Part shown: positions 1 to 64,000 of the stretch, one piece after another
Position numbering within the stretch: the first letter of the stretch is position 1
Layout: the number at the start of each line of letters is the position of its first letter
From: a virus
Length of the DNA stretch: 64,000 nucleotides
Reading direction: 5' to 3' (one strand)
Virus record (IMG/VR): IMGVR_UViG_3300036770_003738
Location: 1 to 64,000 of that record
Position numbers and translations under genes: made by a program
Notes under the pieces: generated by a model
What the model was told of the DNA's origin: nothing
What the model saw: the letters and a program-made list of their open reading frames with translations, nothing else
Database searches by the model: none

Positions 1-781
1 CCTGGCTTGGCTTAATGGAACCGTCGTTAATTTTAGTTCTAATGTCGTTGGGCTTCATGCCGCCTTGATATATCGGCATGCCTGGAGTACTCACTCCATA
101 TACTGAACTAGGGGTTTCTCTCTGGCTTGAGCTACGAATAGTTCCACGTTCAAGATCGTTAATAAGCCCTTGTTGAAACAAGGTGCCAGCTACGTAGCTG
201 TGCACAGGTTTAGTCTGATTAAAGAATAACGGATCATTAAATGCTGATTCGTTGTTGACGTTAATTTCTGTCACTGGCAAGCGAGCTGCATTAGCAAAAT
301 ACTCTTGTTGGTTTTTGTTATTGCCAACATCGTATCTGCTTGACGATGCTATACCAGGTAACATGCTTCCTAGACCTTGCTCAGGAACGGTTCCAATATA
401 ATATCCTTGGCTACGATCTCCATTGACAAATATGCAGATAACCTTGACTCCCAGGTCCGGTGGCGTGAACCACATGCCATAACTGTTTTGATTTCCAGGG
501 TAGGCGCCAACTTCTTGGTTAGTGCCCGACGCATTAGACGCCGGAGTATACCCACCAAACTGCTGCATATAACTTACCGTAGTCCATTTGGTATCATCAT
601 CTTCAGCTGACTCACCGCCGTCGGCAAATGCTTCAATGTAAACTTGCAGACGGCCAGATCGAGTTGGGTCTACGTTAGACTTTACAATGCCGGTAAACGG
701 CCCAAACTCCGCAGGTACGCCGCCACGATCCTGTTTGTAATTACTGGGACGGCCTCTACTGCGTTCTACGTTTTCTGCCAT
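1..781 (-). CDS. Baseplate central spike/hub protein, gp5-like N-terminal OB-fold (partial, runs off left edge; missed by the ORF track)
   Basis: Manual translation from ATG at 781 (GGA SD-like upstream): MAENVERSRGRP...GIVKSNVDPTRSGRLQVYI...SYGMWFTPPDLGVKVICIFVNGD. This matches the DP..GR.V and P..G..V...F..GD pattern of gp5/VgrG OB domains. Lies in the baseplate cluster. Confidence 0.75.
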   Translation of the reverse strand, partial: MAENVERSRGRPSNYKQDRGGVPAEFGPFTGIVKSNVDPTRSGRLQVYIEAFADGGESAEDDDTKWTTVSYMQQFGGYTPASNASGTNQEVGAYPGNQNSYGMWFTPPDLGVKVICIFVNGDRSQGYYIGTVPEQGLGSMLPGIASSSRYDVGNNKNQQEYFANAARLPVTEINVNNESAFNDPLFFNQTKPVHSYVAGTLFQQGLINDLERGTIRSSSQRETPSSVYGVSTPGMPIYQGGMKPNDIRTKINDGSIKPSQ

Positions 782-790
782 GTTTTATCC

Positions 791-3787
791 TTAATAATCT
801 CTTGTGATTTTTTGCGGGTTGCGTTGGCTATTTGACAACTGTTCAATTTGCTGTGCAGTTAGTCTAGTGTTGGTACCAGCTGCCGGAGGACTTGATCCGA
901 AGTCAGTAGCTACTGCTAATCCATTACTACTTACTGGACTACCGCCAGCAGTGGCCGCAAAACTGGTTCTGGCCATCTGAAGGGCTGCGTCTGGCGTTTG
1001 TCCACTGCGTCTTGCAGTAATATATGCCTGACTAGATTGCAATTGGGCAAGTGTCGGATCTGGAAAACTAGTAGGTGGGTTCAATATTTGTTGAACACCT
1101 TGTGCCAAGCTGCTAGTAGGTTGGGCTCCAGTGACACTAGTGGTTGCATTACGAGCTCGTTCAGCTAACAACTGAAGCTGACCATTACCACGGCCGGCGC
1201 CTGCAGTTGAATTTAGATTAACACCTGTTCTTGCAGCAACACCTGCTGATATATTGGGATCTCTAACAGGCTGCAAGTTGGTTGCTGCTGCTGCAGAGGT
1301 TGCGTTTCCTGTAACCGAGTTGCTACCATCTGGCTTGGGAAAGAAATACAAACTGCCGTTAATAGTCTGCTCAAACTTACCTTGTCTAAATTCGCTAGTG
1401 ACTTTGGTTGCTTGGTAAACATTACTTTGCAAAGGCTTTCGTTCACCATATTTGGCCTGCGTCTTTGAGTAGGGATCTGCTAATCCTGTGGATAGTAAAT
1501 AATCTTCTGGTCGCTGCCACGCAATTTCAAATAGAACTTGGCTGCTATCAAAATCAATTGTGCCGTCAGGCAAGAATCCTGGGGTCGCATTGTTTCCAGT
1601 AAATGTTTCGTTTGTAATTGGTCTAAACAAACTACCTTGTTGTATCCAAGCAGGATCTCCAATAATTTTTAATTTAGCAGTGTGTAGATCTCCGGGGCTG
1701 TACAAATACTCTGCTGCATTGCTACCAACTTCGTTGCTTTTACCCGGGCCGCCAGCGCCACTCTCAGTACTACGAGCAGCATAGACATACTTGGGAATGT
1801 CTCTCATGCTAGAAGTGTATTTTTCTCTAATTTGTTGTGATGCACTGTCTTCAGGAGTACTTCCACTAACAGTTACGTTATACAAACTGTTAAATTGTGC
1901 TTGATAATCAAGTACTGAATTATTTTGCCCAGTGAACCAGTAGTTGTACTGTTTGTGTAATCCTGGAAATTGGGTTGTTGGAAAATACTTGCTGTCAAAA
2001 TTAGCAACACGATACGGAGTTACTGTGTATTTGATTTTATAAGCATAATCATTTCTCAAAGGATCTATCTTGTCACCTATCTGTGTGGCGCTCATGGTGA
2101 TTGTGAACCAGCGCATGGGTTTGTTTCTTGCTTCTGGATTGGGCACTTGACTGCCATCAGCATTGGTTATAATCAAACTTTGATTGTAAATGTAGCTAGA
2201 GTTTCTAACTGCCAATTCAATTGCTTGTATAATTTGTTGTCCAGCAGTAATTGCCATGCTACGCTGGGCATTATCTGTAAATTGTCTTCCAGGATCTAGT
2301 GCCTGGCCGCCAGCTACAGTAGCCGGAGGCGCTTGTGGTGTTCCTTTTTTGTCAACTTTTTTATTGTCACTAAGAACAATAGTAGCTTGCTCAATATCGA
2401 TTGCACGTTCACCTAATGAACCATTTGCAAACTCAAGTTCATATTCGTCGGCTATACTATAAATTCCACGACGCACCAAGTCTTGCTGGAATTCGTTCAT
2501 GGCCCCCATTAAACCACCAGTAATAGTTTTCTTGTCTGTTGGTGCAGCATTAGCTTTTTGCGGAGCCGGTGTATTATTAAATGCTGCACCACTAAGTGGT
2601 CCTGAGTTTGAAGTAGTTGTAGCAGCTCCTGGTGCAGCCGCAGAAGTTGTTGCGCCTGCTTTGGGATTACCTTTGAGGACTTTGCCTACAGTTGCTGCAG
2701 TTAATTCTATATCGTAAGGAATTGTTCCTCGAGCAGTTGAACTAGCAATCAATTGTCCCACTGGCGCACATTCAAAATCGTAACTAACTAATTTACTGCC
2801 CACGCCCCAGTTAATTTTTTTAATTAAAAACGGTATGAATTTTTCAACTACCGCCGATGGATTACTTGCACTTTCGCCGTTAGTTGATGTGCCTGGGGTA
2901 ATCAGGTTGCCTGCTTCGTCGTACCCAAAAAATCTTATCACCATAAGGTACGTAGCGGCACTATAATTCACTGCGCCTGTTGCATCCTTAGGTGCTATAT
3001 CTTTAACTGCGCTATACAATCTATCAATTAAACTGATACCCATTGGCTCAATTACTGTAAATTTAAGATTGGTGACCATGTGCGCTGCACCAGTTTGTTT
3101 GCCCGGTAATGCGTTTTCAATAGTGATAGTGTCAATATAAAAATCGTAGTCAAAAAATGGATTTCGTCCAGCATCGGCACCAGTTACTGGCCCTACTGAC
3201 GGAGTAGCAGCCGAAGCTCCTTGCACTCCTCCAACATTGTTTGCAGCGCCACCGCTTTGAAACAATAACTGATAACCATTAACAGTTTTTTTCTTGCTGT
3301 TAAGCAATTGTTCGTACTGAGTAGGAGACATCAAATACACAGACGCTTGATAAGTGTAACTGGAAAACTTATCTAGCACGTTGGCTTGCGGTTTAACTTT
3401 AACCGCAGAATTAAATTCTGCATTGACATTAGTTTGTGTTGCTGTTGTTGAATTGTCTGCTGCATCAGCGCTAGCAGCGCCAATTCCTGCAGTAAGTTGT
3501 GCCTTTCCTCCAGCGTTAACTATACTGCTGTCAATGGCTCCGGGAATTTTAATTGGTTGACCAGAAAGAATTTGCGGAGTAGTGGCCTGACTTTGTGATA
3601 TTGTTAGTACTGCTGGGTTGGTGTTTGTATCAGCATTAGTTTCTGTCGTAGCTGTTGGCTGGGCATTGGTAGGAGGTGTAACTGCTGGTACCACAATTAT
3701 TCTGCCATTAGGCCCAATCTCTTGCACCGGAGGTTTAGTAAGGCCCTGCGGGCCGTCTGCTTGAACAGTTTGACTGGCTGTTGCCAT
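791..3787 (-). CDS. Large baseplate hub-associated structural protein (gp27/VgrG-like, tentative)
   Basis: 998-aa ORF between the gp53-like and gp5-like genes. The 'LKIIGDP' and 'YQATKVTSEFRQGKFEQ' segments resemble hub protein C-termini. Confidence 0.5.
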   Translation of the reverse strand: MATASQTVQADGPQGLTKPPVQEIGPNGRIIVVPAVTPPTNAQPTATTETNADTNTNPAVLTISQSQATTPQILSGQPIKIPGAIDSSIVNAGGKAQLTAGIGAASADAADNSTTATQTNVNAEFNSAVKVKPQANVLDKFSSYTYQASVYLMSPTQYEQLLNSKKKTVNGYQLLFQSGGAANNVGGVQGASAATPSVGPVTGADAGRNPFFDYDFYIDTITIENALPGKQTGAAHMVTNLKFTVIEPMGISLIDRLYSAVKDIAPKDATGAVNYSAATYLMVIRFFGYDEAGNLITPGTSTNGESASNPSAVVEKFIPFLIKKINWGVGSKLVSYDFECAPVGQLIASSTARGTIPYDIELTAATVGKVLKGNPKAGATTSAAAPGAATTTSNSGPLSGAAFNNTPAPQKANAAPTDKKTITGGLMGAMNEFQQDLVRRGIYSIADEYELEFANGSLGERAIDIEQATIVLSDNKKVDKKGTPQAPPATVAGGQALDPGRQFTDNAQRSMAITAGQQIIQAIELAVRNSSYIYNQSLIITNADGSQVPNPEARNKPMRWFTITMSATQIGDKIDPLRNDYAYKIKYTVTPYRVANFDSKYFPTTQFPGLHKQYNYWFTGQNNSVLDYQAQFNSLYNVTVSGSTPEDSASQQIREKYTSSMRDIPKYVYAARSTESGAGGPGKSNEVGSNAAEYLYSPGDLHTAKLKIIGDPAWIQQGSLFRPITNETFTGNNATPGFLPDGTIDFDSSQVLFEIAWQRPEDYLLSTGLADPYSKTQAKYGERKPLQSNVYQATKVTSEFRQGKFEQTINGSLYFFPKPDGSNSVTGNATSAAAATNLQPVRDPNISAGVAARTGVNLNSTAGAGRGNGQLQLLAERARNATTSVTGAQPTSSLAQGVQQILNPPTSFPDPTLAQLQSSQAYITARRSGQTPDAALQMARTSFAATAGGSPVSSNGLAVATDFGSSPPAAGTNTRLTAQQIEQLSNSQRNPQKITRDY

Positions 3788-3788
3788 G

Positions 3789-4088
3789 TTAGAATCCTAG
3801 TGCTGATCGCAGCGTAGTAATTTTAGGCAAATAAATCGTAGTGTTGGCTACAAAATCCATTGGCGGTCTTGTTAGTGTATTAGGATTTCGTTGATAAAAT
3901 ACCCACCATAAACTACCTGTACCGTACAAGTCAAACGCCAAAAGGTCGGGTCTATTTTGATAAGTCAAATTGATAGTAAATTGCAAATCGTCATCTTCTT
4001 TGGGTATAGGTCGATTTACCATGCTATCTAAATAGAATTGGTTAAACGGGGTAGAGTAATACGGACTAGTTGCATCGTAAGAAGCCAT
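3789..4088 (-). CDS. Baseplate wedge protein, gp53/LysM-like
   Basis: RPDLLAFDLYG...LWWVF...N motif typical of gp53-like LysM baseplate proteins. Confidence 0.7.
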   Translation of the reverse strand: MASYDATSPYYSTPFNQFYLDSMVNRPIPKEDDDLQFTINLTYQNRPDLLAFDLYGTGSLWWVFYQRNPNTLTRPPMDFVANTTIYLPKITTLRSALGF

Positions 4089-5254
4089 TACCAGAATCCT
4101 CCTTGAATTAATTTGCCATTAGCAAAGTCTTTTAAGCTAAACTGTTTACTAATCTGATCACGAGTTTGCATCGGCAGTAACGTTACGTTGATTTCGATCT
4201 TGGTAGGCACATATGTAGCTCGGGCAGTGTTGGTTACACTATTAGTGATAGGCCCTGGCGTAGGTTTTTTTGTCAGAGCGCCAAATGGAACTCCTAGAGC
4301 TTCTAGTATGGCTTGTCGAGCAGTCTGACCGCTAAATGCTGTTGGCGAGCTGAGAGCAGCATCTCGTCTATTCAGTAGATCTGTACCGTAGTTATTAGGG
4401 TTGTTTGCTCGAATATAATCAACATCGCTTGGTAGACTGTAACTGAAATTAGTAATCACGCACGGATGGCCAGCAAATTGATAATCACCGTAGCCTGTCA
4501 GATACACAATCGGCGGCGGTGCGCCACGTTGATCATCTTTGCCATAAAACATTTTGGTCGCAGATCTAAAAAACTGAATTACTGCCAGCATGTATTCAGC
4601 TTCATTAGTATCTTGCGCAGTGAATGTGCCACGAATGTTGATGTCATTCACTGCACTATTTTTATAGTATGCTCCGCGATAGTTAGAATGTGTAAGATCG
4701 TATTTTTCGTAGTTGGCAACATAACTAGTTTCAATACTGGGTGTGTAAGGGAACACTACACCATCGGTTGCTTTTAGTCGGCCTAAAATTCCTGGGGCAG
4801 GATCATTGTACAAATATGTTGCACTAGCAGCAAGACTAATTCTCACTCGCCAGTCTTGATTGCCCGGTTGCTTGTATCTTGCTTGTAATGTTGCCTGCTG
4901 TGTTGTATTAAACTTAGCTGCTTTTTCTACAGCAGCAGCAGCCGCATCCGGATCTATTTCGTTGTATGCTGCCTCGGCTGCTGCACGAGACTCTTCTTCT
5001 AACGCTTTGACTGCAGGATCGTCGTCGATGTTAACTGGATCAGGACTATATGTGTTAGGTTCACTAAAATTGTAATCTACTACATTTCCGTCCACAGATA
5101 TTTGCTGTGCTTGTAGCTCAGCCTGTTGTTCACTTAATCCAGTTATCAGCACATTTCCTGAGTCAAGATCATACACTGCCCAGCTTTCAGTTTCTGGATC
5201 CCACTGTGCGATGACATTATCTGGTACTGCGCCCGGTCCGTAGGTTATTGCCAT
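4088..5254 (-). CDS. Baseplate/tail tube initiator-like protein (gp48/gp54 tube-fold, tentative)
   Basis: VFPYTP...FTAQ...EA..ML...FFRS..K...GAPPP...L.GYG...PCVITNFSY pattern; baseplate context; late promoter upstream. Confidence 0.55.
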   Translation of the reverse strand: MAITYGPGAVPDNVIAQWDPETESWAVYDLDSGNVLITGLSEQQAELQAQQISVDGNVVDYNFSEPNTYSPDPVNIDDDPAVKALEEESRAAAEAAYNEIDPDAAAAAVEKAAKFNTTQQATLQARYKQPGNQDWRVRISLAASATYLYNDPAPGILGRLKATDGVVFPYTPSIETSYVANYEKYDLTHSNYRGAYYKNSAVNDINIRGTFTAQDTNEAEYMLAVIQFFRSATKMFYGKDDQRGAPPPIVYLTGYGDYQFAGHPCVITNFSYSLPSDVDYIRANNPNNYGTDLLNRRDAALSSPTAFSGQTARQAILEALGVPFGALTKKPTPGPITNSVTNTARATYVPTKIEINVTLLPMQTRDQISKQFSLKDFANGKLIQGGFW

Positions 5255-5274
5255 TTTTTATTGTTCCTATATCT

Positions 5275-5280
5275 TATTTA
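5275..5280 (-). promoter_or_regulatory. T4-type late promoter core TAAATA driving the baseplate operon
   Basis: tattta on + strand, followed on the - strand by an AGGA SD and the ATG at 5254. Confidence 0.65.
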
Positions 5281-5313
5281 CCCAAATTTTTAACGGCTAA
5301 GTTTAAGAAAAGG

Positions 5314-5341
5314 TTGACATCTGTAGTAAAAATGCTACAAT
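5314..5341 (+). promoter_or_regulatory. Sigma70-type early/middle promoter for gp55-gp47-gp46
   Basis: TTGACA-16 nt-TACAAT with extended TG; AGGAG SD downstream. Confidence 0.65.
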
Positions 5342-5369
5342 AAGTACATATTAGGAGACACAGTCACTT

Positions 5370-6290
5370 ATGACTTTAGCAACCAAACCTGCACCACGTG
5401 TAAACTATCTCAACAACAGAGATATTCTTAAAGAAATACATCTGAGCAAAAATACCTACTGCTGGTATCGTGATCGTGATCAAGATCATCAATATGATTT
5501 GATCTTACCGTCAGTGGACAAAATCAATCAGCGCACTATTGTAGAAGCACGTAAAAATCGTGCAGATCGTATCAAACGCGAAACAGGCGAAGTGATTGAT
5601 CAGAAAAAAATCCCTAACACAGATCTTGTGTTTCGTATCACTTGCTGGGACCATATTCCTATGGCGCCCAAAAAAATCACCAAGGCTGAAGCTAAGAAAC
5701 GCCGGCTTGAAGATATTTTGGACCTTGAGGATGTTACTGAAGATGATCCGCTAGCAGACTTAATCGAAGAGCCTGTATTAGATATGAACCATGTAAGGCT
5801 AAACTTCCCCCCGTTTGAACACTATCGAATCGACGACGAAAAACAACCGTTTATGGTGGGTCGCAGTCACTGGAAAGGCGACTTGGCTACAGGCGAGTTT
5901 TCCAGAGACCACGGCACAATGACTCGAAAACTAGCCATGATGTTTATGAAACTGTGCGAAAGATATGCCACAAGAAGCAACTGGCGTGGGTACACCTACA
6001 ACGAAGAAATGCGTGGACAAGCTCTACTACAGCTTAGTCAGATTGGTCTACAATTCGACGAGAGTAAGAGCCAAAACCCGTTTGCGTATTACACTGCTGC
6101 AATCACTAACAGCTTTACGCGGATTCTTAACATAGAAAAGAAAAATCAAAACATTCGAGATGACATTTTGGAGATCAACGGGCTCAATCCAAGTTGGACT
6201 CGGCAAAACTCCGGGAGCAAAAGCATGGCAGCCATGTCCGGTCCGGTTGTTAGCAGCCTCAACGATGTAGTACAATCACTAGATGAGTAA
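5370..6290 (+). CDS. gp55: Late-transcription sigma factor (T4 gp55-like)
   Basis: NYLNN..IL N-terminus and ERYATRSNWRGYTYNEEM...FDESKSQNPFAYYT motif; conserved gp55-gp47-gp46 order. Confidence 0.9.
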   Translation: MTLATKPAPRVNYLNNRDILKEIHLSKNTYCWYRDRDQDHQYDLILPSVDKINQRTIVEARKNRADRIKRETGEVIDQKKIPNTDLVFRITCWDHIPMAPKKITKAEAKKRRLEDILDLEDVTEDDPLADLIEEPVLDMNHVRLNFPPFEHYRIDDEKQPFMVGRSHWKGDLATGEFSRDHGTMTRKLAMMFMKLCERYATRSNWRGYTYNEEMRGQALLQLSQIGLQFDESKSQNPFAYYTAAITNSFTRILNIEKKNQNIRDDILEINGLNPSWTRQNSGSKSMAAMSGPVVSSLNDVVQSLDE

Positions 6291-7299
6291 TCTATTTCGA
6301 AAAGCAGCAATCTTCACTGACATTCACTTTGGACTCAAGTCAAACAGCCAACTTCACAACGAAGACTGTTTGGCTTTTGTAAAGTGGGCTACTGCCAAGG
6401 CCAAAGAAGAAGGCTGCGAAACTTGTTTGTTTTTGGGCGATTGGCACAACAACCGATCTACCCTGAACATCGTCACACTCAACTACAGCCTACAGGCCCT
6501 GGAGCATTTGAATGACAATTTTGAACGTGTGTATTTTATCCCTGGTAACCATGATTTATATTATCGCGATAAACGTGACATTCAAAGCGTGGAGTGGGCA
6601 AAGCACCTCCCTCGTATTCAAATCTGCAATGATTGGTTTAGCGACGGTAATGTCACTATTGCCCCTTGGCTATGTGGAGACGATCATAAGAAACTGGCCA
6701 AACTGAGTGGCCAGTACTTGTTTGGACACTTCGAATTGCCCGGATACCTGATGAACGCCATGGTGGAGATGCCCGATCATGGAGAAATTCAACGGGAAGA
6801 TTTAGCAGGATTTGAGCATGTATTCACCGGACACTTCCACAAGCGACAGACTAAAAAGAATATTACCTATATCGGTAATGCGTTCCCTCACAACTACGCA
6901 GACGCTGGTGACGACGAACGAGGTCTCACTGTGTTGGAATGGGGATCAGCGCCTGAGTTTCATGCTTGGCCTGCTCAACCAACGTACCGCGTCTTCGGGC
7001 TTGCAAATCTTATTGATAATGCACCATCTCTTCTCAAGCCCAAGATGCATGTTCGTGTAAATCTCGATATTGAAATCTCATACGAAGAAGCAGGGTTTAT
7101 CAAAGATAACTTTGTGGCTCAATATCAATTGAGAGAAATGGCTTTGATTCCCAACAAGACATCGGGGGTAAGTGAAGATCTTGCACCCGGAGATGTCAAG
7201 TTTGAGTCAGTAGATCAAATCGTGACAGACCAACTTACCAACATTGAGTCTGAGTTCTACGACAACAAACTCTTGCTAAAAATTTACCAAACTCTATGA
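6283..7299 (+). CDS. gp47: Recombination endonuclease subunit (Mre11/SbcD-like)
   Basis: Metallophosphoesterase motifs DIHFG, GDWH, GNHD, GHFE, GHFH. Confidence 0.92.
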   Translation: MSNLFRKAAIFTDIHFGLKSNSQLHNEDCLAFVKWATAKAKEEGCETCLFLGDWHNNRSTLNIVTLNYSLQALEHLNDNFERVYFIPGNHDLYYRDKRDIQSVEWAKHLPRIQICNDWFSDGNVTIAPWLCGDDHKKLAKLSGQYLFGHFELPGYLMNAMVEMPDHGEIQREDLAGFEHVFTGHFHKRQTKKNITYIGNAFPHNYADAGDDERGLTVLEWGSAPEFHAWPAQPTYRVFGLANLIDNAPSLLKPKMHVRVNLDIEISYEEAGFIKDNFVAQYQLREMALIPNKTSGVSEDLAPGDVKFESVDQIVTDQLTNIESEFYDNKLLLKIYQTL

Positions 7300-8117
7300 T
7301 TTATTGTGTCTGGTATCCCAGCGGAGGATTTGGACACTTTGTTAATGCAATATTATCATTGTACGGAAATAATTTTGCAAGGCCTAACAAAGTATTGTCT
7401 TTTTCTAATACTGGAGATAGTCATGACCTAGATTTGGTGGTCCCTAAATATCTACATAATCAGTGGCCCATAAACTTCAATTTTTCCAGGTCTACAAATT
7501 ATTCTGTGTTGATTGACAACGGAATCAATGATGAGAGTATCAAATTCAAATCAGTGTTTCCCGAATCAACAGTTATTAAAATTTGCTACACAGATGTCAG
7601 TTGGCCAATTATTGCTCGTACCATGGTAGAAAAAGCAATGAGTAGCAAAATTGAAACTATATTAACTACCGACGCATGGCATGGCAACGAAGACTGGGTA
7701 CGAAGGGAAAAATATTTCTTGTATCTCAGAGATCATGAGTTAAGATCAGCGTGGCGCATTAATGATATCAGCGATCGTTCGATTTTTGTTGATCAAATGT
7801 GTCAGTACCAAACCATGTTTGATGCTGTTAATACTATCGCAGTTACTGAATCTTTTGAAAATGTCTGGAAACAGTGGAGAACTGCAAACGACGTGTATAT
7901 TTTGCCAGTAGAAATTGCTCAAAAAATTATCAGCTTTGTCAAAAACAAAACGTCTTTTGATCTAAGTCACATCACAGATGTATGGACACAATCAGTTGTG
8001 TATTATTTCATTCAACTGGAGTTTGGTATCGAAGTCCCACACAATGATTATTCAAACTGGTTTACAAATGTTGCTGATATTAATAAAATGTTAAGTAATC
8101 ACGGAGTTAGCACTTGA
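7296..8117 (+). CDS. Hypothetical protein (possible P-loop/sulfotransferase-like fold) inserted between gp47 and gp46
   Basis: 273-aa AT-rich ORF overlapping both neighbours; N-terminal YPSGGFGHF glycine loop. Confidence 0.6.
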   Translation: MIYCVWYPSGGFGHFVNAILSLYGNNFARPNKVLSFSNTGDSHDLDLVVPKYLHNQWPINFNFSRSTNYSVLIDNGINDESIKFKSVFPESTVIKICYTDVSWPIIARTMVEKAMSSKIETILTTDAWHGNEDWVRREKYFLYLRDHELRSAWRINDISDRSIFVDQMCQYQTMFDAVNTIAVTESFENVWKQWRTANDVYILPVEIAQKIISFVKNKTSFDLSHITDVWTQSVVYYFIQLEFGIEVPHNDYSNWFTNVADINKMLSNHGVST

Positions 8118-10195
8118 TTCAATTTAAAAATTTAACAGTTAAAAACTTTATGAGTGTGGGCAATGCCACACAAGGCGTCAACTTCGATCGCAAGGATCTT
8201 ACACTTGTTCTAGGTGAAAATTTAGACTTAGGCGGCGACGGCAGTCGCAACGGTACAGGTAAAACTACAATCATCAATGCACTAAGTTATGCATTGTATG
8301 GCAATGCATTGAGTAACATTCGCAAGGACAACCTTGTGAACAAGACCAATGCCAAGCACATGCTGGTCAGTTTAGATTTTAGCGTTAATGGGCAAGAGTA
8401 TCGTATTGAACGCGGACGCAAGCCCAATGTGCTGCGCTTTTTTGTTAATAACGAAGACAAATCTGTTACCGATGATGCCCAAGGCGACAGTCGAGAAACA
8501 CAAGACGCTATTGAGCGTGTGATCGGTATGAGCCACGATATGTTCAAGCATGTGCTGGCTTTAAACACATATACCGAACCATTTTTAAGTTTAAAAGCCA
8601 ATGAACAGCGGGCTATTATTGAACAGTTGTTGGGCATCACGCTACTAAGCGAACGTGCTGATCGAATCAAAGAACTCAATCGACAGACTAAGGAAGCTAT
8701 TACGCAAGAAGAAATGCGCACCCGTGCTGTGCAGGAAGCCAACCGACGCATCGAAGAACAGATCGAAAGCCTACAACGCCGACAGAACATGTGGAAAACC
8801 AAGTACGACAGCGATCTGCTAGCATTGGTTACACAGTACGATGACCTGTCAAAGATCAACATTGATGTTGAGCTCGAAGCGCACCGTGCCTTAAGCACAT
8901 GGTCACAGCTTAAAAAAGCCAAAGAAACTCGTGATGCACTAGTTGCTCGTCAAACTGCTTGGCAACAAAAGCATGATACAGAAGTTGCGACTGCAGGCCG
9001 GGCATACTCAGACAAGAACCGCATTGATATCGAAACAGAGCTGAATGCGTGGGCTGCTGTAACAGCGTATAATCAAAAGTCTAGAGACATTGCTGAACTA
9101 GAAAAACTAATTGCCCGTTGTGTAGCAGACGATGCTAAAGAAACCAAACAGGTCAACAAGTTAAAAGCCGAAGTTGAAGAACTGAAAAATCACAAGTGCT
9201 ATGCTTGTGGTCAAGATTTCCACGATGCCAATCACGAATCAGTGTTGGCAGCAAAAGAAAAAGCTCTACAAGAAGCAGCATTACAAGCCTTAGCCACAAA
9301 CACACAGTGGATTGAGCATTCTAGCGCATTAGCTGCGCTAGGAGAGCTTGGGGTTAGGCCAGTGACACACTACGCTACTGAAGCAGAAGCCATTCGCCAT
9401 TCCGGCGAACTCAACAGTCTAAAGCAGGCATTGGATTTGAAACAGTCTGAGTCAAGTCCGTTTGCTGAACAGCTGGCCGAACTGGAAGATGTTACTGTAC
9501 CACCAATGCCTGTTACACATTATGACACTGAGGCCGAAGCAGTCAAGCACTCTAGTCAAGTTGGTAGCCTGCTAACACAGATCACCAACAAGCATGCTGA
9601 ACAGGATCCTTATGAGGAACAGATCAAGGACATGCAGGAGCAGGCCCTGCAAGTGGTCAGTTATGATGCTTTGAACGAACTGGTTCGAGTACAAGAGCAT
9701 CAGGACTTCTTGCTCAAACTGCTGACTTCAAAAGATAGTTTTGTTCGCAAGAAAATCATTGATCAGAACTTGAGTTACTTGAATCAACGACTCACACACT
9801 ATCTGGATCGCATTGGTTTGCCACACACTGTGAAGTTCCAAAACGACTTAACCGTGAGCATCGAAGAACTGGGCCGCGAGCTAGACTTTGACAACTTGAG
9901 TCGCGGTGAGCGCAACAGACTTATTCTAAGCATGAGCTGGGCCTTCAGAGATGTATGGGAAAGCCTGTACCATCCCATCAACTTGTTGTTTATTGACGAA
10001 CTGATTGACAACGGGCTAGACACCGCAGGTGTTGAAAATGCCTTGGGCTTGCTGAAGAAAATGAGTCGTGAGCGCCACAAGAGCGTTTGGTTAGTTAGTC
10101 ACCGTGACGAACTAGCTGGACGAGTTGAGAACATTCTCAAAGTGGTCAAAGAAAACGGCTTTACTAATTACAATACAGACGTAGAATTATCTTAA
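8114..10195 (+). CDS. gp46: Recombination ATPase subunit (Rad50/SbcC-like)
   Basis: Walker A NGTGKT, zinc hook CYAC, signature LSRGE, Walker B LLFIDE, H-loop VSH; TTG start overlapping the upstream TGA. Confidence 0.93.
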   Translation: MIQFKNLTVKNFMSVGNATQGVNFDRKDLTLVLGENLDLGGDGSRNGTGKTTIINALSYALYGNALSNIRKDNLVNKTNAKHMLVSLDFSVNGQEYRIERGRKPNVLRFFVNNEDKSVTDDAQGDSRETQDAIERVIGMSHDMFKHVLALNTYTEPFLSLKANEQRAIIEQLLGITLLSERADRIKELNRQTKEAITQEEMRTRAVQEANRRIEEQIESLQRRQNMWKTKYDSDLLALVTQYDDLSKINIDVELEAHRALSTWSQLKKAKETRDALVARQTAWQQKHDTEVATAGRAYSDKNRIDIETELNAWAAVTAYNQKSRDIAELEKLIARCVADDAKETKQVNKLKAEVEELKNHKCYACGQDFHDANHESVLAAKEKALQEAALQALATNTQWIEHSSALAALGELGVRPVTHYATEAEAIRHSGELNSLKQALDLKQSESSPFAEQLAELEDVTVPPMPVTHYDTEAEAVKHSSQVGSLLTQITNKHAEQDPYEEQIKDMQEQALQVVSYDALNELVRVQEHQDFLLKLLTSKDSFVRKKIIDQNLSYLNQRLTHYLDRIGLPHTVKFQNDLTVSIEELGRELDFDNLSRGERNRLILSMSWAFRDVWESLYHPINLLFIDELIDNGLDTAGVENALGLLKKMSRERHKSVWLVSHRDELAGRVENILKVVKENGFTNYNTDVELS

Positions 10196-10233
10196 AATAT
10201 TATAAACAGGCAGCAATGTGGTAACTACAATGC

Positions 10234-10662
10234 ATGACATGGATATACAACAATCAACCAGTAGAGGAACTACCCGAAGACTGCGTGGGCTTTGTGTATC
10301 TCATCGTCAACAATCTCAATCAACGCAAATACATAGGCAAAAAACTAGCAAAATTCTCCAGGACTACGCAACGTACAGTCAAATTAAAGAACGGCACCAA
10401 AAAAAAGAAAAAAATCCGCACTAAGGTTGACAGCGACTGGCGCGACTACTACGGTAGCAGCCCCGAGCTTTCCCGAGATGTGGAGCAGTTAGGCAAAGAA
10501 AACTTTACCAGAGAAATATTATTTTATTGTAAAAGCAAAGCCGAATGCAGTTACATCGAAGCTAGAGAACAATTCACCAACAAAGTATTAGAATCAAAGG
10601 ACTGGTACAACGGGCACATACAAGTGCGTGTACACGGCAGTCATATTATAGGCAAACTTTAA
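10234..10662 (+). CDS. GIY-YIG (Seg-like) endonuclease, catalytic domain only
   Basis: GFVYLI...KYIGKK motif, YYGSS, FTREIL, E-x-R-E-Q, WYN; Lys-rich insertion KLKNGTKKKKKIRTK. Confidence 0.85.
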   Translation: MTWIYNNQPVEELPEDCVGFVYLIVNNLNQRKYIGKKLAKFSRTTQRTVKLKNGTKKKKKIRTKVDSDWRDYYGSSPELSRDVEQLGKENFTREILFYCKSKAECSYIEAREQFTNKVLESKDWYNGHIQVRVHGSHIIGKL

Positions 10663-10669
10663 GCAGTTA

Positions 10670-11112
10670 AGACTCGCACAGGTCAATCCCGTGTGCCGAA
10701 CAGAAGAAACCTGGATCTAGGATCGCAGGGAACCGAAGCCTTGCCGCTGCTAGCAAGCACTCAATCACTATCCTTAACAGGACGAAGATCGCTAATTGCC
10801 GCGGTTTGATTGTTTGAACAGAATTTTAAAGGCTAAAAAGACGTACGATCGCTCGTACACTTTATACTACCCAGTTAGCGTTGGGGAGTATAAACGCCGT
10901 TGTTATAAGACGCAACTCGAGGTACCGGACAACCGCCTCTGTAATCGTTGTAACGCTAAGTGACTTGCCCGACTCGGATGAAGTTATTTTCTTTGCCCTG
11001 CGCGGGCAAAGTGTGACCATAAGATCTGGATGAATACTTAGATCGCTTCGCTCTTGTTAATCAGTTTGTTGTTGAGCGATAGCGAAAACAACAGATGTAC
11101 GAAGTACATCTT
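10670..11112 (+). ncRNA. Candidate large structured non-coding RNA (or structured ssDNA element); family not recognised
   Basis: About 450 bp with no ORF in an otherwise tightly packed genome. At least 10 helices are visible, plus an 8-nt loop-distal complement (10875-82 with 10952-59). Strand is inferred from the upstream gene. Confidence 0.6.
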
Positions 11113-11118
11113 AAAGTG

Positions 11119-11454
11119 TTATAAGTTTTGATCTGGCCAATCTCTAAACAGTGCATGCTGAATGTCTCCAGCAACAAACTGATTAAATGACTTGTGTTTT
11201 GTCTCTAGCTCACCTTCTAGTGGTGCCACTCGTTTGAAAGCACTATCCATTTGCCCCATGTCTTTAAATTCCATAAGAATCATCCATTCGGGCATGTCTG
11301 CTATTGAACGAAATCCCATCTTGCATCGCGTGATGCGATAGCTTTCCATCTTGCCTTCTGAGATCAAGTGATCAAAAAAACTTTTCATGCCGTTGACCCA
11401 GTCAAGATCTGAAATGTCGCCAGATTTGTTGGCCCAGATTGTATAAATGTCCAT
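11119..11454 (-). CDS. Small dimeric alpha/beta-barrel-like protein (resembles DUF6614)
   Basis: Likely start MDIYTIW at 11454 with AGGAG SD; YRITRCKMGF..PEW.ILMEF..M.Q.D.AF pattern; family recalled from memory. Confidence 0.6.
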   Translation of the reverse strand: MDIYTIWANKSGDISDLDWVNGMKSFFDHLISEGKMESYRITRCKMGFRSIADMPEWMILMEFKDMGQMDSAFKRVAPLEGELETKHKSFNQFVAGDIQHALFRDWPDQNL

Positions 11455-11455
11455 A

Positions 11456-12598
11456 TTAACTCCTGTTTGGAAAAAAATCTTGTTGAACACCTTCGCGGTG
11501 TAAATCCGATGTTACACAATGAATGCCGCCGTCCCAAAAGTATCTATGTCTAAATGGGACAATGTGCGTGGTGATACCATAACGTTCTAGCGCATCAAAT
11601 ACTTGTTTATTATAGTTAAACACTATAACATTCTTGGGATCAATGATTAACATATTGACATCGAATACCGTTTCTTCAACATAACCAGTCCAATGGTCCA
11701 ACCATGTTTCAACAGTATCTACTACTGCTTGGTCGTACTCAAATCCAGGTATCCACCACTTGCCTCGATTTTTCTTTTTAAGATCTAGAAAAGGTACAAT
11801 TTTTTCCCAACTTTGGCCTGGTAGATAAATTACTTCCCAATCAGGAAAAGTGTCAGCATAAGTTGGTACATCTTGTAAACTTATAATTAATCCAGGAGTA
11901 ACAGGACAATATACAGCATCGCTGTGTCCGCCTGTATTGATAATATGATTCCTTGTTGTTGTAAATTCAGTGTTGATAAAAGATTCTAGTGGCCTGGTGT
12001 TGTAATTCTGACTTGGTGTTCCAAAATATAAATCTTTGCCAATTCGAGTCATGTTTGCACCGCCAATGACCTCGTATAAATTGCTAGGGGCTTGATTAAC
12101 AATATTTCCTTTGCTTTTTATTCTATTAATAATATCAGTGTAACACCCGTTGTCAATACATAACTTTCTCTGAAAGTTATGTATTGTTAAACATTCATCG
12201 ATGATTCTCTGTGGTAACTGATCAAATTCTTCTATGGTGTTGCACTCTGGCCACGATGGGTCTTTAACATTGCTGTAAAAATTTTTAAAAGGTATGTAAT
12301 GATTAAAATAACATTTATTATCTATCATTACACTAACGTCTCTGGGAGTCATCGGGGGTGCGACAAACTTTCCGTCAACAAATGTTTCTTTGGGTAAGTT
12401 AGGTCGTAATACTTCTACACCAAAACTTTCTAGTTTTTTAATAATTTCTTGATAATCTTCTTCTGTTTCAATGGCTATTCTTTCAAATAAAGATCTAACG
12501 TGTGGAACTTTAATCCACGAATAAAACTCTGGAGGATAACTACGTCCTACCACACATACTTTTAGTGGGTCCCAGTGCTGATGTACTGAAAATGTCAT
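11456..12598 (-). CDS. Amidinotransferase (pentein superfamily; glycine/inosamine-phosphate amidinotransferase-like)
   Basis: WDPLK..VVG N-terminus, LESFGVEVLRP, TPRD, GHSD, VNML, GGIHC.T.D..R C-terminal motif. Confidence 0.85.
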   Translation of the reverse strand: MTFSVHQHWDPLKVCVVGRSYPPEFYSWIKVPHVRSLFERIAIETEEDYQEIIKKLESFGVEVLRPNLPKETFVDGKFVAPPMTPRDVSVMIDNKCYFNHYIPFKNFYSNVKDPSWPECNTIEEFDQLPQRIIDECLTIHNFQRKLCIDNGCYTDIINRIKSKGNIVNQAPSNLYEVIGGANMTRIGKDLYFGTPSQNYNTRPLESFINTEFTTTRNHIINTGGHSDAVYCPVTPGLIISLQDVPTYADTFPDWEVIYLPGQSWEKIVPFLDLKKKNRGKWWIPGFEYDQAVVDTVETWLDHWTGYVEETVFDVNMLIIDPKNVIVFNYNKQVFDALERYGITTHIVPFRHRYFWDGGIHCVTSDLHREGVQQDFFPNRS

Positions 12599-13029
12599 TC
12601 TAGTGGTCCTAGTATTTCAAAGCCTGCCATGTCAGCTTTGTACAAGTGTGCTTGTTCAAGATACAGGTACTTAAATCCGCGAGCTTTGTAGATTGCACAC
12701 TCAGTTTGTAAACTTTCTATACCCAGTCGCATTTTGGGTCTGTGGTAGTTCCAAGCAAACTGATCGCATAATGCATTGTGATCGTCATAGCGTTTAATCA
12801 AACTGAACGCTACCAGTCGATCTTGATCGTAGTAGCCAATTACATCGGTCATTGGATCAGTGTAACGACTGTCAAACATAGGCATTACTGATGCAAAGTG
12901 TTTGTAGATGCAGTAGTCTCTGTAAATTTTATTAAGGGCAGTAATGTCAGGATCACGCAGATATTCCCACTTAACGCTGGCGCAATAATTGGTCTTGCTC
13001 AAATCAATTCTAGCAAACTGATAGCTCAT
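12595..13029 (-). CDS. Arginyl/leucyl-tRNA-protein transferase C-terminal (ATE1/Bpt-like GNAT) domain protein
   Basis: GYY...LVAFS...W.Y..PK.RLG..S...E......GFKYLYL......YK motif typical of ATE_C. Confidence 0.65.
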   Translation of the reverse strand: MSYQFARIDLSKTNYCASVKWEYLRDPDITALNKIYRDYCIYKHFASVMPMFDSRYTDPMTDVIGYYDQDRLVAFSLIKRYDDHNALCDQFAWNYHRPKMRLGIESLQTECAIYKARGFKYLYLEQAHLYKADMAGFEILGPLE

Positions 13030-13529
13030 TGGCGTGGATCTTCCCTATGCTGAAACAATGCTTGCAGGTATTCTTCGGGCCAAGCATCGTAAAAGCCCTT
13101 ACGTGCCACCAACTTAGCCTTGGCATTCAAGTCACTTAGGCCTTGCACTAGCGCCATTGCATACTTGCCTTGATTCATAATAACACCGTTTACATCTTCT
13201 ACATCAGCAGGGTGATCTTCTAGTGCTAGTATATCGTTGCGCAGTAAAAATTCTTGATTGGCGCTATTGATGCTGGCAGCAAACAGTTCATGTGGCCATT
13301 CCGCAGGGTCGTAAACATAGATAACAACTTCACGATCGCCCATGCCCATACGTGCTCGGTTCTTGAGATCATAATAAGGATCTACACCCAAGAACACAGA
13401 ATAAGTGTGCTTTAGCCGTGCTGACCTAGCATAAGGACAAGGACTCCAGCCGCCTAGTGCAGGATGCGGCACCTCCAGGAAGTTGACCATCCAGGCTTCA
13501 ATATCTTTTTTAACTTGTTCAATGTCCAT
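13026..13529 (-). CDS. Hypothetical protein with HP.LG...CPYA motif (DUF1415/DUF6875-like)
   Basis: PHPALGGWSPCPYA and DHP motifs; TAATG and ATGA overlaps with its neighbours. Confidence 0.55.
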   Translation of the reverse strand: MDIEQVKKDIEAWMVNFLEVPHPALGGWSPCPYARSARLKHTYSVFLGVDPYYDLKNRARMGMGDREVVIYVYDPAEWPHELFAASINSANQEFLLRNDILALEDHPADVEDVNGVIMNQGKYAMALVQGLSDLNAKAKLVARKGFYDAWPEEYLQALFQHREDPRQ

Positions 13530-13765
13530 TAGAAGAATGGTAGTTTTGACTTCTTGGTTGTGTCAAGATTATCTTTGATGATGTTGGAAATCATACTGCG
13601 CTCTTTGCTGCTCAATGCTAAAACTTGATCGTATGTAATACCGCCTCGCATGTACCAAGACATTTTTAAACTTTCTTGCCGAATGCTTTCGGCCTCCTTT
13701 TCCATACTGTCTACCAGTGCTGCAATTTGCTCAGCATCAGAGGTCAGGAGGCGGGTGCGAAAAAA
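13529..13765 (-). CDS. Baseplate/tail assembly chaperone C-terminal part (gp51-like), probably expressed by -1 frameshift from the upstream ORF
   Basis: WYMRGGITY...LS..ER motif; its frame overlaps the end of the upstream ORF across a T TTT TTC heptamer. Confidence 0.6.
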   Translation of the reverse strand, partial: FFRTRLLTSDAEQIAALVDSMEKEAESIRQESLKMSWYMRGGITYDQVLALSSKERSMISNIIKDNLDTTKKSKLPFF

Positions 13766-14586
13766 CTCGTCATGTCCAATGTCATTGGTTGATCGTATTG
13801 GTGATCGCATTCGATACATTGAATTTTAAGCGGTTTAATTTCAGAGTCTAATCTTAGATTAATAACTTTGTCACGAATTTCGTTGAACAATGCCCTGTCG
13901 CAGTTCTTTAAGAAGTCTTCTATAAACTCAGGCTCACTTACTATAGCTTGCGGAGTACGAATACTTTGAATACTCCATTTAAGCGACTTGACTGTGAGCT
14001 CTGTGATTTTTTGCAGTACTTGATGCATGCGAGCTAGCTTTTCTTGTTCAGGTAAATCGCTAGCAGGCAAGAGCTGCATGACTTTTTGTTCTTCGAACTG
14101 TGCCTGGTTAGTTTCGTTTTGTGTTTTATAGGTAATCGGTTGAAATGTGATCGTAAGGTCACCGTGGCTAAGAGGCTCAGCAAAGCTAGGGCACTTCAAT
14201 TGATCTAGCACATTACGTAAATCAATGGTGTAATCAGACTCGGTGCCGCAGTTTGGGCACTTGCTACCAATTTCTAAATCGTGCCCGTAGCTAGCAATGC
14301 GAATAGCAGTAAGTATTGCATTGATATCAGGCCCGGGTGCCGCCCATGCATTTTTGATGTTCGGAATACAGCTTTGAATAACGTTAATCACAGCTTGTCC
14401 GTTAAACAGTGCATCGGGTGTTCGGTAAGTGATTTCGTCAATGGCAGTCATTGGCAGTACAGGCAACTCACCGTTTGCGGGCATGTCCAAGCTGCCAGCG
14501 GCCCAATGCGCACCGCCAGAAGGCAAACGCAAATATATTGCAGGTTGTCTAAAATATTGACGTAGCGGGTTAGCAATTTGGTTCAT
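13744..14586 (-). CDS. Baseplate hub assembly chaperone (T4 gp26-like)
   Basis: LPSGG, PMTA.DE, IRIASYG, CPNC and CIEC zinc motifs, C-terminal FF; divergent from the tape measure gene. Confidence 0.75.
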   Translation of the reverse strand: MNQIANPLRQYFRQPAIYLRLPSGGAHWAAGSLDMPANGELPVLPMTAIDEITYRTPDALFNGQAVINVIQSCIPNIKNAWAAPGPDINAILTAIRIASYGHDLEIGSKCPNCGTESDYTIDLRNVLDQLKCPSFAEPLSHGDLTITFQPITYKTQNETNQAQFEEQKVMQLLPASDLPEQEKLARMHQVLQKITELTVKSLKWSIQSIRTPQAIVSEPEFIEDFLKNCDRALFNEIRDKVINLRLDSEIKPLKIQCIECDHQYDQPMTLDMTSFFAPAS

Positions 14587-14594
14587 GTGGCACC

Positions 14595-14602
14595 TATAAA
14601 TA
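14595..14602 (+). promoter_or_regulatory. T4 late promoter TATAAATA for the tape measure gene
   Basis: Perfect T4 late consensus upstream of the ATG at 14628. Confidence 0.75.
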
Positions 14603-14627
14603 TAGTTCTACTTATGGGTAAAAATAC

Positions 14628-17321
14628 ATGGCTGACATAAATCGCGAATTAGAAGAACTTGCAGAACTCACGCAAAAAGTAAATGCTGAGATGCGTCTTT
14701 ATGGTCAGCTGACTAAAGAAACTGCTGAACAGAAAAAAGACGCCGAAATGAAAGCCAAGTACGGTATAGAAAACTTTACTAAAGGCACACAAAAAGGCGC
14801 AGATGCATTAGTTGCACTAGGCAAAGCCGGTAGCGAAGCTGCTAAAGCTATGTATGATGGCAAAAAAGGCGCAGCAGCATTTAACAGTAGTTTAGATGAA
14901 CTAACCAAAGCAGCACAGTTTGCATCAGTTGCGCTGGCATTATTAATACCTGGCGGACCCTTAATTAAAGGTCTAGTAGCTGGCTTCACTGCAGCAATCG
15001 GTGCTCTTGGCAGCTATACCAAAGCTGCCAACGAAATGAGCGATAAGCTCTATAAAGGATATCAAGGTTTAGCTGAATCTGGTGCAGCAGCTAGTGACGG
15101 TATGACTGGGCTATTTGAAGATGCTAAGAAGTTGGGTCTTAGCATGGACGAGCTGTCAGATTACACTGGTCTAATTGCTGCTAATTCTAAAGATCTTGCA
15201 TTGTTTGCTGGATCAGTATTTGAAGGACGTAAGAATTTTGCCAACATAGGCAAAAGCATGGAGCAGTATCGTCAGGGATTGATGAATGCTGGCTTAACAC
15301 AGCAACAAATTAACGACGGTCTAATAAGCTATCTGCGACTACAAAGCAGAGTAGGTCTAAGTCAAAACAAAACAACCACAGAGCTAGCAGATGGTGCTAG
15401 AAAATATCTATTAGAAATGGATGCTCTGGCCAAGGTCACAGGCGAAAGTCGCAAGGCCTTAGAAGATCAAATAGAGGCAGCTCGCAGCGAAGAACGTTTT
15501 GCAGCCAAGCTCCAGGAACTGAGATCGCAAGGTCGGGTCAAAGAAGCTAGTCAATTGGAAAAAACCAACTTGATTTTGGCTAGCCAAAGCAAGGAAGCAG
15601 CACAAGGTTTCCGTGATTTGTCCACGGGTATGATCACTACAGAAGCTGCACAAAAAGCCAATATATTAACACAAGGTGAAGCCATGCGCCAAGCTGACCG
15701 CTTGAGCAAAGGTTTAACCACAGCCGGTGATGCAGCTACTAAAATTGGAACAGCAGCAGGAAAAACTGCTAATGCACTAACACCTTTGGCCAAAGCTGGT
15801 GCAGCCGGTGATGTCATTGGCGATTATGCAGGCGCATTGAGACTTGGTGTTGCAGCTAGTAATAATTTTGCTGAGCAATTAGGTAAAGCCGAAGCAGAAC
15901 AAAAGAAACAGGGTGCTACGGGTGGCAAAGCTGCTGATGCAGCGGTACAAGCACAAACCGATCTTCGTATTGCTCAAATTAAAGCCAACGAAGTAACTGA
16001 ACGATTTGTTAAAGAAGGCATAGTTGCTGCAACTGAAGCGATGATAGCGCTGACCAAAGCTACTACAGCCGGTGCTGAAGGCCTCAACAAGTTGTTTGGC
16101 ATTGGTAAAACAGCAGCACCAGCTGTGACGCAAGGACCTGCACTTGAAAAAGCCAACAAAGAACTAGATGCATCAACAGAAAGAGCCAAACTGGCCAACG
16201 AACGAGCAGCAGCAGCAGAAAAAGATGCAAACTTATCTCGGGCAGAAAAAGACAGGATTAAAAAAGAAGCTCGGGAATCTGAAGCAGCAGTTTTACAAGA
16301 CATTTTTAAACAACGCGAAGCTTACTTGCGAGAGAAAAATGCTAGATCAGCAGCGCGACGAGCTGGGAAATCAGCCCCAGGCGCAGCCCCTGCTGTCACA
16401 CCCACTGGGCCAACAGGAGTAGAAGGTGGCGGTGCAGCCCCAACACCTAAGGCAGCAGAAGTTATATCTTTTGGTCCAGGTTCAGGCAGCGCAGAAAGTT
16501 TTGCTGGGTTAAACAATAATCTTGAAACTGCAGTGGTCAAAGCCGCAGAAGAATACAATGCAGCAACTGGTAATAAAATAAAACTCAACAGTGCTAAAAG
16601 AGATTCAGACAAACAAAAAGAATTATATGATAATTGGGTAGCAGGCGGCAAGCAAGGTATGCCAGTTGCACCACCTGGCACAAGCTTGCATGAAAAAGGC
16701 TTAGCAGTAGATATTCAAAACTACAACGATCCTGTTGCAGTTGCAGCTATGAACCGGCAAGGTTTACAACAAAAAGTAGCCGGCGATCCTGTGCATTTTA
16801 GTTTCGATGGTGGCGGCGTAATTAAAGGTCCCGAGAACGGCTACAAGCCCAATGTGACCATGCACGGTGAAGAAGCTGTTATTCCTCTCAAGGATGGCGC
16901 AGTACCAGTTAGCTTAAATCTCAAAGATGCACTTTCTGTTCCCACATTTGCTGGCTTTAATGAATATGCAGGATACAATTCGGGTCCAATGTCGACTGAC
17001 TTTAACGCAGTTAAGAGTATTACAGCTGCCGCAGAAGCAACTTTGGGAACAAAAATAATTGCAGGACTTGGAGATGAAATCTCAGATAGAATTAAAGAAA
17101 TCAACGAGCAATCTAATGTTTCTACAGAAGCTGCTATTAAACAAGTCGGCGATGAATTTAAAGCAGCTATAGCACAGATGAGTCAACAGCTAACCGAAAA
17201 AGCACTGGCTCAAAATGAAAATAGCACATCTGGCGGAATTTTAGAATTGCTGTCTGAATTGGTAAGTGCTACTAAAAACGGTGTAGATGTACAGCAAAAG
17301 ATCCTTGCAAGTAACTACTAA
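14628..17321 (+). CDS. Tape measure protein with C-terminal peptidase M15 (D-Ala-D-Ala carboxypeptidase-like) domain
   Basis: Long Ala/Lys-rich helical region, then SAKR...Q..LY...APPG.S.HE.GLAVDI...DPVHF (M15 Zn motifs) and HGEEAVIPL. Confidence 0.8.
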   Translation: MADINRELEELAELTQKVNAEMRLYGQLTKETAEQKKDAEMKAKYGIENFTKGTQKGADALVALGKAGSEAAKAMYDGKKGAAAFNSSLDELTKAAQFASVALALLIPGGPLIKGLVAGFTAAIGALGSYTKAANEMSDKLYKGYQGLAESGAAASDGMTGLFEDAKKLGLSMDELSDYTGLIAANSKDLALFAGSVFEGRKNFANIGKSMEQYRQGLMNAGLTQQQINDGLISYLRLQSRVGLSQNKTTTELADGARKYLLEMDALAKVTGESRKALEDQIEAARSEERFAAKLQELRSQGRVKEASQLEKTNLILASQSKEAAQGFRDLSTGMITTEAAQKANILTQGEAMRQADRLSKGLTTAGDAATKIGTAAGKTANALTPLAKAGAAGDVIGDYAGALRLGVAASNNFAEQLGKAEAEQKKQGATGGKAADAAVQAQTDLRIAQIKANEVTERFVKEGIVAATEAMIALTKATTAGAEGLNKLFGIGKTAAPAVTQGPALEKANKELDASTERAKLANERAAAAEKDANLSRAEKDRIKKEARESEAAVLQDIFKQREAYLREKNARSAARRAGKSAPGAAPAVTPTGPTGVEGGGAAPTPKAAEVISFGPGSGSAESFAGLNNNLETAVVKAAEEYNAATGNKIKLNSAKRDSDKQKELYDNWVAGGKQGMPVAPPGTSLHEKGLAVDIQNYNDPVAVAAMNRQGLQQKVAGDPVHFSFDGGGVIKGPENGYKPNVTMHGEEAVIPLKDGAVPVSLNLKDALSVPTFAGFNEYAGYNSGPMSTDFNAVKSITAAAEATLGTKIIAGLGDEISDRIKEINEQSNVSTEAAIKQVGDEFKAAIAQMSQQLTEKALAQNENSTSGGILELLSELVSATKNGVDVQQKILASNY

Positions 17322-17339
17322 CACGGTAAATAACTCACT

Positions 17340-19112
17340 ATGGCAGAACAACAAGGTTGGAAAAAGTATTTCAAGGTGGCGGACACGTCTGGCCAGCTGA
17401 GTCCTATTTCGGGACGAAATCAGTTTGGGTTAGCAGGCTATCCCAAAAACGATGGCAACAATGCAGCAGTGCAAGCAGACTTTGTGTTTCGCAACTATGC
17501 AAGTCGTCTGCCAGAAGTGTATTCAGGACACCCTAATCGTATTGAGCGTTACAACCAATACGAAAACATGGATATGGACTCAGAAATCAATGCTTGCTTG
17601 GACATTATTGCTGAGTTTTCTACACAAACTAACCAGTCAAACGGCACACCGTTTGAAGTGGATTATAAAGACAAGCCCACTGATCACGAAGTGGATATTA
17701 TCCGCAAGCAGTTGCAGCAGTGGGTCAAGCTGAACAAATTAGATCAGCGTATTTTTAAACTGTTCCGTAACTGTATCAAATACGGCGATCAGATCTTTGT
17801 TCGTGACCCAGAAACATTTGAAATGATGTGGGTAGACATGAGCAAACTGGCCCGAGTGATTGTAAACGAATCAGAAGGCAAGCGTCCAGAACAGTATGTG
17901 ATTCGTGACATCAACCCTAACTTTCAAAATCTCAGTGTTGCTGCCAAAACTACAACTGACTACATGACCAACCCTGTGACAGGCAGTATCAGCGGCAATG
18001 CAAACTATACCATGCCCAATGGTGGCACAGGCGGCGGCACCACTAACAGTCGCTTTATGCAAGCCATGAACGAAGTGTGTATTGATGCCAAGCACGTGGT
18101 TCACATGAGTCTAAACGAAGGATTAGACGTGTTTTGGCCTTTTGGTCGTAGTGTGCTGGAACAGATTTTTATGGTGTTCAAGCAGAAACAACTGCTGGAA
18201 GACTCTATCTTGATCTATCGTGTGCAACGTGCTCCGGAGCGAAGAATTTTCAAGATTGACGTAGGCAACATGCCTAGTCACTTGGCCATGGCGTTTGTTG
18301 AGCGTGTGAAAAATGAAATGCATCAGCGTCGAATCCCCACTGTAACAGGTGGCGGACAAAATATGATGGATTCTAGCTACAACCCACTTAGTGTAGGCGA
18401 AGATTACTTTTTCCCACAAGGTCAAGATGGTCGCGGATCAAGTGTTGAAACACTACCTGGCGGCCAGAATCTGGGCGAAATCGACGACTTAAAGTATTTC
18501 AACAACAAAATGGCACGTGGTCTGCGTGTGCCTAGCAGTTATTTGCCCACAGGTCCGGACGATTCGGACCGTGCTACTAGCGACGGCAAAGTAGGAACAG
18601 CTTTAATTCAAGAGTATAGATTCAATCAATACTGCGAGCGACTGCAAGCCTTGATCTGCCAGAAACTAGATGACGAATTCAAGATGTTCTTGAAGTGGCG
18701 CGGATTCAACATTGACTCCAGCTTGTTCAGCTTGAAGTTTAATGCCCCGCAGAACTTTGCTAGCTATCGTCAAAGCGAACTGGACAACACACGTATTCAG
18801 GCTTTCCAGGGACTAGAGCCCTTGCCTTACATGAGCAAGAGATTCTTGCTGTCTCGCTTCTTGGGACTAACCGAAGAAGAGATCAAAGAAAACGAAGAAT
18901 TGTGGCGCGAAGAACGTGATCAACCTGAAATGCAAACACAGTCAGGTCAGGATTTACGTTCAGTTGGTATTACTCCGGGCGGCTTGGAGACTGACATTGC
19001 TGCCGGCGAAGAAATAGCTGGCATGACGCCAGCTGAACCGGGTACACCTGCACCTACTCCGGGCGCCCCGATGCCTGGAGCGCCAGCAGGCGCAGCAGCC
19101 CCAACAGTATAA
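17340..19112 (+). CDS. gp20: Portal protein
   Basis: LLEDSILIYRVQRAPERRIFKIDVGNMP, EDYFFP, LPGGQNLGEIDD.KYF..K motifs. Confidence 0.95.
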   Translation: MAEQQGWKKYFKVADTSGQLSPISGRNQFGLAGYPKNDGNNAAVQADFVFRNYASRLPEVYSGHPNRIERYNQYENMDMDSEINACLDIIAEFSTQTNQSNGTPFEVDYKDKPTDHEVDIIRKQLQQWVKLNKLDQRIFKLFRNCIKYGDQIFVRDPETFEMMWVDMSKLARVIVNESEGKRPEQYVIRDINPNFQNLSVAAKTTTDYMTNPVTGSISGNANYTMPNGGTGGGTTNSRFMQAMNEVCIDAKHVVHMSLNEGLDVFWPFGRSVLEQIFMVFKQKQLLEDSILIYRVQRAPERRIFKIDVGNMPSHLAMAFVERVKNEMHQRRIPTVTGGGQNMMDSSYNPLSVGEDYFFPQGQDGRGSSVETLPGGQNLGEIDDLKYFNNKMARGLRVPSSYLPTGPDDSDRATSDGKVGTALIQEYRFNQYCERLQALICQKLDDEFKMFLKWRGFNIDSSLFSLKFNAPQNFASYRQSELDNTRIQAFQGLEPLPYMSKRFLLSRFLGLTEEEIKENEELWREERDQPEMQTQSGQDLRSVGITPGGLETDIAAGEEIAGMTPAEPGTPAPTPGAPMPGAPAGAAAPTV

Positions 19113-19120
19113 ATACCTGT

Positions 19121-19339
19121 ATGATACTACAAGAATTTTGGTCAAAAGAACCTGAAGCATATCAGGATTTGTCGCAAGACAACAGCCAACCTCAGCTGGG
19201 TGACCTACGCAAAACTCATTTGACTTTGCGCCAGCTCAATAAGCTGAGAAAAATGAACGACATTCGAGCAGTTGAATACAAAGAAAAACTTAAGCTGGTG
19301 CGGCAGCAATACGCTCCACCTCCAGCGCCAGTGGTCTGA
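19121..19339 (+). CDS. Small head-assembly region protein
   Basis: 72-aa ORF between the portal and prohead core genes, directly after TATAAATA. Confidence 0.7.
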   Translation: MILQEFWSKEPEAYQDLSQDNSQPQLGDLRKTHLTLRQLNKLRKMNDIRAVEYKEKLKLVRQQYAPPPAPVV

Positions 19340-19432
19340 TAATTTCAATTTATCGTCATTTTGACCACTTAAACCACAGCTTTTATCTCACCTGTGTAAA
19401 TAACAGCACACTTTACCAATAGGAGTTTCCTT

Positions 19433-20251
19433 ATGAATAGATTTGAACAATTGATCGAATACGTGATCAATGATGAAGAACAAAAAGCTCGTGAGCTTTT
19501 CCATGACATCGTAGTGGCCAAAAGCCGTGAAATCTACGAAAGCATGATGGACGAATCCGCTGAAGAAGAGTTGGACGAATCCGCTGAAGAAGAGTTGGAC
19601 GAAGGCGACATGGGCGGTGACGCTCAGAACGACCTAATCGACGACGTTGAAATGGACGAAGAAAGCGAACTCAGCATGGAAGCTGAGGAAGATGCTGAAA
19701 TCGGCGATGAAGAAGTTGAAGTTAGCAGCGACGAAGAGTTTGGTGGCGATGAAGCTGGTAGCGATGAAGCTGCGACCAAAGACGACATCATGAATCTTGA
19801 AGACAAGCTAGACCAGTTGATGGCCGAGTTTGAAGACATGATGGGCGGCGGTGCAGGCGACGACATGGGCAACGGCGATGATTTTGGTGCTGACGAAGGT
19901 GGCGATGCTATCGAAGTTGACGATACAGAAGAAATGATCCCAATGGCCGAAGCTCTAAGTCTAAAAGCTGCTCCAAAACCAGTTACTAGCGAAGAAGGCG
20001 GTGTAAACAAGAAGTCTACTGTTGCTGCTAACGCAGGAGCACGTGGTGCATTGGCCAAGCCAGTTCATACCGGCGCTAGCGAAGGTGGCCATCATGACTC
20101 TGCAGCTTATCGCAACACAACAAAAGAAGTTGGCGTAACTCCAACTCAAGACGCAGGCAAAGGCGCATTTAAAACTGCTGCCCCAAAACCAGTTACTAGC
20201 CAAGCTAGCGGCGTTAACAACAAGAGCCCATTGCCAGGCGGCAGAGGTTAA
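19433..20251 (+). CDS. Acidic prohead core protein (gp67/gp68-like position)
   Basis: Very Glu/Asp-rich with multiple (L/M)-x-E protease-type sites; sits between portal and gp21; AGGAG SD. Confidence 0.7.
   Translation: MNRFEQLIEYVINDEEQKARELFHDIVVAKSREIYESMMDESAEEELDESAEEELDEGDMGGDAQNDLIDDVEMDEESELSMEAEEDAEIGDEEVEVSSDEEFGGDEAGSDEAATKDDIMNLEDKLDQLMAEFEDMMGGGAGDDMGNGDDFGADEGGDAIEVDDTEEMIPMAEALSLKAAPKPVTSEEGGVNKKSTVAANAGARGALAKPVHTGASEGGHHDSAAYRNTTKEVGVTPTQDAGKGAFKTAAPKPVTSQASGVNNKSPLPGGRG
19548..19603 (+). repeat. 24-bp in-frame tandem repeat (2.3 copies) encoding DESAEEEL
   Basis: tggacgaatccgctgaagaagagt twice, then tggacgaa. Confidence 0.9.
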
Positions 20252-20255
20252 TTAG

Positions 20256-20894
20256 ATGTCGTCAAAATACCTTAGAGAAGATCTTACATTCACCCAGGCC
20301 AATATTCAGGTACTGGAGGAAGCCGACATGAACGGCGGTAAGAATCTTTATCTCAAGGGCATTTGTATTGAAGGCGACAAGCGCAATGCAAATGAGCGCA
20401 TCTACCCACGCCACGAAATTATCAAAGCAGTTGAAACTATCAACGAACAGATCCGCAACGGCAACTCCGTATTAGGTGAAGTGGACCATCCAGATGATCT
20501 CAAGATCAACTTGGACCGCGTGTGTCACACAGTTGAGAACATGTGGATGGATGGACATGCTGGTTGTGGTAAACTGAAAATATTGCCTACTCCAATGGGC
20601 AACCTGATTAAAACTCTGTTGCAAAGCGGTGTTAAATTAGGCGTTTCAAGCCGTGGCTCTGGTAATGTAGACGACAGAACAGGACATGTAAGTGACTTCG
20701 AAATAGTCACTATAGATGTGGTTGCCCAACCCAGCGCACCCAATGCCTATCCTACAGCTATCTATGAAGGTTTGCTCAACATGAAGCATGGTCATAGAGT
20801 GTTGGAAATGGCTCGAGAGACTGGACAAAGCGACAAAGTGCAAAGATATCTGAAGGACGAAGTAAAACGTCTTATCAGAGATCTTAAAATCTAA
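20256..20894 (+). CDS. gp21: Prohead protease
   Basis: N.N.RIYP, LGEVDHP, GVSSRGSG, DVVAQPSAP motifs. Confidence 0.95.
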   Translation: MSSKYLREDLTFTQANIQVLEEADMNGGKNLYLKGICIEGDKRNANERIYPRHEIIKAVETINEQIRNGNSVLGEVDHPDDLKINLDRVCHTVENMWMDGHAGCGKLKILPTPMGNLIKTLLQSGVKLGVSSRGSGNVDDRTGHVSDFEIVTIDVVAQPSAPNAYPTAIYEGLLNMKHGHRVLEMARETGQSDKVQRYLKDEVKRLIRDLKI

Positions 20895-20906
20895 GGAGAA
20901 CCAGGC

Positions 20907-21995
20907 ATGTTTGATGCTATTAAACCATTGCTAGATAGCGGCCTGATTAACGAAGACGTTAGCCGAGAACTCAACGAAGCTTGGGATCAAAAGTTAAACG
21001 AAGCTCGTGAATCAGTTCGTGCAGAACTACGTGAGGAGTTTGCACAACGCTATGAGCATGATAAGTCAGTCATGGTCGAAGCCCTAGATAAGATGGTAAC
21101 AGATGGTCTTGCAAGTGAGATTCAAGCTGTGGCTGCTGAAAAGCGTGCCTTGGCTGAAGATCGTGTTAAGTTCCAAAGCAAAATGAAAGAGTCAGCACAG
21201 AAGTTTAACGGCTTCCTAGTGACCAAGCTTGCTGAAGAAATTAGCGAACTGCGCAAAGATCGTAAAATGCACGCCGAAGGCCTCGAAAAGCTTGAGGGTT
21301 TCGTTGTGCATGCTCTAGCTAAAGAAATTCAAGAATTTGCTCAAGACAAGCGTGAAGTAGTTGAAACTAAGGTTAAATTAGTTCGCGAAGCACGTAGCAA
21401 GCTTGAAACTCTAAAAGCACGTTTCGTAAAAGAATCTGCAGAGAAAATGAGCAGAGCTGTTAGCCAACATCTAAAGGCAGAACTTACACAATTGCACGAA
21501 GACGTCAAGATTGCTCGTGAGAACAATTTTGGTCGTCGTATCTTTGAAGCATACGCAGCTGAATTTGGTGCAACTCATCTCAATGAGAAAGCCGAAGTCA
21601 AGAAGCTGTATAGTTTGCTAGATAACAAAGATCGTCAGTTGGCAGAAGCAATTGAACTCACTGAGAAGGCAAAAGTTCTCATTGAGAACAAAGAGCGCGA
21701 AATGCGTATGATCAAGGAATCCAATGCTCGTCAAACAGCTATGGATGAATTGCTTGCACCTCTAAACAAGGAAAAAGCAGAAGTCATGCGTAATTTGCTA
21801 GAAAGCGTCCAGACTCCTCGTCTGAAAAACGCATTTGAGAAATATCTACCAGCAGTGCTGGAAGATCGTTCAGCGAAAGCTACAAAAGTGATCGCAGAAT
21901 CGGTAACCGCAGTTACTGGAGATAAAACTGTTCCAAGTAGTCCACAGGAAGAACGCAGCAATGTGATCGACCTCAAGCGCCTGGCAGGGTTATAA
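20907..21995 (+). CDS. gp22: Prohead core scaffold protein
   Basis: Coiled-coil Glu/Lys-rich protein between gp21 and gp23; GRRIFEAY motif. Confidence 0.85.
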   Translation: MFDAIKPLLDSGLINEDVSRELNEAWDQKLNEARESVRAELREEFAQRYEHDKSVMVEALDKMVTDGLASEIQAVAAEKRALAEDRVKFQSKMKESAQKFNGFLVTKLAEEISELRKDRKMHAEGLEKLEGFVVHALAKEIQEFAQDKREVVETKVKLVREARSKLETLKARFVKESAEKMSRAVSQHLKAELTQLHEDVKIARENNFGRRIFEAYAAEFGATHLNEKAEVKKLYSLLDNKDRQLAEAIELTEKAKVLIENKEREMRMIKESNARQTAMDELLAPLNKEKAEVMRNLLESVQTPRLKNAFEKYLPAVLEDRSAKATKVIAESVTAVTGDKTVPSSPQEERSNVIDLKRLAGL

Positions 21996-22015
21996 AATTT
22001 TTATAGGAGACTTAA

Positions 22016-23212
22016 ATGTCACAAGAACTATTAGAAAGCCGCTGGGGCGAGACCAAAGAAGCTCTGCTTGAAGGTCTGAATGGCACCAAGCGCAACAGCA
22101 TGGGTGTTATCCTTGAAAACACTCGTAAGTACTTGAAGGAAAACGCTTCCGCAGGTAGCACAGCAGCTGGCAACATTGCCACTCTGAACCGTGTGATTCT
22201 GCCAGTTATCCGACGTGTAATGCCAACCGTTATTGCTAACGAGTTGGTTGGTGTTCAGCCAATGACTGGACCAGTTGGTCAAATCCACACTCTGCGTGTG
22301 CGTTATGCCCAAAACTTGACAGACTCTTCTGCTGCTGCAACTAGCGTTTCAGCTGGCGAAGAAGCTTTGAGCCCATTCAAGATTGCTACTGCTTATTCTA
22401 CAGTGCCTCAGGCAACTGCTACAGCTAGCAGCTATACTGGCGGTTCTACTGCTAGCATGGAAGGTACTGGCGGTAAGCAAATTTCCGTTCAGATCTTGAA
22501 GCAAGCTGTTGAAGCTAAGACTCGTAAGTTACAAGCTCGTTGGACTTTTGAATCTGCTCAAGACGCTCAAGCTATGCACGGTATTGACGTAGAAGCTGAA
22601 ATCATGGCCGCTCTGGCACAAGAAATTACAGCTGAAATTGACCAGGAGATTCTCCTGTCCCTACGTTCTTTAGCTGCTACTGAGTTCACATACAACCAAG
22701 CTACCGTTTCTGGTACTGCTACATTCGTTGGTGACGAACACGCTGCTCTAGCTGTTCTGATCAACCGTGTTGCTAACTTGATCGCCCAACGTACTCGTCG
22801 TGGCGCTGGTAACTACGCTGTTGTTTCTTCAGCTGCTTTGACTGTTCTACAGTCTGCAACTACTTCTGCTTTTGCTCGTACCACAGAAGGTACTTTCGAA
22901 GCTCCTACAAACACCAAGTTCGTTGGTACCCTAAACGGTTCTATGCGTGTGTTTGTTGACTCTTACGCCAGCGACACAACTCCTGTGTTGGTTGGTTATA
23001 AAGGTTCTAGCGAAGCTGACGCTCCAGCATTCTACTGCCCATACATCCCATTGATGAGCAGCGGTGTTGTTCTGGATCCGTCTACTTTCGAACCAGTCGT
23101 GAGCTTCATGACTCGTTATGGTTACATCGAATTGACCAACACTGCTAGCAGCTTCGGCAACGCTGGCGACTATGTTGGTGAGATCGCTGTGTCTAACCTG
23201 TCTTTCAGCTAA
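22016..23212 (+). CDS. gp23: Major capsid protein
   Basis: GVQPMTGP.G.I, AKTRKLQARWT.E.AQD, EI..EID.E, FYCPYIPL, DP.TF.P...FMTRYG motifs. Confidence 0.96.
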   Translation: MSQELLESRWGETKEALLEGLNGTKRNSMGVILENTRKYLKENASAGSTAAGNIATLNRVILPVIRRVMPTVIANELVGVQPMTGPVGQIHTLRVRYAQNLTDSSAAATSVSAGEEALSPFKIATAYSTVPQATATASSYTGGSTASMEGTGGKQISVQILKQAVEAKTRKLQARWTFESAQDAQAMHGIDVEAEIMAALAQEITAEIDQEILLSLRSLAATEFTYNQATVSGTATFVGDEHAALAVLINRVANLIAQRTRRGAGNYAVVSSAALTVLQSATTSAFARTTEGTFEAPTNTKFVGTLNGSMRVFVDSYASDTTPVLVGYKGSSEADAPAFYCPYIPLMSSGVVLDPSTFEPVVSFMTRYGYIELTNTASSFGNAGDYVGEIAVSNLSFS

Positions 23213-23236
23213 TCAACCAGCTGGATCACAAAATCC

Positions 23237-23260
23237 AAAAGGCCCTTCGGGGCCTTTTTT
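23237..23260 (+). terminator. Rho-independent terminator after gp23 (UUCG tetraloop)
   Basis: aaaaggccc-ttcg-gggcc-tttttt. Confidence 0.92.
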
Positions 23261-23277
23261 ACTGGCTAAGTATTTTA

Positions 23278-24210
23278 ATGATAGAATTTTTAGATCCTAG
23301 TCGCTTTTATACTAACAGACAGTATCTGACACAGTGGTTTTCTGAAGATACATTGTGTATTACAGATAACGATTTTGAAAACATAGAGCACACAAAAACT
23401 CTGTTGAACAAACACGCTAACCCCAATCGCATACTTGACATCACACACAATCCGTGGGTAGATAGCAGAGTGCCATTGTCTATTACACCGGTGTTGACTA
23501 ACAACTATGAGTTCTTTTATCGGCCACAATCTGGGGTCCGTTTCTTTCCGCTATTCTTGTGGATGTACAGTTTGAGAAATTCCTTGTGGTGGAACACATT
23601 TTGCTTTGATCAATCTGCTGACAAAACACAAGGCCTCATGTGTTTGAACAACAGACCAAGACCACACAGAACTCAAGTATGGGCAGAGTTCAATCGCCGA
23701 GGTATCATTGATCAGTGTATATTCAGTTTTACTGAACCAGAGCATCATGAAAAAGATCAGTACTCATATCCTTATCCTTTGAATATTACTGGTGAACATT
23801 TTGATCCCACTAGAAACGACATAGGTGTCGGACACTCAGTTTATAGAGATTGTGCTGTGAACTTGACGACAGAAACAGCAACAGACTTGGCCTACATCAG
23901 TGAAAAAACCTGCAAGACATTTGTGGCCAGACAAATCCCTGTGTTGATTGGCAGTGCGGGAATCAACCAGTTCTTGTCTGATATAGGGCTTGACATGTTT
24001 TCTGATCTTGTGCCTTGGACCACTTGGGACAACGAAACTGATGATCGTGTTCGAGTGCTGAAGATTGTGGATTTTGTGGAGTCATGGTTGCGTTCAGGGA
24101 CCATGCTAGCAGACTATCGCCGTGTACTGCCCAGGGTGGAAGCTAACAAACGCTACTTTCACAGCGAAGCATTTAGAAATCGCATCATGACGCAGATGGA
24201 TTCAATCTAA
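23278..24210 (+). CDS. Putative glycosyltransferase-like protein (GT-B, 'ET..SEKT' GT10/exostosin-like C-terminus)
   Basis: CLNNRPRPHR and VNLTTET...ISEKT.K......P..IG....L...G.D.F motifs; paralogue of 49307..50377. Confidence 0.55.
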   Translation: MIEFLDPSRFYTNRQYLTQWFSEDTLCITDNDFENIEHTKTLLNKHANPNRILDITHNPWVDSRVPLSITPVLTNNYEFFYRPQSGVRFFPLFLWMYSLRNSLWWNTFCFDQSADKTQGLMCLNNRPRPHRTQVWAEFNRRGIIDQCIFSFTEPEHHEKDQYSYPYPLNITGEHFDPTRNDIGVGHSVYRDCAVNLTTETATDLAYISEKTCKTFVARQIPVLIGSAGINQFLSDIGLDMFSDLVPWTTWDNETDDRVRVLKIVDFVESWLRSGTMLADYRRVLPRVEANKRYFHSEAFRNRIMTQMDSI

Positions 24211-24329
24211 GTCAGATGAAAGCCCTAACATCCAGGCAGGTCAGTCCAGGAGTAGTTAGGGCCAATAATATAGTTTAACGACCTTGCTAATATAGTATCT
24301 TATATTGGATACATAGTTATTATAGCAAG

Positions 24330-25478
24330 TTATACCTTGTACCACGAGAGATATTGGGTGATTTTTTCAGTCACACTTGTCCAGTCTCCTCTAACAGGTT
24401 GTCTGAACAATCGTGCGCTCACATACCAAGGGCTAGAATCCCGACCCAACAACCAGCGCCAGTCTGTAGCATAGGCATTGAGCATGAGCCAAGCAGGACG
24501 GCCTAGCGCACCTGCGAGATGCGTAATAGCAGTGTCCACGCTGATCACCACATCTAGGTTCATCATGAGTGCAGCAGTGTCAGCAAAGCTTTGCACAGCA
24601 CCAGGATAACGACTTACACCGGCGTCAGCTAGTGCTTGTTCTTCTTCAGGCTCGGCATCTATTTGTAGGTTGATCCACTCGTATTGCGGATTCTTCCGGA
24701 TCATGTCTAGCATGGTTTTAAAAGGCACACTCTTGTGTTGATTCAACCATGAATCACGACGCCCGCTCCAGCTAAAGCCTACACGCATGCGAGTTTTTGG
24801 GCCTAGCTTTTGTTGCCATACCCGTACTTGATTAGCATCTGCGTTCAAATAGCTTTGTACCTGAGGCAAGTTTTCTACGGTAACACCTAGTATGCCCGGG
24901 ATGCTCATAATAGGAACCCAGGTATCAAACTCCCCAGGATCGTCTAAGTAAGTGCCAGTCCAGGCAATTATATCACTACGTCCTAGCAACGGTACTAGCC
25001 CGTCTGTGACTTGTAGTTTGATACGAGCACCCATCTGATGCAAGTTGTAGATGAATCTTGAAAACTGAATGTTGTCTCCATGACCTTGTTCACCTACAAC
25101 CAAGATTGTTTGGCCTTGCAAGCTTTCTCCGCGCCAACGAGGTTGCGAGTGCCGAGGTTCAGTACCAGCTAAGTGTTCGTACTCCCAACGAGTTTCGTAA
25201 GCTGGCCACCCTTGTTTGTAATCTCCTAACAACAAATGACACACAGCTAGATTGAAACGTGCAGTGATGTTTTTTGGATCTAGTACAGCAGCATGTTGCA
25301 AAAACGGAACGGCTCTGTTTGGATAGCCTAGTTCGCGCATGACATTGCCGTAGTTGTTGAATGCTGCAGCCGAATCGGGATCTTGCACAAATGCCATTGC
25401 ATAGCATTGCAGTGCCTTTTCGGGTTGTTGTGCAGCACGAAGCTGATTGCCTTGTTCGATTAGTTCGTTGGAATTCAT
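24330..25478 (-). CDS. TPR-repeat glycosyltransferase (GT9-like C-terminal domain)
   Basis: Three N-terminal TPRs, then EQGHGDNIQF and DVVISVDTAITHLAGALGRP, DWRW, SPWY...LFRQ. Start re-assigned to MNSNEL at 25478, just after TAAATA. Confidence 0.85.
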   Translation of the reverse strand: MNSNELIEQGNQLRAAQQPEKALQCYAMAFVQDPDSAAAFNNYGNVMRELGYPNRAVPFLQHAAVLDPKNITARFNLAVCHLLLGDYKQGWPAYETRWEYEHLAGTEPRHSQPRWRGESLQGQTILVVGEQGHGDNIQFSRFIYNLHQMGARIKLQVTDGLVPLLGRSDIIAWTGTYLDDPGEFDTWVPIMSIPGILGVTVENLPQVQSYLNADANQVRVWQQKLGPKTRMRVGFSWSGRRDSWLNQHKSVPFKTMLDMIRKNPQYEWINLQIDAEPEEEQALADAGVSRYPGAVQSFADTAALMMNLDVVISVDTAITHLAGALGRPAWLMLNAYATDWRWLLGRDSSPWYVSARLFRQPVRGDWTSVTEKITQYLSWYKV

Positions 25479-25526
25479 CAAGTATTTAAGGGGTGCAAAA
25501 CACAGTCTAGACATTTTTGCTAAATA

Positions 25527-25592
25527 TCTAGTCCGCAATACTGCGGCTTATGCTGAGATTAATACCCACAGCGTAGCGACTAGAACTCGCAG
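25527..25592 (+). promoter_or_regulatory. Structured 5' leader after late promoter TAAATA (25521-26)
   Basis: Hairpins ccgca/tgcgg, tatgctg/cagcgta and gcga/tcgc; alternative closing helix tctagtc/gactaga. Confidence 0.5.
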
Positions 25593-25615
25593 ACTTATTA
25601 CAAGGAAACAAACAA

Positions 25616-26320
25616 ATGGGTCGTCCTCTAAAAATCAAAAAATCTACTACCAGTGACATTGGTTTCAATCCGTTTAGCGCATTAACTAACCCGGTGTATC
25701 CATCTGATCCTACTGTGTTCGATGGTACAGAATATCTTGGCGTGGTTGGCGGTGCAAATGCCAACGTAGCGTCTGCTGCGTATCCAGTGGTCAAGTGTCG
25801 TGCTTTTATCACCGGTACAGGGGCAGAAGATGATGCTTACATCATTACACAAAAAGGTACTATTAAGTATCAAGTGGCTACAGTGACCGCAGTGGCTGAC
25901 GAAGATCTTGTAGCAGGCCAAGCTTATCGAATTTTAACAGTAGGCACAACCGACTGGGTAGCGTGTGGTGCAAGCGATTCCAACGCTGCAATCGGTGATA
26001 TCTTTACTGCAACAGCAGCAGGTTCAGGCACAGGTACTGCTCAAGCAGTCGGCACATGCATTTTGGCCAATGAAGCTGATTCTGCACTAACCGAAGGCAA
26101 CATGAACATTACTTTCAGCACTGGCGACAGTACTGCTCAGTTGATCAGCCGTCTGACCAACAAGTTTGCACTAGACTACAGCACACCGCCAGTTCGCTAT
26201 GCTGTAAACTTCTTCAGTGACGAAGGTTACGAAATCAAGAGCGGAACCACTGGTGCAACCAACGTTTCGGGACAGCAAAACCAAGTCAGCTTGGCGATTG
26301 TAGAGAACTTTACATCGTAA
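25616..26320 (+). CDS. Virion structural protein (hypothetical)
   Basis: 234 aa, Thr/Ala/Gly-rich, late promoter and AAGGA SD; contains a 'GQAYRILTVGTTDW...G..FTAT' module. Confidence 0.65.
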   Translation: MGRPLKIKKSTTSDIGFNPFSALTNPVYPSDPTVFDGTEYLGVVGGANANVASAAYPVVKCRAFITGTGAEDDAYIITQKGTIKYQVATVTAVADEDLVAGQAYRILTVGTTDWVACGASDSNAAIGDIFTATAAGSGTGTAQAVGTCILANEADSALTEGNMNITFSTGDSTAQLISRLTNKFALDYSTPPVRYAVNFFSDEGYEIKSGTTGATNVSGQQNQVSLAIVENFTS

Positions 26321-26334
26321 TATCTCAAACCCTC

Positions 26335-26369
26335 AAATCCTCTCAGCTACATACTGGGAGGATTTTTTT
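26335..26369 (+). terminator. Terminator-like hairpin that also contains the SD of the next gene
   Basis: aaatcctctcag-ctacata-ctgggaggattt followed by a T-run; GGAGG lies in the 3' arm. Confidence 0.7.
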
Positions 26370-26957
26370 ATGAGCAGAGCATTTGTATTGGGCAACGGAA
26401 TCAGCCGTCAAGGTCTGGACTTAGAACTACTAAAACAGTTAGGGCAAGTTTACGGTTGCAACGCAATCTGTAGAGAGTTTGTGCCAAATGTGTTGGTCAG
26501 CACAGACACTCCGATTAGCAAAAGCATACAAGAATCAGGGTATTCTCAGCAGCACATGATGTATACTAGAAAACCATTGCCTGCATTGGGTGCTCGCAGA
26601 ATACCACAAGAATATTATGGGTATAGTTCGGGACCTGCAGCAGTTGGGATAGCAGCAATTGACCGTAATGCTGCAATATATCTAATAGGTTTTGATATGG
26701 GCCCAACTACTACTGGTAAATTTAATAACGTCTATGCGGACTCGGAGTTTTATAAAGCTAGTTCAGCTCCTCCTACCTTTACAGGCAATTGGGCTACTCA
26801 AATAGTAAAAATTTGTCGAGATTTTCCCAAAATAAAATTCATTAGGGTCGTAGGGAAAACTACTGCAGAAATTGCTGCACTAACTAACATACCCAATTTG
26901 TATCATATGCCAATTGAAGACTTCCTAAACAGAATAAATAACACAAAGGAACTCTAA
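26370..26957 (+). CDS. Rossmann-like hypothetical protein (GNG.SR / IYLIGFD; DUF115/sialyltransferase-like fold)
   Basis: AFVLGNGISR, YGCNA, SSGP.A, IYLIGFD motifs. Confidence 0.55.
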   Translation: MSRAFVLGNGISRQGLDLELLKQLGQVYGCNAICREFVPNVLVSTDTPISKSIQESGYSQQHMMYTRKPLPALGARRIPQEYYGYSSGPAAVGIAAIDRNAAIYLIGFDMGPTTTGKFNNVYADSEFYKASSAPPTFTGNWATQIVKICRDFPKIKFIRVVGKTTAEIAALTNIPNLYHMPIEDFLNRINNTKEL

Positions 26958-29924
26958 ATGTCTATCTATAAGCGTGTCAGTGGGAATCTTGTTGTTCAAA
27001 CCATAGGTAATACAGATTCAATCACTTTTCAAGGCGCAAGCGCCAACACTGCCACGGTGGTTATCGATGGCAACTTAACCGTAACTGGCAATGCATCGCT
27101 GACAGGCAACATTGCAGGCGACAAAATCTTTAACGGCACTACTAGTATTGAAATACCTACGTCAAATGGCAACGCAAATATTAGCGTAGGTGGTGTGTCT
27201 AATGTCTTTGTAACTACTTCAACAGGTGTTGAAGTAGCCGGTACTGCAAGTGCAACCGGCAACGTTACAGGTGGCAATATTGTCACATCAGGACAAGTTA
27301 CAGCAACTGATACAGTCACTGGCGGCAACATTACTACGCCGGGTAACATTAATCTAATTAGAGCTTCGACCGCTACAACAACTCCAATCCTTCGATTTAC
27401 AGATTCTAATACTGCAGTTACTAGTTTAGGTTCAAACATTGGTGCAGTCGAATGGTATGTATCTGACCCAACTGGTGCAGGTGCCCGCGTTACTGCTGCC
27501 GTTAAAGCAGTGTACGCCGATGGCTCAGGCAATGCAAATATTCTAATACAAACTGCTAGTGGTGCTAGTCTAACTAATCGAATAGTAGTATTAGGAGACA
27601 CCGGCAACGTTGGTGTTGCTAACAGTGCTCCTTTGCATGGGTTTGCAGTGTCAGGGACTATGTATGGATCTAGTACACTTGACGTAGTAGGCAACGTAGC
27701 AGGCGGTAATATATCTACAGCTGGTCTAGTAACTGCTGGCGGCAATGTAACTGGCGCCAACGTGTTCACTGCAGGGGTGGTTAGTGCAGGTGGCAATATT
27801 ACTGGCGCTAACATTAGCGTAGCTGGCGGCGTAATAGGTGGCGCTGGCGGAGTAAGTGTAACTGGTAACGTCACCGGCGGTAACTTAATCATTAACGGCA
27901 CTATGAGTGCGTCAGGTAACTTAGCCACAACAGATATCACTGCAACCACCCTGAATGCTACTGGCAATATCACCGGCGGAAATATAAAAACACTAGGCAT
28001 TAGCAATGTTGGTACTAGCATCGTTACAGGAACACAAACAGTAATTGGTAATATCACTGGTGCAAACGTTAACGCTGGCATTGTATCAGCCACGGGCAAC
28101 GTTGACAGCTTGAACGTTAATACCGGTCTAGTATCAGCAACAGGTAACATTATATCTGCACCTGGCGGCTACTTTGTTGGCGACGGCGGCTACCTAAGCA
28201 ACATCACGGTAGTATCAAACGTGTCTGTAACACAGTTGGCCAGCGGAACCACAAACTGGACCATTCGCGGTTCAGGCGGCAATATTACTGCAGATATTGG
28301 CGGCGCATCAAACACAGTTGTGTTTTACGGTGGCGGCGTTGACATTACTGGTGCGTTTAGTGCAGTAGGCAACGTCACAGGCGGAAACATCAACACAGGT
28401 GGGTTAGTATCAGCAACCGGAAACATTATAGGCGGCAATATTAGCGGCGCAACTGGTACCTTTACTACAGTTATTGGTGCAGCAAACGCTACTAATTTAA
28501 CGTCTGGCATTGTACCAAGTGATCGATTAATCGGCCAATATACTATTGATATTAATGGTAACTCAGTGATTGCTAATACTGTGGCTACAGCAGCACAGCC
28601 CAACATCACTAGCGTTGGTATATTAACAAGTTTGAGCGTTTCAGGAAACGTAGTTGGCGGAAACATCAACACCGCCGGTTTGGTTAGTGCAACCGGTAAC
28701 GTACGAGGTGGAAACATTACTACCGCTGGTGCAGTTAGTGCAACTGGTGCAATTACCGGCGCTGCAATTTCTGGTACAACCATCTCTGGTTCAGGCAATG
28801 TAACAGGCGCCAATATCAATACAGCTGGATTGGTGTCGGCTACCGGCAACGTCAATGGTGGTAATGTTAATACTACAGCACTAAGTTTGAGCGGCAACGT
28901 TATTTCGGCGCTAAATGCATCGAGTTCGATAACAGCTGGAACAACTGTAAGTGCCATTGGTAACGTCAGAGGCGGAAACGTTACTACTGGTGGCCAAATG
29001 TCAGCAACTGGCAATATTACAGGTAGTTACTTTATTGGTAACGGTAGTCAATTGTCAGGGATTGACGCTACAAGTATTCAAAACGGAACAAGCAATGTTC
29101 GTGTTGTAAGCTCTGGCGGCAATGTAGCAGTTGGAATCGGCGGAACATCCAATGTGGCTGTTTATGCAACCACCGGTCAATATGTTACAGGATTGATTTC
29201 TGCAAGCGGCAACGTTACAGGTGCATATATCATTGGTAATGGTAGTCTGTTGTCAAGTATTACTGGTGCCAACGTTACAGGTACAGTAAGTAGTGCTACT
29301 ACCGCAACCAGTGCAACATCAGCAACCACAGCAGGTACAGTAACCACAGCGGCACAGGGTAACATTACTAGTGTTGGCACCTTAACTAGTCTAGCAGTAT
29401 CTGGTAATACCACTAGCGGTAATCTTAGTGTAAGCACTGGTACAGTTACTGTTGGCAATATTGTTAATGCAAACGGCAACGGAGTTGGTAACGTTGGTAG
29501 TTCAACTACATATTTTAACACAGTATTTGCTAAAGCAACCAGCGCACAATATGCTGACTTGGCTGAAAAATTCCTAGCAGACCAGCCTTATCAGCCTGGT
29601 ACAGTTCTAATATTTGGTGGCGAGTTAGAAGTTACAGAGTCAATGACCTATGCTGACCACAGAGTTGCTGGTGTAGTTTCTACAGATCCTAGTTACTTGA
29701 TGAACGCCGGATTAGAAGGACAATACGCTGTGGAGCTAGCTTTGCAAGGTCGTGTGCCTTGTGCAGTCGAAGGCCCTGTAGAAAAAGGCGACTTACTAGT
29801 ATCTGCACCAAATGGTCGAGCAAGAGCAGCAAAATCTGCACAAGCTGGTACAATCATTGGTAAGAGTTTAGAAAACTTCAACGGTGCAGTTGGTACAATT
29901 GAAATCGTTGTAGGCCGCGATTAA
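26958..29924 (+). CDS. Gly/Asn/Thr-rich fibre protein with C-terminal intramolecular-chaperone/autocleavage-type domain
   Basis: Dense (S/T)A(T/A)GN(V/I)TGGN repeats; C-terminal YADLAE...GTV..FGG..EVT...GVVST.P...MN...AL.GRVP...KGD..V...IIGK.LE. Confidence 0.75.
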   Translation: MSIYKRVSGNLVVQTIGNTDSITFQGASANTATVVIDGNLTVTGNASLTGNIAGDKIFNGTTSIEIPTSNGNANISVGGVSNVFVTTSTGVEVAGTASATGNVTGGNIVTSGQVTATDTVTGGNITTPGNINLIRASTATTTPILRFTDSNTAVTSLGSNIGAVEWYVSDPTGAGARVTAAVKAVYADGSGNANILIQTASGASLTNRIVVLGDTGNVGVANSAPLHGFAVSGTMYGSSTLDVVGNVAGGNISTAGLVTAGGNVTGANVFTAGVVSAGGNITGANISVAGGVIGGAGGVSVTGNVTGGNLIINGTMSASGNLATTDITATTLNATGNITGGNIKTLGISNVGTSIVTGTQTVIGNITGANVNAGIVSATGNVDSLNVNTGLVSATGNIISAPGGYFVGDGGYLSNITVVSNVSVTQLASGTTNWTIRGSGGNITADIGGASNTVVFYGGGVDITGAFSAVGNVTGGNINTGGLVSATGNIIGGNISGATGTFTTVIGAANATNLTSGIVPSDRLIGQYTIDINGNSVIANTVATAAQPNITSVGILTSLSVSGNVVGGNINTAGLVSATGNVRGGNITTAGAVSATGAITGAAISGTTISGSGNVTGANINTAGLVSATGNVNGGNVNTTALSLSGNVISALNASSSITAGTTVSAIGNVRGGNVTTGGQMSATGNITGSYFIGNGSQLSGIDATSIQNGTSNVRVVSSGGNVAVGIGGTSNVAVYATTGQYVTGLISASGNVTGAYIIGNGSLLSSITGANVTGTVSSATTATSATSATTAGTVTTAAQGNITSVGTLTSLAVSGNTTSGNLSVSTGTVTVGNIVNANGNGVGNVGSSTTYFNTVFAKATSAQYADLAEKFLADQPYQPGTVLIFGGELEVTESMTYADHRVAGVVSTDPSYLMNAGLEGQYAVELALQGRVPCAVEGPVEKGDLLVSAPNGRARAAKSAQAGTIIGKSLENFNGAVGTIEIVVGRD

Positions 29925-29981
29925 TAGCTAAAACCTAAATAGGCAACTCCTGGTAAATACACTAGATGACCAGGATTACCT

Positions 29982-32900
29982 ATGACACAACAGATAATTG
30001 ACACCGGAGCCCAAGCCAACGATGGAACTGGTGAACCGTTACGCGATGCTTTTACCGCTGTAAACGAAAACTTTACAGAAATATATACTGCTGGCCCTGT
30101 GGGCAGCAATGTTGTAATCAGCGGCAATACTATTGCAGTTACTGGTGTAAACAACAATCTAGTTCTCAAAGCCAACGGCATTGGCAATATTCAAGCTAAC
30201 AGCAGCATTGTGCCCAGTATTGATTCTGCATACAATATTGGTAGCCCAGCTTCTAAATTTGATACTGTATATGCTGGTTATTTTTCAGGTAACGGTAGTC
30301 AGTTAACAGGAGTTGTTTCTTCTGCTGGTTCTTTTATTGCTAACGGTATTAGTAATGTTTCTATTGCTGATGCTAGCGGTCCTGTTACTGTTAAGATTGG
30401 CGCAACTTCAAATCTTGCTGTATTCAGTAGCACTGGGGTAACAGTTGCAGGTAACGTTAGTGGAACTTATATTCTTGGTAACGGTGCATTACTAACCGGC
30501 ATCACTACTTCATATGGCAATTCTAATGTTGCTGCTTACTTACCGACTTATTCAGGAAACCTAAATCCAGACATTATTAGTGCGGCCGGAAACATAACCG
30601 GTGCAAACATTAACACAAACGGAAATGTTCGCGCACAATACTATATCGGTGACGGTGGTTTTCTAAGTAACATTACAGTAAGCTCTAACGTTGCTGCTAC
30701 TCAGTTAGCAAACGGTTCTACTGTTTTAAGTATTGATGGCGCTGATGGTAATATTGTTGCAACTGTTAATGGCACAAGCAATATAGCAGTAATAAGTGAT
30801 CAGGCGTTGACATTAAGTGCAAACTTATTACCAGCAGCAAACGCAACATATAATCTTGGCAGTCCAGCAGCAGCATTTAACGATTTATATCTATCCAACA
30901 GCACAATTTATCTCGGCAATGCAACAATCAGTGCTAATTCTACTGCGGTTATCTTAACAAACGAAAGTGGTCAACAAACAGTCATCGAAGGTGCTGGTAC
31001 GATTGAACCATATGGCGATTCTAATGTGTCTGCTTATCTTGCTAGCGGGACTGATGCTGCTAATATTATTACAATTGGTAATATTAGCGGCGGCAACTTT
31101 ATAGGCTCAGGCTCGGCACTTACTTCAATCACTGGTGCCAATGTTACAGGTACAGTAGCTAACGCTACGTATGCTGCAACTGCTGGATTAGCAACCTCTG
31201 CTAGTACTGTAACCACCGCAGCGCAGCCTAACATTACATCGGTTGGTACACTAACTGCACTAAGCATAACTGGTAACGTTACTGCAGACACATACTTCAT
31301 TGGTAACGGTGCGTTACTGACTGGCCTGCCTGCTAGTTACGGGGATTCAAACGTAGTCACATTATTGGATGCGTTTGGATCCAATACTATTGTTACAACC
31401 GGCAATATCAATGGTGGCGCGTTTAATGGACGAGGGTTGTTTAATGGTACCAGCAGTGTAGAAATACCCACTGTTAATAGTAGCATTTTGGTCGGTGTCA
31501 ATGGCGTCGGAAGTGTAGAATTCACAGAAGGTGGTATCAATGCTCTGGGCATCACGGCACTAAGCAATATCACTGGTGGAAACCTAACAACACAAGGCAC
31601 TATAAGTGCATTGGGCAACGTTGTTACAGATGGGTATTTTGTTGGTAACTTTGCTGGTAACATCTCTGGTAACTTAACAGTTCCGGGATCAAACACACAG
31701 GTGCTGTTCAACGTTAACGGCAGCGCTGGCGCAGTAGCAGGTTTCACTTATAACACAGATTCCAACACTATGGCTGTATTGGGTGTTATGTCTGCTCAAG
31801 GCAACGTAATTGCTGCCAATGCTGTGATATCTGGCCTTGCTACCGTAACCGGTAATGTAATTGGTGGCAATCTTGTCACTGCTGGACAAGTTAGCGCATT
31901 TGGCAATATTATTGGTGACTATGTTATTGGTAACGGTGCTTTTTTAACTGGACTACCGGCAACATATGGAAATACCGAAGTTGCTGCTTACTTGCCAACC
32001 TATACTGGTGCATTAGCCGCGCTTGCTGGCGACGTTGTAACTACTGCAAACGTTCAAGGTGCATACATATTAGGAAATGGGTCAGGATTAAGTGCTATTA
32101 CTGGCGCTAATGTAACCGGTACCGTGGCCAATGCCACATATGCCGATACTGCCGGTTCTGCAACTAGTGCTACTTCGGCTACAACTGCTGGAACAGTTAC
32201 AACTGCCTCTCAACCGAATATTACATCAGTTGGTACTTTAAGTAGTCTAGAAGTAACCGGCAACACAACATCAGGTAATTTATATTCAAACGGTAGTTTG
32301 ACTGCGGTAACCTTTGCTTACCTTAATACAATTGTTCCTCGAACAAATAGCACAGTTCTTATTGCAGCAGGCAATATTGCGTTAACTGGCGAGATTAATC
32401 ATACTGGTGCCAATTTAAACACAACTGTTATTGTAGCAAGTGGTAATATTAATGGCGGTAACTTAGTTACAGGCGGAGTAGTTGATGCTGAATCAGTTGA
32501 CGCTAACTCAGCAATCATTGGGGGCAACTTAACTGTAAATGGAAATGTTACTTCTACTACTAATCTAACATTACGTCCAGGAATTGGCAGTAACATTAAC
32601 TTCCCTGTACTCGGTGGTAACATTACTTTTGAATCTGCAACCGGTAATGCTGGATTTCCTGGCGCAGTCTACACCGGAGACCAAGTTGTCACTGGTAACA
32701 TTGGTGCAACAGGATTTGTTAGTGTAGGCGGTAATGTAACTGCAGGCACAGGTAGTTTCTTCATTGGTGACGGTGGACTATTAAGCAATATTAGTGTAGC
32801 TGCCGGATCAACAATTCTTAACGGTAATAGCAACGTTAGTGTTGCAGCAGCAGGCAACGTTACAGTATCAGTTGGTGGAGTTAATAGTGTACTAACCGTT

Positions 32901-35900
32901 ACTGAAACTGGTGCAAACATTGCTGGAACAATTAGTGCCAGTGGTAACATTGATGGTAGCAACATCAATGGCAATGGCTCAGGACTGAGTTCTATAACTG
33001 GTGCCAATGTCACAGGTACTGTGGCCAATGCCACATATGCAGACACTGCTGGATCAGCAACAACTGCTGGCACAGTGACCACTGCAGCTCAACCCAATAT
33101 CACAAGTGTTGGCACTTTGAGTTCGGTGACAGTAACAGGCAACATCGATGGCGCAAACATCAACGGTAATGGTTCTGGATTAACCAGTATCACTGGTGCT
33201 AATGTCATAGGTATTGTGGCCAATGCCACATATGCTGATAGCGCAGGATCAGCAACAACAGCTACCACAGCTACCACAGCAGGTACAGTGACCACTGCAG
33301 CACAACCAAATATTACTTCAGTTGGTACCTTGAGTTCGGTGACAGTAACTGGCAATATCTCAGGTGGTAATCTTGACACCACTGGAATTATTAATGCAGC
33401 ATCATTGAGTACCAGCGGCAACGCAGTAATCGGTGGCGACCTAGTAGTGAACGGTAACCTTGCGTACCTCAATATCAACGCACTTAGCGTTGAAGATCCG
33501 ATTATCAGTATTGGTAGAGGTCCAAACAATGCTCCATTGATTGCCAACGATGGCAAAGATCGTGGCGAACTACTGTACTATTATTCAGGTTCTGAAAAAT
33601 CTGCATTTATTGGTTTTGATGACACTACTAATAAATTGTTTGCTGCCTCTGATGTTAGCGTTGCTAACGAGATTGTGTCTGTAAACAGCTACGGCACATT
33701 TGTAGTTGGTGCACTTGAAGGTACTAGTGTAAGCGTAACAGGTAACATTGATGGTGGCAACATCAATGGCAATGGCTCAGGACTGAGTTCTATAACTGGT
33801 GCCAATGTCACAGGTACTGTGGCCAATGCCACATATGCAACCAGTGCTGGATCAGCAACAACAGCTACCACAGCTACCACAGCAACCACAGCAGGTACAG
33901 TGACCACTGCAGCACAACCTAATATTACCTCAGTTGGCACACTAACATCTGTTACTGTAACAGGTAACATTGATGGTGGCAACATCAATGGCAATGGCTC
34001 AGGACTGAGTTCTATAACTGGTGCCAATGTCACAGGTACTGTGGCCAATGCCACATATGCAACCAGTGCTGGATCAGCCACTTCGGCAACTACAGCTACT
34101 TCAGCAACAACCGCTGGCACTGTAACTACAGCAGCACAACCCAATATCACAAGTGTTGGCACACTAACATCTGTTACTGTAACAGGTAACATTGATGGTG
34201 GCAACATCAATGGCAATGGCTCAGGACTGAGTTCTATAACTGGTGCCAATGTCACAGGTACTGTGGCCAATGCCACATATGCAACCAGTGCTGGATCAGC
34301 AACCACAGCAGGTACAGTGACCACTGCAGCACAACCCAATATCACAAGTGTTGGCACACTAACATCTGTTACTGTAACAGGTAACATTGATGGTGGCAAC
34401 TTGACCACAGGCGGACAAGTTAGCGCTGCAGGTAACATCACTGGTGGTAATGTTAATACAGCCGGATTAGTACAAAGTGCGTTGTTGTCAGCAACTGGCA
34501 ACGTTATTGGTGGTAACATCGTCAGTCAAGATCAAATACAAGGTGTATCACTAAATGCTAGCAGTAACATAACTGGCGGCAATCTTGTTACCAGTGGTTT
34601 GATTACTGCTACAGGTAGCATTGCTACTAGCAGCAGTTTAACAGTAGCAACAACTGTATCTGCTACCGGTAACATAACTGGCGGCAACATTAACACCAGC
34701 GGTTCTATCACTGCCACAGGCGGTATAAACGTTGCTAATGTGGTAACGGGCGGGCTGATCACTGCAACTGGTAACGTAAACGGCGGCAATATCAACACCG
34801 GAGGTTTAGTAAGCTCAACTGGTGACGTAATTGGTGGCAACTTAGTCACCGCTGGCCTGGTTGTAGCAACAGGTAACGTGAGTGGTGCTAATATTTTTGC
34901 CACAGGCACAGTTAGTGCCACTGGCAACTTAGATGCAACTGGCAACGTCAATGCCACAAACTTTGTAGGTACGCTAGTAGGTGACATTGCGCTAACAGGG
35001 AGCAACAGTCAGGTATTGTTTAACCTTGACGGAGTGATTGGCAGCGATACTGGATTTGTTTACGACTATGCGGCAAATGCTTTAACAGTTGGTGGTAACA
35101 TTGCTACTGCTAACGGTGGTAGTTTGGTAGTATCAGGCATTGTTACTGCAACCGGAAACATCATTAGCGTAGCCAACATAGCAGGCGGCAATATCAGTTC
35201 AAGCGGTCAGATTTCTGCTGCTGGTAACGTTACTGGCGGCAACATTATTACTTCTGCCTTAGTACAAGGTGCCATAGTTAGCGCAACTGGTAACGTAACT
35301 GGCGGAAACATTACTACTGCTGGTCTTGCAACAGTAACCGGTAACGTATCTGGCGGCAACATTAACACTGGCGGTTTGGTTAGTGCAACTGGTAATGTAA
35401 TTGGTGGTAATATTGTCACTGCTGGCTCAATTAGTGCAGCAGGCAACATCGATGGCGGCAATATCAATACTGCAGGCCTGATTAGTGTAACTGGTGATGT
35501 CACTGGTGCTAACGTAGTATCAGCTACTACATTTAGCGGAACCACAGTAACCGTGACTGGTAACGTCACAGGCGGTAATATCAACACCGGTGGATTGATA
35601 AGTTCAACTGGTAATGTAATTGGTGGTAACATCAACACTGCTGGTTTAGTAAGCTCGTCTGGTAACGTAATTGGTGGTAATATTGTCACTGCAGCCCTAG
35701 TACAAGGTGCTACTGTTAGTGCAACTGGTAACGTAATTGGCGGTAATGTTAACACAGCTGGTTTGGTTAGTGCAACTGGCAATATAAATGGCGGCAACGT
35801 TAACGCAGCAGGATTGAGCTTGAGCGGCAACGTGCTGAGCGTGATCAACTCTACTTCAAACATTAATACTACTGGCAACATAACTGCCAATAATATCGTC

Positions 35901-35981
35901 GGCACAACCAGCATAAGTATTAACGGACAGACATTGGCCACAGTGGATGACGCAACAGCTTTAGCAATAGCATTAGGATAA
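29982..35981 (+). CDS. Very long fibre/baseplate-attached protein (gp9/gp10-like N-terminus)
   Basis: N-terminal I.TG..ANDGTGEPLRDAF..VN.NF.E.Y resembles the T4 gp9/gp10 N-terminus; 1999 aa of GN(V/I)TG repeats. Confidence 0.75.
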   Translation: MTQQIIDTGAQANDGTGEPLRDAFTAVNENFTEIYTAGPVGSNVVISGNTIAVTGVNNNLVLKANGIGNIQANSSIVPSIDSAYNIGSPASKFDTVYAGYFSGNGSQLTGVVSSAGSFIANGISNVSIADASGPVTVKIGATSNLAVFSSTGVTVAGNVSGTYILGNGALLTGITTSYGNSNVAAYLPTYSGNLNPDIISAAGNITGANINTNGNVRAQYYIGDGGFLSNITVSSNVAATQLANGSTVLSIDGADGNIVATVNGTSNIAVISDQALTLSANLLPAANATYNLGSPAAAFNDLYLSNSTIYLGNATISANSTAVILTNESGQQTVIEGAGTIEPYGDSNVSAYLASGTDAANIITIGNISGGNFIGSGSALTSITGANVTGTVANATYAATAGLATSASTVTTAAQPNITSVGTLTALSITGNVTADTYFIGNGALLTGLPASYGDSNVVTLLDAFGSNTIVTTGNINGGAFNGRGLFNGTSSVEIPTVNSSILVGVNGVGSVEFTEGGINALGITALSNITGGNLTTQGTISALGNVVTDGYFVGNFAGNISGNLTVPGSNTQVLFNVNGSAGAVAGFTYNTDSNTMAVLGVMSAQGNVIAANAVISGLATVTGNVIGGNLVTAGQVSAFGNIIGDYVIGNGAFLTGLPATYGNTEVAAYLPTYTGALAALAGDVVTTANVQGAYILGNGSGLSAITGANVTGTVANATYADTAGSATSATSATTAGTVTTASQPNITSVGTLSSLEVTGNTTSGNLYSNGSLTAVTFAYLNTIVPRTNSTVLIAAGNIALTGEINHTGANLNTTVIVASGNINGGNLVTGGVVDAESVDANSAIIGGNLTVNGNVTSTTNLTLRPGIGSNINFPVLGGNITFESATGNAGFPGAVYTGDQVVTGNIGATGFVSVGGNVTAGTGSFFIGDGGLLSNISVAAGSTILNGNSNVSVAAAGNVTVSVGGVNSVLTVTETGANIAGTISASGNIDGSNINGNGSGLSSITGANVTGTVANATYADTAGSATTAGTVTTAAQPNITSVGTLSSVTVTGNIDGANINGNGSGLTSITGANVIGIVANATYADSAGSATTATTATTAGTVTTAAQPNITSVGTLSSVTVTGNISGGNLDTTGIINAASLSTSGNAVIGGDLVVNGNLAYLNINALSVEDPIISIGRGPNNAPLIANDGKDRGELLYYYSGSEKSAFIGFDDTTNKLFAASDVSVANEIVSVNSYGTFVVGALEGTSVSVTGNIDGGNINGNGSGLSSITGANVTGTVANATYATSAGSATTATTATTATTAGTVTTAAQPNITSVGTLTSVTVTGNIDGGNINGNGSGLSSITGANVTGTVANATYATSAGSATSATTATSATTAGTVTTAAQPNITSVGTLTSVTVTGNIDGGNINGNGSGLSSITGANVTGTVANATYATSAGSATTAGTVTTAAQPNITSVGTLTSVTVTGNIDGGNLTTGGQVSAAGNITGGNVNTAGLVQSALLSATGNVIGGNIVSQDQIQGVSLNASSNITGGNLVTSGLITATGSIATSSSLTVATTVSATGNITGGNINTSGSITATGGINVANVVTGGLITATGNVNGGNINTGGLVSSTGDVIGGNLVTAGLVVATGNVSGANIFATGTVSATGNLDATGNVNATNFVGTLVGDIALTGSNSQVLFNLDGVIGSDTGFVYDYAANALTVGGNIATANGGSLVVSGIVTATGNIISVANIAGGNISSSGQISAAGNVTGGNIITSALVQGAIVSATGNVTGGNITTAGLATVTGNVSGGNINTGGLVSATGNVIGGNIVTAGSISAAGNIDGGNINTAGLISVTGDVTGANVVSATTFSGTTVTVTGNVTGGNINTGGLISSTGNVIGGNINTAGLVSSSGNVIGGNIVTAALVQGATVSATGNVIGGNVNTAGLVSATGNINGGNVNAAGLSLSGNVLSVINSTSNINTTGNITANNIVGTTSISINGQTLATVDDATALAIALG
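33741..34400 (+). repeat. Near-identical in-frame tandem repeats (222, 222, 195 bp) in the fibre gene, with related copies at 32943 and 33138
   Basis: Unit start ggtaacattgatggtggcaac at 33741, 33963, 34185 and 34380. Confidence 0.9.
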
Positions 35982-35984
35982 AAA

Positions 35985-36317
35985 ATGGCAAATACATTTA
36001 CAAGAAAACTCAGCAGAGGGGTTGGAACCACAGCAGCAGCAATAGGTAGCTATACTGTGGCTGCTAACACAACTGTTGTGATTGTTGGACTTACTGTGAC
36101 CAATACTAGTGGCAGTGCAATTACTGCTAACGTATTCATCAATGACGGTGCTGCTAACACTTCTGTTGTGACTAACGCCCCTATTAGTTCAGGAGCAAGT
36201 TTGATCCCAGTAGGCGGAGATCAAAAGATAGTACTTTTAACAGGAGATTCAGTTTACGTTCAGAGCAGCGCAGCTTCAAGTGTTGATGCAATTCTCAGCA
36301 TAATGGAAATCACCTAA
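35985..36317 (+). CDS. Small virion structural protein
   Basis: 110-aa beta-rich ORF (MANTF...SIMEIT) in the fibre operon; AGGA SD. Confidence 0.7.
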   Translation: MANTFTRKLSRGVGTTAAAIGSYTVAANTTVVIVGLTVTNTSGSAITANVFINDGAANTSVVTNAPISSGASLIPVGGDQKIVLLTGDSVYVQSSAASSVDAILSIMEIT

Positions 36318-39300
36318 TGAGCTATATTGGTATTAACCCTAATACCCCGTTATTGAACACTAGTTCTCAGAACTTTAGTGGCGACGGGGCAACCACGCAG
36401 TTTACTCTGTCTAGAGCAGTTGCTTCGGCCTCAGATTTGGACGTAATTGTCAGCAATTCTGCACAACGCCCGGGTGTTGATTTTACAGCACAAAATACTA
36501 CATTATTGTTTACTAGTGCTCCGGCTTCAGGTACCAACAATATCACTGTAACCTATCGCGGTGGTGCTCTAAATACCCTAGATCTTACTGCTACAGTATT
36601 CAATGCTGGTGCCGTTGGCGACCCAAGCGTAGTCAGTTTAGCAGCAGACAACACAGGTATCTACTGGCCTGATGCTAGCACAATGGCAGTTACGGTAGCA
36701 GGTGCCAATCGTGCGTTGTTCAATGCTACAGCAACTTCAACTAGTTCTACTACAGGTGCTATAACTACACCCGGTGGTGTCGGCGTCGGTGGCAACATTT
36801 TTACAGGTGGCCGAGTTAGCATTGGTAGTACTACAGAAAGTTCAAACATCGGCACAGGTGCTCTTACTGTAGCAGGCGGTGCAGGCATTGTTGGTAACTT
36901 GAACATTGGCGGTGACATCACTTGCGTAGGTGACTTTACTGTTAACGGAACATTTACTACAACAGGCACAGACAGCCTGGATGTAAACGATCCGTTTATT
37001 TTCTTAGCCAATGCTAACCCAGGAGACACCTATGATTCAGGTGTGGTTACTGAATATTACGACGGGGCAACCACAAGATATTCTGGTTACTTCCGTGACG
37101 TAACAGATGGCAAGTACAAACTGTTTGGTAACTTAACTGTTAAACCTAGCACCACAGTTGATACCTCTGATGCTAGCTTTGCTTACAATGATCTAATTTT
37201 AGCCAATATTTCAGCTACTGGCAACGTAACAGGCACATATATTCTTGGTAATGGATCTTTGCTGACCGGTATTTCTACCGATCAAAGTCAGATTTACAGC
37301 GGTAACAGCAAAGTAGGCTTTGCTGGGATCAACGGCAACGTTGTAGCCAACGTAAACAACGTGACTATTGCTGTGGTATCAAGCACTGGTGTTGCAGTAA
37401 CCGGACAGGTGTCCGGAACCACAGTCAGTGCTAGTGGTAACATCACTGGCGGCAACTTGATCAGCAACGGATCGTTGAGCACAGTTGGCAACATCAACAG
37501 TACCGCCGGTAACCTCAGCATGGGCAACTTGATCACTGCTGGACTTGTTACTGCTATAGGTACAGTTACTGGTGGCAACCTAGCCACCAGCGGAACTGCT
37601 AGTGCAGGCGGAAACGTCACGGGTGCTAATGTTGTCACAGGCGGTGTAGTTACTGCAACAGGGAACGTCACAGGTGGTAATATCAATACCGCAGGTCAAG
37701 TAAGTGCTGCAGGCAACGTTACCGGCAGTTACTTTTTGGGCAACGGTAGTCAACTAACTGGTATTGATGCAACAAGTATTCAAAATGGAACAAGCAATGT
37801 TCGTGTTGTAAGTTCTGGTGGTAATGTAGCAGTTGGAATTGGTGGAACATCCAATGTGGCTGTTTATGCAACCACTGGCGAGTATATAACTGGATTAATC
37901 AGTGCTACTGGTAACGTTACTGGCGGCAACGTTAACACTGCTGGTTTGGTATCAGCTACTGGCGCAGTAAATGCAGGAAGTGTTGTAGCAGGCACTACAA
38001 TCAGTGCTGCTGGCAACGTTACTGGCGGAAATATTAGAACAGCAGGTCAAGTAAGTGCTACAGGAGCAATTACTGGTGCTGCTATTACTGGAACAACAAT
38101 TTCAGGTTCTGGCAACGTTACTGGTGCCAATATTAACACTGGGGGCTTGATATTAGCTACAGGTTCTATTACTGGTGCTGCTATTACTGGCACAACAGTT
38201 TCGGGCTCAGGCAACGTTACTGGTGCTAACTTTATTACTAGCGGATTGTTAACTGCCACTGGTAACATTACTGGCGGTAACTTGATTACCGCCAGTGCAA
38301 CAATAGGCGCAGACGGAACGATATCTGGCACAGGCACAATCACTGGTGGCAACCTTGTAACTAACGGATACATCACCGCAGGACAATATGTGTCTGCTAC
38401 CGGCAACGTAACTGGTGGTAACATCAACACTGCTGGCCTGGTATCAGCTACAGGCAATATCACAAACGGTATTGCTAACGTGCTTACTGGAAATGCTATT
38501 GTTACTACCTTGGTCCAAGGTACAACGGTTAGTGCTACTGGCAATGTTAACGCCACTGGCAATATTTCGGGTGGTAACATTGCAGTTACAGGCAATGCAT
38601 CTGCAGCTACTGCTGCAGCAGATTCTAATACTACGCAATTAGCAACCACAGCTTATGTGGTAGGACAAGCAAGCTCGACTACACCTATAGCAATTGGTAC
38701 TGGTGCAGTAGGCACTAGTGTAAAATATGCTAGAGCAGATCACACTCACACTGGTGTAACTAGTGTAAACGGATCATCTGGTGCTGTCACAGGCATTGCT
38801 ACTACAGCAGGCAACTTGGCACAGTTTGCTAGCACTACAAGTTCACAACTAGCTGGGGTAATATTTGATGAAACTGGTTCAGGTAGTTTGGTATTTGCTA
38901 ATACTCCAACCCTGGTTACTCCAATACTTGGTGCAGCAACTGGCACAAGCATAAGTGTTAGCGGTAACGTTACTGCTTCGTATGTAATCGGTAATGGTAG
39001 TCTGTTGTCGAGCATTACTGGTGCCAATATCACAGGTACCGTGGCCAATGCTACATATGCTACATCAGCTGGATCAGCAACAACTGCTACTTCAGCAACC
39101 AGCGCGACCAGTGCAACGTCGGCTACCAATGCAACTAACGCAAGTTATGCATATGTTGAACAAGATCTAACAACCGCTGCAGCTAGATATCTAACATTTG
39201 TTGATTCTACTACTGCTGGTAATCAACGTTTAAATCTTGACAATACACTTAGCTATAACCCAAGTACTGGCACTTTATCTGCAACAATCTTTAGCGGTAT

Positions 39301-39691
39301 TGCAACATCAGCCCGATATGCTGACTTGGCAGAAAATTATGCTGCTGATGCAGAATATTCTCCGGGTACTGTTTTGATTTTTGGTGGCACAAACGAAGTT
39401 ACGTTAGCAACACAACCTGGCGATCAACGTATAGCAGGTGTGATTACTACCAATCCTGCTCACCTGATGAATTCTGCTATTGATTGCGAATATCCAGCGG
39501 CAATTGCGTTGCAAGGTCGTGTACCAACTTTTGTAGTAGGACCGGTGCGCAAAGGTGACATGATGGTGTCAGCTGGCAACGGTCGCGCTCAGGCATGCTC
39601 AACTCCTGCTATCGGCAGTGTGATTGGCAAAGCACTGGAAAACTTTGATGGCGAGCAAGGCGTTATCGAAATTGTTGTAGGAAGATTGTAA
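36317..39691 (+). CDS. Gly/Asn/Thr-rich fibre protein with C-terminal chaperone/autocleavage-type domain (paralogue of 26958..29924)
   Basis: GDG.TT.FTL N-terminal module, GN(V/I)TGGN repeats, C-terminal YADLAE domain. Confidence 0.75.
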   Translation: MSYIGINPNTPLLNTSSQNFSGDGATTQFTLSRAVASASDLDVIVSNSAQRPGVDFTAQNTTLLFTSAPASGTNNITVTYRGGALNTLDLTATVFNAGAVGDPSVVSLAADNTGIYWPDASTMAVTVAGANRALFNATATSTSSTTGAITTPGGVGVGGNIFTGGRVSIGSTTESSNIGTGALTVAGGAGIVGNLNIGGDITCVGDFTVNGTFTTTGTDSLDVNDPFIFLANANPGDTYDSGVVTEYYDGATTRYSGYFRDVTDGKYKLFGNLTVKPSTTVDTSDASFAYNDLILANISATGNVTGTYILGNGSLLTGISTDQSQIYSGNSKVGFAGINGNVVANVNNVTIAVVSSTGVAVTGQVSGTTVSASGNITGGNLISNGSLSTVGNINSTAGNLSMGNLITAGLVTAIGTVTGGNLATSGTASAGGNVTGANVVTGGVVTATGNVTGGNINTAGQVSAAGNVTGSYFLGNGSQLTGIDATSIQNGTSNVRVVSSGGNVAVGIGGTSNVAVYATTGEYITGLISATGNVTGGNVNTAGLVSATGAVNAGSVVAGTTISAAGNVTGGNIRTAGQVSATGAITGAAITGTTISGSGNVTGANINTGGLILATGSITGAAITGTTVSGSGNVTGANFITSGLLTATGNITGGNLITASATIGADGTISGTGTITGGNLVTNGYITAGQYVSATGNVTGGNINTAGLVSATGNITNGIANVLTGNAIVTTLVQGTTVSATGNVNATGNISGGNIAVTGNASAATAAADSNTTQLATTAYVVGQASSTTPIAIGTGAVGTSVKYARADHTHTGVTSVNGSSGAVTGIATTAGNLAQFASTTSSQLAGVIFDETGSGSLVFANTPTLVTPILGAATGTSISVSGNVTASYVIGNGSLLSSITGANITGTVANATYATSAGSATTATSATSATSATSATNATNASYAYVEQDLTTAAARYLTFVDSTTAGNQRLNLDNTLSYNPSTGTLSATIFSGIATSARYADLAENYAADAEYSPGTVLIFGGTNEVTLATQPGDQRIAGVITTNPAHLMNSAIDCEYPAAIALQGRVPTFVVGPVRKGDMMVSAGNGRAQACSTPAIGSVIGKALENFDGEQGVIEIVVGRL

Positions 39692-40083
39692 TGGCATATT
39701 TAGGTAATACCCCTCAAACAGGACAGTATCGTAAAATGGACTCGTTGAGTTTTGACGGGACAACTAACACATTCAATATCACCGTTGACGGCGTGGCTTT
39801 TACACCACCCACAGCTTATGCTATGATGATAAGTTTGAACAATGTGATATTAAATCCTGACATAGGGTTCAGTGTTAGTGGTAGCACTATCAGTTTTGCA
39901 ACCCCTCCGGCTGCACTAACTCCATTTTTTGGATTGATATTTGGAGATACACTATATACTGGCACACCTAGTGATGCAACAGTTATTGACAGCAAAATTG
40001 CAGTAGGAACAATCAGTTATAACAAGTTCTCTACAAACACGCAAGCGACCCTGACAGCAAATCAAATTATATTTGGAGTTTAA
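39691..40083 (+). CDS. Small virion structural protein
   Basis: MAYLGN.P..FDG.T..F...ISF.TPP module, related to the N-terminus of 36317. Confidence 0.65.
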   Translation: MAYLGNTPQTGQYRKMDSLSFDGTTNTFNITVDGVAFTPPTAYAMMISLNNVILNPDIGFSVSGSTISFATPPAALTPFFGLIFGDTLYTGTPSDATVIDSKIAVGTISYNKFSTNTQATLTANQIIFGV

Positions 40084-40086
40084 GAG

Positions 40087-43000
40087 ATGGCACGACAAAG
40101 AGTTTACAAATACGTTTTTACGCCTGGTACATCAGGAGTGGGTACGATACAGGTGCAAGGGCGCTATAATCTTGCTGATTTCCTAGCAATCTATAACACA
40201 ACGGACAACATCAGCATCTACAATTTTGGTGATCCAGCACAAGGCGGTACAGTGTCATGGAGTTCTAGCACTATTAGCGGCTTGCCCACATCATATGATG
40301 GTGTTACTACACTCACACTAGATGCTGACACTAGCAGCATGTCTGCTAGCGACAAGTTGTCAATATTTGTTGAGGAACAAGCGTTGGAAGTGCAGCCCTG
40401 GGCCTTTGGAATGGATGCCATTGGTCGTAACCGAGTTAGCAATCCCGAAGCCTTAATTGACGCTGACTTCGAATATGGTTTGCAAAACACAAAATGGCAA
40501 AACGTCAGCGTCAACAACAATATTCCTGGTTTCTACGAAGACTTTGGCGCAGACCTGTTGGTCCAAACCAATGGATACATCAGTTTGCTAGCAGGCGACG
40601 ACCTTATTACTAGCAATGTTGACACATCAGTTCGATTGAGTAATCCTGGCACACCTGCTTGGGTAGCTAACGACTATGCGCTATTAATAAGCCAGACACA
40701 AGGCAATACTACAGCGTTTACATCAACCTATACCACAGCCAATGTCAACAGCTCTGCTGAACGACTAGTAACAGTGTCGTCGACTAGCAGTTTTGCAGAA
40801 GACGACAATGTGTTGATTATTGGTCGCCCTACATCAGGTGGTACAACTATTTCAACCAGTATTACAAGTACAGCTACTACAACTGTTGTAGTAGCTAATG
40901 CTTCTGCAGCAGGCATTGTTGACGGCTGCTACATCATTGTGTTGACAGACACTGCTGGTGTGTACGAAGTCATGGCGGTCACAAACGTTAGTACCAACAC
41001 ACTCACAGTGGTACGACAGTCCAATCGAACCAACGCTGGTGGCGCAAACATTACTACCGGCAATGCAGTTTATGTTGTGGCCAGTCTAGAAGTTTCTCAA
41101 ATTGACGAAGTCACAGACGGAACCACACTGCAACTGCAACGTGGCTGGTACAACATTCCTGCACTCAACAGTTTTGCTTCAGGATCTATTGTTCAAAAGT
41201 TGTCCAGCAACGTTGAACTAGTTGAACACACAGCAGTTAGTACCGCTGTGAACGGTGCCCAAACAATCAGCCGTGGTGCTTACAGTACCACAGCACTGAG
41301 CGCAGCAGGTGTAGGATCACCTATGATCCGCATGACCGGTGCGTTCAATGCCACTGGCAATGCCAACATTCCTGAAGTTGCAGTCAACGCTCCAGATCAC
41401 GGTTTAACCGCTGGTAATTATGTGAGTGCGTTGAACATGAGCAACAGCAACGCTGAAGGTGTGGATATTGTGGCATCGGCCAACACCAACAACTTTGGTT
41501 ACTATCCTCGCAGAACAACTGGCCTAGCAGTTGGTTATCCGCTGAACCAAACTGATACTGCCCTACGTCAAGCTTTCCCCTACACTGGTGCTGACCTAGA
41601 CGTGGTCAGCATTGTGAGCGATGCTGGGACTCCTAGTACCATCACAGTGACTACAACATATGCTCACGGTCTAGTACCTGGAACTCCAATCTTGGTCAAC
41701 TTGACTGCTGGTACTAACACTGCCTACGGCGAAGGCAGCTTTATTGTGATCAGCGTACCAAGCACAACCACATTTACATACACTGCCAAATCTGGTGCCG
41801 CAGTAAGTGGCAGCTTGGAAGGTATCATCAACGTTCGCAGCAACGCAACATTCTTGCCAAGACCATTTGATGGTGGTGTTATCTTAGGCCCTGGTACACC
41901 CACTCATGGCGCTAGCGCAATTCGTCAGACCAAGAAGTACTTCCGTTATCAATCTGGTAAGGGCATTTTGTTTACATCTGGTACCATGCTCAAACCAACA
42001 TTTGATATTTCAGTGTTGAGCGCTGACGGGACCGCAGTTAACAGCATCATTACAGTCACCACAGATATTGAGCACGGACTAAACATTGGTGCAATCATTG
42101 CAATCCAGGGTGTTGACACTACTGGTTATACCAACACTGGATATGTGGTCACATCCATTGTGAGCGATGTTAGTTTCACAGTACAAGCACAAGCTGAACT
42201 AGGCAGTACCAATCCTGATCTGGCTCCTCAACCACGAGTCAATGTCACAGGTTGGCACGGTGCTAGTATCCGTGCTGGTATTTTTGATGATCAAAACGGC
42301 ATGTTCTGGGAGTGCGATGGACAGAGTGTCAACGCAGTTCAGCGTTCAAGCACATTCCAGGTTGCTGGTTTGGTCAGTGTTGGAGTAGGATCCAACTTGG
42401 TCACTGGTGACGGTGTTTGTCGATTCCAAGAGCAGTTAAACAACGGCGACGTTGTGGTTATTCGTGGTATGACACATACTGTGACTAGTATCCTTGACGA
42501 AGCACGTATGACAGTAGTACCTACATTCCGTGGTGTTACTAACCAAAATCGTGTGAAAATGTGCTTGCGCCAAGAGATTCGTGTACGTCAAGCAGATTTC
42601 AACATTGATCCACTGGATGGAACAGGTCCGAGCGGTTACACACTGGATGCTAACAAAATGCAGATGTTAGGTGTTGAATACTCTTGGTACGGCGCAGGTT
42701 ATGTACAGTGGATGATTCGTGGACAAAACGGCAACTTTGTTATGGCACATCGTCGTCCTAACAACAACGCCAACAACGAAGCTTACATGCGTTCGGGTAA
42801 CTTGCCTGCCCGCTATGAAGCAGTAAACGAAACACCTATTAGCGAGCTTAACGGCGCAATTGATGCTAGCCAAACAACAATTACTTTATTGGATGCAACC
42901 TACTATCCAGCAGCCAGCGTCACATACCCAGTGTATGTGATGATTGACAGTGAAATCATCAAGTACTCCGGTAAGAGTGGCAACGATCTTACCGGTTGCA

Positions 43001-44043
43001 CACGAGGTGCAACATTTACACAATGGATCGAAGGCGCAAGCCGCAGCTTTACATCTAGTGCTGCTGCAAGTCACGACAGTTCAACCGGTGTAATATTGAT
43101 TTCTAACACCTGTACTCCATTAGTTAACCACTGGGGTAGTTCAGTAATCATGGATGGCAGCTTCGATGGCGACGAAGGCTATCAGTTCACATTCAACCGA
43201 ACTAACTATGGTTTACCAGGAACAATTGGCCAGAAGCAAACTGCTTTCTGTATGCGTCTTGCACCGAGTGTAAGTAACGGTATCATTGGAAATCTTGGCC
43301 AACGAGATTTGATCAATCGAGCACAGCTCACACTCAGCAACATGATTGTGAACATCACAGCAGGTCGTTACTTGGTTGAAGGTATTCTAAACCCTAGCAA
43401 CATTGATTCGGCTAACACTGTGTGGTCAGGACTCAACAATGCAGGTGGTGGCTACCAACCTAGCTTTACTGAGTTTTCAGTAGCGCCAATCTACACCGAT
43501 GATACCACAGGTGGTGTAACCGGTTCTTTATATGGATCCACAGGCGGTTTTGTTAAGAGTGGCACCAAGCAAACTTTTAGTAGTAATAGAACCTATCCTA
43601 ACTTAGCACCTATTAACGTTTCTAGTTCGGGCTCAGGATCTAACGTCACTGTGCAATTGACTAGGACTGGCACAACTTATACTAACAGTACAGTACAAAT
43701 TACTGTGCAAAACCCTGGTTCAGGTTATGCAATCGGCGACACACTAAAGATTCTAGGTAACGCTCTTGGCGGATCAACTCCATCCAACGACTTAGCACTT
43801 ACCGTAGCAGCTATTACAACTGAAATCTCAGGTGGTGAGCGCTTGTTTGCTGTACCAATTTCAACAACTAACTCAGGTACATTGGATTTGCGCTCAGTTA
43901 AACAGATTGGTACTAGTGCTATTCCTGGTACAGGAACTTTCCCCAACGGGCCAGAAATTCTAGCTGTGCAAATTACAGCACTAGCTACTGCAACAAACCC
44001 AACAGGTGAGATACAGTTACAGTTCCAGGAAAGTCAAGCTTAA
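40087..44043 (+). CDS. Large virion structural protein
   Basis: 1318 aa; LIDADFEYGLQ.TKW, HGL repeats, RQTKKYFRYQSGKG and YSWYGAG motifs seen in T4-like virion proteins. Confidence 0.7.
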   Translation: MARQRVYKYVFTPGTSGVGTIQVQGRYNLADFLAIYNTTDNISIYNFGDPAQGGTVSWSSSTISGLPTSYDGVTTLTLDADTSSMSASDKLSIFVEEQALEVQPWAFGMDAIGRNRVSNPEALIDADFEYGLQNTKWQNVSVNNNIPGFYEDFGADLLVQTNGYISLLAGDDLITSNVDTSVRLSNPGTPAWVANDYALLISQTQGNTTAFTSTYTTANVNSSAERLVTVSSTSSFAEDDNVLIIGRPTSGGTTISTSITSTATTTVVVANASAAGIVDGCYIIVLTDTAGVYEVMAVTNVSTNTLTVVRQSNRTNAGGANITTGNAVYVVASLEVSQIDEVTDGTTLQLQRGWYNIPALNSFASGSIVQKLSSNVELVEHTAVSTAVNGAQTISRGAYSTTALSAAGVGSPMIRMTGAFNATGNANIPEVAVNAPDHGLTAGNYVSALNMSNSNAEGVDIVASANTNNFGYYPRRTTGLAVGYPLNQTDTALRQAFPYTGADLDVVSIVSDAGTPSTITVTTTYAHGLVPGTPILVNLTAGTNTAYGEGSFIVISVPSTTTFTYTAKSGAAVSGSLEGIINVRSNATFLPRPFDGGVILGPGTPTHGASAIRQTKKYFRYQSGKGILFTSGTMLKPTFDISVLSADGTAVNSIITVTTDIEHGLNIGAIIAIQGVDTTGYTNTGYVVTSIVSDVSFTVQAQAELGSTNPDLAPQPRVNVTGWHGASIRAGIFDDQNGMFWECDGQSVNAVQRSSTFQVAGLVSVGVGSNLVTGDGVCRFQEQLNNGDVVVIRGMTHTVTSILDEARMTVVPTFRGVTNQNRVKMCLRQEIRVRQADFNIDPLDGTGPSGYTLDANKMQMLGVEYSWYGAGYVQWMIRGQNGNFVMAHRRPNNNANNEAYMRSGNLPARYEAVNETPISELNGAIDASQTTITLLDATYYPAASVTYPVYVMIDSEIIKYSGKSGNDLTGCTRGATFTQWIEGASRSFTSSAAASHDSSTGVILISNTCTPLVNHWGSSVIMDGSFDGDEGYQFTFNRTNYGLPGTIGQKQTAFCMRLAPSVSNGIIGNLGQRDLINRAQLTLSNMIVNITAGRYLVEGILNPSNIDSANTVWSGLNNAGGGYQPSFTEFSVAPIYTDDTTGGVTGSLYGSTGGFVKSGTKQTFSSNRTYPNLAPINVSSSGSGSNVTVQLTRTGTTYTNSTVQITVQNPGSGYAIGDTLKILGNALGGSTPSNDLALTVAAITTEISGGERLFAVPISTTNSGTLDLRSVKQIGTSAIPGTGTFPNGPEILAVQITALATATNPTGEIQLQFQESQA

Positions 44044-44477
44044 CGCGATACAAAATCCTGCTCAAGTAGCAGGATTTTGCTTTGTACAGCTTCGATATTG
44101 ACTGTGCTCCACAATCCGGGATGCATAGGACGCGGCCAAGTACCAGCATCGATCCAGGCCCACCCTAGGTGCTCGTGATTGAGCACAGGAGTAAACTCAT
44201 TAGCGACCACACATACCCAGGTGTGGTATTCGAATGCGCCATCAGCTGAAGTAAATTTTTCTAACGGTATTAGACGTTCGTATATAGGAAAGTTGCCTAG
44301 CTCTTCAATGCATTCGCGCTCCATGCTACCTAGCAAGGTTTCGCCAGCTTCTACCTTGCCACCAGGTAAACCCCAGACGCTGGGATTTTTGCTGTCATTG
44401 CGCAACAGGTACAGGTAACGTCCTGTGCTTTTTGAACGAAACCAAACACCGACTGCCTTCAAAGCACAATGCTCCAC
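44040..44477 (-). CDS. Nudix hydrolase
   Basis: Nudix box GG.VEAGET.....RE..EELG; true start is probably the TTG at 44462. Confidence 0.88.
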   Translation of the reverse strand: MEHCALKAVGVWFRSKSTGRYLYLLRNDSKNPSVWGLPGGKVEAGETLLGSMERECIEELGNFPIYERLIPLEKFTSADGAFEYHTWVCVVANEFTPVLNHEHLGWAWIDAGTWPRPMHPGLWSTVNIEAVQSKILLLEQDFVSR

Positions 44478-45856
44478 TCACCACCAGGGTAGATGCCTTG
44501 ATAGCTCTTGATCCACATTTCTCCAGTCCAGTAGTATTGAAGTCCTGTGGTTATATTAGTAACATACTGTCCACCAGGAATAGTATCAGCATTAAATACC
44601 ACGTGCCAGTAGTTGTTGGAGTATTCAATAATGTCGTTGGCTTCGGCTACAAGCGGCCGCCCATTTGCGCCAACCCAAGCAGTGGCATTGTATTGATTGC
44701 TGAGGCTACCAGTTGCTTCAGTTAGCAAATAACGTTGTCCTTCGATTGCACTATCGAGCCCGTCTTGAGGAGCACTGGTCTGTGGATTGATCACAGCGTC
44801 GATGGCTGCTAGTGTGTTCTGTGGCACAGTGTCAGTGTCGGCATCGAACAACATAAAGCGTTCGTCGTTAGGATCCAGTGTAATGGTACCAATAACTTCG
44901 GTGCCATCAGGCTGCTCTAGTCTGATTTGGCTAATACCTGGGCGCAGCACACCATAAACACTGACCACAGCGGGCCATTGTAAGTTGCTGTTTTCAACCA
45001 AGTCAGGAGCAATTAAACTGGAGTTAGGTTGGTCTACAATAGTAGGACCTTGTAAACACTGTAGCTTGTTGCCAATCAAAACTACTTTGTAGTTGTAAGG
45101 TGTGACTTTGACTCGGGTGCCTAACAACAGATCATTGTTGGTCACAGCATCTTGCAGGTCGCCTTGTGCATCATACATGCTGGCAATTACTCGCTCAATC
45201 ACACCCAGCTTCTTGACCTTGGCAGGTGAGCTGATCCAAATTGGCAAGCTGAACTTGAGAGTTGCAATATCGATAGGGTTTTCTGTTCCCATTGGAATAG
45301 TTCTTGAAGTCCATTGGACTGAGTCTAATTCTACTATACTCAAGCTGGTCCAGTCAATATAGTTGTCAGTCGATTGCACTTCCAGGCTGGGGTTGAACAG
45401 TGTCAGCATCTGTTCCAGCAACTGCATTTTTTGATTAGTGTTGCTAGTCCAGATATCCAAGGTGATACCCAACTTGTAAGGCACAGGCATTAGTCGTTCG
45501 ATGGTAAACGCATTGCCTTGGGTGGTCTCGTAAGTTTCAGAATCTTGATCGTAGGTACGTTGACGCACATTGACCTTGCTCACAAAGTACGGCTCTTGCA
45601 TGCGCGGACGATCGTAGTCCAGGCTAGACACATAAAATGTCATTAGCGGAGTGCTAGGCATGCTTGATGCTGAGTTTTCCTGAATAATAGTTTGTGCGTT
45701 GCGACTAGCATCGCCGTAACGAACCGGAACACGCAGTAGTGCAGCCTGATCAGTGCCTTCTTCTCTACCGTATTCGATCTGGAAGTTGCTGCAAATCCTG
45801 GTAAACTGAAGCAGGAATCGACGAATTTGAGCGTCGTAAAAGAATTGTTGTGCCAT
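44459..45856 (-). CDS. gp15: Tail sheath stabiliser/terminator
   Basis: FFYD.QIRR...F...VP..YG, P.PY.L...L.IW....QK.Q..EQ....FNP motifs, with a C-terminal extension. Confidence 0.8.
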   Translation of the reverse strand: MAQQFFYDAQIRRFLLQFTRICSNFQIEYGREEGTDQAALLRVPVRYGDASRNAQTIIQENSASSMPSTPLMTFYVSSLDYDRPRMQEPYFVSKVNVRQRTYDQDSETYETTQGNAFTIERLMPVPYKLGITLDIWTSNTNQKMQLLEQMLTLFNPSLEVQSTDNYIDWTSLSIVELDSVQWTSRTIPMGTENPIDIATLKFSLPIWISSPAKVKKLGVIERVIASMYDAQGDLQDAVTNNDLLLGTRVKVTPYNYKVVLIGNKLQCLQGPTIVDQPNSSLIAPDLVENSNLQWPAVVSVYGVLRPGISQIRLEQPDGTEVIGTITLDPNDERFMLFDADTDTVPQNTLAAIDAVINPQTSAPQDGLDSAIEGQRYLLTEATGSLSNQYNATAWVGANGRPLVAEANDIIEYSNNYWHVVFNADTIPGGQYVTNITTGLQYYWTGEMWIKSYQGIYPGGEWSIVL

Positions 45857-45861
45857 AATGA

Positions 45862-47184
45862 TTAACCGCCGTTGTCGGCTCTGGGTTTAAGCAACTCACT
45901 GAGACTCTGACGACTTGGAATGGCGCCGCGGTCTGTGGTGTTGACAGTTGCTGTGTTGTTGACAAAGCTAGAACGCAGTGTCTTGTTGTCTGGACCGTTG
46001 TTAAGATCAGTCCGAACACTGTCTTCAATCTTGACCCAACGAACACCGTCATATCGGAACAAACGATTGGGTCTATAATCCAGTCGCAACACATATTGAC
46101 CAGCTACAGGATTGGGAGGAAAAGCCACTCCTTGAGTAACCGGAAGACCGTTAGGAGCAATCTCGTCGCTGCCAGTGAGATAGCCCATGGTATAACCTTC
46201 GGCACGTGGGGTAGTACCTTGTCCACCTTGGGTACCGTCTACAGTAGTTGAACTATCTGTGGTCATACCTACTTCTTCAGCTAGTGCAGGCTGATCGTTT
46301 AGCAGAGTTGGAACAATATAAAACTTAGTGGTGTCGTAGCCACTGAGAGGAACTTCGATGTCTGCTTGTGTGAGAATAGCGTCGTTGATTTCGGTGTCTT
46401 TGGTTCTAGTACCTTGAACATCAGCAACAGTAGGCGGTGTGTACTCTTGCCAATATGTTGTATTAGAAATATCAATGTCGGCCGGAGTATTGATCTGAGC
46501 TTGATAATAGGTATCGCCGTAGTTTACAATACTTCCAGCAGGGTAATAATTGCCATTGTCCCAGATTTGCTCACTGACAAAAGGTTTGTTAGTAATAGAG
46601 TTGTATTCCTGTGCGTCAGTGAGAGGCGTTGCCTTCACACGCCATAAGTGAGGTAACCAAGTTACAGAAAAGCCTTCGCTAGCATAAGCAGCATCTTGTA
46701 TCACATAGTACTTAGGCAGTGCAGCAGGCAGTGTTGAATTTAATGGGTTGTAGTCTTTGAGATTTGGAACTTCGATCACGTCACCACTCATGAGCTTCCG
46801 TCCAAAAGTGTCAATCATGTCGTTGTAGTGGAAGGTGATAAACAAAGTATCATTGTTCAAAAACAAACCAAACTGTGTCAAGTCAAAGTCCACGTCTTGA
46901 GTATTGTAAACCCCCCGCATGACGTAAATGTCAGGATCGTACACTCGGTCTCTGTTTTCTAGCAACAGCAGATCTTGAATGTTGAGTGGGCTCAGTGTTT
47001 CGTAAACTGGTTGAGTTGCGTCAGCATTGCCACTAAGTGCAGAATCTTCCCCTCCGGTTTGCGGACCCATGTACTTGTGGACATAAAGGTCTAAACCGCC
47101 AACAGTGTACATTTCACTGATTGTGCGGTCCAAAAATTGATAATCTCTGGTGCGATTGGGACGATATAGACTTAAACGTGGCAT
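45862..47184 (-). CDS. gp14: Neck/head-closure protein
   Basis: Start MPRLSLY at 47184 after TAAATA; FDL.QFGL...D...ITF...GD.I.VP motif; adjacent to gp15. Confidence 0.7.
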   Translation of the reverse strand: MPRLSLYRPNRTRDYQFLDRTISEMYTVGGLDLYVHKYMGPQTGGEDSALSGNADATQPVYETLSPLNIQDLLLLENRDRVYDPDIYVMRGVYNTQDVDFDLTQFGLFLNNDTLFITFHYNDMIDTFGRKLMSGDVIEVPNLKDYNPLNSTLPAALPKYYVIQDAAYASEGFSVTWLPHLWRVKATPLTDAQEYNSITNKPFVSEQIWDNGNYYPAGSIVNYGDTYYQAQINTPADIDISNTTYWQEYTPPTVADVQGTRTKDTEINDAILTQADIEVPLSGYDTTKFYIVPTLLNDQPALAEEVGMTTDSSTTVDGTQGGQGTTPRAEGYTMGYLTGSDEIAPNGLPVTQGVAFPPNPVAGQYVLRLDYRPNRLFRYDGVRWVKIEDSVRTDLNNGPDNKTLRSSFVNNTATVNTTDRGAIPSRQSLSELLKPRADNGG

Positions 47185-47206
47185 AGTAATACTATTTATG
47201 TACCGG

Positions 47207-47235
47207 TTGACCACAAATTGAGCAAGTGCTATAAT
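47207..47235 (+). promoter_or_regulatory. Strong sigma70-type early promoter
   Basis: TTGACC-17 nt-TATAAT with extended TG; AGGAG SD downstream. Confidence 0.8.
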
Positions 47236-47260
47236 TACAGCATACAAACAAGGAGCCCAA

Positions 47261-48400
47261 ATGGTTGCTGTAGCAAAAAGTATTAAACCTTTGAATCCCC
47301 GTAGTCCTGACACCAAATACGTTGGGGACGAACCCCTGTGGCGCAGCCAACCCACAGAAAACCGTTTTGCTGAACTTACACGAGCATTTAACTGGTACAA
47401 CTACTTCTATGGCAAAAAAGAAGCCAAAGACTTTGTAGTTGCTTATCTTGAAACTCAAAACAAGGCCAAAGAAGCCAAACAAATTCGCAGTCTTAGCGAT
47501 AGTCAAATGCGTCTAACTACAGGTTGGTTGTGCCGTATGACCCTTATGGGACTGCAACTTGACGAGCACGAGCAAATCAAACTGGATAACTTGATTGCCG
47601 ATCTGCTGTCTATCAAAGCAGAAGCAAAAAAAGAAGCAGAAACCGCAGAAGACACTCAACCCAAAGTTACGATCCAGGATCGCCTGCGTGAAAAAGTAAG
47701 CGAGTGCGCCGGGGAGCTGGACGGTTTGTTTGATGACTTTGTGGTCGCTGGCGCCAAAATGTCTGCAGACTGGAAGCCTATTGCTACTATCCGCGGTATG
47801 AACGTAGCACCACAAATGGTGTCTACTATTGCTAGTATCTGGCAACAAAAACTTGACGAGTTTACAGCCGTACAAGAAGGCAAGGATGCCCAATTGGTCG
47901 AAGCATACAGCAACTACAACAAGATTCAACTGCGTAACATCATCAAGTTTTGCGAGCAAGTTATTGCAGACTGCGGTTCTTACGTGCAGATTAAAAAGGT
48001 TGAACGCAAGCCACGCAAAGTCAAGGCAGTGCCGCCGGAGAAAAAGGCTGCTAAGTTTAAGATTTGTGCTGAATTTGCTGAACTCAAACTCAAGAGTCTC
48101 CCGGCTGCACAACTAGTGGACAAGAGCGAAGCCTGGTTGTATGACACCAAAAAGCGCAAGTTGATCCACGTGGTAGCCGACGAGTATGCCAAGGTGTTTA
48201 CGGTTAAAAACAATGCCGTGATCGGGTTTAGCACCGTGGAAACACAGCAAAAGACTCTGCGCAAGCCAGCAGAGCAACTTAAACCCATACTAACAGCAGG
48301 CAAGCCAGCAGCACGTAAAGCCTACAAGGACATCAAGGCCACTGAAACTGCCTGGAACGGGCGCGGCAGTGAGAACCTTGTGGTCATCAGAGCTTGGTAA
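47261..48400 (+). CDS. Early hypothetical protein (Lys-rich C-terminal domain)
   Basis: 379-aa ORF with its own sigma70 promoter and SD; W.Y.TK.RKL and KTLRKP motifs. Confidence 0.75.
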   Translation: MVAVAKSIKPLNPRSPDTKYVGDEPLWRSQPTENRFAELTRAFNWYNYFYGKKEAKDFVVAYLETQNKAKEAKQIRSLSDSQMRLTTGWLCRMTLMGLQLDEHEQIKLDNLIADLLSIKAEAKKEAETAEDTQPKVTIQDRLREKVSECAGELDGLFDDFVVAGAKMSADWKPIATIRGMNVAPQMVSTIASIWQQKLDEFTAVQEGKDAQLVEAYSNYNKIQLRNIIKFCEQVIADCGSYVQIKKVERKPRKVKAVPPEKKAAKFKICAEFAELKLKSLPAAQLVDKSEAWLYDTKKRKLIHVVADEYAKVFTVKNNAVIGFSTVETQQKTLRKPAEQLKPILTAGKPAARKAYKDIKATETAWNGRGSENLVVIRAW

Positions 48401-48407
48401 GTAACTG

Positions 48408-49307
48408 ATGCATGAGATTACAAACAAAGTTGATTTTTATATTACTAATGTTTGTAATCTCACCTGCGAAGGGTGCAACAGGTTCAACAATCACGATTTT
48501 CGAGGATGGCAACGCTGGAGTGATTATCGAGCACAGTACGAACAATGGGGTGAGTTGGTTCGATTAAAATCTGCAACTATCATGGGAGGCGAGCCTTTTT
48601 TGAATCCGACATTAGTGGATTGGATACAAGGAATCAATCGTATATTCGGCATTGACGTTCAAGTTCTCACTAACGGTACTAGGTTCAGACAGTCACAGCA
48701 CTTGTACGATGCAATGTTGTATCGTTCAACACGCACAAGAGCAATGAACCACATTGGAGTAAGTCTTCATAATCTTGCAGATCAAGAAGAAATACTTGAT
48801 AGTATTCGATCATTCTTTCCTGGCTCATTTAATGAGTACCCTAAAGGACATCTAGCAAACCGTTGGGGGTCAGACTGGTATTTTGTTGACAATAACGGAG
48901 TAATGGTCAATGTGTATGTTGTTAACAAATTTGTTAATTCGTCGGTGATCCCACAATGGCAAGTCAACGGCGGAATTAAAAAACAATACACACTACATAA
49001 TAGCGATCCAGTAGAGGCGCACCAGGCTTGCGCTTTTGCAAAATTTAAATCATATCATTTCATTCGTGGAAAATTGTACAAATGCGGTCCAGTAGCTCTC
49101 TTGCCCGAGTTTGATCAACAACATCAGCTTACAATAACTGATGCTGATAGAAATTTAATGAGTTCATATCAACCATTGTCAACTGACAACTTTGATCATT
49201 ACCACAAAGAATTTTTTGATCACATAGATAAGCCTATTTCACAATGTAAATTTTGCCCTACTGAGCCTAAATTCAGAATAATTGCACCGATTCGCAAAGG
49301 GCTGTAA
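48408..49307 (+). CDS. Radical SAM protein with C-terminal Cys cluster (Twitch/SPASM-like)
   Basis: CNLTCEGC, GGEP, TNG, G.LYKC, CKFCP. Confidence 0.85.
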   Translation: MHEITNKVDFYITNVCNLTCEGCNRFNNHDFRGWQRWSDYRAQYEQWGELVRLKSATIMGGEPFLNPTLVDWIQGINRIFGIDVQVLTNGTRFRQSQHLYDAMLYRSTRTRAMNHIGVSLHNLADQEEILDSIRSFFPGSFNEYPKGHLANRWGSDWYFVDNNGVMVNVYVVNKFVNSSVIPQWQVNGGIKKQYTLHNSDPVEAHQACAFAKFKSYHFIRGKLYKCGPVALLPEFDQQHQLTITDADRNLMSSYQPLSTDNFDHYHKEFFDHIDKPISQCKFCPTEPKFRIIAPIRKGL

Positions 49308-50377
49308 TGTTTCAAGATCAATTTTATCAAATACATCAAAGCGAAGCATTTAAAATTAGTCAGTGCATGCAACACGAACATGCCCTGGCTAACTTTTTTT
49401 CGAGCCTGCTAACCAACCTAGGTTATAGCACTGTTGATCCTGTTAGAAGAATTTGGAAACGTGCTAACAAAACTGTGATCGTTTGTTTAGCAGATGACTT
49501 CAATATCTGTGGAGCAGACCTTTCAAAATCAGCTGATCAGTGGTTTGATGTTGACACCACGATAATAACAGATAACTTTATAACTGCCCCCACGCAATAT
49601 CGAGTTCTGCAATTACCAACTAGTTATTTTGGAATATTTGGCTACACACCCCATCAGCAACATTACGACCCGCAAAAAAGATTTCACTTTTCTGTAAATC
49701 GTCTCGACACTCAACGACAACTGATCTTGTTTGAATTACTAGGTCAAAGCGGTGGACTTGATCAAGTACTTGACCAAGACTACATAAATTTCAACGCTAT
49801 GAATCCTGGAAGCATCAACGATACTGTTGAAGATATTCAGACCAATTTTAAAAAATCTTGGGAGCCGGTAGCAAACTTTTATAGTGATACTTACAATCAA
49901 GACATGTCAGCAGTAGTCAGATTGCTGCCTGTACGCAATCACACACTATCTATTGAGCAAGCTAACGTCGGTGCCTATTTAAATTTAGTAGTTGAAACAT
50001 ATGCTGGAAATACCACAGTTACATTCAGCGAAAAAACATTTAGGTCCTTGGTAACACCGAGTCCGTGGACTTTGTTTGCTGCTCGCGGTGCAGTTGAATA
50101 CATCAAAAATTTAGGATTTGATGTTATGCTGGATCTAATAGATCATAGTTATGACAGTGACATGCACGACCATTGGCCTGGTAATTCTAGAATAAAAAAA
50201 TATATTTCATCTAGCATACAGCAATATCAACATTTAACCACCTTGTCCAAGGAACATATTGCAAACAGAGCCACGATTGCTGCCAAACATAATCAGCAAC
50301 TTTTACAAAAAATGAAGATAAATTGGCCTCGTGACTTTGCTGCTTGGCTCCCTGAAGTGATAGCTCAGCTTGAATAA
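49307..50377 (+). CDS. Putative glycosyltransferase-like protein ('ET..SEKT' family)
   Basis: NLVVET......FSEKT.R......P........L..LGFD...D.IDHSYD motif; paralogue of 23278. Confidence 0.55.
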   Translation: MFQDQFYQIHQSEAFKISQCMQHEHALANFFSSLLTNLGYSTVDPVRRIWKRANKTVIVCLADDFNICGADLSKSADQWFDVDTTIITDNFITAPTQYRVLQLPTSYFGIFGYTPHQQHYDPQKRFHFSVNRLDTQRQLILFELLGQSGGLDQVLDQDYINFNAMNPGSINDTVEDIQTNFKKSWEPVANFYSDTYNQDMSAVVRLLPVRNHTLSIEQANVGAYLNLVVETYAGNTTVTFSEKTFRSLVTPSPWTLFAARGAVEYIKNLGFDVMLDLIDHSYDSDMHDHWPGNSRIKKYISSSIQQYQHLTTLSKEHIANRATIAAKHNQQLLQKMKINWPRDFAAWLPEVIAQLE

Positions 50378-50398
50378 ATATAAGCAACGGAGTCCCTT

Positions 50399-51160
50399 AT
50401 GGCTGAAAATACACTACCTCAACTCAAGCAAGATCTCATTGATTATGTGGGCTTGATGTTGGGAAACCAAATTGTTGACATTGAACTTGACCCTGCGCAC
50501 TTTGAAGCTGCTTATCAAAAAACAATAGGCACCTTCCGTCAACGAAGCAATGCTGCTTATGAAGAAGCGTATATTTTTATGGAGTTGATGACAGACATCA
50601 ACATCTATACTTTGCCCCAAGAAGTTACCAGTGTACGCCAAATTTTCCGTAGAACTTTTGGTGATGCCACTGGACCTTTTGCTAGTAACTTTGATCCGTT
50701 TGCACAAGCTAGTATCAACGTTTATCTCATGAACTTCAACGTAGCAGGCGGACTTGCGACCTATGACTTTTACAGTCAATATGTGGAATTGGCAGCCAAG
50801 ATGTTTGGTGGATTCATGAACTACACATGGAATCCGGTTACTAAGAAGTTGCAGTTGATCCGAGATCCAAAAAACACAGGCGAAAATGTATTATTGTGGG
50901 TGTGGCAACTCAAGCCTGAGATTCAACTGCTGAGCGACTATCAATCAGGTCAATGGATACGTGATTACATGGTTGCTTCTAGCAAAATGATCATTGGCGA
51001 AGCTCGAGAAAAGTTTGGAACCATTGCTGGACCGCAGGGCGGCGGCAGTTTGAATGGTGCTGCTATGAAAGCCGAAGCTCAAACACAAATGGATGCGCTA
51101 ATCGAACAACTCAAAATGTACGTGGACGGGAGTCAGCCTCTGACTTGGGTAATTGGCTAA
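50399..51160 (+). CDS. gp13: Neck/head-tail adaptor
   Basis: LG...VDIELD, W..DY..A..K..IGE.R.KF..I.GP.GG..LNG motifs; TAAATA at 50375 and GGAG SD. Confidence 0.85.
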   Translation: MAENTLPQLKQDLIDYVGLMLGNQIVDIELDPAHFEAAYQKTIGTFRQRSNAAYEEAYIFMELMTDINIYTLPQEVTSVRQIFRRTFGDATGPFASNFDPFAQASINVYLMNFNVAGGLATYDFYSQYVELAAKMFGGFMNYTWNPVTKKLQLIRDPKNTGENVLLWVWQLKPEIQLLSDYQSGQWIRDYMVASSKMIIGEAREKFGTIAGPQGGGSLNGAAMKAEAQTQMDALIEQLKMYVDGSQPLTWVIG

Positions 51161-51881
51161 AGGACAGACTCTAATGGTTGGTTGCAGTTTTATGTCAAGA
51201 CTGCAGACTAGACACCCAGGCGACATGGGAATAAATGCTGCAAAGTATCATGTGTTGGCCAGCCCAGGTTCAGGCAACCAGGCTATTGCTGCAAGAACAC
51301 AATACCAACTGGCACAAGAGCATTACGATCATGTGGTGGTGTTATGGTCCGGCATCAACAGAATTGATTTCCCAGTTAGTGAAGAACTGCAACGCACACA
51401 ACATAACAATCCCGAAGGCGATTGGGTAGCCAGTTGCAATATTGGACAAGCAGCTTGGTATCATTCCGGTGGCTTTTTGGGCACAGGAGTATTTGGTGCA
51501 GTGCCAGAACCTGTGCAAATCTTCATGCGAGCACAGTACCTGGGCTCAGAACCCAACAGCAAATATCTAAGCGAACTCACGCTGTCTAGCATAGTGAGCT
51601 TGCAGAGTCTCCTGCAAGCTCGAGGTATCACTTACCAAATGGCGTTTATATACAATACCCAACATGGTGATGTGGGACGCCAACAAGAGCATGCTCACGG
51701 CAAATTAAATCACGATTCTCCACTAGATCGATTGGTAGATTGGGACAAATTCAATATGAGCAGCAATCCTTATGAGTGGGCCATGCGTCGAGATCAGCTA
51801 GAAGGAGACCAATATCACCCTACCAGAAACGCCATGATTGAATGGTTCCGTGAGCAAATGCACATTGACATGACCCAGTAA
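51153..51881 (+). CDS. SGNH/GDSL-like hydrolase or acyltransferase-like protein
   Basis: VGCSF block I, G.GN..I, VV.WSG..R, D..HP block V. Confidence 0.6.
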   Translation: MAKGQTLMVGCSFMSRLQTRHPGDMGINAAKYHVLASPGSGNQAIAARTQYQLAQEHYDHVVVLWSGINRIDFPVSEELQRTQHNNPEGDWVASCNIGQAAWYHSGGFLGTGVFGAVPEPVQIFMRAQYLGSEPNSKYLSELTLSSIVSLQSLLQARGITYQMAFIYNTQHGDVGRQQEHAHGKLNHDSPLDRLVDWDKFNMSSNPYEWAMRRDQLEGDQYHPTRNAMIEWFREQMHIDMTQ

Positions 51882-51893
51882 ATCTGCTATACT
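51865..51893 (+). promoter_or_regulatory. Sigma70-type promoter, probably giving a leaderless transcript
   Basis: TTGACA-17 nt-TATACT with extended TG; ATG begins 7 nt after the -10 box; no SD. Confidence 0.75.
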
Positions 51894-51899
51894 TGCTGC

Positions 51900-52424
51900 A
51901 TGGCTGATTTAATGATTGACTTAGAAGGACTAGCAACTGGTCCTGATACCTGTATTCTTACTATTGCTGCTCAGAGCTTTGATCCTTTTGGGCGAGGCTA
52001 TTATGAGCAATCATACTATGCTCGAGTCACACTAGAGAGCCAAGAAAATCGTGCCATTGATCAAGGTACTATTGACTGGTGGGCCACCCAACCAGCAGTT
52101 GTTCGGGAAGAAGCCTTTGCTGAGGAAGACCGCATACCGCTAGATCAAGCACTGGATGAACTAGGTCGACTGATCTGGCACTCTAACAGAGTCTGGGCAC
52201 AAGGACCTACATACGATATGAACATTCTAGAGCATGCTTATAAAAGCTACCACAAACCCTTGCCCTGGAAATACTACATGGTGAGAGACAGCCGCACAGT
52301 ATTCAGTCTTTGGCCAGACCAACCTATTCCTCCTACTAGCCATCATGCTCTCGAAGACTGTCGCAGACAGATTGGCATGCTACAACACACACTCAGACAT
52401 CTCAACGTAACTGCACTCAAATGA
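51900..52424 (+). CDS. DEDDh 3'-5' exonuclease (DexA/Rv2179c-like)
   Basis: MIDLE, W.QG..YD..IL, RD.RT, H.ALED motifs. Confidence 0.85.
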   Translation: MADLMIDLEGLATGPDTCILTIAAQSFDPFGRGYYEQSYYARVTLESQENRAIDQGTIDWWATQPAVVREEAFAEEDRIPLDQALDELGRLIWHSNRVWAQGPTYDMNILEHAYKSYHKPLPWKYYMVRDSRTVFSLWPDQPIPPTSHHALEDCRRQIGMLQHTLRHLNVTALK

Positions 52425-52990
52425 CCTTACCAAAACTGCTTATTATTGGCAATGCTCGTCACGGCAAAGACACAGTATGCGACATTCTCAAACAAGAATT
52501 TGGCTACAACTTTAGATCTAGCTCAGACTTTTGTGCTGAAAAGTTTATCTATGCAGCGCTCAAAGATCGGTATGGCTATGCCACTTATGAGCAGTGTTTT
52601 GAGGACAGACACAATCACCGCGCTGAATGGTATGACATGATTCATGATTACTGCCGAGATGACTATGCTAGATTGGGACGAGAAATCTTTGCCGAAAATG
52701 AAATCTATTGTGGCCTGCGCAACAAATCAGAGTTCCATGCCATGAAGAACACAGGTGTTTTTGATCATGCTATTTGGGTAGATCGTAGTGATCACTTGCC
52801 TCAAGAAGACAAGAGCAGCATGAGCCTAGAAATTTGGATGGCCGACTATGTGATTGACAACAACGGAACGCTAGCTGATTTGCAACGCAACACTAGAGAG
52901 CTGGTTACACGTCTGGTTGCAAATCACCAGGCCGCCATACAGAATCAGACTTTGATAAATCGACTTCGCAGTTACGGCACACAGTTTTGA
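52421..52990 (+). CDS. Deoxynucleoside monophosphate kinase-like P-loop protein
   Basis: IIG.ARHGKDT P-loop; R...E, D..IDNNG motifs (T4 gp1-like). Confidence 0.65.
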   Translation: MTLPKLLIIGNARHGKDTVCDILKQEFGYNFRSSSDFCAEKFIYAALKDRYGYATYEQCFEDRHNHRAEWYDMIHDYCRDDYARLGREIFAENEIYCGLRNKSEFHAMKNTGVFDHAIWVDRSDHLPQEDKSSMSLEIWMADYVIDNNGTLADLQRNTRELVTRLVANHQAAIQNQTLINRLRSYGTQF

Positions 52991-53252
52991 GATTTTTAGA
53001 CTCGCAATGAGCTAGATTTCCGTCTGCATGATACACCAGCATCTGTGCTGAATAGCGGGCCCTGAACCCGCAGCGATCACAGATCATCTTCTTTTTGTAC
53101 CCAGCTGATTCCCAGCTGGGTTTTCTTTTGGGCAGTTTTTTTGCCTTGCGAATACAGTTTTCACATCTGCTACGATAGTGTACCACATCATCACGGCGAT
53201 AGTTTACAGCACAAGGACGTTGGTTACATACAGGACAAGTGGGTCTATTCAT
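52905..53252 (-). CDS. Zn-finger HNH-like protein
   Basis: CPVC, CENC, CDRC, H.DGN...C...NL..VC.NC; start MNRP at 53252 after TAAATA. Confidence 0.7.
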   Translation of the reverse strand: MNRPTCPVCNQRPCAVNYRRDDVVHYRSRCENCIRKAKKLPKRKPSWESAGYKKKMICDRCGFRARYSAQMLVYHADGNLAHCESKNLKTVCRNCEVDLSKSDSVWRPGDLQPDV

Positions 53253-53348
53253 GGGGTATTTATTGGTGGACCTTTGCAAAGGGCAGCGTAGAACCGCCTT
53301 TTTTGAATATACCCATAAATATCTACAACTTGAAAAGGAAACCACAAG

Positions 53349-56300
53349 ATGGCTCTAATCTCTCCAGGCGTAGAAGTAACAGTAATTGATGAAAGTCAAT
53401 ACATCCCTTCGGCAGTCAACACAGTACCTTACTTTGTTATTGCAACAGCACAAAACAAAGTTTCTAGCGACGGTATAACCGTTGCTGCAGGCACTACTGC
53501 TGCAAACGCCAACAAAACTTATCTCATCACCAGTCAACGTGAACTGGCAGCTACTTATGGCGTGCCATTCTTCTACAATACCACAACTGGTACACCAATC
53601 AACGGTTACGAACTCAACGAATATGGTTTGCTTGCTGCTTACTCAGCTTTGGGTGTTACCAATCGTGCTTATGTACAACGTGTTGACATTGATCTTACTG
53701 AGCTTACAGCCAGTTTGACTCGCCCTGTTGGTGCTGCTGCTGACGGTACCTACTGGTTAGACACTGCAAACAGCACTTGGGGCATATTTGAATGGAACCA
53801 AACTACCGCAGCTTTTACTGCCGTAACTCCAATTGTGGTCACTAGCACAGCTGACGTCGAAGATGCAGTTGGCGGCGATTATACACCATTGAGCACCATT
53901 GGTAATATTGGTGACTATGCAGTGGTGCCAATCAGCAACTTTGTTACCGGTTACTACAAAAACAGTTCCAACGTTTGGGTACAGGTAGGTTCAGAAGCCT
54001 GGCAAACAGCTTGGCCGACCCTAACCGGTACAAACGCCCCATCTAGTTTAACAGCTGGCAACAACATGTACATCAACGGTAACTTGGTTACTGTGGGCGC
54101 TACTAACACAGTGGCTGGTTTTGCTGCTGTGATCAACGCAGCATCTATCGCTGGTGTTACTGCTGCTGCTGTGTCAGGCAAGCTGACCATTTATGCTGAC
54201 GCTAATGCTACCAATGACGGTTCTACTGCTACCAACGGTGTTGTGTCTATTGAACCTGGTCCAAGTTCAGGTTCAGCATTGCTCACAGCATTGGGTATCA
54301 CTGCTGATGAATATCTAGCCCCGGTATACTTCCCTGGCTACAGCTACCAAAGCCCACGTTGGAGAAGCACAGACACTTCACCACGTCCTACAGGCAGTGT
54401 ATGGAACAACGTCAGTGCCGCCAACAATGGCCTGAGCTTGTCACTGAAAAAGTACAGTACAGCGTTAGGCTTGTGGGTAGCACAGTCTGTTCCTGCTTTT
54501 GCTAATGATGCTTATGCGTTCGGTACACTTGATCCCACAGGCGGCGGCAAAAACATCCCTGTAGGAACAACTTATGTTCAATATGATGCTCAACAGTATC
54601 TAACAGACCCAAATAGCTCGTTTGACTTCTTGATTCTTGAGCGTACAACTTTGGGTCAAGCAATTTATACAGGTACAACTACACCAACAGGCACAGCTTT
54701 TGGTGTTGGTAACAGTTTCTCACTGTCTGCTACTACACAAAACAACCCGCAGCCGCTAAACACAGCAACTGTGACTATTGGCGGCACAGGTACTGTGAGT
54801 GATTTTATTGCTGCTGTAAGCGCAGCTAATGTTCCACACGTTACTGCTAGTGTTAATTCAGCTGGTAATATTGTGTTGACTCATGCGCTAGGTGGATCTA
54901 TCACTGTGAGTAACACCAGTGGGACCCCACTAACTGTAGCTGGATTTACGCTAAGTACACCAAACGGTCGCGAATCTAGTACAGTTGCTAACACCATTGT
55001 GTTTAGTAACTTTGCCACCGATCCTGAATTCACATATACTGCTAGCGATACCGAACCTGATCAAGACCCAGCAGATGGCCGCTTGTGGTTCTACAGCACC
55101 GTTAGCGATGTGGATATCATGATCCAGGACAACGGTACCTGGCAAGGATATCAAAACGTGGCCAATGACGTTCGCGGCTTCGACTTGACATTAACCAATG
55201 CATCAGGACCTATTGTTGCTGCTACCGCTCCAACTACACAAAACGATGCCAATGAAAGTCCTCTGCAATACGGCGACTTGTGGATCGACAGTTCAGATCT
55301 TGAAAACTACCCTAAGATCTATCGTTGGGAACCTGTAAGTGGAGTAGATCAGTGGGTAGCCATTGACACCACAGATCAAGTGACAGACAACGGTGTGTTG
55401 TTTGCTGATGCTCGTTGGGCACCAAACGGTACTACAGATCCTGTAGCAGATGCTTTCCCAACTATCGAAAGTTTGTTGGTTAGTAACTATACTGATCTAG
55501 ATGCTCCGGACTCCACACTATACCCACAAGGTATGTTGTTGTGGAACACACGTCGTTCAGGCTACAACGTCAAGAGCTTCCAAAGCAACTACTTTAATTC
55601 AACTACATTCCCGGATGACACATTGCCTACCGTGACCAGCACCTGGCTCACGGCCAGCGGTAACAAAACTGACGGAAGCATGTATTCTGGCCGCCAAGCA
55701 CAGCGCAAGATGGTTGTAGCTGCAATGAAAGCAGGTATTGATACTAGCACAGCAGCACGTGAAGAACAAAATCAGTTTAATATTATTGCTAGCCCTGCTT
55801 ATCCAGAACTGACTCCAAACATGATTGCACTCAGTAACGAGCGCAACAATACATTGTTTGTGGTAGCAGATACACCAATGCGTCTTGGTGCAACTGGTAC
55901 TGAACTTGTAGCCTGGGCAACCAACAACAACGGCGAAGGTCTACCAACAGAAGATGGTAACTCGGCAACTAGCAACTATGCTGGTGCTTTCTACCCCAGC
56001 TGTTTGACCACAGACCTAGGCGGCAACACAGTTGTTGCTCCTCCAAGTCACATGATGGTACGCACTATCTTGCGCAGCGATGCTGTAAGCTATCCATGGT
56101 TAGCACCTGCTGGTACACGTCGTGGTGTAGTTGACAATGCTACTGCGATCGGTTACATTGATGCAGCTACAGGTGAGTTCCAACAGATTGGTGTAAGCCA
56201 AGGTGTTCGTGATATTCTTTATGAACGCAATATTAACCCAATCACATTCATCCCCGGGGTTGGTATCACTAACTTTGGTAACAAGACCACAACTACAACT

Positions 56301-56630
56301 ACTACAGCGTTGGATCGTATCAACGTTGCGCGATTGGTTGCGTTCTTACGTGGACGTCTTGAAGAAATTGGTAAACTGTTCTTGTTTGAACCTAACGATG
56401 AGATCACACGTAACGAAGTCACTAACTTGTGCAATAGTTTAATGATTGACTTGATTGCTAAACGAGCAATTTACGACTACCTGGTTGTTTGTGACTTGAG
56501 CAACAACACACCAGCACGTATCGACCGCAACGAATTGTGGGTCGACATTGCAATTGAACCAGTGAAGGCTGTGGAGTTTATCTACATCCCATTGCGTATC
56601 AAGAACACTGGCGAGATCGCAGCGGGCTGA
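53349..56630 (+). CDS. gp18: Tail sheath protein
   Basis: SPGVEV..IDES, PW.APAG..RG, INPI, G...FG.KT, RINV.RL, FEPND..TR, CD..NNTP..ID.NEL, P.K..EFI. Confidence 0.95.
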   Translation: MALISPGVEVTVIDESQYIPSAVNTVPYFVIATAQNKVSSDGITVAAGTTAANANKTYLITSQRELAATYGVPFFYNTTTGTPINGYELNEYGLLAAYSALGVTNRAYVQRVDIDLTELTASLTRPVGAAADGTYWLDTANSTWGIFEWNQTTAAFTAVTPIVVTSTADVEDAVGGDYTPLSTIGNIGDYAVVPISNFVTGYYKNSSNVWVQVGSEAWQTAWPTLTGTNAPSSLTAGNNMYINGNLVTVGATNTVAGFAAVINAASIAGVTAAAVSGKLTIYADANATNDGSTATNGVVSIEPGPSSGSALLTALGITADEYLAPVYFPGYSYQSPRWRSTDTSPRPTGSVWNNVSAANNGLSLSLKKYSTALGLWVAQSVPAFANDAYAFGTLDPTGGGKNIPVGTTYVQYDAQQYLTDPNSSFDFLILERTTLGQAIYTGTTTPTGTAFGVGNSFSLSATTQNNPQPLNTATVTIGGTGTVSDFIAAVSAANVPHVTASVNSAGNIVLTHALGGSITVSNTSGTPLTVAGFTLSTPNGRESSTVANTIVFSNFATDPEFTYTASDTEPDQDPADGRLWFYSTVSDVDIMIQDNGTWQGYQNVANDVRGFDLTLTNASGPIVAATAPTTQNDANESPLQYGDLWIDSSDLENYPKIYRWEPVSGVDQWVAIDTTDQVTDNGVLFADARWAPNGTTDPVADAFPTIESLLVSNYTDLDAPDSTLYPQGMLLWNTRRSGYNVKSFQSNYFNSTTFPDDTLPTVTSTWLTASGNKTDGSMYSGRQAQRKMVVAAMKAGIDTSTAAREEQNQFNIIASPAYPELTPNMIALSNERNNTLFVVADTPMRLGATGTELVAWATNNNGEGLPTEDGNSATSNYAGAFYPSCLTTDLGGNTVVAPPSHMMVRTILRSDAVSYPWLAPAGTRRGVVDNATAIGYIDAATGEFQQIGVSQGVRDILYERNINPITFIPGVGITNFGNKTTTTTTTALDRINVARLVAFLRGRLEEIGKLFLFEPNDEITRNEVTNLCNSLMIDLIAKRAIYDYLVVCDLSNNTPARIDRNELWVDIAIEPVKAVEFIYIPLRIKNTGEIAAG

Positions 56631-56641
56631 TGATGAAAAAT

Positions 56642-56663
56642 GGTGGGTGATTTTTCACCCACC
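56642..56663. terminator. Perfect 9-bp hairpin between gp18 and gp19 (terminator or processing site)
   Basis: ggtgggtga-tttt-tcacccacc; a T-run follows on the - strand; TAAATA at 56673. Confidence 0.6.
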
Positions 56664-56697
56664 TGATTCAGGTAAATAAACACATAGGAGATAACAA

Positions 56698-57321
56698 ATG
56701 GCAGTTTCATCATTACAACGCATGACAGTTCCATTGGCGAGCGATCAAAGTTCGTCAACACAGGGCTTGTTGATGCCCAAACTCAAATATCGCTTTAGAG
56801 TGATGTTTGAAAACTTTGGTGTGTCAAAACCCACCACTGAATTGACCAAACAGGTTATGAGCTTTAGTCGCCCCAACCTGAGCTTTGAGGAAATCACTTT
56901 GCCTATCTACAACTCAACTTTGAAGTTGGCAGGCAAGCACACATGGGCAGATGCCACATGCGAAATTCGTGATGATGCAGGCGGCTCAGTGAGCAAGTTG
57001 ATTGGCGAACAGTTACAGAAGCAAATGGACTTCTTAGAAATGGCTTCGGCAGCTTCGGGTATTGACTACAAGTTTACTACTGTGGTAGAAGTACTCGACG
57101 GTGGCAACGGTGCATCAACACCAGTGGTTCTTGAAACATGGAATCTGTACGGATGCTACTTGAAGTCAGCTGACTACGGCGCACTCAACTACGGTGAAAG
57201 CGCACCTGTTACAGTAAACATGACTATTGCTTATGATAACGCCAACCAAGGCGAAGGTCAAGGCGTTGGTACATTGGTTGGTAGAACTATTGGCGACGTG
57301 GTAACTGGCGCTGGAGCTTAA
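56698..57321 (+). CDS. gp19: Tail tube protein
   Basis: Follows the sheath gene; RFRV.F, RP.L.F, AGK..W, W.L.GC, I.YD tube-fold motifs. Confidence 0.85.
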   Translation: MAVSSLQRMTVPLASDQSSSTQGLLMPKLKYRFRVMFENFGVSKPTTELTKQVMSFSRPNLSFEEITLPIYNSTLKLAGKHTWADATCEIRDDAGGSVSKLIGEQLQKQMDFLEMASAASGIDYKFTTVVEVLDGGNGASTPVVLETWNLYGCYLKSADYGALNYGESAPVTVNMTIAYDNANQGEGQGVGTLVGRTIGDVVTGAGA

Positions 57322-57326
57322 ACTCC

Positions 57327-58472
57327 ATGGGCAGTTTTGGCCAAGACTTCGCTAAAGGTTTTTTTGGCACCGACAGCTTGCGTGATTATACTCACGCAAG
57401 CCGGGTGTTTACCACCAATGCTTACGAACTTAAACCCAGGTTCAAGTTCCTTTTTCACGTGAGCTTCACAGTCAATTATCAGCAGATTCCTGCACTCAAA
57501 GGTGCTATGGACATTGATGATTTGACCAATATCAGCTACACAGTCAAAACAGTAGACCTTCCCAAGTACAATATCAGCCACGAGTACATGAATCAGTACA
57601 ATCGTAAAAGATTAGTACAGACCAAGATCAATTACGATCCAATAACTCTCACATTTCACGATGACGGCAGCGATACAGTGCGCAACATGTGGTACAACTA
57701 CTACAGTTACTACTACAAAGATGCCAGCCAAAAATACGGCAGTACTCCTAATGCTAATGGCAGCATAGGCGCCAGTCAAAACCAGCAGAATGGCTTTGGT
57801 GGCTGGGAACGAGACATTTATTCAGACAATCGTCAGGTAAACGACTGGGGCTATATCGGTGAAGCCATGAACGATGGCACTAATAGCAGTTTGTCAGGAA
57901 CCAGCGGTAAGCCTCCATTTTTTAGAGACATTAGAATTTATGGATTTGATACCAACCACAAATACGCTGAGTATGTGCTGATCAATCCTATCATTACCAA
58001 CTGGGCCCACGACCAGTACGACTACAGTGCTAGCAATGGCATCATGCAAAACTCCATGACTATTGCTTACGAAAGTATCAAGTACTATACTGGTGCTCCT
58101 AACAAGAGTGCAGTAGGCTTTGGCAAACCTGAACATTATGATACCACTCGCAGTCCTATCGCACGAGCAGGATCAACTAATAGCATATTTGGTCAAGGAG
58201 GTCTACTTGATGTAATTGGCGGAGTAAGCGAAGACTTGCAGTCAGGGTCAGTGCTAGGCGTGATCGGCGCTGTGCAAAAAGCAGGTACATTCTACAACAC
58301 CAACAAACAAAACGGTGGCCTAAAAACTCTAGTGGCCAGTGAAGCTGCGGCCCTAGGCAAAGACGTTATCAAAGGTGCGCTGCCCACTGCTACTCGAGCA
58401 GCAGCCAACCGCGCTGACGGCTGGATATTCCCTACACCGCAGGCCACACGATCAACTAATACAGGCAATTAA
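57327..58472 (+). CDS. Tail tube-fold paralogue (gp19/gp54-like)
   Basis: VKT.DLP.Y, YNRKR, Y.PI..TFHDD, L.NP.IT...D..DY, M...YE. Confidence 0.6.
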   Translation: MGSFGQDFAKGFFGTDSLRDYTHASRVFTTNAYELKPRFKFLFHVSFTVNYQQIPALKGAMDIDDLTNISYTVKTVDLPKYNISHEYMNQYNRKRLVQTKINYDPITLTFHDDGSDTVRNMWYNYYSYYYKDASQKYGSTPNANGSIGASQNQQNGFGGWERDIYSDNRQVNDWGYIGEAMNDGTNSSLSGTSGKPPFFRDIRIYGFDTNHKYAEYVLINPIITNWAHDQYDYSASNGIMQNSMTIAYESIKYYTGAPNKSAVGFGKPEHYDTTRSPIARAGSTNSIFGQGGLLDVIGGVSEDLQSGSVLGVIGAVQKAGTFYNTNKQNGGLKTLVASEAAALGKDVIKGALPTATRAAANRADGWIFPTPQATRSTNTGN

Positions 58473-58474
58473 TA

Positions 58475-58837
58475 ATGAGCACAGTGAATGAAGTTAACAC
58501 AAACCTTGGACAAACTGTGCGGGTGTTTGATTCTTTTTATGCATTTGACGTAAATGTTCCAGCAGCAGAATATGATGTGGTGTTTAGTTTCTTTCAGAAA
58601 GAAATGACCACTCGCAAAGCTGCTGGCAACTTCACTGTGAGCCTGTTTAGAGTAGCACAAGAAACTGGAATCCCTCCACTGACGCTGCTGAGCCAGTTCC
58701 AAGGAACAGGGGCGGGCGTGTCCATGGATGTGCAGTTGGCCTACTACTTGAATCAGATTCGCAACCGTGCTACCTTGTTGGGTGTAGGAGTAGCTGTACA
58801 GCCCAACTATTATCCAGCTAGAGCAGTACTAGAATGA
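58475..58837 (+). CDS. Hypothetical protein
   Basis: 120-aa ORF tightly coupled within the tail operon. Confidence 0.7.
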   Translation: MSTVNEVNTNLGQTVRVFDSFYAFDVNVPAAEYDVVFSFFQKEMTTRKAAGNFTVSLFRVAQETGIPPLTLLSQFQGTGAGVSMDVQLAYYLNQIRNRATLLGVGVAVQPNYYPARAVLE

Positions 58838-59265
58838 GTCACTGGGCACAAGGCAACTACGACATTGTTAACCGTGCCAAGTATGTGGGCAAAGGCACGC
58901 CCAGATATCGTTCAGGCTGGGAACTTAGCTTCATGCGCTTTTGTGACACCAACGACAACATCCTGCAATGGGCCAGCGAAAGCATTGCTATTCCCTACAA
59001 GCACCCACTCACAGGCAAGATGACTCAGTACATTCCTGACTTCTTGATCACATATCGCACCAGAAACAACACTGTGCGAGCCGAGCTGATTGAGATCAAG
59101 CCCAAGAAACAAAGTGTGATTGAATCAAAAATGAGCAGCCGAGATCGGGCTGTGGTTGCAATCAACTATGCCAAATGGGACGCTGCAACCAAATGGGCTC
59201 AACGCAACGGCTTGAGCTTTAGAGTGATCACCGAAGATCAAATGTTCCACAACGGTCGAGGCTAA
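58834..59265 (+). CDS. gp4: Head completion nuclease (TnsA-like PD-(D/E)XK)
   Basis: YRS.WE..FM..CD.N..I..W.SE, Y.PDF, EIKP, N.AKW, F.V.TE. Confidence 0.88.
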   Translation: MSHWAQGNYDIVNRAKYVGKGTPRYRSGWELSFMRFCDTNDNILQWASESIAIPYKHPLTGKMTQYIPDFLITYRTRNNTVRAELIEIKPKKQSVIESKMSSRDRAVVAINYAKWDAATKWAQRNGLSFRVITEDQMFHNGRG

Positions 59266-59280
59266 GCCACTAAATATGGC

Positions 59281-59781
59281 ATGACACGCAAACTCGAAGA
59301 GCTTTTTGACCTCCCTCCAACCACAGAAGAAGTAGACGCTTCCTTACCTGAACTACCTGCCAATCGTGAAACTCTTGCAGCACTAGACGCTGCTATAGAC
59401 AAGATTGACGAAGCGCTGCCTGCTGTTCGTGGCCTGGAATCAACCGACACCGAAATGGATGAACTGGCGGGACTAGCAACTGGCAGCTACAAAGATCTCA
59501 TGGATCTGGGCATGCAGGTTGACAGTCGTTTTGCTAGTGAAATCTTTTCAGTAGCATCAAACATGCTGGGCCATGCTATCACAGCAAAAACCGCCAAACT
59601 GGACAAAAAACTCAAGATGATTGATCTACAGTTGAAGAAAATGCGCCTGGATCAAACAGCCAAACCCGAAGGCGAAGACGGCACAGGCCCCATGCAAACA
59701 GCACAAGGCGTGGTTTTAAGCCGCAACGATTTGTTGGATAGAATCGTGGGTCGTAAAGATCAAAACGATCAAAAAGAATAA
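59281..59781 (+). CDS. Helical protein, possibly terminase small subunit (gp16-like)
   Basis: 166-aa helical protein with a C-terminal 'SRNDLL' segment reminiscent of gp16; late promoter. Confidence 0.4.
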   Translation: MTRKLEELFDLPPTTEEVDASLPELPANRETLAALDAAIDKIDEALPAVRGLESTDTEMDELAGLATGSYKDLMDLGMQVDSRFASEIFSVASNMLGHAITAKTAKLDKKLKMIDLQLKKMRLDQTAKPEGEDGTGPMQTAQGVVLSRNDLLDRIVGRKDQNDQKE

Positions 59782-59801
59782 ATATAGCATAGGATACTGA
59801 C

Positions 59802-60410
59802 ATGAAACCATTTGCAAAATACCTAGCCGAAAGCGAACGCACATACAACTATCGAATCAAGATGGTTGGAGATGTTCCTGCTGGCTTTATCAAAGACCTA
59901 GAAGGCAAGCTGGCACAGTTTGACGTTGTAACAATGAGCAAACCTAAGACTAGTCCAGTGCGTAAAGAAATCCCAGACTTTCCTGCGTTCCCAAATCAAA
60001 GTATGACCATTGTGGATGTGGAGTTCAAGTACCCTGCTATTGAACCACAGATCAAGCAGTTGGCACAGCTCTTAGGCTTTGACCCTAACCGTATTGTAAT
60101 GAATACCACTCCTTACGAAGAAAGTCTCAATAGAGAAAGTGCTAAAATTGGCGAACAAAATCAGGACCTGTTAACCAACACAGACTATCCTGCTGACGAC
60201 GCCGAGCAACGTGCTTTGATCAAAGATTATAGTGCAGAACCGCATGATCACGTGGTACTGAAAAATGCTTATCGCAGTGATTTCACTGTAGCTGGTGGCA
60301 AGACCGCCCCAGCAAAAACCACAAATGATTTGCCAATGGGTGACAAAAGTCCAATCAGCAACATCAAGCGTCCACCAAAACCAGCTACTGGTGCCCAACC
60401 CCGAGGATAA
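59802..60410 (+). CDS. Hypothetical virion protein (MK.F..YL.E N-terminus)
   Basis: N-terminus resembles a T4 capsid-targeting sequence (MKT(Y/F)..F/Y..E); TAAATA at 59779. Confidence 0.65.
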   Translation: MKPFAKYLAESERTYNYRIKMVGDVPAGFIKDLEGKLAQFDVVTMSKPKTSPVRKEIPDFPAFPNQSMTIVDVEFKYPAIEPQIKQLAQLLGFDPNRIVMNTTPYEESLNRESAKIGEQNQDLLTNTDYPADDAEQRALIKDYSAEPHDHVVLKNAYRSDFTVAGGKTAPAKTTNDLPMGDKSPISNIKRPPKPATGAQPRG

Positions 60411-60414
60411 TAAA

Positions 60415-62151
60415 ATGACATTTTTCTACGATATCAATAAAAAACTGCAACAAGTTTTAGAAACACCCAAGAGTGTACATCAGAATCTTAACGAAGGCAA
60501 TCTTAAATCAGCATCAACTGCTGCACTAAAAGCTGCTGCTAGTAAAGACGCAGAAGCCGATAAAAAATCAGGAGTATCTGCGCAATATTCAACTAAGCAA
60601 GTTAAGGATGAACTTAAAAAGCGTGATGTCGAAGAAGGCATCGGCGACGTAGTTCGCAAAGGTGTTGATATTGCCAAGAAAGTTGGCAGCAAAGCTCTTG
60701 ACACATTAGGCCATGGCAGCGACGAAGACATGCTACGTGACTTGCAAAAGAAAGCTGGTGTACCGCAAACTGGTAAGAAGCCCGAGCAAGCCAAAGAAGG
60801 TGTTGACAAAGAAGCATTTGCTGCTCTAGCTGAACCTAAAGACAAAATCACTTTTGCTGACAAGATTGCTGGCGCCAAGAAAGAAGTTGACGAAATGTTA
60901 GGTGACGTTGCTGCTGAAGCAATGAAATCTGCTGTAGCTAATCGTAAAATTGCTGGTAAACGTTATGGCGGCGCTGCACAGTCCGATGACGAGCCGCAAG
61001 CTAAACCTGAAGCACCACGCGGTCGTGGCCGCCCTAAGAAGCCCACTGACACTGAGCAAGGCGCTGATCTCAAGCCAGACTGGTCTGCCTTTGGTATTAA
61101 GAAAGTTAAGTTGCCAGCACACAAAGGTGCTGTAACCAAGCATACACTAAGTGATAAAGAACCAGGCGAAAAAGTTAAAGAAGCCGACGATAGTCAAATC
61201 AAAGCTGCTATCAAAATGCTGAAGAAAGCCGGTTACTCAGTCGAGAAAGCCGAAGAACTAGAAGAAAAAGCAGTAAGCAAGAAGCAACAAAAGTTCATGG
61301 GCATGGTCCACGCTGCACAAAAGGGTGAAAAGCCTGGCAGCAAGGAAGTTGCCAAAGTAGCCAAGAGCATGGGCAAGAAAGATGCAGAAGATTTTGCTGC
61401 TACCAAGCACAAAGGCCTGCCAGAAAAAGCTCCTAAGAAAAAAGACGAAGCCGCTGACAAGTCTGCAGAGAAGCCAAAGAAGGCCAAGAAAGAAAAGACT
61501 GAAGAAGCCGGCGGTACTGGTACTCCTACTGCAAGCAGCGGATTCGGATTTGGTCAAGGCATCTACGACAGCCTGAATCGTGAAGTCGAAACAATGATTT
61601 CTGAAAGCATGAACATTAGCATGAACATGACAAATGATTCAAATGGTGGCCCACAACAAAGTCTAACAGTAACTGCTACTGAGGATGATGCGATTAAGCT
61701 GGCTTCTCTCTTAAAAATGGCCGGCGTTGGTCAAAGCAAGTTGGCCCCAGAATATGGCGAAGTTGAAGTAGTTGACGAGAATAGCCCAGACTGGCCAACA
61801 GACACAGAAACTAGTGACGATGCTTTGCAGTACGCAGGCGGTCTAAACAAGCCAAAATCAACTGGTCAAACTACTACTCCTATCATTCACACCAGTGATG
61901 AAGAGCGCCAATACACTTATGCTGAAGCAGAAGAAGATGCTATCAAGCGCATGATGGAAATGGCTGGCATTGCTGAAGCTAAAAAAGTTGAAGAAGATGA
62001 CGTTGAAGAAGGTAATAAGTTCACCGGCAACTTAGCTAAAGCTCGTGCTGCTGGTAAAAAAGAAGCTGATCTCGATGGCGATGGTGACATGGAAAAAGTG
62101 CAAGAAAGCATTTTTTCTTTAACCAACTTGTGGAAAGCATACAAAGGCTAA
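60415..62151 (+). CDS. Lys/Glu-rich probable internal head protein containing a DUF3008-like module
   Basis: Start MTFFYD at 60415 (GAGGA SD); module KAVSKKQQKFMG...SM...DAEDFA.TKHKGLPEK; many (L/V)-x-E sites. Confidence 0.65.
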   Translation: MTFFYDINKKLQQVLETPKSVHQNLNEGNLKSASTAALKAAASKDAEADKKSGVSAQYSTKQVKDELKKRDVEEGIGDVVRKGVDIAKKVGSKALDTLGHGSDEDMLRDLQKKAGVPQTGKKPEQAKEGVDKEAFAALAEPKDKITFADKIAGAKKEVDEMLGDVAAEAMKSAVANRKIAGKRYGGAAQSDDEPQAKPEAPRGRGRPKKPTDTEQGADLKPDWSAFGIKKVKLPAHKGAVTKHTLSDKEPGEKVKEADDSQIKAAIKMLKKAGYSVEKAEELEEKAVSKKQQKFMGMVHAAQKGEKPGSKEVAKVAKSMGKKDAEDFAATKHKGLPEKAPKKKDEAADKSAEKPKKAKKEKTEEAGGTGTPTASSGFGFGQGIYDSLNREVETMISESMNISMNMTNDSNGGPQQSLTVTATEDDAIKLASLLKMAGVGQSKLAPEYGEVEVVDENSPDWPTDTETSDDALQYAGGLNKPKSTGQTTTPIIHTSDEERQYTYAEAEEDAIKRMMEMAGIAEAKKVEEDDVEEGNKFTGNLAKARAAGKKEADLDGDGDMEKVQESIFSLTNLWKAYKG

Positions 62152-62153
62152 TC

Positions 62154-62321
62154 ATGACATACAAGCCGTACAATGAAAATCTAACAACACCTACTCAGCA
62201 GAACCCACACAGTCCTGCTACCGGTGGGTTCAAGCAACAACCAGTTGAGATTCCTGGCGTACTACATCAGACACGTCAGTTGTTTCAACCAGTGGTTGCT
62301 CAGCCCAAGGATAACAAATAA
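62154..62321 (+). CDS. Small hypothetical protein
   Basis: MTYKPY... fills the gap between coupled genes. Confidence 0.55.
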   Translation: MTYKPYNENLTTPTQQNPHSPATGGFKQQPVEIPGVLHQTRQLFQPVVAQPKDNK

Positions 62322-62611
62322 TGGCTAACGTTTATACCTCACTAGCTAACGCAACAGTTTACACAGATAAACTGAGCATTGCCACAGGCAACACTGCAGT
62401 AACTTACAACGTGTATGCTGTGGCCCTAGGCACCGCTGATCCAGTAGGTAACCTGTACAGTGCTGCAGTTCAGATTCCTGCCAATAATGTACGAGAAGTT
62501 TATACTGGAGCTGGCAACAAGGTTACAGTGACTGGATCAAACTGGACAGCTACTGAACTTGGTACTGCAAGTTCTGCTACAGCCAGCATCTACAACGCCG
62601 CGGGCAACTGA
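62321..62611 (+). CDS. Small structural-type hypothetical protein
   Basis: 96 aa, Thr/Ala-rich, AAGGA SD. Confidence 0.65.
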   Translation: MANVYTSLANATVYTDKLSIATGNTAVTYNVYAVALGTADPVGNLYSAAVQIPANNVREVYTGAGNKVTVTGSNWTATELGTASSATASIYNAAGN

Positions 62612-62613
62612 GC

Positions 62614-62985
62614 ATGAGATCAAGAGAGTTTGTATCAGAGCAAAAAGTTGGCGACATTGGCAAACGCAAAAGTGTAGCCACAGTGGGTCTCAACAAGTTT
62701 AGAGATCAACAGTTTGCTGACCGTGTGTACGAACTCAATCGTGTGATGATGGCAGTAGCCACAACTGACGGAACTAATCCAGCAACTATTGACAGCGAGT
62801 CATGGGCAGGACGCAACAATATTGCTGCTCCGTATACCAAAGTTGAACAAGACATGCTGAAAAAAGCTTTTCAGGCAGTAGGTAGTCACCATGTGGATAT
62901 CAACAACGGTGACCTTGACTCAGAAGAACTACCGAGCACTAATACACAAAGTCCTGTAAAAGCATTCAAAGGTTATCCAAGATGA
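62614..62985 (+). CDS. Hypothetical protein (MR..EF..E N-terminus)
   Basis: 123-aa ORF coupled to its neighbours. Confidence 0.65.
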   Translation: MRSREFVSEQKVGDIGKRKSVATVGLNKFRDQQFADRVYELNRVMMAVATTDGTNPATIDSESWAGRNNIAAPYTKVEQDMLKKAFQAVGSHHVDINNGDLDSEELPSTNTQSPVKAFKGYPR

Positions 62986-63419
62986 AAAAACTTCTAGCAC
63001 TGTTGTTGCTGGCACCTGTCCTAGTCCTAGCACAACCTAAACAAAAACCTGGCGTGACTTATGACGCTGTGATCACACGAGTAATTGATGGTGACACAGT
63101 AGGTATCCAAGCCGCGTGGTTGCCGGCACCTCTCAAACCAGAACTCAGCATTCGTGTATTTGGTGTAGATACTCCTGAAAAAGGACACCGTGCACAGTGC
63201 GCCAGCGAAGATCAGCGCGGACAAGCAGCCACAGCGTTTACTAAACAAGCCGTTGCCAGCAGCCAAAAGCGACAGATCGTGCTCATGTCCTGGGACAAGT
63301 ATGGCGGCCGAGTATTGGGAGACGTGATTCTAGACGGCAAGAGCCTGCGCCAAGGACTGATTGCCAACGGGTTTGCTCGTGAATATTACGGCGAAGCCAA
63401 AACATCTTGGTGCCAATAA
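62982..63419 (+). CDS. Thermonuclease (SNase-like) with signal peptide
   Basis: VIDGDT, IR..GVDTPE, DKYG.R.L, L...G.A motifs; MKK plus hydrophobic stretch and VLA/Q cleavage-like site. Confidence 0.9.
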   Translation: MKKLLALLLLAPVLVLAQPKQKPGVTYDAVITRVIDGDTVGIQAAWLPAPLKPELSIRVFGVDTPEKGHRAQCASEDQRGQAATAFTKQAVASSQKRQIVLMSWDKYGGRVLGDVILDGKSLRQGLIANGFAREYYGEAKTSWCQ

Positions 63420-63437
63420 CTCGCCCGTAAATACGGG

Positions 63438-64000
63438 ATGAGCAATTTTTATTGTGCGGCCCCTTGGCGCGGTCTGCATATCAATCCCCAAGGAAGTATT
63501 AAGACTTGCTGTGCTGGCAATCCGCACATGCTTGGAAACCTCAACGACCTTGATATCGAACAAGCACTTAACAGCGAAAAAGCACAAGAAATACGTGCAA
63601 GCTTGTCTCAAGGTAAACCGCACGAGTATTGTAGTAATTGTGTTAAGGCTGAGAGGTTTGGCGCCGAAAGCGAACGTCACTGGCACAACAGAGTAAATCC
63701 TGACTTTGACCGTGCTTCAGCTGGCTCCGATTATCATTATCCTGTAATTGTGGATGTGCGATGGAACACCACATGCAATCTCAGTTGTAATTACTGTGAC
63801 CCAGCCAACAGCTCAAAATGGGCAAGTCTAAGACATATACCTTTTAAAAGTCAGAGCCGCCCATATTATGAACAAGTGTGTGACTTCCTAGAGCAACATA
63901 ACAATCACATACACGAAGTTGCACTAGTTGGTGGCGAACCATTGTTGTTACCTGAAAATGAACGACTGCTAGATGTTATACCTAATGATTGTATTGTGAC
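63438..64000 (+). CDS. Radical SAM protein with N-terminal SPASM/Twitch-like domain (partial; missed by the ORF track)
   Basis: Manual translation: MSNFYCAAPW...G.IKTCC...CSNC...CNLSCNYC...SSKW...GGEP; open to the window end. Confidence 0.88.
   Translation, partial: MSNFYCAAPWRGLHINPQGSIKTCCAGNPHMLGNLNDLDIEQALNSEKAQEIRASLSQGKPHEYCSNCVKAERFGAESERHWHNRVNPDFDRASAGSDYHYPVIVDVRWNTTCNLSCNYCDPANSSKWASLRHIPFKSQSRPYYEQVCDFLEQHNNHIHEVALVGGEPLLLPENERLLDVIPNDCIV

What the first reader, a model, noticed from the sequence alone, without database searches (positions are those of the whole stretch)
10234..11112. Minimal GIY-YIG nuclease followed by a ~450-nt pseudoknotted non-coding element: candidate new nuclease-RNA system
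Seen: this is the largest ORF-free gap in the window, and it is filled with helices. These are gcaca/tgtgc (10676/10692), cctggatc/gatcgcagg (10710/10721), cttgc/gcaag (10740/10753), caatca/tgattg (10762/10807) enclosing tcct/agga, gtacga/tcgtac (10843/10853), tttatact/agtataaa (10861/10887), gcaac/gttgt enclosing gagg-cgg/ccg-cctc (10912-10951), and ctttgccc/gggcaaag (10991/11004). The apical TTAGCGTT (10875-82) is the exact complement of AACGCTAA (10952-59), which suggests a long-range pseudoknot. GAACAGAA (10698, 10816) and GGATGAA (10976, 11028) each occur twice. The upstream GIY-YIG protein is only 142 aa. It lacks the C-terminal DNA-recognition domains of T4 Seg/I-Tev enzymes but has a very basic insertion (KLKNGTKKKKKIRTK). 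Known: compact nucleases paired with an adjacent structured RNA define HEARO/OMEGA-type systems. Inference: the RNA could supply specificity to the nuclease (an RNP), or it could be an independent large phage ncRNA. It does not look like tmRNA, RNase P or a tRNA.
Basis: partly seen in the sequence, partly recalled or inferred. Interest (0 to 1): 0.85.

Follow-up and report, generated by a model that had tools for sequence, protein, structure and literature searches.

The report
Large knotted RNA of giant phage
The gene-free stretch behind a small nuclease gene of this uncultured giant T4-like freshwater phage encodes a real, multiply knotted non-coding RNA of about 450 bases whose first third is a catalogued but unexplained motif, and nothing indicates that it guides the nuclease.

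Summary
Window 10663-11111 (+) is a conserved non-coding RNA. On 130 distinct relatives, 111 proposed pairs are 86.4% paired against 72.3% in shuffles.

It is only partly new. Bases 10671-10815 are Rfam Polynucleobacter-1 (RF01718, 91 bits, cut-off 37). The middle (10838-10962) is a doubly knotted core that resembles a second orphan motif, cow-rumen-2, but scores below its cut-off. The tail carries one 7-letter word twice, identical in 129 of 130 RNAs across 9 different words.

The nuclease-RNA idea is not supported:
- The RNA follows the GIY-YIG gene in 105 of 107 testable loci, but always in the same gene order.
- Six unrelated genes can sit between the two.
- One RNA stands alone with a promoter-like -10 box upstream.
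- 16 of 80 loci found through the GIY-YIG protein, and two cultured-phage loci read, lack the RNA.
- No guide-like segment exists.
- The nuclease does not track the twin word.

Function is unknown. My best guess is a stand-alone, trans-acting RNA. This scan had already reported the same RNA class on at least eight other genomes.

The parts
10234..10662 (+). Stand-alone SegE-type GIY-YIG domain protein, 142 aa. A neighbour of the RNA, not shown to be its partner.
   Evidence: Pfam PF19835, E 7.6e-34, profile 1-123/123. AF2 model pLDDT 91.6. Best viral fold matches are 131-159-aa SegE-like proteins, E 3e-18. No PDB match by sequence or Foldseek.
10663..11111 (+). Whole conserved structured RNA. 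The 3' end is uncertain: the core may end near 11053.
   Evidence: nhmmer profile hits cover the whole span in relatives. 111 pairs on 130 sequences. G-U cells outnumber A-C cells 958 to 346, which points to the + strand.
10671..10815 (+). Domain 1: Polynucleobacter-1 RNA motif (Rfam RF01718).
   Evidence: cmscan 91 bits against a cut-off of 37, model 1-141/141.
10663..10667 (+). 5' strand of a pseudoknot with the loop 10746-10750. It lies upstream of the Rfam model start and 1 nt after the GIY stop codon.
   Evidence: My MAFFT alignment: 10663:10751 GC 44/AT 43/GT 16/TA 11, Z 14; 10665:10749 Z 17. Poorly aligned in A1 (57.9% paired).
10796..10835 (+). Loop 10796-10800 pairs with 10831-10835, which lies beyond the Rfam model end. 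This ties domain 1 to the rest.
   Evidence: CG 72/GC 38, UA 74/CG 35 and CG 115 at three of its pairs; Z about 10.
10843..10858 (+). Hairpin P5.
   Evidence: Covarying; 77% paired in A1 because of length variants.
10861..10894 (+). Long hairpin P6.
   Evidence: 12 of 12 pairs show double changes and many G-U pairs. The pseudoknot is 97.0% paired, 7 of 7 pairs with double changes.
10899..10959 (+). Core: 10899-903 pairs with 10929-33 (second pseudoknot). P8 is 10912-16/10947-51 and P9 is 10919-22/10936-39. The stretch GGTACCGGAYRACCGCC is invariant. This core resembles cow-rumen-2.
   Evidence: 99.5%, 94.3% and 96.2% paired. RF02947 matches full-length but below cut-off: 16.5 bits here, 22.9 bits in L103. 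Model R1, built on 10838-10962, finds cow-rumen-2 sites weakly.
10960..10985 (+). Twin module 1, with box GGATGAA at 10976-82.
   Evidence: Box 1 equals box 2 in 129 of 130 RNAs over 9 words. Identity covariation Z 10-24.
10991..11011 (+). Hairpin P10 between the two modules.
   Evidence: 91.5% paired, 3 of 8 pairs with double changes.
11013..11038 (+). Twin module 2, with box GGATGAA at 11028-34.
   Evidence: As for module 1.
11044..11052 (+). Mini-hairpin P11 (GCTTCGC).
   Evidence: 82% paired, 2 of 3 pairs with double changes.
11053..11066 (.). A+T-rich spacer of variable length.
   Evidence: Insert site 11060/61: mean +11.6 nt, maximum 37, present in 123 of 130.
11067..11110 (.). Two terminal hairpins: P12 (with conserved GAGCGATAGCGAA) and P13. 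Possibly a two-way terminator or a DNA-level signal rather than part of the RNA core.
   Evidence: P13 is 98.1% paired, 7 of 7 pairs with double changes and almost no G-U. G-U 58 against A-C 93 cells for P12-P13. A terminator-like site on the - strand at 11111-11093 has tail GTTGTTTTCG.
11119..11490 (-). Convergent DUF6614 gene; marks the end of the gap.
   Evidence: Pfam PF20319, E 1.7e-21.

Best explanation
Window 10663 to about 11111 (+) is a single-copy gene for a large structured non-coding RNA of giant (about 345 kb) freshwater T4-like phages. It is modular.
1. A 5' domain that is the catalogued Polynucleobacter-1 motif. It is extended by one pairing strand upstream and one downstream of the Rfam model.
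2. A doubly pseudoknotted core with an invariant GGUACCGGAYRACCGCC stretch. This core is a distant relative of the cow-rumen-2 motif.
3. A tail in which two copies of one 7-letter word flank a hairpin.
4. After an A+T-rich spacer, two hairpins that may serve as a terminator.

Inferred, not shown:
- The RNA is made as the 3' end of the gp47-gp46-GIY transcript, or from its own promoter where it stands alone.
- It folds into a compact particle and acts in trans.
- One still unknown partner, most simply a two-fold symmetric protein, reads the twin word twice.

The GIY-YIG protein is a conserved neighbour in this lineage. It is not a guided nuclease.
For: Real RNA on the + strand:
- 111 pairs on 130 distinct sequences are 86.4% paired against 72.3% in shuffles (0 of 500 shuffles reach it).
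- 2098 cells show changes on both sides, against 680 in shuffles.
- With partners slid by 1-3 columns, pairing falls to 34-44%.
- G-U against A-C cells: 458 to 151 in domain 1 and 389 to 79 in domain 2.

Not coding: the small ORFs are intact in 0 of 129 relatives (four ORFs) or 4 of 129 (one ORF).

Membership and modularity:
- RF01718 scores 91 bits here, is found in 7 of 7 short ordinary-form loci and in L181, L129 and L123.
- A second form of the RNA has a different 5' domain. RF01718 is found in none of it (0 of 5; 0 of 3).
- My core model nevertheless finds this second form in 9 of 9 loci (E 1.7e-8 to 1.7e-3).

Single copy: one RF01718 match in a 99%-complete 345,154-nt relative.

Autonomy:
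- L181 has a TATAAT-like box about 10 nt upstream of the RNA and no adjacent nuclease.
- Six different ORFs are found inserted between GIY and the RNA.

Twin word: identical in 129 of 130 RNAs over 9 words.
Against: - No transcript evidence. No RNA run holds the stretch, so the ends, abundance and even expression are untested.
- The partner of the twin word is unknown. Its reverse complement is not enriched anywhere within 4 kb.
- Identical boxes could also come from an RNA-RNA contact or from copy correction between the two.
- The tight position right after a stop codon, always at a convergent gene junction (114 of 114 loci with a hub-gene hit), would also fit a cis-acting role.
- The last two hairpins carry almost no G-U pairs, so they may not belong to the RNA.
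- The cow-rumen-2 kinship rests on sub-threshold scores (16.5-22.9 bits against a cut-off of 66; my model reaches at best 21 bits, E 0.009).
- That kinship also rests on loci that I picked with a pattern sharing letters with my model.
Confidence: 0.6

Rival explanations
1. Nuclease-RNA system. The RNA binds the minimal GIY-YIG protein and supplies target specificity or control, as omega RNAs do for IscB or TnpB.
For: - GIY lies directly upstream on the same strand in 105 of 107 testable RNA-first loci, mostly 0-80 nt away.
- The protein has no DNA-binding domain.
- It carries a basic beta-hairpin in the model.
- It is more conserved (73-89%) than gp46 (45-83%) in the same loci.
Against: - The RNA occurs without GIY (L181) or with a RusA-like gene in its place (L123).
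- 16 of 80 GIY loci sit in an nrdA-nrdB setting without the RNA.
- 499 cultured-phage records hold GIY relatives, blastn of the RNA finds no match in that collection, and the two loci I read hold no RNA.
- Six unrelated ORFs are inserted between the two.
- There is no constant-length hypervariable segment.
- GIY columns track the twin word less than gp46 or hub columns do: maximum normalised MI 0.49 against 0.69 and 0.77.
Confidence: 0.06
2. Cis-acting end-of-operon element. The structure protects the upstream early or middle mRNA from 3' exonucleases. Alternatively, it stops or insulates transcription where early and late units converge.
For: - The RNA starts within a few nt of the stop codon of whichever ORF lies upstream.
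- It lies at a convergent junction in 114 of 114 loci with a hub-gene hit.
- There is a terminator-like hairpin for the - strand at 11111-11093.
- The terminal hairpins use almost only Watson-Crick pairs, as a two-way terminator would need.
Against: - Some 390 nt with four or five pseudoknots and invariant unpaired stretches is far more than a stabiliser or terminator needs.
- L181 has the RNA behind a promoter-like -10 box and in front of a co-directional gene that has its own promoter-like site (TTGACA, spacer, TATAAT).
- The related cow-rumen-2 RNAs occur in several copies per genome in different settings.
Confidence: 0.15
3. Replication-origin element. A structured primer or R-loop transcript is followed by an A+T-rich unwinding stretch and by DNA hairpins.
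For: - A+T-rich spacer of variable length at 11053-66.
- The locus sits beside recombination genes gp46/gp47 and is flanked by hot spots of gene insertion.
- From my own recollection, not from any call: T4 origins use a transcript plus an unwinding element and lie near uvsY and baseplate genes.
Against: - From recollection, known T4 origin transcripts need no conserved tertiary fold.
- Nothing here tests replication.
- GC skew cannot separate this reading from the change of coding strand at the same place, so I did not run it.
Confidence: 0.09
4. Ligand-sensing or catalytic RNA (riboswitch-like or ribozyme). The invariant double-pseudoknot core would be a binding pocket or active site.
For: - Invariant GGTACCGG..ACCGCC, CCG and other unpaired positions across 130 sequences.
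- A compact nested pseudoknot core.
- Weinberg et al. 2010 scored Polynucleobacter-1 as probably cis-regulatory with 'switch ?' (Table 1 passage).
Against: - No downstream gene on the same strand in this lineage.
- No match to any riboswitch or ribozyme family of Rfam 15, even at E up to 10.
- No cleavage or ligand data.
Confidence: 0.08

Closest known systems
Polynucleobacter-1 RNA motif (Rfam RF01718; Weinberg et al. 2010, Genome Biol 11:R31, PMC2864571; I saw only the Table 1 passage)
   Same: Bases 10671-10815 match the whole 141-position model at 91 bits. The habitat (fresh water) is the same and the function is equally unknown.
   Different: - The catalogued motif is 141 nt and was scored as probably cis-regulatory.
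- Here it is the first third of a roughly 450-nt RNA. It is tied to the rest by a pairing that crosses the model's 3' end.
- No gene follows it on the same strand.
- It is replaceable: the second form of the RNA has another 5' domain.
cow-rumen-2 RNA motif (Rfam RF02947; named in the Rfam 15 paper PMC11701678, Table 2 passage seen; origin in the 224-motif survey is recalled, not seen)
   Same: - Same order of elements: a hairpin capped by UUAGC, then GCCGCC, then an inner hairpin GAGGUAC(A/C)GGAYRACCGCCUC, then GUAA.
- Matches are full-length and collinear in both directions of search.
- It also sits inside longer conserved sequence in giant phages.
   Different: - Scores are far below the family cut-off (16.5-22.9 bits against 66).
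- My sequence profile finds none of the 55 loci.
- True cow-rumen-2 RNAs occur in up to three loci of one contig, in rumen-type phages and in other gene settings.
OMEGA/HEARO-type guide RNAs (IscB, IsrB and TnpB omega RNAs)
   Same: A compact nuclease gene next to a structured, pseudoknotted RNA of a few hundred bases.
   Different: - The nuclease fold differs: GIY-YIG, not RuvC.
- There is no guide segment and no obligate linkage.
- No transposon ends were noticed.
- The RNA is conserved as a whole rather than split into scaffold plus variable guide.
Large ornate phage-associated RNAs (GOLLD, ROOL; ROOL cryo-EM cage mentioned in PMC13622246, passage seen)
   Same: A large, intricately folded RNA of unknown function carried by phages, found by comparative genomics.
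   Different: No sequence or model match to those families. This RNA is smaller (about 450 nt). Multimer formation is untested.
T4 Seg-type free-standing homing endonucleases (SegE family)
   Same: The protein's fold and Pfam family.
   Different: - It has only the catalytic domain (142 aa), with no DNA-binding tail.
- It is nearly fixed in the lineage (105 of 107 loci) rather than sporadic.
- It is highly conserved.

Membership tests
Rfam RF01718 Polynucleobacter-1 | Covariance-model score at or above the curated cut-off (37 bits) over the full model | tested here: met
   91 bits, model 1-141/141 at 10671-10815.
Rfam RF01718 Polynucleobacter-1 | Model helices kept by compensatory change in relatives | tested here: met
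   P1 99.4%, P3 95.2%, P4 97.4% and P4b 99.5% paired, with double changes.
Rfam RF01718 Polynucleobacter-1 | Position as a 5' leader of a downstream gene (scored 'cis-reg: y' in Weinberg 2010, Table 1) | tested here: not met
   The next gene is convergent in 114 of 114 loci with a hub-gene hit. About 300 nt of further structured RNA follow the motif.
Rfam RF02947 cow-rumen-2 | Covariance-model score at or above the curated cut-off (66 bits) | tested here: not met
   16.5 bits in the window and 22.9 bits in L103. Only 2 of the 8 ordinary-form sequences scanned gave any hit at E up to 10.
Rfam RF02947 cow-rumen-2 | Shared architecture and core letters (kinship rather than membership) | tested here: inconclusive
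   Full-length collinear alignments. My model R1 hits 16 of 55 cow-rumen-2 loci at E up to 1, always on the Rfam site, and 0 of 4 control loci. However, the loci were picked by a pattern that shares letters with the model.
RNA-guided nuclease systems (OMEGA/HEARO, TnpB-type) | Nuclease and RNA always occur together | tested here: not met
   RNA without GIY: L181 and L123. GIY without RNA: 16 of 80 loci, plus two cultured-phage loci.
RNA-guided nuclease systems (OMEGA/HEARO, TnpB-type) | A hypervariable guide segment of constant length beside a conserved scaffold | tested here: not met
   The variable parts are two 7-10-nt loops, a hairpin loop and a spacer of variable length.
RNA-guided nuclease systems (OMEGA/HEARO, TnpB-type) | RuvC-type (IscB/TnpB) nuclease and transposon ends | tested here: not met
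   The protein is a GIY-YIG domain. Transposon ends were not searched for specifically.
RNA-guided nuclease systems (OMEGA/HEARO, TnpB-type) | Physical complex and RNA-dependent cleavage | not testable with these tools
   Needs biochemistry.
Seg-type free-standing homing endonuclease | GIY-YIG catalytic domain of the SegE type | tested here: met
   PF19835, E 7.6e-34. BFVD fold matches.
Seg-type free-standing homing endonuclease | C-terminal DNA-binding domain and patchy presence among close relatives | tested here: not met
   The protein is 142 aa and the profile covers residues 3-129. It is present in 105 of 107 testable RNA-first loci.
tRNA, tmRNA, RNase P, group I intron | Detection by ARAGORN or the Rfam models | tested here: not met
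   0 tRNA or tmRNA genes in the window. No such Rfam match at E up to 10 in 10500-11300.

The most novel reading that the evidence does not exclude
Polynucleobacter-1 and cow-rumen-2 are not small RNAs. They are domains of one widespread class of large (350-500 nt), doubly knotted RNAs of giant T4-like phages, from lakes to the rumen. The class shares an invariant core that binds a ligand or catalyses a reaction, and a twin-word tail read twice by a partner that co-evolves with the word. On this reading it is a new phage ribonucleoprotein or ribozyme acting during infection.
Probability: 0.25. Interest if true: 0.8.

Novelty: new variant of a known kind. Interest (0 to 1): 0.55.

Why it matters
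- Two orphan Rfam entries would be re-read as parts of much larger phage RNAs. That changes how they should be modelled, searched for and tested.
- The twin word (9 versions, always identical in both copies) is a built-in genetic handle for finding the partner.
- It would add a large structured RNA of unknown function to the few known from phages.
- It is also a caution: a small nuclease next to a structured RNA is not in itself evidence of an RNA-guided system.

Tried and rejected
- **RNA runs:** no RNA holder listed, so expression is untested. I did not lay reads.
- **Prokaryote genomes:** the scan with a loose 17-letter pattern gave 120 loci, and none is a real match by nhmmer. The pattern was too degenerate and G+C-rich, so the single scan was wasted. 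I could not look at the Polynucleobacter copy of the motif.
- **blastn of the RNA against 50,697 phage records:** no match.
- **Structure searches for the protein:** PDB sequence search found nothing (best 3r3p, E 0.42). Foldseek against PDB also found nothing at E 0.001 or better.
- **Extra helices in the twin-module region:** 10976-79 x 11024-27, 10980-85 x 11029-34, 10961-63 x 10974-76 and 11044-48 x 11074-78 are compatible with pairing (62-100% paired). None shows double changes beyond shuffles, so I do not claim them. 11049-53 x 11081-85 is mostly unpaired in A1 (16-21%), so I reject it.
- **A nearby RNA reader of the twin word:** 43 reverse-complement hits lie scattered within 4 kb, with no preferred place.
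- **GIY as reader of the word:** no signal above the gp46 and hub controls. The test is crude, because more variable proteins inflate the measure.
- **A fixed promoter upstream of the RNA:** none is common to all loci.
- **My nhmmer profile on the 55 cow-rumen-2 loci:** no hit.
- **Literature:**
  - 'Polynucleobacter-1' occurs in 1 paper of the library.
  - 'cow-rumen-2' occurs in 2 records, both versions of the Rfam 15 paper.
  - A search on GIY-YIG plus structured RNA listed nothing that describes this pairing (listing only).
  - The 2023 survey of virus RNAs (PMC10690425, passages seen) reports candidates of 29-151 nt and dropped those overlapping Rfam. Pieces of this RNA may be in its supplementary tables.
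The same holds for Additional file 3 of Weinberg 2010.
Full report
**What is in the window**

The window belongs to an IMG/VR virus record of 84,592 nt that CheckV rates 25% complete. Around the finding the + strand carries:
- a late sigma factor gene (5370-6290; phrog_12791)
- an SbcD/gp47-like gene (6283-7299; phrog_100)
- an unknown ORF
- an SMC/Rad50-like gp46 gene (8114-10195)
- the 142-aa GIY-YIG gene (10234-10662; Pfam PF19835, E 7.6e-34, profile matched 1-123 of 123)

Then come 456 nt without any ORF of 90 aa or more, the longest such gap in the window. Convergent genes follow on the - strand, starting with a DUF6614 gene (11119-11490). They reach a baseplate-hub gene at 13744-14586 (phrog_150, E 4.7e-16). 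ARAGORN finds no tRNA or tmRNA gene in the window.

**First test against known families**

cmscan places Rfam RF01718, Polynucleobacter-1, on 10671-10815 (+) at 91 bits. The cut-off is 37 and the whole model (1-141) is matched. Nothing reaches a cut-off on the remaining 300 nt. The only paper in the library that holds the motif's name is Weinberg et al. 2010. I saw its Table 1 passage: RNA 'y', cis-regulatory 'y', switch '?', found in Burkholderiales and in fresh water and estuaries.

**Relatives**

The best 80 loci were kept.
- An nhmmer profile of the gap finds the RNA in 63 of these 80 loci.
119 of them hold the RNA.
- From these two sets came 142 full-length copies, 130 of them distinct.
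- The whole span from the stop codon of the upstream ORF to about 11111 is conserved. Conservation drops on both sides.

**Structure**

A mutual-information screen recovered the helices. I then counted 111 proposed pairs in 21 helices on alignment A1:

| Measure | Proposed structure | 500 shuffles | Partners slid by 1-3 columns |
|---|---|---|---|
| Cells paired | 86.4% | 72.3% (none reach it) | 34-44% |
| Cells changed on both sides | 2098 | 680 | 280-542 |
| Covariation score | 0.402 | 0.166 | 0.05-0.10 |

The per-helix figures are listed under the observation check and parts.

His long-range pseudoknot (10875-81 with 10953-59) is 97.0% paired, and all seven pairs show changes on both sides. 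His inner 'cgg/ccg' stem is replaced by a second pseudoknot, 10899-10903 with 10929-10933 (99.5% paired; UA 82/CG 48 and GC 86/AU 35/GU 8).

Three further crossing pairings emerged:
- 10671-73 with 10682-84.
- 10663-67 with the loop 10746-50. The 5' strand lies upstream of the Rfam model.
- The loop 10796-10800 with 10831-35. The 3' strand lies downstream of the Rfam model, so this pairing ties the catalogued motif to the rest of the molecule.

MAFFT aligns some helices poorly (PK0, PK2, outer P6, P12), so their percentages are underestimates.

**Strand and coding**

| Region | G-U cells | A-C cells |
|---|---|---|
| Domain 1 | 458 | 151 |
| Domain 2 | 389 | 79 |
| P10-P11 | 53 | 23 |
| Last two hairpins (P12-P13) | 58 | 93 |

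The functional strand is therefore + for the core. The last two hairpins behave differently. They lie behind an A+T-rich spacer of variable length (mean +11.6 nt, up to 37). One of them, read on the - strand, looks like an intrinsic terminator of the convergent operon. I therefore leave the 3' end open, at about 11053 or about 11111. The small ORFs in the gap are not kept in relatives, and length differences show no frame preference.

**Modularity**

- About a dozen loci carry a second form of the RNA (for example L005, L012, L019, L037).
  - Its first 210 nt or so are different. RF01718 does not match it (0 of 5 loci; 0 of 3).
  - The core and tail are kept.
  - A covariance model built from 46 ordinary-form middle domains finds this second form in 9 of 9 loci.
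- cow-rumen-2 (RF02947) aligns full-length but below cut-off to 10862-10959 (16.5 bits). It does the same at the matching place in L103 (22.9 bits; E 0.027 in a 221-nt search).
  - The shared elements are a UUAGC hairpin loop, GCCGCC, GAGGUAC(A/C)GGAYRACCGCCUC and GUAA.
- I fetched 55 viral loci with a pattern taken from the printed cow-rumen-2 consensus.
  - 14 of the 20 I scanned are true members (90-113 bits).
  - My model hits 16 of the 55 at E up to 1 (best 21 bits), always on the Rfam site, and 0 of 4 control loci.
  - My sequence profile finds none of the 55.
  - I read this as probable distant kinship, not membership. The choice of loci shares letters with the model.
  - By eye, the true cow-rumen-2 RNAs also sit in longer conserved sequence, with two ACAGAT-like boxes around a hairpin. 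I did not test this.

**The twin word**

The 7 letters at 10976-82 and at 11028-34 are identical in 129 of 130 RNAs, although nine different words occur:

| Word | RNAs |
|---|---|
| AGATAAT | 33 |
| GGATGAA | 26 |
| GGATAAT | 24 |
| GGATGAT | 16 |
| GCATAAT | 11 |
| AGATGAA | 8 |
| AGATGAT | 6 |
| AGATGAG | 4 |
| GGATGAG | 1 |

Positions 1, 2, 5 and 7 vary in several combinations, so shared descent alone is an unlikely cause. Something reads both boxes alike, or the boxes touch or correct each other. The reverse complement of the word is not enriched at any place within 4 kb. The helices I proposed around the boxes are compatible with pairing but show no double changes.

**Is the nuclease the partner?**

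For a link: in RNA-led loci the GIY-YIG gene lies upstream on the same strand in 105 of 119. Twelve more are cut off upstream, and two have room but no GIY.

Against a link:
- The gene order is the same everywhere: gp47, gp46, GIY, RNA, then a convergent hub gene in 114 of 114 loci with a hub hit.
- Six unrelated ORFs of 225-334 aa occur between GIY and RNA, each ending at the RNA's first bases.
- L123 has a RusA-like gene instead of GIY.
- L181 has the RNA behind a TATAAT-like box, next to a divergent gene. The only GIY-like match on its 76-kb contig is weak and 28 kb away.
- 16 of the 80 GIY-led loci carry a 73-79% identical protein behind nrdA-nrdB, overlapped by the next gene and without the RNA. 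A seventeenth locus is merely truncated.
- 499 cultured-phage records, mostly T4-like cyanophages, encode relatives below 60% identity. The two contexts I read (Melnitz, ACP17) hold no RNA.
- No guide-like segment exists.
- GIY residues track the twin word less than gp46 or hub residues do (a crude test).
- The protein models confidently (pLDDT 91.6). It resembles short SegE-like proteins and the N-domains of Seg endonucleases.
- The 'basic insertion' is part of that family's profile.

**What it most likely is**

It is a single-copy gene. There is one RF01718 match in a 99%-complete 345,154-nt relative, and one second-form copy in a 346,856-nt genome with terminal repeats. The product is a large modular RNA.

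- Shown: the fold, the strand, the modular build, and its independence from the nuclease.
- Inferred: that it is cut from or ends the early or middle transcript, that it acts in trans, and that a two-fold partner reads the twin word.

None is excluded. I have no transcript data.

**Earlier reports of this scan**

I looked these up after my own analysis. Follow-up agents had already described the same 'twin-box Polynucleobacter-1 phage RNA' on at least eight other genomes, and enlarged cow-rumen-2 RNAs on others, with the same verdicts. These are AI notes, not independent evidence. My results agree with them.

**Verdict**

The RNP reading is not supported and the 'independent large phage ncRNA' reading is. 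Against the literature searched, this is a new, much larger variant of a known orphan motif.

Noticed in passing
window 25531-25618 (+): Rfam freshwater-2 RNA (RF02980) just above its cut-off (51.8 bits against 49.9), in front of the ORF at 25616-26320.
   Followed up: no
L005, L010, L012, L019, L022, L025, L035, L037, L008 (about 3430-3900 in most): A second form of the RNA. Its first 210 nt or so are different, conserved and match no Rfam family. The core and twin-word tail are the same.
   Followed up: partly
L007, L058, L051/L049, L070, L068, L096/L133, L130 (between GIY stop and RNA start): A hot spot of gene gain. Six unrelated ORFs of 225-334 aa are inserted exactly between the GIY-YIG gene and the RNA. 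The stretch between the RNA and the convergent hub gene also varies, from 203 to 3576 nt.
   Followed up: partly
L325-L379 (cow-rumen-2 loci), e.g. L348 3521-3626: True cow-rumen-2 RNAs sit in longer conserved sequence. They occur in up to three loci of one contig in phage contigs of 411-424 kb. In 15 of 55 loci they lie 160-194 nt upstream of a baseplate-hub gene (phrog_150) homologous to window 13744-14586. That is the same neighbour as here, but co-directional instead of convergent.
   Followed up: partly
L013, L030-L032, L034, L036, L038, L039, L041, L044, L052, L062, L064, L067, L078, L080: The same small GIY-YIG protein (73-79% identical) sits in another phage setting: behind nrdA, nrdB and a 227-aa ORF, and overlapped by a 334-aa membrane or coiled-coil ORF.
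   Followed up: partly
window 10234-10662 against loci L001-L200: The GIY-YIG protein is more conserved (73-89% identity) than gp46 (45-83%) in the same loci. It is present in nearly all relatives, which is unlike a typical homing endonuclease. In GenBank phage records it is often labelled 'NAD synthetase', which looks like a carried-over misnomer.
   Followed up: partly
window 5370-6290 (+): A late-transcription sigma factor (phrog_12791, E 2.1e-76) lies directly upstream of the gp47/gp46 genes.
   Followed up: no
window 10650-10655 and the matching place in relatives: A GGCAAA word recurs just upstream of the RNA in many loci, in different reading frames of the upstream ORF. It resembles the 3' strand of hairpin P10, but by eye on two loci (L054, L024) it does not covary with it.
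   Followed up: partly

Follow-up and report, generated by a model that had tools for sequence, protein, structure and literature searches.

A phage gene cassette that pairs an ATE_C-type relative of aminoacyl-tRNA transferases with a probable cysteine-ligated heme enzyme

The minus strand of the analyzed stretch of viral DNA (positions 1 to 64,000 of IMG/VR record IMGVR_UViG_3300036770_003738; here, the window) carries a chain of four genes, A to D, which probably serve to attach and modify arginine-like groups. Sequence comparisons across related loci suggest that its conserved core consists of A and B, plus D in this lineage. By analogy with a bacterial pathway described below, this core, with C as an optional addition, may be a phage enzyme module that combines tRNA-dependent aminoacyl transfer with guanidine oxidation, a reading that we consider about evenly balanced between right and wrong. 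The features of the chain, starting from its upstream end, are as follows.

13744..14586, minus strand: gp26-like baseplate hub gene (280 aa) that opens the chain; matches Pfam T4_baseplate (PF12322, 8.9e-15) and PHROG 150, "baseplate hub" (4.7e-16)
13529..13819, minus strand: 96-aa ORF, called gp51-like in the first-pass annotation; overlaps the start of A in a TAATG
13026..13529, minus strand: gene A (167 aa), PCP[YF]A-motif protein; probable cysteine-ligated heme enzyme with a predicted sandwich fold like those of DUF6875 (P422) and AglA
12595..13029, minus strand: gene B (144 aa), predicted ATE_C-only (GNAT) relative of aminoacyl-tRNA transferases, without ATE_N
11456..12598, minus strand: gene C (380 aa), divergent amidinotransferase-family (pentein) protein; accessory, inserted gene
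11119..11454, minus strand: gene D (111 aa), DUF6614 protein
11093..11111, minus strand: terminator-like hairpin just after D, with an 8-pair stem followed by GTTGTTTTCG; a consensus match only

The chaining noticed in the first-pass annotation is present as described. Genes A to D overlap or are spaced by a single nucleotide: the A/B and B/C junctions are each an ATGA, following the TAATG at the start of A, and the C/D junction is TAA-t-ATG, a 1-nt gap with AGGAG ahead of it. In the program-made ORF list, D has 123 aa and begins with a GTG at 11490. We prefer the ATG at 11454, because it fits the 1-nt gap and because the DUF6614 match begins at residue 13 of the 123-aa form. The hairpin after D is likely to end the transcription unit. 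All four ORFs are real genes: conserved metagenomic homologs of A, B, and D number in the thousands, and C is found in 50 confirmed viral loci.

Of the two tail-assembly genes named upstream in the first-pass annotation, the gp26-like one is borne out by its Pfam and PHROG matches, and related loci also have homologs of it ahead of the cassette. The gp51-like assignment finds no such backing, as the 96-aa ORF matches no family in Pfam, PHROGs, or NCBIfam. Nevertheless, every B-seeded locus with 1000 nt or more of upstream sequence (74 of 74) has a homolog of this ORF. The T4 late-promoter word TATAAATA occurs twice in the window (2.2 expected) and is absent from the minus strand upstream of the cassette, so the timing of expression can only be inferred. 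There are no tRNA genes in the window or on the whole contig, and blastn of the region against 50,697 GenBank phage records returned no matches. A homing-endonuclease-like segE gene adjoins the cassette.

The genes of the cassette differ widely in how regularly they are retained. Among the 80 loci nearest to B, counting those with room for the respective gene, A is retained in all 74 and D in all 59, whereas C is present in 8 of 59 and absent from 51; near relatives also carry the hub genes. In the 50 loci collected with C as the seed, C stands without A, B, or D in 27, and the gene orders A-B-C-D (14 loci) and A-C-B-D (9 loci) are both found. The four-gene set that had been expected to co-occur in related genomes thus breaks up at C. 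Since C is rare in near relatives, foreign in composition, found at several positions, and often alone, the core is A-B(-D) and C is an accessory.

More distant arrangements vary further. In locus L051, an A-B-C set is located between nrdB and mazG/glutaredoxin/phoH. Two distant marine T4-like contigs, L136 and L138, encode a 31%-identical A that has a full-length ATE-like gene as its neighbor on the other strand; L138 additionally encodes a pentein. D, a long version of B, and C occur together in L135, and L137 has a long B homolog without A. Locus searches of viral contigs yielded no loci for query P0130 and two for query P0149. As for the coupling to tail assembly suggested earlier, the translational chaining to the hub genes stands; a shared function does not follow from it, given that this is synteny and that the L051 set lies elsewhere.

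Gene B has 3079 metagenomic homologs at E≤1e-3. By itself, it falls short of the thresholds of the known families, scoring 16.9 bits (E = 0.0098) against Pfam ATE_C, with its cut-off of 25, and 16 bits against the NCBIfam arginyltransferase model, with its cut-off of 252; a phmmer search of PDB sequences gives nothing at E≤10, and neither B nor D has a tblastn match in the phage records. The link to ATE is transitive. Library searches give 125 matches to B at E≤1e-3, including longer proteins of 183 to 268 aa, and of 29 longer homologs tested, 25 match ATE_C at E≤1e-3 and 19 reach the 25-bit cut-off. The best PDB match of the B family profile is Kluyveromyces lactis ATE1 (E = 0.0078). The first-pass annotation had named in advance an ATE- or GNAT-like structure of the 144-aa ORF as the point to check. 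Its AlphaFold2 model is a confident GNAT fold (pLDDT 93.7), with MprF (6lv0, 9.1e-6), Sbb17/Sba18 (~2e-5), and KlAte1 (7wg1, 3.7e-5; TMq 0.72) as the top Foldseek matches. The modeled structure and the transitive sequence homology together support an ATE/GNAT-like assignment. In this ranking, the small-molecule and lipid aminoacyl transferases (Sbb17/Sba18 and MprF) stand ahead of ATE1.

Like ATE1 and Bpt, B keeps the ATE_C GNAT core, with the shared line "..GYY...LVA.S......QFAW.Y..P.L.LG..S...EC..YK..G..YLYLG....YK". Its residues S106, E110, and Y130-K131 align with klAte1 Ser273, Glu277, and Tyr303-Lys304, the numbering offset being confirmed at all four of the four residues checked. In klAte1, Tyr303-Lys304 belong to the active site and Glu277 is the acidic residue of the Arg pocket (PMC9351520). 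Glu is found at the latter position in 19 of 29 short and all 32 long representatives (61 in total). The Lys304 position is occupied by Lys in 23 of the 29 short and 31 of the 32 long ones, with Met or Gln in place of Lys131 in some members. The equivalents of Ser255 and Tyr289 differ in B (Cys/Ala and Leu, respectively). Unlike ATE1 and Bpt, which combine Pfam domains ATE_N and ATE_C in ~230 to 500 aa, B has ~144 aa and no ATE_N: Pfam searches find none, and the start of B overlaps the end of A by 4 nt, which leaves no room for an N-terminal extension. Besides a Cys/Zn motif, ATE_N carries the ATE1 acceptor pocket for acidic N termini (Tyr25, Arg80, and Tyr87; PMC9351520). With this pocket missing, the acceptor of B is unlikely to be an acidic protein N terminus, and the N-degron-type tagging put forward in the first-pass annotation is unlikely in its classical form.

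Gene A has 2539 metagenomic homologs and contains the motif SPCPYA at residues 29 to 34. Residues Cys31-Pro32, His106-Pro107, Tyr123, and Gln129 are invariant even in relatives with 26 to 31% identity; the Cys-Pro pair sits immediately ahead of a helix and is preceded by GGW(S/P)P, without an Arg, and the basic residues that follow the Cys (R35 and R38) are lost in distant relatives. The AlphaFold2 model of A (pLDDT 94.9) has a single clear fold match. In a wide VIA-align search of 48,161 chains, AglA (9ub3_A) is the sole chain with Z≥5, a fold-level match with 148 of 167 residues aligned at an rmsd of 3.8 and a Z of 7.5, which falls under the caution line of 8; the next chain has a Z of 4.1. 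A Foldseek search of the PDB with the same model gives no matches at E≤1e-3, and the A family profile retrieves from the PDB sequences only chance-level rows, AglA not among them.

Sequence profiles point to the DUF6875 family. A scores 16 bits against this Pfam model, below its cut-off of 24.5, and a subthreshold match, with a best E value of 0.0011, is seen in 20 of 21 A-family members; it covers residues 8 to 44, including the Cys. Members of DUF6875 are the thiolate-heme P422 proteins, whose heme ligand is the Cys of an RxGxVCP motif (bioRxiv 10.64898/2025.12.11.692455). AglA is a thiolate-heme guanidine N-hydroxylase with Cys44 as the ligand (PMC12866846). Like the cytochromes P422 (formerly DUF6875, tryptophan hydroxylases), A has ~170 aa, an early Cys-Pro, and a weak but consistent Pfam signal. 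Unlike them, it stays below the family threshold, and its motif GGW(S/P)PCP(Y/F)A has no Arg; P422 substrate-binding motifs are not recognized in A, and no P422 structure is among its fold matches. With the YqcI/YcgG-type enzyme AglA, A appears, from its model, to share the sandwich fold with an N-terminal Cys. In contrast to AglA, it does not match Pfam YqcI_YcgG (PF08892; no matches at E≤10 on the whole contig) and is nearer to DUF6875. Together, the conserved Cys and the modeled fold make A a probable cysteine-ligated heme enzyme; the invariant His could instead mean Cys-His chemistry rather than heme. No ferredoxin or reductase partner was found on the 84.6-kb contig, which is only ~25% complete. 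In the phage records, tblastn gives four weak matches to A (25 to 27% identity), and A-like genes without B are found in HMO-2011 and CRP-810.

Gene C proved to be an amidinotransferase-family protein, as first proposed. It matches the PDB sequences of HsvA (4.7e-10), StrB1 (1.3e-8), AGAT (2.4e-7), and SxtG (4.9e-5) and scores 17.5 bits against the Pfam ADI model (cut-off, 22.8). With these enzymes, it shares an N-terminal WDPL, the His, the nucleophile Cys in a C-terminal GG(I/F)HC(V/A)T, and the guanidino-binding Asp residues. Cys361 (in GGIHCVT) and His225 (in GGHSD), which match the StrB1 positions, are invariant in 19 of 19 aligned sequences; Asp227, Asp87, and Arg185 are invariant as well. 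Unlike the same enzymes, C lacks the triad Asp, has two large insertions (approximately residues 105 to 175 and 260 to 305), and is mobile among phages. The triad Asp of StrB1 (Asp179) aligns with Gly179 of C ("VIGGAN" versus "VFDAAN"). This column holds N, S, P, H, Q, T, or G in the C family, and D appears only in separate 306-aa penteins. The GC content of C is 35.9% (GC3, 27.8%), versus 46.4, 40.9, and 41.4% in A, B, and D, respectively; its base composition is foreign, and we read it as an optional, horizontally inserted gene. Elsewhere, C neighbors genes for an NAD-epimerase, a DegT aminotransferase, glycosyltransferases, FolE/QueD, and UvdE, and it is often found with sugar or 7-deazaguanine-type genes; in L004, FolE/QueD-type genes adjoin it. 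In the phage records, tblastn finds C-like sequences in four, including cyanophage S-SCSM2R (37.7% identity over residues 212 to 369), whose "glycine amidinotransferase" ORF266 was detected in the proteome of purified virions (PMC12801897). A 540-nt "insert" in some of the C matches was considered as an intron and ruled out; it stems from a neighboring gene, which has a 40-residue module in common with C.

Gene D belongs to DUF6614 (1.7e-21; 76.8 bits, cut-off of 25) and is the most conserved member of the cassette, with 80 to 94% identity in related loci. All its atlas neighbors are viral DUF6614 clusters. It has a weak match to coproheme decarboxylase (E = 0.12), and its profile retrieves a single row from the PDB sequences (E = 1.1); the alpha/beta-barrel fold given to D in the first-pass annotation is thus still putative. 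Among 15 candidates, two longer proteins, on one contig each, are fusions of D (labeled TAT-signal and TPR), and neither joins D to C.

The closest analog of the A-B pair is the AglC/AglA pair of argolaphos biosynthesis in Streptomyces monomycini. In this pathway, AglC makes AMPn-Arg using Arg-tRNA (with ArgRS and tRNA), and AglA then hydroxylates the guanidine (PMC12866846); the two represent a pairing of an AlpF/AlpO-type GNAT with AlpD, in which the GNAT uses Arg-tRNA to acylate an amine (PMC12866846, PMC8976061). The modeled structures of A and B suggest that the phage encodes the same two folds side by side. In contrast to the argolaphos pair, B is of the ATE_C type and has 144 aa, versus 342 to 356 aa in the Fem-like GNATs; the cassette is found in a phage, beside hub genes; and the amidinotransferase and DUF6614 protein have no counterparts named in the accessible text on argolaphos. 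No phosphonate genes (PEP mutase etc.) are present among the scanned ORFs of the window and of the next 20 kb.

On this analogy, B would transfer the aminoacyl group from a host aminoacyl-tRNA to an amine acceptor other than an acidic protein N terminus; arginyl is the most likely donor group, as the acidic pocket residue of ATE1 is kept. A, as a cysteine-ligated heme enzyme, would oxidize, and probably N-hydroxylate, the attached guanidino or amino acid group or its precursor. Where present, C may use arginine as the amidino donor, either to create a guanidino group on an amine or to alter one, and D would be accessory. Here, we infer the donor amino acid, the heme binding, and the order of the steps. 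The resemblance of A to a guanidine N-hydroxylase strengthens the theme of arginine chemistry first suggested for these genes.

The target might also be a protein. B might attach Arg, or a different residue, to a protein of the host or the virion (one of the baseplate hub or the tape measure, for example), as a modification or a degradation tag. A would oxidize a residue before or after the transfer, much as arginylation follows cysteine oxidation in the Arg/N-degron pathway of eukaryotes. We regard this as rather unlikely. In its favor, B has protein arginyltransferases as homologs and retains the counterparts of Glu277 and Lys304; A shares its orientation with the gp26-like gene and the 96-aa ORF, is chained to them (74 of 74 loci), and is seen in this setting again in L136 and L138; and the C-like ORF266 of S-SCSM2R was detected in virions (PMC12801897). 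However, the ATE_N acceptor pocket (PMC9351520) is absent from B, the cassette also occurs away from tail genes (L051), the fold matches of B include small-molecule and lipid transferases ahead of ATE1, and in the one characterized case where a tRNA-dependent GNAT works together with an AglA-type enzyme, the product is a small molecule. In a wider version, A-B(-D) would be a viral system that uses host Arg-tRNA to arginylate a macromolecule, which might be an envelope component, a protein of the host, or one of the baseplate hub or tape measure; the heme enzyme would afterward N-oxidize the new guanidino group, and the mobile amidinotransferase would extend the modification. This version is unlikely; such a tRNA-dependent, oxidatively tailored modification is not known from viruses. 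The module might, alternatively, act on phage DNA or a nucleotide precursor, producing an aminoacylated or amidinated base as a protection from host nucleases. Modification of phage DNA bases by GNAT-type enzymes has a precedent in Mom of phage Mu, the L051 set lies among the nucleotide-metabolism genes nrdB, mazG, glutaredoxin, and phoH, and C adjoins FolE/QueD-type genes in L004. Yet no hallmark hypermodification genes are found beside the cassette in the window, and A, B, and C have no fold or sequence match to a DNA-modifying enzyme, which makes a DNA target very improbable.

It is also conceivable that the four genes share no pathway. The site behind the hub genes would then be a hotspot for unrelated accessory genes, with A, B, C, and D acting separately and C serving as an independent amidinotransferase for an amino sugar or polyamine. 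This would agree with the optional (8 of 59) and compositionally foreign nature of C, its occurrence alone in 27 of 50 C-seeded loci among sugar, FolE/QueD, and UvdE genes, the solitary A-like genes of HMO-2011 and CRP-810, and the homing-endonuclease-like neighbor segE. Against it, A and B remain adjacent in two gene orders, in a second neighborhood (L051), and at 23 to 31% identity with inverted orientation (L136 and L138); D is retained in all 59 loci with room for it; and C-like genes reassociate with B-like genes in at least three arrangements (the window type, L051, and L135/L138). Independent action of the four genes is therefore distinctly unlikely.

Aminoacyl-tRNA-dependent transferases acting outside the ribosome are rare, and our literature search found no paper describing one in a phage. 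Here, a trimmed ATE-type enzyme is paired with what, from sequence and models, appears to be a member of the newly recognized small thiolate-heme enzymes. Contigs of uncultured aquatic T4-like phages that carry this pair number in the hundreds to thousands, and B is borne by at least 569 viral contigs. The small size of the module (three proteins of 111 to 167 aa) makes direct testing by expression feasible. If this reading is correct, abundant lake and marine phages would divert charged host tRNA into a tailoring reaction, and arginine-like groups would be made or decorated during late infection. This would represent a new kind of viral metabolism or modification, and the compact enzymes could serve guanidine chemistry.

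The cassette is best viewed as consisting of a conserved core of a heme enzyme, a trimmed tRNA transferase, and a DUF6614 protein, joined by a movable amidinotransferase, all of these functions being predicted. Its genes are head-to-tail ORFs in the ORF listing:

13529..13026, minus strand: gene A, CPYA-motif protein, 167-aa ORF
13029..12595, minus strand: gene B, ATE-like transferase, 144-aa ORF
12598..11456, minus strand: gene C, amidinotransferase-family protein, 380-aa ORF
11454..11119, minus strand: gene D, DUF6614 protein, 111-aa ORF

The chained junctions described in the first-pass annotation are seen in the window sequence: a TAATG overlap between an upstream 96-aa ORF and A, ATGA overlaps at both A/B and B/C, and TAA-t-ATG at C/D, with AGGAG just before it. 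The ORF listing puts the start of D at GTG 11490; ATG 11454 is used here because it agrees with the Pfam match and with a 1-nt gap after C. A terminator-like hairpin lies 3' of D. Upstream, on the same strand, is a gp26-like baseplate hub gene (Pfam T4_baseplate, 8.9e-15; PHROG 150); the intervening 96-aa ORF, previously called gp51-like, has no family match. With its genes for portal, prohead protease, gp23, gp15, and sheath, the window is the structural region of a T4-like myovirus; it belongs to an 84.6-kb viral contig rated ~25% complete. A tRNA-Arg gene, looked for near the cassette, is absent from the contig. The T4 late-promoter word TATAAATA is found at 14595-14602 (+), 26 nt upstream of an 897-aa VanY-domain tape-measure/gp29-like gene, and is not found before the divergent gp26 operon. 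Convergent to the cassette, at 10234-10662 (+), is a gene for a homing endonuclease of the SegE GIY-YIG type (Pfam SegE_GIY-YIG, 7.6e-34; best PHROG 447, oddly labeled “NAD synthetase”), whose homologues occupy the same position in most related loci.

Among the best 80 of at least 569 confirmed stretches retrieved with B, A accompanies B in all 74 loci that extend 600 nt or more upstream, the 96-aa ORF is present in all 74 that extend 1000 nt or more upstream, and D in all 59 that extend 2000 nt or more downstream, whereas full-length C is found in just 8 of these 59 (and in one more locus with a shorter flank). Another two C matches in these loci were rejected, as they cover residues 102-145 only and lie inside another gene. 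In loci without C, D begins 2 to 5 nt past the B stop. These counts, together with the differing GC content of C (35.9%, GC3 27.8%, versus 46.4, 40.9, and 41.4% for A, B, and D), identify C as an inserted accessory gene and A-B-D as the stable unit. Thus, the proposed co-occurrence of four genes holds for A, B, and D and not for C. In a set of 50 viral loci encoding a C relative, 23 contain A, B, and D as well (A-B-C-D in 14, A-C-B-D in 9); in the other 27, none of A, B, and D is present in the fetched flanks, and C lies next to genes for NAD-dependent epimerase, DegT aminotransferase, glycosyltransferases, FolE/QueD, and UvdE, or to a second pentein or a tandem C copy.

From deeper relatives it emerges that the true core of the cassette is A plus B and that its position by tail genes is not essential. 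Locus L051 has an A-B-C set, with no D, between nrdB and mazG, glutaredoxin, and phoH; L052 retains the order gp26, 96-aa ORF, A, B, D; and C and D occur with a long B on the 2.4-kb contig L135. Two marine T4-like contigs, L136 and L138, again have an A (31% identical) downstream of gp26 and a small ORF, directly adjoining a full-length ATE-like gene of opposite orientation; L138 additionally encodes a 278-aa pentein and has a segE-like gene. The suggested coupling to tail-assembly genes is one of synteny, seen here and in L052, L136, and L138, but not in L051. The long B homologue of L137 lacks a nearby A, and phages HMO-2011 and CRP-810 have A-like genes with no B close by, which counts against obligate A/B pairing.

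The ATE_C match of B alone scores 16.9 bits, and B has no PDB match by sequence. When 1.84 billion representatives were searched exhaustively, B gave 125 matches at E<=1e-3, including longer proteins (183-268 aa); of 29 of these scanned, 25 match ATE_C at E<=1e-3, 19 reach the 25-bit cut-off, and none matches ATE_N. The top PDB sequence matches of the B family profile (29 sequences) are the ATE1 proteins of K. lactis (E 0.0078) and yeast (E 0.07). AlphaFold models B with confidence (pLDDT 93.7), and the best Foldseek matches of the model, MprF (9.1e-6), the peptide synthases Sbb17/Sba18 (~2e-5), and ATE1 (3.7e-5, TMq 0.72), are all aminoacyl-tRNA-dependent transferases, with ordinary acetyltransferases ranking after them, so the 144-aa protein is indeed ATE/GNAT-like in structure. 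ATE1 residues named in PMC9351520 were transferred through the family-profile/ATE1 alignment (chain numbering offset +4, checked on 4/4 identities). klAte1 Ser273, Glu277, and Tyr303-Lys304 correspond to S106, E110, and Y130-K131 of B; Ser255 and Tyr289 are matched by Cys/Ala and Leu. Glu is kept at the Glu277 position in 19/29 short and 32/32 long representatives, and Lys at the Lys304 position in 23/29 and 31/32, respectively. Glu277 is described as required for binding the Arg of Arg-tRNA, whereas the Leu-transferring Bpt carries Gln there (PMC9351520), suggesting that the donor of B is a basic aminoacyl group, most likely arginyl. ATE_N, the domain bearing the pocket for acidic N-termini (PMC9351520), is entirely missing from B; full-length relatives keep an N-terminal part.

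The sole sequence signal in A is a sub-threshold match to DUF6875 (residues 8-44), which recurs in 20/21 family members (best E 0.0011); labels of nearby clusters in the protein atlas include DUF1415 and DUF6875. The model is confident (pLDDT 94.9) and has no Foldseek match at E<=1e-3. In VIA-align searches against 48,161 representatives, the argolaphos biosynthesis enzyme AglA (9ub3_A) is the single chain with Z>=5 (Z 7.5, below the caution level of 8; 148/167 residues aligned, rmsd 3.8; runner-up Z 4.1). AglA, a YqcI/YcgG-family enzyme with heme ligated by Cys44, N-hydroxylates the guanidine of AMPn-Arg (PMC12866846), and DUF6875 has been renamed cytochrome P422, a thiolate-heme family with its ligand Cys in an RxGxVCP motif (bioRxiv 10.64898/2025.12.11.692455). 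In A, Cys31-Pro32 is invariant, directly ahead of a helix; PCP(Y/F)A, His106-Pro107, Tyr123, and Gln129 are still invariant in relatives at 26-31% identity, and the basic residues following Cys31 are not kept in distant members. A is probably a cysteine-ligated heme enzyme; given the conserved His, Cys-His chemistry is possible.

C matches four solved amidinotransferases (HsvA, 4.7e-10; StrB1, 1.3e-8; AGAT, 2.4e-7; SxtG, 4.9e-5), in agreement with its first-pass assignment, and a 19-sequence family alignment has invariant Cys361, His225, Asp227, Asp87, Asp10, and Arg185. However, the position aligned with StrB1 Asp179, which we take to be the third member of the catalytic triad, is Gly in C and variable across the family, and C contains two large insertions, so by sequence it is an atypical amidinotransferase-family protein. 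The first insertion includes a 40-residue module (DPSWPEC...LP..I..EC; residues ~105-143, window 12170-12286) with 45-53% identity to a separate ~300-350 aa family with no assigned function, encoded beside C in other phages (L012:4626-5534, L024:4488-5534, L034:1830-2819); its presence in the adjoining gene made some C tblastn matches appear 540 nt too long. Tandem or near-tandem C-type copies are found in some phages (L036:4848-7121, L038, L039:4471-7199), including 262-345 kb jumbo contigs. These contigs also encode a more canonical, separate 306-aa pentein of jumbo phages, which keeps the triad Asp.

D is a DUF6614 protein (Pfam, 76.8 bits), a family that appears mostly viral; an anti-Druantia phenotype has been reported for another phage's DUF6614 ORF (bioRxiv 10.1101/2024.04.14.589459). 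A C-D fusion protein was looked for and not found.

Argolaphos biosynthesis is the only characterized system uniting the folds of A and B. There, AMPn-Arg is formed from AMPn, arginine, ArgRS, tRNA, and AglC before AglA acts on it (PMC12866846), and a cluster table places a YqcI/YcgG protein beside GNAT “peptide aminoacyl tRNA ligases” (PMC8976061). The phage pair is predicted to have the same two folds, a GNAT of the aminoacyl-tRNA transferase type and an AglA-like one. By analogy, B would take an arginyl group, or another basic one, from host aminoacyl-tRNA and transfer it to an amine acceptor, A would oxidize the product of B or the precursor of that product, and C, where present, would build or remodel a guanidino group with arginine. 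Arginine/guanidine is the proposed common denominator of A, B, and C, which supports the “arginine chemistry” theme and widens it to gene A.

A small-molecule acceptor is favored because of the loss of ATE_N from B, the argolaphos precedent, and the Sbb17/Sba18 and MprF matches. The acceptor may instead be a protein, as A is chained to hub genes in two distant lineages and an amidinotransferase of cyanophage S-SCSM2R, homologous to C in sequence searches, has been detected in purified virions (PMC12801897).

Elsewhere on the contig, a 273-aa ORF at 7296-8117 (+), with no family match and a GC content of 35.6%, lies between gp47-like (Metallophos) and gp46-like (SMC/AAA_23) recombination nuclease genes and seems to be a further insertion. 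The contig also has two radical-SAM genes, one of them including a SPASM domain, at 48408-49307 (+) and at L147:1098-2258 (G000 65098-66258). L147, the last 20 kb of the contig, also encodes a SAM synthetase (L147:10070-11251), FkbM methyltransferase, cytidylyltransferase/cupin, and GT8 glycosyltransferase. Other accessory genes are scattered among the structural genes:

24330-25538, minus strand: TPR and heptosyltransferase-like protein
44040-44477, minus strand: NUDIX hydrolase
58834-59265, plus strand: TnsA-like endonuclease
62982-63419, plus strand: staphylococcal-nuclease homologue

A, B, and C each fall within or at the edge of a known superfamily, and none is a regular member: unlike ATE1/Bpt, B lacks ATE_N and scores under the ATE_C cut-off; unlike StrB1, C lacks the triad Asp; and A is under the Pfam cut-off for cytochrome P422 and without a match to YqcI_YcgG. 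Literature searches of open-access papers and preprints turned up neither a phage ATE-like transferase nor this cassette. The first-pass observation is confirmed and its interpretation partly supported: the cassette represents a new variant of predicted tRNA-dependent tailoring chemistry in abundant uncultured phages.
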